A DNA stretch of 25,533 bases, taken from NCBI GenBank assembly GCA_964447495.1, contig CAYUTF010000044.1:1-25533 (forward strand). The letters are read 5' to 3'. The notes beneath the pieces are model-generated. The model was not told where the DNA came from and searched no databases. It was given only the letters and a program-made list of their open reading frames with translations. This DNA comes from an uncultured archaeon. GTDB lineage: Archaea; Asgardarchaeota; Lokiarchaeia; Sigyniarchaeales; SOKP01. This document shows positions 1 to 25,533 of this stretch, piece by piece; position 1 is the stretch's first letter, and the number at the start of each line of letters is the position of its first letter. The position numbers were made by a program, and so were the translations under genes.

Positions 1-142
1 AATGAAAAAGCACCATTTTGTTTGGATCATTACCATAATTATTATTCCAGTCTAAAATGGCAGAAGGTTTTCCCGAAGCAAGTTGTAAAATAAACATTCC
101 TATTAACCCCGAAATATCTACTTCACACGCTGCTGGAACTAA
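1..142. repeat. Diverged direct repeat, copy 1 (copy 2 at 3986..4127)
   Basis: Ungapped manual alignment at offset 3985 gives 27 mismatches in 142 nt (~81% identity), mostly synonymous. Perfect 25-bp core ACATTCCTATTAACCCCGAAATATC at 94-118. Confidence 0.92.
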
Positions 143-160
143 ATCGCCATTAAAATACAT
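1..160 (-). pseudogene. 5'-truncated second copy (C-terminal part only) of the fucose/arabinose isomerase-family gene; runs off the left window edge
   Basis: Minus strand from ATG at 160 reads MYFNGD-LVPAACEVDISGLIGMFILQLASGKPSAILDWNNNYGNDPNKMVLFH. 43 of the 47 residues after MYFNGD match the 3606..5036 protein. An in-frame TGA at 173-175 closes the frame upstream, so there is no N-terminal half. Confidence 0.85.
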
Positions 161-247
161 CTTATTAGATAATCAGTGAATTATTGCTTTTTTTCTTTAA
201 ATATAATCATTATTTGAAAGTTATGAAGATTAGAAGGAGATAAAAAC

Positions 248-862
248 ATGAATATTATATATGATGACTCCTATTCGGATGAGGAAAACGAAGATGTCAC
301 CTGGAGATTTCAGAAAATTGATGCATTTAAGGAGATTGAAGACTTTTCCCGACAAATACGTTCCCTTCTAAATTACAAGGAACAAATAGTTAAGTATCGA
401 TTTCGAAACTCTTTCACTCTACCAGTGCATCGTGATCTAACCCAACTCCTTAAGGATAAGGATAGCTTGCGAGGTGTTGCATTAAAATTTATCAATATTC
501 TTCGAGAGATCAAGAAAAATGCTGAATCAATTGAACATGGGATTCAGAATCATACCATGAATCCTAATAGTTCGATTTTACGACAACTGATTGAAGTGAT
601 GACAAAATTATTCATTCTGATCCACAAATTTTCCGAGCAGGAATTACATGACTATCCACACCTTCTTAAACTCGTTATATCCCTTGCGCGAGAAGCATAT
701 TTGGTGAAAAAATTTTTGGATCTCGATATTGAAGAGTTTCTATTGGAATTGGAACTGAGTTATGAAGGATTGGAAGATGAGATGGAAGAGATGCTCTCTC
801 TACGGGATCATATAAAACATGCACATGTACAAAAACAATTGGAGGAACGATTAAGCTCATGA
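248..862 (+). CDS. Hypothetical protein, predicted all-helical, acidic termini
   Basis: 204-aa ORF with SD-like AAGGAG at 234-239. Its stop overlaps the next start (ATGA, 859-862), suggesting translational coupling. No motif recognised. Confidence 0.75.
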   Translation: MNIIYDDSYSDEENEDVTWRFQKIDAFKEIEDFSRQIRSLLNYKEQIVKYRFRNSFTLPVHRDLTQLLKDKDSLRGVALKFINILREIKKNAESIEHGIQNHTMNPNSSILRQLIEVMTKLFILIHKFSEQELHDYPHLLKLVISLAREAYLVKKFLDLDIEEFLLELELSYEGLEDEMEEMLSLRDHIKHAHVQKQLEERLSS

Positions 863-3498
863 CCGATCATTCACACGTATCGCGGAAAAACGTGGGGGAT
901 GATCGAATTGCCCTCTGCCCTATATTTGGATGCGAATTCATGAAAAGAGTGAAACCCCTCAAGTTAGGATTTTTCGGGTTTGGAAAGTATCCAAAATGCA
1001 AGAAACATCACGTTCCACTTGTCTATATTAATGAATATATCGGGGAATTCGTAGATGGAGCATTGGCATGCTTGTTTGATAAAGCAGGGCTTCCTTCAAG
1101 CGAACTTATATCAATGGTATCCTCAAAATATCCTGATGAGTTGCAATATTTCATACATGGTTGGGTATATTGCATCACAACGGGAAGGGGAGCACCTATT
1201 ATTTCCCAATACTTGGATTCTATTTCGAAAATATACTTGAAAAAACTTAATAGAAAGCAGGCTAAGGCACTAAAAAAAGGTGCTTTAGGAAAGCATACAG
1301 GGAAATACCAATCCCTAAAGGAGGGACTAAAAATAATCGCCAACGAGTATGCTCGCGTCCTCAAGCATCTACGGGTGCATTCTGAAGTTTTAGTGAACGT
1401 AAAAAGCTTAAAATCATTATCAAGTGGACTTAGACATAACTTGAATAAATGGCAGAACAAAATCATCAAGTTATATTTGAGTAAAAATCCCTTCGAGAAT
1501 GCAGAAATGAAAAATCTTACCGAAATCAAGCGATACTACGATCAGATTCTCAATGTGAGTACATGCCGTTGTCTTATTGGGATGAATACTGCGATCAAAA
1601 AGATTAAATTAACCGCATTTGATCGGTTTTCTGCTTATGAAGAGTTTTATTCAGAGGGAATTACTAACAAGTTTAAAAGATCTGATTTAGAAAATTTAAA
1701 AAGAGTAAATAACAATAAAAACGAAAATGTTAGGGTTCTTGTTGTTGAAGAAAAAGTGTTGCCGAGAAATATAAAAGAGAATGAAGAAAATATTAATCCA
1801 GAAATCCGATTAATTGAAGAACTTATTAATTTAATTTACAAATTTGAAGAGGAAATCGTAGGGTTTTCAAATCTTGCAGAATTCAATATTATTCTCGATT
1901 TAAAAAATGGAAAAACTCTTCGTCGTTTTAGAGATAAGATTACTGCATCTAACTTATCGAAAATTCTTGGTATTAGTTTAGATACAGCTAAATTATGGTT
2001 GCGAATATTAGAAGATCCCAACAAGAACTCTATAAACATAAAGATTCGAAGAATAACGTTTAAAAAAGTTTGTGAACATTTAAAGAAATTTTGTGATATA
2101 GACGAATTTTATAAGTCAGTCTCCGAAGTGCTGGAAGTTTATCGGAATATTAGGTATGAGGTTGAATTTTTAGACAAATTGTTGACTATATTTAACAATT
2201 ATATCAAAGGAGGAGGAGGGAAATCATGGCTTTCGACCATCCTTCAAAAAAGTAGGGCGTATATATTTGATCTAGAAACTCGTCGGGGAGACGGGGGAAA
2301 AGGCGGTCCCGAACATTATGCAAAATATTTCAATTTGCTAACTAATATTCATCTAATTGATGAGAGGAGAGTAGAATTATTTAATGGGGTCAGTATCAAT
2401 AATCTGAAAGCTGAATGTCGCGCGTTTATTTTCGAGGAAATGAAAAAGAGGAATATGATGACAGATTTATGTAAGTCCAAATATTCCAGAAGAATTGTCC
2501 GCACTGAAAATAAAGAGTTGTTTGATATTGTAATTTTCTCGCTAGTAGCTCTCACTAAAATAGAAAGAGCTAGTAGTTGGAATACAGAATTTGTATATGA
2601 TTATACAAATTTAAGCAGATTAATTTCCAAGAAAAATCATAGAGATTTTCTTACAGGTAAATTCAGAGAGGGATATATCCTAGCTAAAACCGAAGGAAGG
2701 AGATTAATTGAAGAAATTAGGAAAGGTTTCTTTAAAGCGCCTAAGGCATGCCATGATGCAATATATAGGATTAAGGTACATATCAATTATCCTCGTTGGA
2801 GGAAATATGAAAAACATTTTATTGATTTAAGACGGATGCAGAATAAAGAGATTTTAGATTTGAATTTAGGGCTGGATATATATGGTAGAGGGTTTATAGA
2901 GGATGCACGTCCTTTTATATCTAAAAATGGTGAGATTATCGGAGATAGATATGTATTTCGAACAACGCGTCATCATCTGGATGAAGATCAGAAACATTAC
3001 CTGATTTTTGCCAACAGCTTGAATATATCCTTTAAAATTATTTTGCTTCCTACAGAATCTCATTGGAATCTTCATGCAAATAATAAAGAATTCAATAAAA
3101 ACAAAATAATATTAAATGCGAGAATGAAACACCTATATAAATTAATTCATTCAAATAGCATAGCTAAAAAAAAAAGTACTCAGATAATCAAATCTGAATT
3201 TAAAAATGAGACCATTACGGTAGAGGGTCAAGAAATAACACTTTGGAATAAATTCCCAGATGATATTATAGAAGAATGGATAATTAGATGGAAAGCACGT
3301 AAGATCTTATCAGATAAAGATTTTTATGAAAAATTTTACCCAAAGTTTTATAAAAAACATTATGAACCACTTCTAAAAGATATTGAATTATATAGGATTA
3401 AAGATCCAAGATGTCAGCGACCTGAATTTTGGTATTGGTATTTTGGAATCTATTTAAAGCGAAATATATATCCCAAACCCATAACTTTTGACTCGTAA
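859..3498 (+). CDS. Large multidomain protein: N-terminal Cys/His Zn-binding region, central HTH-like segments, C-terminal HNH-like nuclease motif
   Basis: 879-aa ORF. CPIFGC...CKKH near the N-terminus; HTH-like TASNLSKILGISLDTAKLWL; RHHLDEDQ...ILLPTESHWNLH (2968-3075) resembles the HH[IL]D...L..H...H HNH pattern. The ORF is solid; the function is inferred. Confidence 0.7.
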   Translation: MTDHSHVSRKNVGDDRIALCPIFGCEFMKRVKPLKLGFFGFGKYPKCKKHHVPLVYINEYIGEFVDGALACLFDKAGLPSSELISMVSSKYPDELQYFIHGWVYCITTGRGAPIISQYLDSISKIYLKKLNRKQAKALKKGALGKHTGKYQSLKEGLKIIANEYARVLKHLRVHSEVLVNVKSLKSLSSGLRHNLNKWQNKIIKLYLSKNPFENAEMKNLTEIKRYYDQILNVSTCRCLIGMNTAIKKIKLTAFDRFSAYEEFYSEGITNKFKRSDLENLKRVNNNKNENVRVLVVEEKVLPRNIKENEENINPEIRLIEELINLIYKFEEEIVGFSNLAEFNIILDLKNGKTLRRFRDKITASNLSKILGISLDTAKLWLRILEDPNKNSINIKIRRITFKKVCEHLKKFCDIDEFYKSVSEVLEVYRNIRYEVEFLDKLLTIFNNYIKGGGGKSWLSTILQKSRAYIFDLETRRGDGGKGGPEHYAKYFNLLTNIHLIDERRVELFNGVSINNLKAECRAFIFEEMKKRNMMTDLCKSKYSRRIVRTENKELFDIVIFSLVALTKIERASSWNTEFVYDYTNLSRLISKKNHRDFLTGKFREGYILAKTEGRRLIEEIRKGFFKAPKACHDAIYRIKVHINYPRWRKYEKHFIDLRRMQNKEILDLNLGLDIYGRGFIEDARPFISKNGEIIGDRYVFRTTRHHLDEDQKHYLIFANSLNISFKIILLPTESHWNLHANNKEFNKNKIILNARMKHLYKLIHSNSIAKKKSTQIIKSEFKNETITVEGQEITLWNKFPDDIIEEWIIRWKARKILSDKDFYEKFYPKFYKKHYEPLLKDIELYRIKDPRCQRPEFWYWYFGIYLKRNIYPKPITFDS

Positions 3499-3605
3499 AT
3501 AAAAAAATTCATCGAAATATAGATTATCTGAAGGAGTAATAATTATACCATAAACAAGCATTTAATAAACTATTAGTTTAGAAATTAAAATAAAAAGTAA
3601 ATTAA

Positions 3606-5036
3606 TTAATATCGGATAACATTCCAACCCAGATAAGTAGTAAGGGCTTCGTTCACAATTTCGGCAACTTCACTAAGTGAGGATGCAATATGATGAGCAA
3701 ATCCTTCCTTACATAAGGTTTTAAGGATGGCTTGTAAATTGGGAATTTCCACAACCCCGTATCCTCCAAATGTATCTAAAGAATCTTCAGTATATTTACC
3801 TTCAACAAGTAATCCTTTAATATCTCCATAAAGGTCATCGGTTTCTATTCTAAGCAACGTACAAGGTTTTGCTTTAATCCTTCCTTGAATCGCACCAAAT
3901 GTGTTTTCCTCACCATCATAATCTGCCATGATCGGGTGAACTGTCATCCTGGTATCTTTAAAAAATGATTTCGGAAGATTGCTACAATGAAATAGAACCA
4001 TCTTGTTGGGATTATCTCCATAATTATTATTCCAATCTAAAATTGCTGAGGGTTTATTGGAAGCTAACTGCAATATGTACATTCCTATTAACCCCGAAAT
4101 ATCAACTTCACAAGCAGCAGGGACTAATCCTTCACTGAAGATGCTCATGACTGCACATGGCACGATTCCGAGGTTTAAAACTATAGAAGGCCAACATTGG
4201 AAAGCAAATCCATCTAATTCTTTTTCAATGACCCATTTTTCAACGACAACTGCTAGTTTTGCTAGTTTTAAAATACCATCTTCTGGAAAAGTAGTCGTTG
4301 ATGTGTAACTTCTTATAAATTTAATCTTTTCTTCGACTTTTGAGTCATGGTCATCCAATCTATTAATTTGTCCAAAAATTTCCGAGAGGTCAATAGGTTC
4401 GATTGTAATTCCATTAAATTCTAGAATCTTTTCGCTATATCTAACAGTTTCAAAAGCATTGGGTCGAGTGCCAATTTGGCCAAATCTAGCATTCTTTAAC
4501 TTTTTAACTATTTTACAGACTTTTTCAAATTTTTTCAGATCGGTCTTAAAAGATTCTGACTTAATTGCGCATGTGTGGGTTGTAGTGAGAGAATAAGGAA
4601 TTCCATATTGATATAAAACGCTACAAGCGGAAATCTTGCCACAAAAAGCATCTCTTCTGTATTTCCTATCCATTTTTTCAATTTCATCAGAAGAAGCTTG
4701 AATTAAAACTGGAACATTAAGATCAGAAAGTTTGATAGAAACGGCAATTCCTTTTTCATCTCCAAAATTTGGGAGAATTACAAGGATTCCATCAATTTTA
4801 TCTTTATTACGCTTAAACAATTCTGCACATTTTTTCGCATCTGAATATGTTTCTACGACTCCATATTTAGTATCTTCTTCATTTAAAATAATATAATCAT
4901 ATCCTAGTTCATCCATCACCTCAATAATTTCATTTCTTCCTTCTTTAGCAAGGTGATCAGGAAAAACATCTCGATTTCCTATGATTATCCCAAAAGTACT
5001 TCTTAGTTTTTGATATTTTATATTTGTAAATGCCAT
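3606..5036 (-). CDS. L-fucose/L-arabinose isomerase family protein
   Basis: 476 aa with motifs NFGDE, RRDAFCGKIS, QCW, ACEVD, FHC and AHH typical of FucI/AraA-like sugar isomerases. Confidence 0.88.
   Translation of the reverse strand: MAFTNIKYQKLRSTFGIIIGNRDVFPDHLAKEGRNEIIEVMDELGYDYIILNEEDTKYGVVETYSDAKKCAELFKRNKDKIDGILVILPNFGDEKGIAVSIKLSDLNVPVLIQASSDEIEKMDRKYRRDAFCGKISACSVLYQYGIPYSLTTTHTCAIKSESFKTDLKKFEKVCKIVKKLKNARFGQIGTRPNAFETVRYSEKILEFNGITIEPIDLSEIFGQINRLDDHDSKVEEKIKFIRSYTSTTTFPEDGILKLAKLAVVVEKWVIEKELDGFAFQCWPSIVLNLGIVPCAVMSIFSEGLVPAACEVDISGLIGMYILQLASNKPSAILDWNNNYGDNPNKMVLFHCSNLPKSFFKDTRMTVHPIMADYDGEENTFGAIQGRIKAKPCTLLRIETDDLYGDIKGLLVEGKYTEDSLDTFGGYGVVEIPNLQAILKTLCKEGFAHHIASSLSEVAEIVNEALTTYLGWNVIRY
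3986..4127. repeat. Diverged direct repeat, copy 2 (inside the intact isomerase gene)
   Basis: Matches 1..142, with the identical 25-bp core at 4079-4103. Homology probably continues toward 3606, but copy 1 leaves the window. Confidence 0.92.
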
Positions 5037-5278
5037 AAAAATCCCAATTTCTAATGCTTTGAATTATTAAATTTAATTCTTTGTTATATTTTACTTTTTT
5101 TCTAAAAATTAAAAATCGTCTAAAATTGTAATTTCTTGAAACGGATTATGATTTTTTACCACTTTCTAACATATTACTAATAAAAAACATATACAATTCA
5201 TTATTTATTAAATCAAAAAATTTAATCTTTAAAGTTAAATTAATAAGTATAAGATTTATCGAAATTGGTTTTGAATAG

Positions 5279-6544
5279 ATGAATTTCAAATCAAGTATAG
5301 TTCAAATAAAAAAAAGATTCTTAGAACTCTTGAAGTATCAAATATTTCGTTATGCTATAATTATTCATCTTTTTTATTTTATCGGTTCCTATATTTTATT
5401 CTTTTTAGGTTTAGAAGGAGATTTTCTTGTTTATTATGAAGCAGGAGATATTTTTCTTAAAGACATTAATACTCTGTATACTCATATGTATAAATTTCCT
5501 TTCAGGTATTTTCCATTATCTGCACTATTTTTCAGTCCTTTTTCTCTTTTAAGTTTAGAATTGTCTTTTATTATTTTTAATGCAGTTAACTTAATACTTA
5601 ATATTTTAATATGTGTAATTCTCTATAAAATCATTATATTTATTAGACGTGATGAGAATGAGAAGGATGAGAAAAGAATTATAACTTATCTTAGTTTGTA
5701 TTTAATAGGGTTCCCTCAAGTATCAAATTATGTTTTAGGGCAAATAAACCTATATCTTTCCCTATTAATTTTAATATCACTTTTTATCTTTTTAAAATAC
5801 GATGGAATTAAATGGCAAATCATTGGAAGTTTCATTTTAGGAATTAGTTTTGTAATTAAACCTATTTCCATTTTCTTGATTCCCTTTTTGTTAATTATTA
5901 ATTATGATATGAATACAAGAAAAATCAAATTTGATTTTAGAAAGAGTGCGATAAGAATAATTACTGTTTTAATTCCTTTAGCATTAAATGTGATTATCTT
6001 TTTTATTTATCCTAATTTATTAGAGGATTTCATATATACTAATTTTACAAGCGAATATGCTGCTACGATTAATCCCTCATTTAGTATAACAAAGCTTATT
6101 ACAAATTTTTGTTCATTATATAATATCCCTTTTAATCAATTATTTATATTTATTGGAGTTTTATGTATTATAGGAGGGATTGGACTATTTTTATTTTTAT
6201 ATGCTAAGGATGAACAGCATTCAATCATTTATGGATATATACTAGGGATTATTATTATGTTTCTTGTATATTTTGATACTTGGGATCATCATATCTTAAT
6301 TTTAACTCCGATATTAATAATTGTTATATTTGATTTGCCTAGGAAATCGGACATAACAAAAAAGTTTCTCAAACCTGGCTTTTACGTCTTAAATTTTCTC
6401 AATTTAGTGGGGTTTGGAATAGTAGGAATTCTTACTATCTCGTTTTTTCCTTATAACTTTGTAAGTACAGTTTTCATGTTATTAATTTTATATGGAATTG
6501 GTAAATATAGTTTATTAAAGAACTCTGTTAATCGAGATGATTGA
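5279..6544 (+). CDS. GT87 (DUF2029) GT-C fold multi-pass membrane glycosyltransferase, paralog 1
   Basis: DFLVYYEAG, FRYFPLSA, GQIN, IKP and WDHH motifs; many hydrophobic segments. Confidence 0.85.
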   Translation: MNFKSSIVQIKKRFLELLKYQIFRYAIIIHLFYFIGSYILFFLGLEGDFLVYYEAGDIFLKDINTLYTHMYKFPFRYFPLSALFFSPFSLLSLELSFIIFNAVNLILNILICVILYKIIIFIRRDENEKDEKRIITYLSLYLIGFPQVSNYVLGQINLYLSLLILISLFIFLKYDGIKWQIIGSFILGISFVIKPISIFLIPFLLIINYDMNTRKIKFDFRKSAIRIITVLIPLALNVIIFFIYPNLLEDFIYTNFTSEYAATINPSFSITKLITNFCSLYNIPFNQLFIFIGVLCIIGGIGLFLFLYAKDEQHSIIYGYILGIIIMFLVYFDTWDHHILILTPILIIVIFDLPRKSDITKKFLKPGFYVLNFLNLVGFGIVGILTISFFPYNFVSTVFMLLILYGIGKYSLLKNSVNRDD

Positions 6545-7296
6545 ATTCTATGGAAAGCATCATAGTTAGAAGAAAACAAATCCGAAAACATTTTGATTCA
6601 ATAGCCTCTCAATATTCTAAAGAACTTCCCATTCATTATCAGAAATATTTACTTAAAAGAAAAATGTTTTTTATTTTAAAATATTGTGAAAATTTACATA
6701 ATAAAATAGGTTTAGATATTGGTTGTGGACAAGGGATATATACACATTATTTAAATCAATATGTAAATAAAATGGTGGGAATTGATTTTTCTATTAATAA
6801 TGTAAAAAACACAATTTTTAATTTTGCAGATAATAAATATGCTATTAATTCTGATGGTGGAAATCTCCCTCTTAAGTCAAATCATTTTGATTTTTGTTTT
6901 TGTATCAATGTATTACATCACATCCCCTCGATTGATTTACAGAAAAACTTTTTAGATGAGATGATTAGAGTAGTAAAACCAAAAGGAAAAATTTTTGTTT
7001 TTGATTTATCACAGAAAAATCCTCTATTTACCTTTTATTTAAAACATATTTTTCCAAAATTAAGAGCCATCGATGAGGGTGATGAATTATTTTTTAGTGA
7101 GAATGATATTATAAAATTGACAAGAAGTAAGTCAAAACCTATTGCCGTTGAATTTTATTCCTTCCTGCCTGATATTGTACCAAAATTCATAATGAATATC
7201 ATTGTAAGGATTGAAATGTTAATAGAAAAAACAATATTTAAAAGATTTGCAATGCACCAAGTAATTGTGCTAAAAAAGAATAGTTCTATACGATAA
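6541..7296 (+). CDS. Class I SAM-dependent methyltransferase (Methyltransf_11-like)
   Basis: LDIGCGQG motif I, GIDFS, LPLKSNHFD, VLHH, RVVKPKG. The start may be the ATG at 6550 rather than the TTG at 6541. Confidence 0.88.
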   Translation: MNSMESIIVRRKQIRKHFDSIASQYSKELPIHYQKYLLKRKMFFILKYCENLHNKIGLDIGCGQGIYTHYLNQYVNKMVGIDFSINNVKNTIFNFADNKYAINSDGGNLPLKSNHFDFCFCINVLHHIPSIDLQKNFLDEMIRVVKPKGKIFVFDLSQKNPLFTFYLKHIFPKLRAIDEGDELFFSENDIIKLTRSKSKPIAVEFYSFLPDIVPKFIMNIIVRIEMLIEKTIFKRFAMHQVIVLKKNSSIR

Positions 7297-8570
7297 TGAA
7301 CATTAAAAGTATAATTAATAATAAAAAAGAGCGATTTCGAGAACTCTTAGATCATAAAATATTTCGATATGCTATTATAGTTCATTCTTTTTACTTTATC
7401 CTTTCATTTGTGTTATTCTTTACCTTTTTTTACAATCAAAATGATTTTATAGTCTTCTATACGTCAGGAAAAGCAATTTTCCAAGACATCACCAATCTCT
7501 ATAGTCAAGAAAATTATTATATTCATTTTAGGTATTTCCCATTATCAGCAATATTTTATATTCCCTTTTCTCTATTTAACCTTGATTTAGGGTATATTCT
7601 TTTCTCTTTTTTTAATTTATTTCTTACTTTTCTCACTTGTATTATTTTATATAAAATTATTTTTTTTATTCGAGGAGATGATCATGAGAAAGGAGATGAT
7701 AGAATTATCCTATATATTAGTTTATTTTTAATGGCAATGCCTCATATTGATAATTACATATTAGGACAGATAAATTTACAGGTAACACTTTTGATTTTAT
7801 TATCAATATTCATATTCATTAAATATAAAGGGAATAAATGGCAGTTAATTGGAGGATTTCTCTTAGGAATAAGTATAAATATTAAACCTAGTGCTATTTT
7901 TATAATTCCATTTTTAATAGTTATGAATTTTACGTTAAAAAAAGAGAATTTTAATCAAGTCTTTAAAGTAAACATAATACGAATAATTGGTACAATAATA
8001 CCATTATCTTTAAATATTATTTTCTTTCTAATTTACCCCTCATTATGGGAAGGCTTTTTAATAAATAATTTTGGTGGAAATCGAACTATTGACATAAATT
8101 TTTCCTTTAGTATAACAAAACTCATTATTAACTTTTGTTCTTTTTATAGTTTTCCATTCAATCAAACACTTATTTTTTTGATAATAACCGGTCTTTTTGG
8201 TGGTATTGGTTTTATAATCTTTTTTTATGGAAGAAATACACGTAATTCAATTGTTTATGGGTTTACTCTCGGAATAATAATCTTACTATTAGTTTATTTC
8301 GATTCATGGGATCATCATCTATTAACTCTTATCCCAATGCTGATATTAATTATTTTTAATTTACCAAGAAAATCCAAAATAACAAAAAAGTTCATTAAGC
8401 CAAGTTTTTTCTTTTTTTGTTTTATAGATTTAGCATTTCTTGGGATATGGCACCTTACAGAATCATGGTTTCCATTTAATTTTATGGCAGCAATATTTTT
8501 AATACTAACTTTTTATGGAATAAGCAGATATATTATTAATCCAAAAAAAGAATATCTAACTCCTAATTAA
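7296..8570 (+). CDS. GT87 (DUF2029) GT-C fold membrane glycosyltransferase, paralog 2
   Basis: DFIVFYTSG, FRYFPLSA, GQIN, IKP and WDHH motifs; colinear with 5279..6544 over its full length. Confidence 0.85.
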   Translation: MNIKSIINNKKERFRELLDHKIFRYAIIVHSFYFILSFVLFFTFFYNQNDFIVFYTSGKAIFQDITNLYSQENYYIHFRYFPLSAIFYIPFSLFNLDLGYILFSFFNLFLTFLTCIILYKIIFFIRGDDHEKGDDRIILYISLFLMAMPHIDNYILGQINLQVTLLILLSIFIFIKYKGNKWQLIGGFLLGISINIKPSAIFIIPFLIVMNFTLKKENFNQVFKVNIIRIIGTIIPLSLNIIFFLIYPSLWEGFLINNFGGNRTIDINFSFSITKLIINFCSFYSFPFNQTLIFLIITGLFGGIGFIIFFYGRNTRNSIVYGFTLGIIILLLVYFDSWDHHLLTLIPMLILIIFNLPRKSKITKKFIKPSFFFFCFIDLAFLGIWHLTESWFPFNFMAAIFLILTFYGISRYIINPKKEYLTPN

Positions 8571-8581
8571 CTCCTAATTAA
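8557..8581. repeat. 11-bp tandem duplication TAACTCCTAAT x2 (+TAA) spanning the stop codon
   Basis: taactcctaat taactcctaat taa read directly. Confidence 0.8.
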
Positions 8582-8634
8582 TTTTCAGAATGAAAATTTT
8601 CTTATTTAGTTAAATTTTTTTCTTAAAGAATATA

Positions 8635-9729
8635 TTGAAAGATATGAATATAATTTTCGTTGAGAATATTAAATTTTATAAGAGATTTACTAAGATAAAA
8701 ACAATTGGAGGAATTGAAACTAATACTAAAGATGTTATCATTGAATTGAGAAAAAGGAAAAATCCTGTTTGGAGTTTTAATACAGAAGAAGAGCCAATTT
8801 GGGTGAAAAAAGGTAATGTTGATTTAATTGCTGCTTCTACTTTCGATCCTTTGACTTTTATTCAAGTTAAGAAATTAAAGAAGAAGTTCAAACACTCGGC
8901 TGCAGTCGTTTTTCACGCGCATACAACGGTAGAGGACCTTGCGGGAAATTTTTTACCTGATAAACCTATTTTCAACACCATTTTTAAAATCTGGTTGAAA
9001 ATTTTGTACGGAATGGCTCATTTATTAATAACTCCTAGTGATTTCTCAAAAACATGCCTTGAAAATATTCAGACTACTACCACATATCCAATTTATGCTG
9101 TCAGTAATGGTATTCGTATTAAGGAGTTTCAAGAAAAAAAAGAATATAAATCTAATTTTAGGAAATTTCTAAATAGTAAATATAAAGTACCTTTAGATGC
9201 TAAAGTTATTATCAATGTGGGATTAAGTTGGAAAAAGAAAAGGGTCGATATCTTTGGAAAAGTTGCTCAATCATTTCCAGATTATTATTTTGTTTGGGTG
9301 GGTCCAATAAATAAAAATAGTGACATTGAAAATGCTTTAAATTTAAATAATGTAATATTTACTGGATTCTATGATAATATAAAAGAAGCTTATTATGGAG
9401 CTGATTTATTCTTGAATACTTCTTCAGTAGAGAATCAAGGTATACCTTTAATTGAAGCTGCTATATGTAAACTTCCTATTGTAGCGAGTGATTTACCTGC
9501 CTATGATTGGGTTAAGCACAATGAATCATGTTATAAAGCAAATAAATTGGAGGATTATATTGAAGGAATCAAAAAAATTATTTCAGATTCTATTTTTCGA
9601 CGGAAAATTGTGGAAAATGCATATAATAGTGCTGTAGAATTACATGACTTCAATAAAATAGGAGATAAAATTGAAAAATTATATAAAAAAGCTAAGCTAA
9701 TAAAAAAGATTTGGGATAATAAACGATAG
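8635..9729 (+). CDS. GT4 family (GT-B) glycosyltransferase, CpoA/glycolipid synthase-like
   Basis: GGIE N-terminal motif, HAHTTVED, VSNGI, KKRVD, and the ENQGIPLIEA (EX7E) signature. TTG start, or ATG at 8644. Confidence 0.85.
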   Translation: MKDMNIIFVENIKFYKRFTKIKTIGGIETNTKDVIIELRKRKNPVWSFNTEEEPIWVKKGNVDLIAASTFDPLTFIQVKKLKKKFKHSAAVVFHAHTTVEDLAGNFLPDKPIFNTIFKIWLKILYGMAHLLITPSDFSKTCLENIQTTTTYPIYAVSNGIRIKEFQEKKEYKSNFRKFLNSKYKVPLDAKVIINVGLSWKKKRVDIFGKVAQSFPDYYFVWVGPINKNSDIENALNLNNVIFTGFYDNIKEAYYGADLFLNTSSVENQGIPLIEAAICKLPIVASDLPAYDWVKHNESCYKANKLEDYIEGIKKIISDSIFRRKIVENAYNSAVELHDFNKIGDKIEKLYKKAKLIKKIWDNKR

Positions 9730-9853
9730 AACTCGAATTAGATTTATCTATATTTAATATGAAAAAAAATTCTTTACAAAATAATTAAAATTAAATAATT
9801 GGGAAATTAGATTTTATTTGATTTAAAATAATTAAATTAACCAGAAGATTAAA

Positions 9854-10561
9854 TTGCAAGAATATTTCATAATATTTTTACCTGCATTTTTATTAGGTAT
9901 TTTACATACACTTATCCCCTGTGAGGATAAAGCAATTTTCTTTTTCTGGTCCTTTGGGATTGCGAAAAATCCAAAAAAAAGTCTCTTTATTCTAATTTTA
10001 TATGGTATTGGATTAATATCCTCAAATCTCATTATAGCTTTTGGTACTGTTCTAATTAGTTTAGTTCCTAAATTCATTATACCCGAATTAATTTCAGATC
10101 CTTATACAATAAATTTTTTTGGAGCATTCACTTCTATGTTTGCGGGAATTTTTCTTCTATTTCTTTTTATGAAGTATGATTATATGCCACATTCAAAATA
10201 TTCAAAGGATATTGTTAAGCTTGATTGGGGAAGGAATAAAACGCCTTACCTATTTGGTGTATTAGTAGGATTTGCGCCCTGTATTTTTGAGTTGATTATA
10301 TATTCTCAATGTCTCCAGTTTTCCTTAGCCCATGGCTTTATTGAGGGAATTTTAATAGTCTTTTATTTCTCAATTGGAACCTTTATAGGGTTATTCCCCC
10401 TTGCATTAGCAAAACAGGGAACATCTCGTATAGTAAAACCAAAAGATAGTAGGAAAACACTCATTTTCTATATTATGCTCTCAATTATCATTGTTTTTAA
10501 CACTGTTGTTCTTATCTTATCGTTTTTACGCATTCCAGTATTTCCATTGCAGAATATCTAA
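9854..10561 (+). CDS. CcdA/DsbD_2/UreH-NicO superfamily membrane protein
   Basis: About six hydrophobic segments; LGILHTLIPC and GFAPC pseudo-symmetric Pro-Cys motifs; FSIGT. Confidence 0.7.
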   Translation: MQEYFIIFLPAFLLGILHTLIPCEDKAIFFFWSFGIAKNPKKSLFILILYGIGLISSNLIIAFGTVLISLVPKFIIPELISDPYTINFFGAFTSMFAGIFLLFLFMKYDYMPHSKYSKDIVKLDWGRNKTPYLFGVLVGFAPCIFELIIYSQCLQFSLAHGFIEGILIVFYFSIGTFIGLFPLALAKQGTSRIVKPKDSRKTLIFYIMLSIIIVFNTVVLILSFLRIPVFPLQNI

Positions 10562-10717
10562 ATAAAAGGGATTTATAGATAGGATATAACACAAAAATTA
10601 AAAATTAATCAATAATTCAAAATCAACAGATGGTCTAATATAATAATTTAAATGTGTATTTTTTTATATATTATAGACTAAGATTATAGATTAAAAAATA
10701 ATGAAGTATTAAGAGCG

Positions 10718-13087
10718 ATGAATTGTCTATTTTGTGACTCAAAAAAAATTGAATTTACTTGCGAAAAGTGCAATTCGAGCTTTTGTATTAATCACATGGC
10801 AACCACTGAACAGTGGATGTGTAAAAAACATGACCATAATTATTCAAAAGCTAGTGCTGCTGAAAAAGGATTTCGATGCACCATCGTAGAAAACAGTAAG
10901 TGTCCGGAATGTGAAGCTCTCTTGAGATTAGAGAGATTATCTTCAGGGCAGTATTATCTTGAATGCACAAACCCTAAATGTGGGTGGAACTCTTATTTGA
11001 AAACACCGGGGATTTTTTTTCCAACAAAAGAGCAACTTGCTCGAGAAGCTGCAAAATATAACTTAATCAGAGGATTTAAGTTAAATCTTTGTAGAAGAAG
11101 TTTAAAACATATTGTTGGTAAAGAAATATGCCCCAATTGCTTTTTAGAATTATTGAAAAGAGCTCATATTACAAATTTCTCAACAATTATGAATTCTTTT
11201 AATATAACCGCTCAACAAATGATAAAGCTTATGAATAAATATATGGATGAAGAGCGGATTTATGGAATAGTTGATCAGAAAAATCAGATGTTTTATTATA
11301 TCTCTCCAGAAATGCGTGAAAAAATATTAGTTAAGATTCAAAATGATGGAACTCTAAAAGTATCTGATTTAGGAGACATGCTTGATATGAGCTCAGAAAT
11401 CACTCTCAAAGTAATATATAATTTAATTAGTCAATATCAAATAAAAGGCTCATTTTCTAAGAATAAGCAATTCTATTACACTCAGAAATATATAATAGAA
11501 ACTTTGATTAAAGAAATTAAAGAAAAAGGAAGAGTATCGATTGAAAATCTTTCTAATGTGTTTGATATTCCACAGGAGTTAACAAAATCGTTTTGTGTTA
11601 ATATTATGAGAACTGGAGCTATCAACGCTTTTTTTGCGGATAGAGGAAACGAAGTTATTACTAAAGACAAAATACGGGAAGAAATTGAGGGATATGCTAA
11701 AGAAGTAGGGCTTTTTGAACTAAATAATCTTGCCATAAATCTAAAAATTGCTGTAGAATTAGCTCGTAAGACATTACATGAATTAATCAAAACCGGTACC
11801 ATTAACGGTATTTTTACTCAGAGAAGGGAATTTATGACTAGTAAGCATTTAGAAAAGAAAATTAAAGAGATCGCTCGAGCATATAGAACTATGCCTTTAA
11901 GGGAACTTTCTAATAGATTAGGAGTAACTGAATCCAGCATTGAAGAAAATCTCGCTCAATTAATCGGTAAAGGAGATATTGATGGCTATATAGATATGCA
12001 CAAACGGTTATTTGTTGCTTATAGTGTCCCTCGTTCTGAATCGGGTAAAGCCCATATCAAAGAAAAAGTTACTACCCCTATAGATGAGGGTCAAATTGAA
12101 GTCGTGAGAGATTATGATTTTGAAGGCGGTCAAGTTCATATGAAAATTGCTGTTAGAAATAAGAGCAACATGGCAATCAACAACGTAAAAGTTTTACTTG
12201 ATGTTCCTTCGAGCTATAAATCAAAACAAGCTTTAATAACTATCCCTGTAATCGAGGCAAAAAATTCCCGTGGTGTTGATTTTTATTTAGAACCTAAGCA
12301 ATGTGGCTTATCAAATATTGGAGGTACTGTGATATACAAAGATGCAACAGGAGAGAAGCATACAATTAATATAAAAAAGAAGGAGGTTCAAATTAAATGT
12401 CCGCTTGTCTGTACTTCCCTCACATCCATAGAAAATTGTCAAATTGCGATTAAGTCGTTACCAAACGATGCTCGTGCATTCCTTATCGCTGATTTAGATC
12501 CACGTTTAGCTTATAGAGCAGCGATTAGGACTTTAAAAAATTTTGAAACCAGTGCGGTTACTTCTCATGAAGGTACTGACGCAAAAGGCGCTTATGAAGC
12601 AGAAGCATGGTTCTGTGCTGAAGCAAAGATTACTGGTGGTCGAATTATCACAAGAATTTACGTATCAGAGGGAAGCCAATCCTTAGAAGTGCGTGTATGG
12701 CATGGAAACGCAGGTGGTCTTACAGGATTCTTAGCACGAATAATAGAATTGTTATTTGAAGAGATCAATATTATTCGAAAGATTAAATCAGAAGAACGTG
12801 AAAAAACTATTGATGTGATGGCCATTACGCAAAATTTAGCTGAAGTGAGTGATTATTGTATGCTACGATGGAAAGCTCAAAACATTAGAAATAAATTACA
12901 TGACACGTTCGTTCGATTGAGAAAGCTGCTTGGTGATAAAGAAGCCATTTTAGGGAGACTTGAATTTTGGTTAACACAGTTAAATAAGTATGGAAAAGAT
13001 GACAAAATAACAGATGAGGACGCTGATAAACTAGTTAATGATATTGAAAAGTTTAAGAGTGTCATTGCCCGAGCTATTAAATTGTAG
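10718..13087 (+). CDS. Multidomain protein: Zn fingers + five PCI/UFL1-like winged-helix repeats + Ig-like/platform (adaptin-appendage-like) module + helical tail
   Basis: 789 aa. CxxC-CxxC-CxxH, CKKH, CPEC...CTNPKC and CPNC Zn motifs. Five ~60-aa repeats, e.g. LRELSNRLGVTESSIEENLAQLIGKGDIDGYID. Beta-rich VVRDYDFEGGQVHMKIAVRNKS...FYLEPKQCG...GTVIYKD segment. Confidence 0.75.
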   Translation: MNCLFCDSKKIEFTCEKCNSSFCINHMATTEQWMCKKHDHNYSKASAAEKGFRCTIVENSKCPECEALLRLERLSSGQYYLECTNPKCGWNSYLKTPGIFFPTKEQLAREAAKYNLIRGFKLNLCRRSLKHIVGKEICPNCFLELLKRAHITNFSTIMNSFNITAQQMIKLMNKYMDEERIYGIVDQKNQMFYYISPEMREKILVKIQNDGTLKVSDLGDMLDMSSEITLKVIYNLISQYQIKGSFSKNKQFYYTQKYIIETLIKEIKEKGRVSIENLSNVFDIPQELTKSFCVNIMRTGAINAFFADRGNEVITKDKIREEIEGYAKEVGLFELNNLAINLKIAVELARKTLHELIKTGTINGIFTQRREFMTSKHLEKKIKEIARAYRTMPLRELSNRLGVTESSIEENLAQLIGKGDIDGYIDMHKRLFVAYSVPRSESGKAHIKEKVTTPIDEGQIEVVRDYDFEGGQVHMKIAVRNKSNMAINNVKVLLDVPSSYKSKQALITIPVIEAKNSRGVDFYLEPKQCGLSNIGGTVIYKDATGEKHTINIKKKEVQIKCPLVCTSLTSIENCQIAIKSLPNDARAFLIADLDPRLAYRAAIRTLKNFETSAVTSHEGTDAKGAYEAEAWFCAEAKITGGRIITRIYVSEGSQSLEVRVWHGNAGGLTGFLARIIELLFEEINIIRKIKSEEREKTIDVMAITQNLAEVSDYCMLRWKAQNIRNKLHDTFVRLRKLLGDKEAILGRLEFWLTQLNKYGKDDKITDEDADKLVNDIEKFKSVIARAIKL

Positions 13088-13088
13088 A

Positions 13089-13104
13089 TTTTTTCCTTTT
13101 TTTT
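13089..13104 (+). terminator. Archaeal oligo-T terminator candidate
   Basis: TTTTTTCCTTTTTTTT immediately after the TAG of the 789-aa gene. Confidence 0.5.
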
Positions 13105-13173
13105 ATGAACAATATTTATATATTATATTATAGCTTATTAATATTAATAGAAAAGAACAACAGACTCTAAAAG

Positions 13174-13596
13174 GTGTTTTTTATACCAATTATATCGATC
13201 AGTATTAATGAAAATCTGCGAGAATTTATTAATAAATTAGTATCAAAAAATCACTATGAAAATAAATCAAAACTAATTCGAGATGCATTATTAAGACTAA
13301 TGTCAACAATGGATATCTCCAATATTGAATCCCTAAATATTAGTTCTACAATAAAAAAGCAAATTATCGGTAACATGATAATAGTAGCACCTCATGAGCC
13401 ACAAATCCAGAAAAAGATAAATAAAATTGAAAATGAGCATAAAGATCAAATCGTTAGCAAATATCAACATTTTCAAGGTGAGAATGTCATCCTTTTTCTA
13501 CTCTTTGAGGGAGATGTACAAGATTTCCAAAATTTTGTAGTCGAAGTTAATGGAATCAAAGAGATTAAAAATTTCAGATATTTAATTGTAAATTAA
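13174..13596 (+). CDS. CopG/NikR-like ribbon-helix-helix regulator with ACT-like C-terminal domain
   Basis: IISISINENL...YENKSKLIRDAL RHH pattern. The C-terminal beta-alpha-beta domain ends in FEGDVQDFQNFV...GIKEIK. The canonical NikR HxH...C ligands are missing. Confidence 0.75.
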   Translation: MFFIPIISISINENLREFINKLVSKNHYENKSKLIRDALLRLMSTMDISNIESLNISSTIKKQIIGNMIIVAPHEPQIQKKINKIENEHKDQIVSKYQHFQGENVILFLLFEGDVQDFQNFVVEVNGIKEIKNFRYLIVN

Positions 13597-13700
13597 ATAT
13601 ATATCTTCTCATTTTATTTAAAATTAAGAATAATTTTATTATTAATACTATACTATTTTTTGTATTTACTTTTTAATTACATAATTTAGGGTCATTATAG

Positions 13701-14846
13701 ATGAAAGAAAGTATCAATTCAGGACCAAAAGAAGAAGCTATTTATCGAAAATTACAGGAACATCTTAATACATTACCCATTGGTTATCCTAAAACAGAAT
13801 CTGGCGTGGAAATACGTTTATTAAAACATGTTTTTACTCCTAAAGAAGCAGTTATCGCTACGAAATTAAGATTCATACCTGATCCAATTGAAGCAATATA
13901 TCGCAGAGTAAAGAAAAAGGTAAAAACTATTGAGGAACTTGAAGGTATTTTGTATCATATATATGAAAAAGGCGGAATACGCATAAAGCGTGAAAAATTA
14001 GGAGATAAGACAGTTAAATTATATCAGAACGCATTTTTAGCAGTCGGAATGTTTGAATATCAAGTAAAGAGACTTACGAAGGAATATTTCGAAGATTTCT
14101 TACAATATATGGATGAGGCATATCGTGACGAGTTAGTATCTACAAAAATCAATCAATTGAGAACTATCCCGATAGAAAAGAGCATAGATGTTGTTCATAA
14201 TATTGCTAGTTATGATCAATTAGAAATTCTCCTTGAAAGTGCTTCAAGAATTTCTGTAATGCCATGTGTTTGTAGGAAAGGACAGGATCTTATCGGTGAA
14301 CCATGCAAACAAACAAAAATGCGAGAATTATGCTTTGTGTTGAATGATTCTGTTGAACATGTTTTAGAATTAGGATGGGGGCGTGAAATTACTAAGGATG
14401 AGGCTCGAGAGATTTTTAAAAAAGTCCAAGAAGATGGGTTGATAATTCAACCAGGGAACACAGTAGATCCAAGTTATATTTGTTGTTGTTGTGGTTGCTG
14501 TTGTTGTGTAACTACCAATCTTAAGAAATTAGAAAATCCCTGGGATTTAATAACAACAAATTATTTTGCTGAAGTTGACGCAGATTTATGTATCGGATGT
14601 GAAACATGTTTAGACAGATGTCAAATGGAAGCTATTAAAATGTATGATTCTTTAGCTCAGGTTGATAAAAAACGCTGTATTGGTTGTGGGAATTGCATTC
14701 CAACATGTCCCGAAGAAGCAATAACTCTGATTAAAAAAAATGTTGAGTTAAATCCACCAAAAAGTAACACTGCGCTATATTTAAAAATTATGGATAAAAA
14801 AGCGGAATTAAGAAGGATAGAAAAAGGGAAAAATACAAAAAATTAA
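13701..14846 (+). CDS. 4Fe-4S dicluster domain protein with Cys-rich central motif
   Basis: CVCR, ICCCCGCCCC, and two ferredoxin motifs CIGCETCLDRC and CIGCGNCIPTCP. Confidence 0.85.
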   Translation: MKESINSGPKEEAIYRKLQEHLNTLPIGYPKTESGVEIRLLKHVFTPKEAVIATKLRFIPDPIEAIYRRVKKKVKTIEELEGILYHIYEKGGIRIKREKLGDKTVKLYQNAFLAVGMFEYQVKRLTKEYFEDFLQYMDEAYRDELVSTKINQLRTIPIEKSIDVVHNIASYDQLEILLESASRISVMPCVCRKGQDLIGEPCKQTKMRELCFVLNDSVEHVLELGWGREITKDEAREIFKKVQEDGLIIQPGNTVDPSYICCCCGCCCCVTTNLKKLENPWDLITTNYFAEVDADLCIGCETCLDRCQMEAIKMYDSLAQVDKKRCIGCGNCIPTCPEEAITLIKKNVELNPPKSNTALYLKIMDKKAELRRIEKGKNTKN

Positions 14847-14857
14847 GGTGAAAGTGA

Positions 14858-15217
14858 ATGGGAAAAAATAAATATGGAAAACAATACAAGGGAAAAGGAC
14901 AAAATTTAAAAGGATCTAGTCGATCACAAGGAGCAATTATAAAAGGTGGTAAAATGAAAGCTAGCCATATTTTAGTTGAAAAGTTTTCTAAGGCTCAGCA
15001 GATTTATGAGGATATTCAGTCTGGGACTGATTTTGAGCAATTAGCCCGAGAGAATTCCAATTGTCCTAGTAAAAAACGAGGAGGAAATTTGGGGGATTTT
15101 GGAAAAAACGATATGGTTCCAGAATTTTGGAGCGCCACAGCAAAATTAAATATTGGAGAAATTTCTCAGCCAGTCAAATCTAAATATGGATATCATATCA
15201 TTAAAAGAACAGGGTGA
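14858..15217 (+). CDS. ppiC: Parvulin-type peptidyl-prolyl cis-trans isomerase with basic N-terminal extension
   Basis: ASHILV, FEQLARENSNCPS, GGNLG, MVPEF, PVKSKYGYHII; SD AGGTGA at 14846-14851. Confidence 0.92.
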   Translation: MGKNKYGKQYKGKGQNLKGSSRSQGAIIKGGKMKASHILVEKFSKAQQIYEDIQSGTDFEQLARENSNCPSKKRGGNLGDFGKNDMVPEFWSATAKLNIGEISQPVKSKYGYHIIKRTG

Positions 15218-15234
15218 AAAAGGAGATTTTTAAG

Positions 15235-15307
15235 TAGCCCAGCACGGATTCGAACCGTGGTCACGGGGTTCAGGGCCCCAGATGCTTGACCGCTACACCA
15301 CTGGGCT
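15235..15307 (-). tRNA. tRNA-Gln, anticodon CTG (no encoded CCA)
   Basis: Cloverleaf: acceptor AGCCCAG/CTGGGCT-A with the A1-U72 pair typical of archaeal tRNA-Gln, D stem GTGT/GCAT, anticodon arm TGGGG-CCCTGAA-CCCCG, T arm CACGG-TTCGAAT-CCGTG. Confidence 0.93.
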
Positions 15308-15484
15308 TTAATTTTTAAAATATTAAATATTAGTAATATAAGCTATCTAAAAAAACTTACTTAAAATTAGAATTTAACGACATATTCTCCTTACTCGTAA
15401 ACCTTTAATTAATAACGAAGAATTTTAATTTATATTTTTGTCAATTAAGATAGATTTTTATGCTTAAATGATTTTATAATTTAT

Positions 15485-15588
15485 TGGATTACACATATTT
15501 TAACGGAGGATGTAAAAACTAATTTATTTTTAAACCCGTGACTGAAAAACCCCGTAAAAAAAATTCTTTATCCTCCTAGTGTAATCCA
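15485..15588. ncRNA. Candidate structured RNA / inverted-repeat element
   Basis: Perfect 10-bp outer stem TGGATTACAC (15485-15494)/GTGTAATCCA (15579-15588) and nested 7-bp GGAGGAT (15505-15511)/ATCCTCC (15570-15576) in an otherwise AT-rich spacer. Confidence 0.45.
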
Positions 15589-15658
15589 TCTAAAATTGAA
15601 ATTACTATCATATTTTTACATCTATTATGGTCTTTTGAAATTTATTTAGATAAGTTGA

Positions 15659-15973
15659 ATGATTAAGAAGATGGCACGATCTGGATTTACTAAAATTGAA
15701 GGTAGAATTGTAGAAATAAGATCTGGAGAAAAACAAATAAAAAGAGGATATACTTATGGTTATATTTCAATAAGAGTTCTCGTAGGATATGATTACTATT
15801 CTGTATTAGTAGATACTTCTAAATTAAATCGATATGGATTTTTACCAAGAGTTGGTCAATATATTCGTGTAGAGGGTGTATTATCACAATCGAAGAATAG
15901 TTTATATGACCCTTCAATTACTAGAGTATCTGCATTAGAGCATATTGAATCTCCAAATAAAAAAAAAGAGTGA
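15659..15973 (+). CDS. Small OB-fold nucleic-acid-binding protein (putative)
   Basis: 104 aa, basic and beta-rich: KIEGRIVEIR ... RVGQYIRVEGVL ... ITRVSALE. Confidence 0.65.
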   Translation: MIKKMARSGFTKIEGRIVEIRSGEKQIKRGYTYGYISIRVLVGYDYYSVLVDTSKLNRYGFLPRVGQYIRVEGVLSQSKNSLYDPSITRVSALEHIESPNKKKE

Positions 15974-15982
15974 GATGAAATT

Positions 15983-17194
15983 TTAGATTTTATTTCTAAA
16001 TGAGTTAAAAATTTCGTTAAAATACTTATCACTCATTCCTGCTATATAATCTCGGGCTATTAATGGTAGCTTTCCTTCTTCTTTTAATGGTTTATAATAA
16101 GTAGAATAATTTTTATCATCAATATACTCGATATGTTCTTTGAATATGGGTGCTTTATAATTTTCTTTTTCTAAGTCATTTAAAGACTTGTCAAATATCA
16201 GGCAAAATTGCTTTTTTAATTCAGATTCATAGGATTCTTTATTTGAAGTATTTTTAAACAAATTTCTTCTTGAATAAATCTTATCGTAATTAAATTGTTT
16301 TAACTCTTTTAAAGCCGCAAATATCTCTACACTATATCCTATATATTCACTATTTAAACTATTATCGAGTAAATCCATTATAAGCGTTTTCATAATTTTC
16401 CTATTAGTATCCCCGAGTATCTCTTTACAGTAAGGAGGGATGTCTGATCTTTTGATAAATTTCAATAATATCGCATCTTCTATATCTCTTCCTATATATG
16501 ATATTGTATCCGCAAGACGAACTGCTACACCTTCATATGACATAGGTATTCGCTTAATCTTATTTTCATTAAAAGCATCATCATATTCTTTAAAATGATC
16601 CTGCCATGATTTTCCATTTATCTCTTTAGGTTTTAACTTTTGCTCATAAACTTCACCATCATGACAAAGTATTCCATCTAAGACTTGCAATGTGAGATTT
16701 AATCCTTTTGCGGGCTCATCGGGAAATCTTTTTTCCAAATATGTTAACCATCTTACACCTTGAGAATTATGACTAAATGCTCCTAAATCATATTGCTTAC
16801 TGATATAATCTAATATTTCTTCTCCCAAATGACCTGCTGGAGGATGCCCAAGATCATGTCCAAGAGAGATAGCTTCTATTAAATCATTATTTAATTTTAA
16901 AATCCGGCCTATTTGTCGAGAGATTCTTGACACCAATATGACATGTAAAGAGCGATGGGTAATATTCGCATTATTGATCCCAAAAAATACTTGAGAGCGA
17001 TCTATATATCGAGAATAACAAAGAGAATGGACAATTCTATCTACATCTCGAAAGAATGAGGGACGAATATCAAATTCTGATTCTGCATCTTCATCACAAT
17101 ATCTTACAGCTTCAGAATCAGATATAGCGCGGTTTCCAATATCCGCATCTTTTCTCATGTGAAGTAGATAAATTTTAAGATCGTCTGGTTTCAT
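15983..17194 (-). CDS. HD-domain dGTP triphosphohydrolase-like protein
   Basis: FFRDVDRIVHS, SQVF, RSLH, GHDLGHPPAGHLGE, HN.Q, ADTISY..RDIED, RDYIAGMSD. Confidence 0.88.
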   Translation of the reverse strand: MKPDDLKIYLLHMRKDADIGNRAISDSEAVRYCDEDAESEFDIRPSFFRDVDRIVHSLCYSRYIDRSQVFFGINNANITHRSLHVILVSRISRQIGRILKLNNDLIEAISLGHDLGHPPAGHLGEEILDYISKQYDLGAFSHNSQGVRWLTYLEKRFPDEPAKGLNLTLQVLDGILCHDGEVYEQKLKPKEINGKSWQDHFKEYDDAFNENKIKRIPMSYEGVAVRLADTISYIGRDIEDAILLKFIKRSDIPPYCKEILGDTNRKIMKTLIMDLLDNSLNSEYIGYSVEIFAALKELKQFNYDKIYSRRNLFKNTSNKESYESELKKQFCLIFDKSLNDLEKENYKAPIFKEHIEYIDDKNYSTYYKPLKEEGKLPLIARDYIAGMSDKYFNEIFNSFRNKI

Positions 17195-17237
17195 TAGTGC
17201 TAATCTCTAACATTTGATTTTATCATATATAAATATT

Positions 17238-18191
17238 TCAAACATTTCCAAATTTTACTACAATGGCATTATAAGGACATTGCTCTTTACACTTCATACA
17301 AAAATTGCATTCTCCTTTTCCTGTGTAAAATTCAAAGGGTTCATCTAAAATTCGAATTTGTTTCGGACACACTTTTTCACAAATTCCGCATTCCGCTCTT
17401 CCAACACACTTTACAGGATTGCGCGCAAGTTTTAAGAATGAATAATCAGATATCGCTGAAGCTACACCTGCAAAAGGACAAAAATATCTACAATAAAAAC
17501 GGGGATACCAAAGTGAAAGTGCAACAATCGAAATATAAAAAGCAAAAATAAAGAAACTTCCTAAATCACTAAAGAAAAGCAAATTTCCTGTTAATAAAAA
17601 TTCTCTAATCATATTTGGAAAGTAAACAAAAATAAATTCCGATAAAGAAAAAAATCCAACAGGTTTTTCAGCAAGTAATCCAAGTTGACTTTTAAGGTCC
17701 AAATAGAAGTAGACACTAGTATTTTTTGCTACACCTAAAGGGAATGCAATGATGATAATGATAATTACAATTACATACTTAATTTTAAGCAATGAATTAT
17801 GAGTTTCCGCCTTAAATCTTCTCTTTTTTGTAGGAATTGCTGTTAATAAATCTTGAATTGTCCCAATTGGGCACACCCATCCACAAAAAAACCGATTTGT
17901 GAATAATAAGACAATAAAGAATATACCAATTAAAAATGAGGGAAAGACACCTTCAGCAATACTATAAAAAATAATCTCTAATATCCCTGTTCCTCTCGAT
18001 AGTGGATTTCTTGGAGAATTTAAAATAGGTAGAATTTTAAAAATTCCTTCTAAACTAAGCAAATTTATAGAGAAAATGAATTCTAAAATAATATAATTAA
18101 TTAATAAGAATGCTAAAATTTGAATAACTCGTCTAGTGATTGTAATCGAATGATCTTTCAATTTAATATTAAGCAATTTCAAATAAAACAC
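17238..18191 (-). CDS. NapH/MauN-type membrane polyferredoxin (4Fe-4S binding protein)
   Basis: RFFCGWVCPIG and RFYCRYFCPF motifs in a TM protein; C-terminal CVGRAECGICEKVCP and CNFCMKCKEQCP. The start codon is uncertain. Confidence 0.85.
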   Translation of the reverse strand: MFYLKLLNIKLKDHSITITRRVIQILAFLLINYIILEFIFSINLLSLEGIFKILPILNSPRNPLSRGTGILEIIFYSIAEGVFPSFLIGIFFIVLLFTNRFFCGWVCPIGTIQDLLTAIPTKKRRFKAETHNSLLKIKYVIVIIIIIIAFPLGVAKNTSVYFYLDLKSQLGLLAEKPVGFFSLSEFIFVYFPNMIREFLLTGNLLFFSDLGSFFIFAFYISIVALSLWYPRFYCRYFCPFAGVASAISDYSFLKLARNPVKCVGRAECGICEKVCPKQIRILDEPFEFYTGKGECNFCMKCKEQCPYNAIVVKFGNV

Positions 18192-18341
18192 TTATACTTA
18201 TTTTAAATTAAATAATAATTATTGGTTAAAAAAAATTATTTTTCTATGAAAAATAAGAGCTTAGAAAAGAAAAAAAGAACTGATTAAATTAAATAATATA
18301 AAATGTTTATAAATAAGGTTAGAAAAATTAACCAATAAAAA

Positions 18342-20252
18342 TTATTTTAGGAGGATAGTCTCCATATTTTTAGGACTTTTAGTGGCTTTTCTTAATTTTT
18401 TATGAATCATGGTTGATAAGCTTACACACTTGCTTTCTTCTCCATGATTTGTAATAATTAATTTAGGTCGTGGTTGAATTCTTCGCAGAAATTGTGAAAT
18501 TTGGCTGCGAGATGAATGACCACTAAATCCTTCTAAAGTAAAGACATTAAGATTTAGCTTTACTAATTGGGTTCTCCCTCTACTATCAACAAACTGGAAT
18601 TCACGGAATCCTCTTTGTATTCGAGACCCTAAAGTACCGCTGACTTGGTAAGATACAAATATTAAGGCATTTTTCTTATCTTCCGCAAGTGCTCTAAGAT
18701 ATTGTACTGATGGCCCTCCAATAAGCATTCCACTTGTCGCCATAATTATACATGGACCTCCTGTTATCACATCTTGTCTTTCTTCTTGAGTACTAATCGT
18801 GGTAAAAAATTCGCTTAAAAATGGATTTTTACCTTGGTGTAGAATTTTTTCTCTTAAATCTATGCTTAAATAGTCTGGATGAGCGGTATGAATTGCAGTA
18901 GCTTCAGCAATGAGTCCATCCAAAAAAATTGGCACCTTATCAATTATGCCTTTTGAGATAAACTCTTCTAAAATAACGATCAATTCTTGAGCTCTGCCAA
19001 CTGCCAAAACAGGGATGAGTACTTTTCCACCGTTCTTAAGAGTTGAATTTAAGATTTGTTTAAGGTCTCTTTCAGAATCTTGTCTACTTGGTATTCTATC
19101 TTGAGGCCCTCCATATGTAGCTTCAATTAGTAGTGCTTCTACTCTTGGAAACTTCACTGCGGCCTTTTCTAATAATCTAGACTTTTGATATTTTAAATCT
19201 CCAGTATAAATGAAGTTGAATCCTCCCTTACCGAAATGAAGATGTACAATGGATGATCCTAAAATATGTCCCGAATTGTGAAGCGTTAATTTGATATCCG
19301 GAGCAATATCTGTGACTTTTCCCCATGAAAGAGGAATAGTATGGAGTACGGTACTTTTAACATCTCTACGTGAGTATGGGGGCGGAATTCCTTCTTTTTC
19401 GCAAATTTGAACAAAATCTAGTTGAAGCATTGTTGATAAATTACGAGTAGGCAATGTTGAGTAGACTGGACCCCGATAACCATATTTATATAAGAAAGGA
19501 ACCATTCCACAATGATCTAAATGGGCATGGGAAACAACCACCGCATCTAAATCTCTTAAAGAGAATTCTGGCAGTTCAAAATGAGGGAATCGATCATTAT
19601 TATTTCCTATATTAAGGCCAACATCAAGAAGTATATTACTATCTTTAGTCTGCATTAGTATACATGACCTTCCGACTTCTCTAAAACCTCCTAAACATGT
19701 TAATCTAATGTCGAGATCATTAAACAGAGTTGGTCTATGAATTCTTTTTCCTATTTTTAGTAATATATCCTTCTGATTCTGTCGTTCCTTTTTTAACATA
19801 TTTCTTATAAGTTGTATAGTTCTCGATGCAATAGGTGGAGTTCGAATTGTTTTTGGTTGCCAGAATGTGTTTGCGCGTATTTCTTTTAAATTTACTCCTT
19901 TTTTCCCTATCACCAATCCAGGTTTACCTGATTCTATAATAACTTCTCCTCGAGTGTGATCAAATTCGATAACAGTAATCTCCGCTTCTTCACCAACTAG
20001 GTTTTTTATATAAGCTTCTGTTTCAGATGGTTCTTTACGTTTATCTACATTCCATCGAAAAACAATTCTCTTTCTCATTGTTTTTGCTAAATCCTTAAGA
20101 ATTTCAGAACTTTCAATCACCTCCATATTTGAATTTTCTGAATATACCGCGATTTCAGGCCCTTCAAATTCGATTTTTTGTACTTTAATTTCAGGAGGTA
20201 AGTTTTGAATTATTTCATCCTTTATTCTTTGTAATTCTCCTTCAAAACTCAT
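18342..20252 (-). CDS. fttA: Archaeal CPSF1 / FttA: KH-domain beta-CASP ribonuclease, transcription termination factor
   Basis: N-terminal KH domains (EFEGPEI, KPGLVIGKKG), LGGFREVGRS, HAHLDH, GHILG, TGD, EATYG, GFSGH, HGE. Confidence 0.96.
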   Translation of the reverse strand: MSFEGELQRIKDEIIQNLPPEIKVQKIEFEGPEIAVYSENSNMEVIESSEILKDLAKTMRKRIVFRWNVDKRKEPSETEAYIKNLVGEEAEITVIEFDHTRGEVIIESGKPGLVIGKKGVNLKEIRANTFWQPKTIRTPPIASRTIQLIRNMLKKERQNQKDILLKIGKRIHRPTLFNDLDIRLTCLGGFREVGRSCILMQTKDSNILLDVGLNIGNNNDRFPHFELPEFSLRDLDAVVVSHAHLDHCGMVPFLYKYGYRGPVYSTLPTRNLSTMLQLDFVQICEKEGIPPPYSRRDVKSTVLHTIPLSWGKVTDIAPDIKLTLHNSGHILGSSIVHLHFGKGGFNFIYTGDLKYQKSRLLEKAAVKFPRVEALLIEATYGGPQDRIPSRQDSERDLKQILNSTLKNGGKVLIPVLAVGRAQELIVILEEFISKGIIDKVPIFLDGLIAEATAIHTAHPDYLSIDLREKILHQGKNPFLSEFFTTISTQEERQDVITGGPCIIMATSGMLIGGPSVQYLRALAEDKKNALIFVSYQVSGTLGSRIQRGFREFQFVDSRGRTQLVKLNLNVFTLEGFSGHSSRSQISQFLRRIQPRPKLIITNHGEESKCVSLSTMIHKKLRKATKSPKNMETILLK

Positions 20253-20656
20253 ATTTCTTCAATTTTATAAATTTTGTTTTAACTATGTAATAGTATTTAC
20301 TTAAATTTTGAATATCTATATTAGATTTTTAATAAAGGCATATAAATCTATTATTAGATTGAATAATTTTGACTTTATAATTGTTTGATCGTGTATATTA
20401 CAATTTTTTTTTAAATGCTGTTTTCAAATAAATAGAATATTATTCTCGTAAGTGGAATCTTTAAATTAAGATAAGAAATTTGAGAATGAATTATTTCTAA
20501 ATTCTATGTATTATATAAGTTAATCAAATAAAAATCTTATCATTATTAAAATAGAATAAATCAAGGGTTTTCATTATTCAATTTTTATAGTTCTTTCTCA
20601 AATTTAATAGAAAAAGATAAGTAAAATTTTTCTTAAAAAAAAAACTAGATGGAAAT

Positions 20657-21295
20657 ATGCAGAATATAAAAAAAATTGGAGCTATTGCCTCTGGAAGTGG
20701 TTCCAATTTTGAAGCAATAATAGAAGCCTGTGAGAAAGGAATTTTAAAAAGTAAAGCATCTGTAGAGGTTTTGATTTGCAATAAACCTGGTGCTTATTGT
20801 ATGGAACGAGCTAAAAACCATAATATTCCATTTGTTTTGCTAGAATCTGATAAATATCTTGATCGTCCACGAGAAGAATTTGATAATAAAATGATTGATA
20901 TTTTAAAGAGATATAGTTGTGATTTAATTGTCCTTGTTGGGTATATGCGATTAGTAAGCCAAAATTTTATTAAATCGTTTAACGGAAACGTAATGAACAT
21001 TCACCCCGCATTACTCCCTGCTTTTAAAGGAATGCATGCCCATAAAGATGTGTTAGAATATGGAGTAAAGGTTTCAGGGTGTACCGTCCATTTTGTCGAT
21101 AATATAGCAGATCACGGTCCGATCATAATTCAAAAGTGTGTTCCTGTATATGATACAGATACTGAAAGTACCTTAGGAGGGAGAGTATTAGCTTGGGAAC
21201 ATAAAATTTTTCCCAAAGCAATAGAATTATTTTGCGACGATCGTTTGCATGTCATTGAAAGAATTGTAGTAATTGATGGAGAGGTTAAACTTTAA
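20657..21295 (+). CDS. purN: Phosphoribosylglycinamide formyltransferase
   Basis: ASGSGSN, GYMR, NIHPALLP, GCTVHFV, DHGPII. Confidence 0.95.
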   Translation: MQNIKKIGAIASGSGSNFEAIIEACEKGILKSKASVEVLICNKPGAYCMERAKNHNIPFVLLESDKYLDRPREEFDNKMIDILKRYSCDLIVLVGYMRLVSQNFIKSFNGNVMNIHPALLPAFKGMHAHKDVLEYGVKVSGCTVHFVDNIADHGPIIIQKCVPVYDTDTESTLGGRVLAWEHKIFPKAIELFCDDRLHVIERIVVIDGEVKL

Positions 21296-21316
21296 TACAG
21301 AAAAAGATTATATTAT

Positions 21317-21419
21317 GCGGGAAATGATTTCATTGAAAACTCTGACCCACCTGAAATTTGCGGATTCATCCTCAATTTAATGAAGAAGATCTTGAGTAAT
21401 GAGATAATTCATTTCCCGC
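21317..21419. ncRNA. Candidate structured RNA between purN and the EF-2 paralog
   Basis: Perfect 11-bp terminal stem GCGGGAAATGA/TCATTTCCCGC, continued by TTTCATT/AATGAGA (one G-U on +) and ACTC/GAGT, enclosing a region that can form further hairpins. Confidence 0.55.
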
Positions 21420-21510
21420 TCTTATTTCAATTAACTAATACTAAAATTTTAATCAAAAGCACCATTGAAATTTATATTATCACAATAATTTATCATATGA
21501 AGAAAGGATC

Positions 21511-23697
21511 ATGCCCCGACGTGAAATAGCCGAAATTCTTAAATTAATGGAAAATACCAAAAATATCAGAAATATTGGTTTAGTTGGCCATATTGATCAT
21601 GGAAAAACTACTTTAAGTGATTCTCTTTTAAGTGAAGCAGGTTTACTTTCTCCCGATTTGGCTGGTGAAGCAAGAGCCCTTGATTATTTAGAAGAAGAGC
21701 AAAAAAGGGGAATTACAATGAAATCAACAAATATTTCTTTATATTACGAGAAGTCATTAGAAGGACACGAACCTTTTCTTATTAACTTAGTAGATACTCC
21801 TGGCCATTTAGATTTTAGTGGTAAGGTTACTAGAGCACTTCGCTTGATAGATGGGGTTATTGTAGTCGTTGATGCTGTTGAGGAGATTATTGCCCAATCT
21901 GAGACTGTTATTAAACAAGCACTTCAAGATGGAGTAAAACCTGTGTTATTCATCAATAAAATTGACCGTTTAATAAGAGAATTAAAACTCTCAGATGACA
22001 AGATTAAAGAAAAATATACACGGATAATTAATGATTTTAATACACTTATTCAGCGATTTGCTGATCCTCCTTATGACAAAGAATGGCAAGTATCTCCTAT
22101 TAATGGAAATGTTGCTTTTGGTTCAGCACTCCATAAATGGGGCTTTACACTGAAAATTCTTGAAAAAAATGACTTAAAATTTGCTGATATTCGAGCAAGA
22201 TATAAGAAAGAGACATATACCAAAGAAACTTATGCTGATTTAGCGGTTTATTTCCCAATCCATAATGCGATATTAGAAATGGTTGTAGATCATCTTCCCA
22301 ATCCAATAATTGCACAAGAATATAGAATCAGTAAAATTTGGGATGGAGAGTTATCTTCAAAAATAGGAGATGCTATGATACATTGCGATCCCCACGGACC
22401 GCTCGTAATATGTATGAGTAAAGTTCAAGCAGATAAACATGATTTAGTTGCAACTGGTAGAATATTTTCAGGAAAATGTGCAAAGAAGGATGTTATTTAT
22501 CTCCTAAGAGAAAATGAAGAAGGTATTATACAAAGATTATCCATATTTATGGGACAAAGACGGGAGCAAGTACAAAATATCCCTGTGGGAAATATTGTTG
22601 CAATTGAAGGGTTAAAAAGAATAAAAAGTGGAGAAACAATTGTAGAAAAGGGATACCAAACAGAAATGTTGCCCTTTGAATATGTAAAATATGTCTCTAC
22701 TCCGGTGGTAACCGTTTCCATTGAACCCGAATATTTACGAGATTTAGAAAAAATGAAAGGGCTTGTAGAAAACTTATTAATCGAGGATCCGAACCTGAAT
22801 TTTGAAATCAATGAAGAAAATGGAGAATTCCTTTTATCAGGCATGGGTCCTTTACACTTAGAAATAAGCACTAATGAAATAGCAAAGAGAGGTGTTAACG
22901 TCTCTGTATCACCACCTAGACCTGTCTTTAAGGAATCTTGCAGGTTTTCCTCAAATCTAGTTAGTGTAAGGACTCAAAATAATCAAAATTCTCTTAACAT
23001 CAGAGTTCAAAGATTAGATCATGATACTGCACTTGAAATCCACAAAATTAATGTTATTAATGGTTATTCAAATGTTAAATTGATAGATTTGATGATCCAC
23101 AATGGTGTTCTTGCAATGGAGGACATGGATAAAATTTGGAACATTGATAATAATCAAAATATTTTTATCTTTAGAGGAAGTTCTCTTATTGAAGAGTTAT
23201 ACAAAAATCTCATTTTAGAGATAATTGGTAAGATACAACTTAGTGGACCACTCTGTGGAGAAAAACTTACTGAAATCATGATAACTATTGAGGGTCTCAT
23301 AATTAATAATCTAAATGAAGAAACTGCGTTTACAGAATTATCAAGTATGTTCTATGATGGGATTAAGAAGGCTCTTTTGGAAGCGGAATTAATTTTATTG
23401 GAACCTATCTATCATACGATTATCCAGTTACCTCCAAATTATATAAAAAGTACGCTATCTCTCTTATCTAAAAATTCCGCTAAAATAAATAAGGTTAACC
23501 AAGAAAAAGAATATCAAGCTACAATCGATATATTAATGCCTGTAAGGAATTCTATTAAATTCGCTGAAGAAATCCGATCAACTACTTCAGGTAAAGCTTT
23601 TTGGCAAAATGAGTTTTATGCGTTTATGGAAGTGCCGAGTAGTGAAGCAAAACAAATTATTAGTGATTTACGATTTAAAAAAGGCTTATCCTGGTAA
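21511..23697 (+). CDS. Archaeal elongation factor 2 paralog (aEF-2p-like) lacking the diphthamide His loop
   Basis: Intact G motifs GHIDHGKTT, RGITM, DTPGH, NKID, GSAL; EDP, SGMGPLHLEI, GPLCGE, LLEP, IRSTTSGKA. The domain IV loop reads NNLNEETAFTEL instead of the H..HRG of canonical aEF-2. Confidence 0.9.
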   Translation: MPRREIAEILKLMENTKNIRNIGLVGHIDHGKTTLSDSLLSEAGLLSPDLAGEARALDYLEEEQKRGITMKSTNISLYYEKSLEGHEPFLINLVDTPGHLDFSGKVTRALRLIDGVIVVVDAVEEIIAQSETVIKQALQDGVKPVLFINKIDRLIRELKLSDDKIKEKYTRIINDFNTLIQRFADPPYDKEWQVSPINGNVAFGSALHKWGFTLKILEKNDLKFADIRARYKKETYTKETYADLAVYFPIHNAILEMVVDHLPNPIIAQEYRISKIWDGELSSKIGDAMIHCDPHGPLVICMSKVQADKHDLVATGRIFSGKCAKKDVIYLLRENEEGIIQRLSIFMGQRREQVQNIPVGNIVAIEGLKRIKSGETIVEKGYQTEMLPFEYVKYVSTPVVTVSIEPEYLRDLEKMKGLVENLLIEDPNLNFEINEENGEFLLSGMGPLHLEISTNEIAKRGVNVSVSPPRPVFKESCRFSSNLVSVRTQNNQNSLNIRVQRLDHDTALEIHKINVINGYSNVKLIDLMIHNGVLAMEDMDKIWNIDNNQNIFIFRGSSLIEELYKNLILEIIGKIQLSGPLCGEKLTEIMITIEGLIINNLNEETAFTELSSMFYDGIKKALLEAELILLEPIYHTIIQLPPNYIKSTLSLLSKNSAKINKVNQEKEYQATIDILMPVRNSIKFAEEIRSTTSGKAFWQNEFYAFMEVPSSEAKQIISDLRFKKGLSW

Positions 23698-23709
23698 TAA
23701 TAAAGAGAA

Positions 23710-23811
23710 TGCGCCCGCCGGGATTTTCAGCCAAATGTGGAAACCACATTGACCTTTGAACCCGGGACGCTGGCTTGGGAAGCCAGCATATTACCCCTAT
23801 ACTACGAGCGC
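23710..23811 (-). tRNA. tRNA-Gly, anticodon CCC, with a 31-nt intron in the T loop
   Basis: Acceptor GCGCTCG/CGGGCGC-A, anticodon arm CTGGC-TTCCCAA-GCCAG, T stem CCGGG/CCCGG. Removing 31 nt restores the T loop TTCAAAT and a 71-nt tRNA. Confidence 0.92.
23724..23754 (-). other. Non-canonical tRNA intron at position 59/60 with bulge-helix-bulge motif
   Basis: Central 4-bp helix TTCA/TGAA with 3-nt bulges AAG and AAT, flanked by the T stem and the intron stem GTCAA/TTGGC plus TGTGG/CCACA. Confidence 0.88.
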
Positions 23812-24019
23812 GTATTTAAATAATAAAATCTAAATGAATATAATTTAAAGATATAAATAAAATTTTTTTTAATTTAAAAATAGGCAATCCTAATTTGTTA
23901 CACATCTATGAATATGACTATTTGAAATCAATTGAGGGGACGAAGTATAGGTTCTAAATTCAAAATTAGGTCAAGTAAGGATTGGATAACCTTTTAATAA
24001 CTCCATTAAATAAATCCAT

Positions 24020-24634
24020 ATGAGCAATAATGGTAGGTATTTTGAAAAACTATTAAATTTTATTCCAGGAGGTATTTTTGGTTTACTTACTGTATCTTTT
24101 GCTTTAATTGGTATCAATACTGCTCTATTCTCATTTCCGGGATATAGCATCTTATCTTATGACGTAAGCTATTTAGCAGCAGGACCGATGGGAATAATAT
24201 TTAATCTTGGTTTAATATTTTCGGGAATAACTGTTATTCCTTTTAATTTTTATATGAGTAAAATTATTGTATATGATCACATAAATCTTAAATTGAGAAA
24301 GGTTGCTCTCTCACTATCTATAGTTTCTAGTATAACCTTATCATTGATAGGTTTTTTTCCAGTTTTAACCGATAATATTCTTATCCTCCTAATTCATGGA
24401 ATATTAGCTTTAGTTACTTTTCTTGGAGTGACCATTTATTGCGTCCTATATGGGATATTTTTTTTAAAAAATTCAAAATTTACTCTTGTTCATGTATTAT
24501 TGAGTTTCTTAGTTTCAATTATTTTCATTTTTTATTTTACGAATAGATGGTCGATTATTGAATGGTTTGGTGTCTTTAGTATACTAATATGGATTACTTA
24601 CAATGCGATTTTTGCGTTGCTTAAGAAATATTAA
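24020..24634 (+). CDS. DUF998/Frag1-DRAM-like multi-pass membrane protein
   Basis: FPGYSIL...VSYLA, IFNLGLI, IGFFP, IHGILA and IEW pattern; 5-6 TM segments. Confidence 0.7.
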   Translation: MSNNGRYFEKLLNFIPGGIFGLLTVSFALIGINTALFSFPGYSILSYDVSYLAAGPMGIIFNLGLIFSGITVIPFNFYMSKIIVYDHINLKLRKVALSLSIVSSITLSLIGFFPVLTDNILILLIHGILALVTFLGVTIYCVLYGIFFLKNSKFTLVHVLLSFLVSIIFIFYFTNRWSIIEWFGVFSILIWITYNAIFALLKKY

Positions 24635-24718
24635 AATTTAATTTCAAACCTTACCAAAAAATTATATAAATTAGGAGAGAAAATAAAATAATAAGATAAC
24701 TAGTCTTTTCTTAGTATC

Positions 24719-25393
24719 ATGAATTTATCAAAATTAGATTATGAAAAAAGACTTCAAATCTCTAAAGAGGATGTCTTAATTATAGTTGATATGCAATATG
24801 ATTTCATGCCCGGAGGAGCTTTACCTGTAGAAAAAGGAGATGAGATCATCAGTGATATTAATGCTATGGCTAAAAAATTTAAAAATAATTTAGCAAAAAT
24901 TATATTAACTCAAGATTGGCATCCACAAGACCATTTATCATTTGCAAGTAATCATCCTGGAAAGAATCCAGGGGACCAATATCAAACAGAAGCGATTGGC
25001 CCGGTGTTATGGCCAGATCATTGTGTACAAGGCACAAAAGGCGCAAGGTTTCATGAGGATTTGAATGTAAATCTTGCTCATGGCATACTTAGAAAAGGGT
25101 ACAATCCAAAGATAGATAGTTATTCTGGTTTTCTTGAAAATGATAAAAAGTCAGAAACAGGATTAGCTGGTTTATTAAAATCACTAAATGTCAAAAGAAT
25201 CTTTATTTGCGGATTAGCTTTAGATTACTGTTGCTTCGCAACTGCTATGGATGGGGTAGATTTCGGTTTTCAAGTATACTTTTTGGCAGATTTAACTAAA
25301 GGGATTGATCTACCTCCTGGAAATATAGCAAATTCGTTAGAATCTATGTCCAAAAAGGGCATTAAATTTGTAAATAAAAATAGCATCCTATAA
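24719..25393 (+). CDS. pncA: Nicotinamidase/pyrazinamidase
   Basis: VDMQYDFMPGGAL, TQDWHP, WPDHCVQGT, KG...DSYSGF, GLALDYC catalytic Asp-Lys-Cys set. Confidence 0.95.
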   Translation: MNLSKLDYEKRLQISKEDVLIIVDMQYDFMPGGALPVEKGDEIISDINAMAKKFKNNLAKIILTQDWHPQDHLSFASNHPGKNPGDQYQTEAIGPVLWPDHCVQGTKGARFHEDLNVNLAHGILRKGYNPKIDSYSGFLENDKKSETGLAGLLKSLNVKRIFICGLALDYCCFATAMDGVDFGFQVYFLADLTKGIDLPPGNIANSLESMSKKGIKFVNKNSIL

Positions 25394-25531
25394 TTTTATT
25401 TTTCTTAATTTGAAAGTTTTAAAAAAAGGCTTCATTACATTATCTAACATTTCAGCTCTTTTAATATCTCTATTAAAACAAAAATAACTAAAATGAAATT
25501 CCCGTATAAAGATATCTTGGTTGTTTGTAGT
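25388..25531 (-). CDS. Possible 3' end of a convergent gene entering from the right edge
   Basis: Open minus frame TTNNQDIFIREFHFSYFCFNRDIKRAEMLDNVMKPFFKTFKLRKIKL* with the stop overlapping the pncA end; no motif. Confidence 0.35.
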   Translation of the reverse strand, partial: TTNNQDIFIREFHFSYFCFNRDIKRAEMLDNVMKPFFKTFKLRKIKL

Positions 25532-25533
25532 GT

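What the first reader, a model, noticed from the sequence alone, without database searches (positions are those of the whole stretch)
1..4127. Candidate integrase-less mobile cassette that inserts into a sugar-isomerase gene and repairs it with its own allele of the 3' half
Seen: positions 1-142 repeat 3986-4127 (the isomerase gene from LVPAACEVD onward) with 27/142 nt but only 4/47 aa differences and no indels. The left copy has no 5' half (TGA at 173-175). The longest identical stretch (25 bp, 94-118 = 4079-4103; 34 bp with one mismatch) lies close to where homology ends. Between the copies sit two coupled orphan genes, one with Zn-finger, HTH-like and HNH-like motifs. Inference: mostly synonymous divergence means both 3' halves evolved under selection in different lineages, which a recent decaying duplication would not show. 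The layout fits crossover of a 3,985-bp unit at the core: the intact gene would be a chimera (host 5' part + incoming 3' part) and the left copy the displaced original. Established: integrative elements restore disrupted targets with a carried gene fragment, but they normally encode a Tyr/Ser recombinase. None is visible here, so mobility may rely on the nuclease plus host recombination, or on a recombinase supplied in trans.
Basis: partly seen in the sequence, partly recalled or inferred. Interest (0 to 1): 0.85.

Follow-up and report, generated by a model that had tools for sequence, protein, structure and literature searches.

The report
Gene-repairing homing cassette in an archaeon
A two-gene cassette sits inside a sugar-isomerase gene of an Asgard-type archaeon, keeps the gene whole with a replacement tail and leaves the old tail behind, much as endonuclease elements of fungal mitochondria do.

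Summary
Window 1-142 repeats 3986-4127 (27 of 142 nt differ, 4 of 47 aa, no indel). The left copy continues on contig C104 to a normal stop as an open, undecayed 179-codon tail. It lies beside the gene that flanks the isomerase in 12 of 19 relatives (empty sites). Contigs from 4 runs cross the junction.

Three relatives that carry the same cassette have chimeric isomerase genes: the 5' part is 92-98% identical to sister species, the 3' part about 70-80%. A sister-like remnant of the old tail lies beyond the cassette. Metagenome loci show remnants starting at codons 288, 333 and 420. All 12 cassette-linked alleles read SIV(S/L)N where 15 of 16 cassette-less alleles read S(I/M)QDN, just upstream of the longest remnants.

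The 879-aa protein belongs to a small family (104 clusters). It has a conserved N-domain, a 204-aa partner and swappable C-terminal modules that often carry LAGLIDADG, HNH or GIY-YIG domains. Family loci are enriched for flanking 3'-end repeats (6 of 39 against 4 of 641 controls).

Best reading (about 0.6): a free-standing homing-endonuclease cassette that spreads by break repair together with an immune replacement tail. The closest precedent is the fungal mitochondrial mORF. A crossover at the 25-bp core is not supported. No nuclease domain was detected in this copy.

The parts
1..160 (-). Start of the displaced 3' part of the isomerase gene. The ORF opens with ATG at 158-160. Homology to the intact gene spans 1-142. 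The ORF runs off the window and continues on contig C104:1-435 to a normal stop, 179 codons in all.
   Evidence: undecayed:
94..118 (.). 25-nt stretch identical to 4079-4103. It encodes DISGLIGM.
   Evidence: marginal significance (P 0.03-0.08 by shuffling)
143..247 (.). Left junction and upstream region of the 204-aa gene. An A/T-rich TATA-like block (TTTAAATATAA, 196-206) is shared with cassette-bearing relatives. Reading it as a promoter is inference.
248..862 (+). 204-aa partner gene with no known family. It is always found directly upstream of the big gene with an overlapping stop/start.
859..1743 (+). Conserved N-terminal domain of the 879-aa protein: a Cys/His zinc-ribbon-like start followed by a helical bundle. 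This domain defines the family.
1744..3498 (+). Variable C-terminal module of the 879-aa protein, the isomerase-linked type. It also exists as a stand-alone 573-707-aa protein elsewhere. It has an invariant RHHLDxD...SHWxxH...N motif. No nuclease family was detected by profile.
3499..3605 (.). Spacer between the converging stops of the 879-aa gene and the intact isomerase gene.
3606..5036 (-). Intact 476-aa isomerase gene (Fucose_iso_C domain). By analogy with relatives, its 3' part is the incoming allele.
3986..4127 (-). Part of the intact gene that is repeated at 1-142.
4176..4190 (-). Codons 283-287 (SIVLN). This two-residue patch separates cassette-linked alleles (12 of 12 read V-S or V-L) from cassette-less ones (15 of 16 read Q-D). 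It is a candidate site of nuclease recognition and immunity (inference).

Best explanation
The 204-aa and 879-aa gene pair is a free-standing homing-endonuclease-type cassette. It sits inside the 3' region of the isomerase gene without inactivating it.

Proposed mechanism: the cassette travels together with a diverged replacement copy of the gene's 3' part. Its nuclease cuts the cassette-less allele near codons 283-304, a highly conserved stretch. The broken 5' side invades a cassette-bearing allele, and repair synthesis copies the donor's 3' part and the cassette. The far end is then sealed either by homology in the downstream neighbour (no remnant) or by end joining to the recipient's broken 3' side. 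In the second case the recipient's own 3' part is left as an orphan beyond the cassette. The cassette-linked allele would be immune because of substitutions at the site (Q-D to V-S or V-L).

Shown: the architecture, the empty sites, chimeric genes and native remnants in relatives, the clustering of junctions, the allele association, the nuclease-type domains in the family, and the family-wide excess of flanking 3'-end repeats.

Inferred: that this copy's protein is an active nuclease, where it cuts, the repair route, and any role for the N-domain and the 204-aa partner.
For: (1) Assembly. The junction at 142/143 is crossed without differences by Logan contigs of 4 runs (X1 may be the source; X2-X4 are other samples). 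X1's 12,403-nt contig covers 1-5100 and 196 nt beyond position 1.

(2) Empty sites. In 12 of 19 relatives' loci the 368-aa gene abuts the isomerase stop. 3 carry the cassette or its C-module, 3 carry another insert of about 0.9 kb, and 1 differs. In G000 the orphan tail, not the intact gene, abuts that 368-aa gene.

(3) Chimeras. G007, G016 and G004 match G002/G020/G005 at 92-98% up to alignment nt about 810 and only about 70-80% afterwards. The 5' tree puts them in one clade (100/100), the 3' tree in a separate clade (100/100). G020 and G005 stay at 85-100% throughout. The first differences lie at nt 854-866, after a 48-nt identical stretch.

(4) Native remnant. In G007 and G004, sequence 91% identical to G002 resumes at the last 15 codons of the isomerase gene and runs into the 368-aa gene.

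(5) Metagenome loci of the same cassette. Remnants start at codon 288 (L113, joined to a piece of a 368-aa gene), 333 (L119) and 420 (L114, L115). None was found in L117 and L118. All remnants are open and 73-81% identical in nt to the intact copy. None starts upstream of codon 288.

(6) Allele association. SIV(S/L)N occurs in 12 of 12 cassette-linked alleles and S(I/M)QDN in 15 of 16 cassette-less ones; the exception is G013.

(7) Family. The N-domain is found in 17 of 31 genomes of the genus, at 51 places and 1-9 per genome, and in only 104 clusters among 1.84 billion representatives. The C-terminal parts fall into at least 15 unrelated classes. Of 56 representatives, at E<=1e-3, 8 have LAGLIDADG_3, 5 HNH_3, 2 GIY-YIG, 2 Intein_splicing and 1 RNase_T. 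Of 20 locus proteins, 4 pass Pfam cut-offs (HNH_3, LAGLIDADG_3 twice, RNase_T), 5 more score below them, and 11 have no such hit.

(8) Flank repeats. Direct repeats of a neighbour's 3' end lie within 700 nt on both sides in 6 of 39 evaluable family loci, against 4 of 641 mock two-gene windows in G000. Among the repeat-flanked loci read, the repeat matches the 3' end of a long neighbouring ORF at five kinds of target (isomerase, coiled-coil gene, membrane-protein gene at L038, HD gene, 210-aa gene at L045); three shorter repeats (L029, L033, L044) were not tied to a gene.

(9) Second worked case. At the HD-domain gene, G016 against G005 is 92-98% identical to nt 510 and then 70-75%, while the remnant beyond the big gene is 85-93% identical to G005's tail.

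(10) Precedent. Fungal mitochondrial mORFs have the same layout (PMC3630166). Free-standing endonucleases co-convert flanking markers (PMC2988022).
Against: This copy's own C-terminal module has no Pfam, NCBIfam, PHROG or PADLOC nuclease hit. A profile comparison with the HNH_3 class found nothing. Its model is poor exactly at the His motif (pLDDT 27-44). The language-model neighbours (LAGLIDADG/HTH) score only 0.76-0.80.

The large conserved N-domain and the 204-aa partner are not features of known homing endonucleases and match no solved fold.

Paralogs within G000 are only 35-58% identical, so no recent jump between sites is seen.

G000's intact gene cannot be shown to be chimeric: it is equally distant from cassette-linked and cassette-less alleles (76-83% against 75-82% for the 3' part).

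The allele association rests on few independent lineages, because the metagenome alleles are close kin, and it could be plain linkage.

G000 also holds 3'-end remnants beyond cargo that is not nuclease-like (a TIR protein, glycosyl- and methyltransferases). These hint at a general host route.

33 of 39 evaluable family loci show no flank repeat at the set threshold.
Confidence: 0.62

Rival explanations
1. Passive cargo. The pair is an accessory module, for instance a defence-type module with swappable nuclease effectors, and has no mobility function of its own. It moves between species only because host recombination takes up foreign DNA anchored by homology in the isomerase gene and closes the other end illegitimately (homology-facilitated illegitimate recombination, as proposed for C-terminal displacement at Rhs and T6SS loci).
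For: One-sided homology plus an illegitimate join explains the chimera and the remnant equally well. L113 shows a non-homologous join between isomerase codon 288 and the interior of a 368-aa gene. G000 has other loci with a 3' remnant beyond non-nuclease cargo. The spot downstream of the isomerase gene also holds unrelated inserts in G020, G010 and G009. Variable nuclease domains on a conserved scaffold are also seen in defence systems (general knowledge). The mechanism is described in PMC5361080 (passages).
Against: Crossovers and joins cluster at codons about 272-304 in three separate events. No remnant starts further upstream. The domain set (LAGLIDADG_3, HNH_3, GIY-YIG, intein-type) is that of homing endonucleases. 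The Q-D to V-S/L patch lies at the junction in all 12 cassette-linked alleles. The inserts in G020 did not make the isomerase gene chimeric. PADLOC gave only one weak hit, JetA at E 0.003, for the 204-aa protein.
Confidence: 0.22
2. Site-specific integrative element. A 3,985-bp circle carrying the pair and an isomerase 3' part recombined with the chromosome at the 25-bp core, catalysed by the pair acting as a new recombinase or by a recombinase supplied in trans.
For: The 25-nt run is identical in both copies, while all 19 orthologs differ there by 2-6 nt. It lies 24 nt from the end of homology.
Against: The run is only marginally unusual (P 0.03-0.08). Independent loci have different remnant boundaries and, in L113, extra donor DNA at the join. 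In G007-type genes the allele switch (nt 854) is not at the core (nt 939). No recombinase family or fold was found.
Confidence: 0.06
3. Local tandem duplication of the isomerase gene, followed by insertion of the pair into one copy and loss of that copy's 5' half.
For: Tandem paralogs are common in G000.
Against: No relative has two close copies of this gene (20 of 24 genomes of the genus have one ortholog plus at most a 22-31% paralog). The orphan tail is as far from the resident gene (72% nt) as orthologs of other species are. In G007-type genomes the intact gene's tail is the foreign one and the remnant the native one, the opposite of what decay of a duplicate would give.
Confidence: 0.03
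4. Assembly or binning artefact that joins two strains or species at the contig end.
For: The repeat touches a contig end. The bin has 3.75% contamination.
Against: Contigs from an independent assembler, in 4 runs from 4 samples, cross positions 1-271 or more with no differences. One spans 1-5100 plus 196 nt to the left. C104 and C44 share an exact 55-nt end. The same layout is found in unrelated metagenome contigs.
Confidence: 0.01

Closest known systems
Mobile ORF elements (mORFs) of fungal mitochondria: Allomyces macrogynus atp6; Glomus sp. atp6, atp9, cox2, nad3; Rhizopus atp9; Mortierella cox2
   Same: The order is gene core, inserted foreign C-terminal part, endonuclease ORF, displaced native C*-terminal part. 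The native tail is close to that of sister species and the inserted tail is far (64-81% against 91-98% nt in Glomus). A hybrid gene keeps the reading frame whole. (PMC3630166, passages read. Paquin et al. 1994 is cited there; the paper itself is not held.)
   Different: Here the host is an archaeal chromosome and the targets are ordinary cellular genes. The cassette has two genes, a 204-aa partner and a 700-1150-aa protein with a conserved N-domain of unknown fold. It can lie on either strand relative to the target and is not fused in frame to the inserted tail. No nuclease activity has been shown here, whereas the paper states that activity was shown for the fungal element.
Free-standing homing endonucleases of T-even phages (seg, mob genes; 'intronless homing')
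   Same: The genes lie between or beside conserved genes. They are said to cut the endonuclease-less genome in a neighbouring gene and to be inherited with co-converted flanking sequence (PMC2988022, passages). The nuclease families are GIY-YIG and HNH.
   Different: Phage events leave no duplicated target tail, since both flanks recombine by homology. The phage proteins are small and single. Phage homing happens in co-infection, whereas here DNA must pass between cells of related species by an unknown route.
C-terminal displacement with orphan 3' fragments at Rhs, CDI and T6SS effector loci
   Same: A new 3' end plus linked genes arrives by transfer. The old 3' end is pushed downstream and kept as an orphan. 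One-sided homology plus an illegitimate join has been proposed (PMC5361080, passages).
   Different: Those loci encode polymorphic toxins whose variable tail is the selected payload. Here the tail is a conserved enzyme part, and the payload is the cassette between the two tails.
Integrative elements that restore a target gene with a carried 3' end (tyrosine or serine integrases)
   Same: The target is kept intact by a carried copy of its end, which gives direct repeats at both borders.
   Different: There is no integrase gene, no fixed identical core, and the borders vary between events. The integrative-element features are stated from general knowledge.

Membership tests
mORF-type homing element (endonuclease ORF + foreign C-terminal part + displaced native C*-terminal part) | The insert encodes an endonuclease of a homing-endonuclease family | tested here: inconclusive
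   The window's 879-aa protein has no profile hit and only an invariant His motif. Among family members, LAGLIDADG_3 occurs in 8, HNH_3 in 5 and GIY-YIG in 2 of 56. 4 of 20 locus proteins pass Pfam cut-offs.
mORF-type homing element | The target gene is a hybrid: native core plus foreign 3' part | tested here: met
   Met in G007, G016 and G004 for the isomerase gene, and in G016, G020 and G044 for the HD gene. For G000's own gene the test is inconclusive, because no close relative exists.
mORF-type homing element | A displaced native 3' part lies beyond the insert, next to the original neighbour, and is closer to sister species than the inserted part is | tested here: met
   In G007 and G004 the remnant is 91% identical to G002. 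The HD remnant is 85-93% identical to G005. In G000 the orphan tail abuts the conserved 368-aa neighbour, and its closest ortholog is G014 at 78% nt and 85.5% aa.
mORF-type homing element | Related genomes have empty sites | tested here: met
   12 of 19 relatives' loci.
mORF-type homing element | Site-specific cleavage of the element-less allele and immunity of the element-bearing allele | not testable with these tools
   Only indirect evidence exists: junctions cluster at codons 272-304, and the Q-D against V-S/L patch is linked to the cassette in 12 of 12 against 1 of 16 alleles.
Integrase-type integrative element | Encodes a tyrosine or serine recombinase | tested here: not met
   No recombinase family was found in Pfam, NCBIfam, PHROGs or PADLOC. 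The N-domain model (pLDDT 85.5) matched no solved recombinase: best Foldseek E 0.23, best VIA Z 5.6, on helical bundles.
Integrase-type integrative element | An identical core sits at both borders, at the same place in independent insertions | tested here: not met
   The 25-nt run is marginal. The borders differ between loci.
L-fucose isomerase-like sugar isomerases (the target gene) | Fucose_iso_C domain above Pfam's cut-off | tested here: met
   83.4 bits against a cut-off of 29.3. The NCBIfam sulfoquinovose isomerase equivalog scored only 100.5 against a cut-off of 700, so the substrate is not assigned.

The most novel reading that the evidence does not exclude
These pairs are a new class of cellular homing elements in Asgard-type archaea. 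Without an intron or intein, they invade the middle of conserved chromosomal genes by carrying an immune replacement 3' end. The conserved N-domain and its 204-aa partner would be a new, shared accessory machine (for break-end handling, control of cutting, or transfer) onto which interchangeable LAGLIDADG, HNH, GIY-YIG and unknown DNA-cutting modules are plugged, each aimed at a different host gene. The module in this window would then be a new nuclease type built around the RHHLDxD...SHWxxH motif.
Probability: 0.3. Interest if true: 0.85.

Novelty: new variant of a known kind. Interest (0 to 1): 0.72.

Why it matters
If the reading holds, homing without an intron or intein, known from phages and fungal mitochondria, also works on the chromosomes of free-living archaea close to the eukaryotic stem. 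It would drive exchange of pieces of ordinary genes between species. That explains mosaic housekeeping genes and orphan gene tails that annotation pipelines call pseudogenes.

The family offers dozens of long, probably very specific DNA-recognition modules whose natural targets can be read from the genome: the neighbouring gene and its orphan tail. This makes target sites directly testable.

It also flags a conserved two-protein scaffold of unknown fold and function. In practical terms, partial gene copies at contig ends in such bins need not be assembly errors.

Tried and rejected
Reads. Read laying on 1-5100 with 4 runs (contigs only) listed no joint that skips 143-4127 and no circle junction. 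The one listed joint (5014 to 2018) rests on 18-21-nt matches of another contig. Contigs drop rare variants, so this says nothing about excision or about empty-site cells.

Folds. The N-domain model (pLDDT 85.5) gave no Foldseek match at E<=0.001. VIA-align gave at best Z 5.6, on designed or spectrin-like helical bundles, with MukF at Z 4.7. The C-module model (pLDDT 61.8) also gave no match.

Sequence and profile searches. PDB searches with A1, A2, A3 and the C-module found nothing below E 0.3. The protein atlas gave no usable hit for the 204-aa protein and only weak LAGLIDADG/HTH neighbours for the C-module. hhalign of the C-module against the HNH_3 class aligned only a helix-turn-helix-like stretch.

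Chimera in G000. 5' and 3' trees did not place G000's parts with support. Protein identities to cassette-linked and cassette-less alleles do not differ.

Recent spread of the HD-linked cassette. The big gene is 97-99.7% identical between three species against about 90-97% in the flanks, but the 204-aa gene is only 88-95% identical. The picture is mosaic and I draw no conclusion.

Genome-wide remnants. Several candidates turned out to be paralog pieces (ADH at C78, ubiquitin-like at C62). C13, C18, C30 and C37 were not followed into relatives.

RNA and tRNA. No Rfam family or tRNA lies in 1-5100. The sigma-70-type scan is not meaningful for an archaeon.

Literature. Six searches and passages of two Asgard mobile-element papers turned up no description of this pair family or of mORF-like elements on prokaryotic chromosomes. 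The library lacks most subscription journals, and supplements were not read. The supplementary figures and tables of PMC3630166 may hold the alignments behind the identities quoted.

Taxon. I did not verify it.
Full report
OBSERVATION. The repeat is as described. Window 1-142 matches 3986-4127 at 81% (27 mismatches, no gap). The 47 residues from LVPAACEVD onward differ at 4 positions (translations). Both copies lie on the minus strand. The right copy is part of an intact 476-aa gene (3606-5036) with a Fucose_iso_C domain (83.4 bits, cut-off 29.3). The left copy opens with an ATG at 158-160, has a stop just upstream (173-175) and runs off the window. Between the copies lie a 204-aa gene (248-862) and an 879-aa gene (859-3498), overlapping by ATGA. 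The 25-nt identical run (94-118 = 4079-4103) is real. Shuffling the mismatch positions gives a run that long in 8% of trials over 142 nt and 3% over 519 nt.

LEFTWARD EXTENSION AND ASSEMBLY. The window is a whole contig (C44), so position 1 is a contig end. Contig C104 starts with the exact reverse complement of window 1-55 and carries the rest of the left copy to a normal stop. Read across that overlap, the orphan is 179 codons long and has no stop. An independent assembler's contigs from four salt-marsh runs cross the left junction without a difference. In X1, which may be the source sample, one 12,403-nt contig covers 1-5100 and 196 nt more to the left. X2, X3 and X4 cover 1-1248, 1-349 and 1-271 and run over the end. 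The arrangement is therefore not an assembly chimera. Downstream of the orphan's stop, C104 carries genes of 368, 427 and 240 aa and no further unit.

RELATIVES. In 19 loci from the same genus, 12 have the 368-aa gene directly against the isomerase stop; these are empty sites. Three (G007, G004, G016) have orthologs of the 879-aa gene there. Three have an unrelated insert of about 0.9 kb: a 212-aa zinc-ribbon membrane ORF in G020 and G010, and a 257-aa methyltransferase in G009. One locus differs downstream. No relative has two close copies of the isomerase gene. In G000 the orphan tail, not the intact gene, keeps the ancestral neighbour.

CHIMERIC GENES IN CASSETTE BEARERS. On a codon alignment, G007, G016 and G004 are 92-98% identical to G002, G020 and G005 over the 5' part and about 70-80% identical from alignment nt about 840 to the stop. 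G020 and G005 stay at 85-100% throughout. The 5' tree joins G002, G020, G005, G007 and G016 (100/100). The 3' tree separates G007, G016 and G004 (100/100) from G002, G020 and G005 (99/98). The first differences lie at nt 854-866, right after a 48-nt stretch identical in all of them. To the left of the cassette in G007 and G004, sequence 91% identical to G002 resumes with the last 15 codons of the isomerase gene (ETLSNYLGWNIIYPK, stop) and continues into the 368-aa gene. In these species, therefore, the intact gene's tail is foreign and the remnant is native.

MORE LOCI OF THE SAME CASSETTE. A metagenome scan with the C-terminal module returned 12 loci, 9 of them beside an isomerase gene. Remnants of the isomerase tail lie to the left of the cassette in five of them:
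- L113: from codon 288, at least 160 codons, cut by the locus edge.
- L119: from codon 333.
- L114 and L115: from codon 420.
- L116: the last 15 codons.
- L117 and L118: none found at E<=1e-3.
All remnants are open and 73-81% identical in nt to the intact copy beside them. In L113 the remnant is joined to a piece of the 3' end of a 368-aa gene that precedes the cassette. This is a non-homologous join that carries donor DNA. Counting G000 (codons 297-304), the remnant starts are 288, about 300, 333, 420 and 461, and none lies further upstream. The two longest start just downstream of the allele switch seen in G007-type genes (codons about 272-285).

A PATCH LINKED TO THE CASSETTE. At codons 283-287, inside the otherwise invariant FAFQCWPSI..NFGIVPCAVMS, all 12 cassette-linked alleles read SIVSN or SIVLN. 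These are G000, G004, G007, G016 and eight metagenome loci. Fifteen of the 16 cassette-less alleles read SIQDN or SMQDN; G013 is the exception. The exact hypergeometric probability is about 4e-7 by my arithmetic. The rows are kin, however, and perhaps only two cassette lineages are independent, so I read this as a pointer and not a proof. It is what a cleavage site with an immune variant would look like, but linkage alone could produce it.

THE CASSETTE FAMILY. The first 290 aa or so of the 879-aa protein, together with the 204-aa partner, recur six more times in G000 at 35-58% identity. They occur at 51 places in 17 of 31 genomes of the genus, 1-9 per genome. The small-plus-big architecture is kept. 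A profile of the N-domain finds only 104 clusters among 1.84 billion representatives. Downstream of the N-domain the proteins fall into at least 15 classes with no detectable similarity to each other. The window's class occurs in 5 of the 42 genomes of the genus, and 12 of its 22 database homologs are stand-alone proteins of 573-707 aa.

Pfam scans give the following.
- Of 20 locus proteins, HNH_3 (L029), LAGLIDADG_3 (L052, L035) and RNase_T (L046) pass the cut-offs.
- HNH_3 (L057), LAGLIDADG_3 (L060) and GIY-YIG (L042, L050, L054) score just below them.
- 11 of the 20 have no such hit.
- Of 56 representatives at E<=1e-3, 8 have LAGLIDADG_3, 5 HNH_3, 4 DUF4379, 2 GIY-YIG, 2 Intein_splicing and 1 RNase_T.
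This is the domain set of homing endonucleases.

The window's own module has no profile hit. It has an invariant RHHLDxD...SHWxxH...N motif and weak helix-turn-helix hits in some orthologs. The N-domain folds with confidence (pLDDT 85.5) into a short zinc-ribbon-like start and a helical bundle, and matches no solved structure. The 204-aa protein has no known relative.

FLANKING REPEATS ARE A FAMILY TRAIT. I compared 700 nt on either side of each pair. At E<=1e-5, 6 of 39 evaluable loci have a direct repeat. The same test on mock two-gene windows in G000 gives 4 of 641, and those hits include tandem paralogs, as at C92. G000's own locus and L068 could not be scored because a flank is cut by a contig end, yet both show the repeat. 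Where one search showed the repeat inside a long neighbouring ORF, it is that gene's 3' end: the isomerase, a 227-aa coiled-coil gene (G000 C1 and G008), a 419-aa membrane-protein gene (L038), a 207-aa HD-domain gene and a 210-aa gene (L045). Three shorter repeats (L029, L033, L044) could not be tied to a gene. The pair can face either way relative to the target.

The HD gene was worked through in the same way. G016 against G005 is 92-98% identical to nt 510 and then 70-75%, while the 58-codon remnant beyond the big gene is 85-93% identical to G005's tail. Some big genes carry in-frame stops (G000 C1, G020, G022).

THE ORPHAN TAIL IN G000. It is 72% nt and 77% aa identical to the resident tail. 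That is as far as orthologs of other species are (70-78% nt). Its closest ortholog is G014 (78% nt, 85.5% aa). Its mismatches fall 98, 34 and 13 at codon positions 3, 1 and 2. Its median dN to 19 orthologs is 0.137, against 0.12-0.17 for true orthologs. It differs at 1 of 86 positions that are invariant in 20 full genes. It shows no decay, so it was displaced recently or is still used. Whether G000's intact gene is itself a chimera cannot be told: every relative is about equally distant from both of its parts.

MECHANISM. The best-supported reading is a free-standing homing-endonuclease-type cassette. It spreads by double-strand-break repair and takes along the adjoining, immune 3' part of its target gene. 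Where the far side of the break is sealed by end joining and not by homology, the recipient's own tail stays behind as an orphan. Later deletions shorten or remove it. This accounts for:
- the hybrid genes;
- the native remnants;
- remnant starts that never lie upstream of codon 288;
- the donor DNA at the L113 join;
- the patch at codons 284-285;
- the domain content of the family;
- the patchy, multi-copy distribution;
- the decayed copies.
The steps not shown are nuclease activity of this copy, the cut site, the repair route, how DNA passes between cells, and what the N-domain and the 204-aa protein do.

RIVALS. Passive transfer by homology-facilitated illegitimate recombination, as proposed for T6SS and Rhs loci (PMC5361080, passages), explains the layout but not the clustering of junctions or the domain set. 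It is helped by remnants beyond non-nuclease cargo elsewhere in G000, which I did not follow into relatives. A site-specific crossover at the 25-bp core is contradicted by the differing borders. A local duplication is contradicted. An artefact is contradicted.

WHAT IS KNOWN. The same layout is described for mobile endonuclease ORFs of fungal mitochondria: Allomyces atp6; Glomus atp6, atp9, cox2 and nad3; Rhizopus atp9; Mortierella cox2. There an inserted foreign C-terminal part, the endonuclease ORF and the native C*-terminal part follow the gene core, and the native tail is the one close to sister species (PMC3630166, passages). Free-standing phage endonucleases spread with co-converted flanks (PMC2988022, passages). 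Six literature searches and passages of two papers on Asgard mobile elements turned up no such element on a prokaryotic chromosome and no description of this protein family. The library is incomplete. I therefore rate this a new variant of a known kind.

LIMITS. Kin are not independent, so the counts across loci overstate the support. Supplements were not read.

Noticed in passing
G000 contigs C13:33700-36444, C18:30388-38565, C30:16107-24584, C37:11034-17258: In each, a gene is followed at 1.5-7.6 kb by an orphan copy of its last 41-68 residues (57-71% identical). The cargo between them is not nuclease-like: a TIR-domain protein; a metallophosphoesterase and an ABC ATPase; beta-helix and WD40 proteins; glycosyl- and methyltransferases. 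The same tail-displacement route may bring in other accessory genes.
   Followed up: partly
L113:480-760 (metagenome locus): Between the isomerase remnant (from codon 288) and the cassette lies a piece of the 3' end of a 368-aa gene. This is a non-homologous join that carries donor DNA.
   Followed up: partly
L023 (G016:C9:762-2804), L119, L120: Beside the isomerase gene only the C-terminal module is present, as a stand-alone ORF (680 aa in G016). The N-domain and the 204-aa gene are missing. In G016 the left side is replaced by a membrane-protein gene.
   Followed up: partly
All remnants: window 1-160 + C104:1-435; L113, L119, L114, L115, L022, L024: Every orphan tail seen is an open frame running to a normal stop, in a genome of 31% G+C where stops should arise fast. 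Either orphans are young and quickly deleted, or they are kept for a reason.
   Followed up: no
G016:C78:123011-189043: Four members of the family lie within about 66 kb of one contig. G044:C46 holds three.
   Followed up: no
L035:928-4026 (G004:C54): This big protein has a LAGLIDADG_3 hit (31.8 bits) inside a weak Intein_splicing hit (30.7 bits, cut-off 35.8). It may be an intein within a family member.
   Followed up: no
G000:C1:74743-77028; G020:C160; G022:C73: The big genes of the family are interrupted by an in-frame stop. In G020 there is also a 189-nt gap relative to G016. These are decaying copies.
   Followed up: partly
G046:C252:5542-5922; G005:C16:2-220; G006:C54:1-264: Further partial copies of the HD-domain gene's 3' part, two of them at contig starts like the one in this window.
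   Followed up: no
window 5279-8570: Two similar membrane-protein genes of 421 and 424 aa, with alike N-termini, flank a 251-aa gene. L113 also shows two matches to the 421-aa protein upstream of its isomerase gene.
   Followed up: no
window 15234-15307 (-): tRNA-Gln (CTG), the only Rfam or ARAGORN hit in the window.
   Followed up: no
L026:2287-2937 (G020), L027:8554-9192 (G010), L028:11339-12112 (G009): The same spot downstream of the isomerase gene holds other small inserts in relatives: a 212-216-aa zinc-ribbon membrane ORF and a 257-aa methyltransferase. In G020 this did not make the isomerase gene chimeric.
   Followed up: partly
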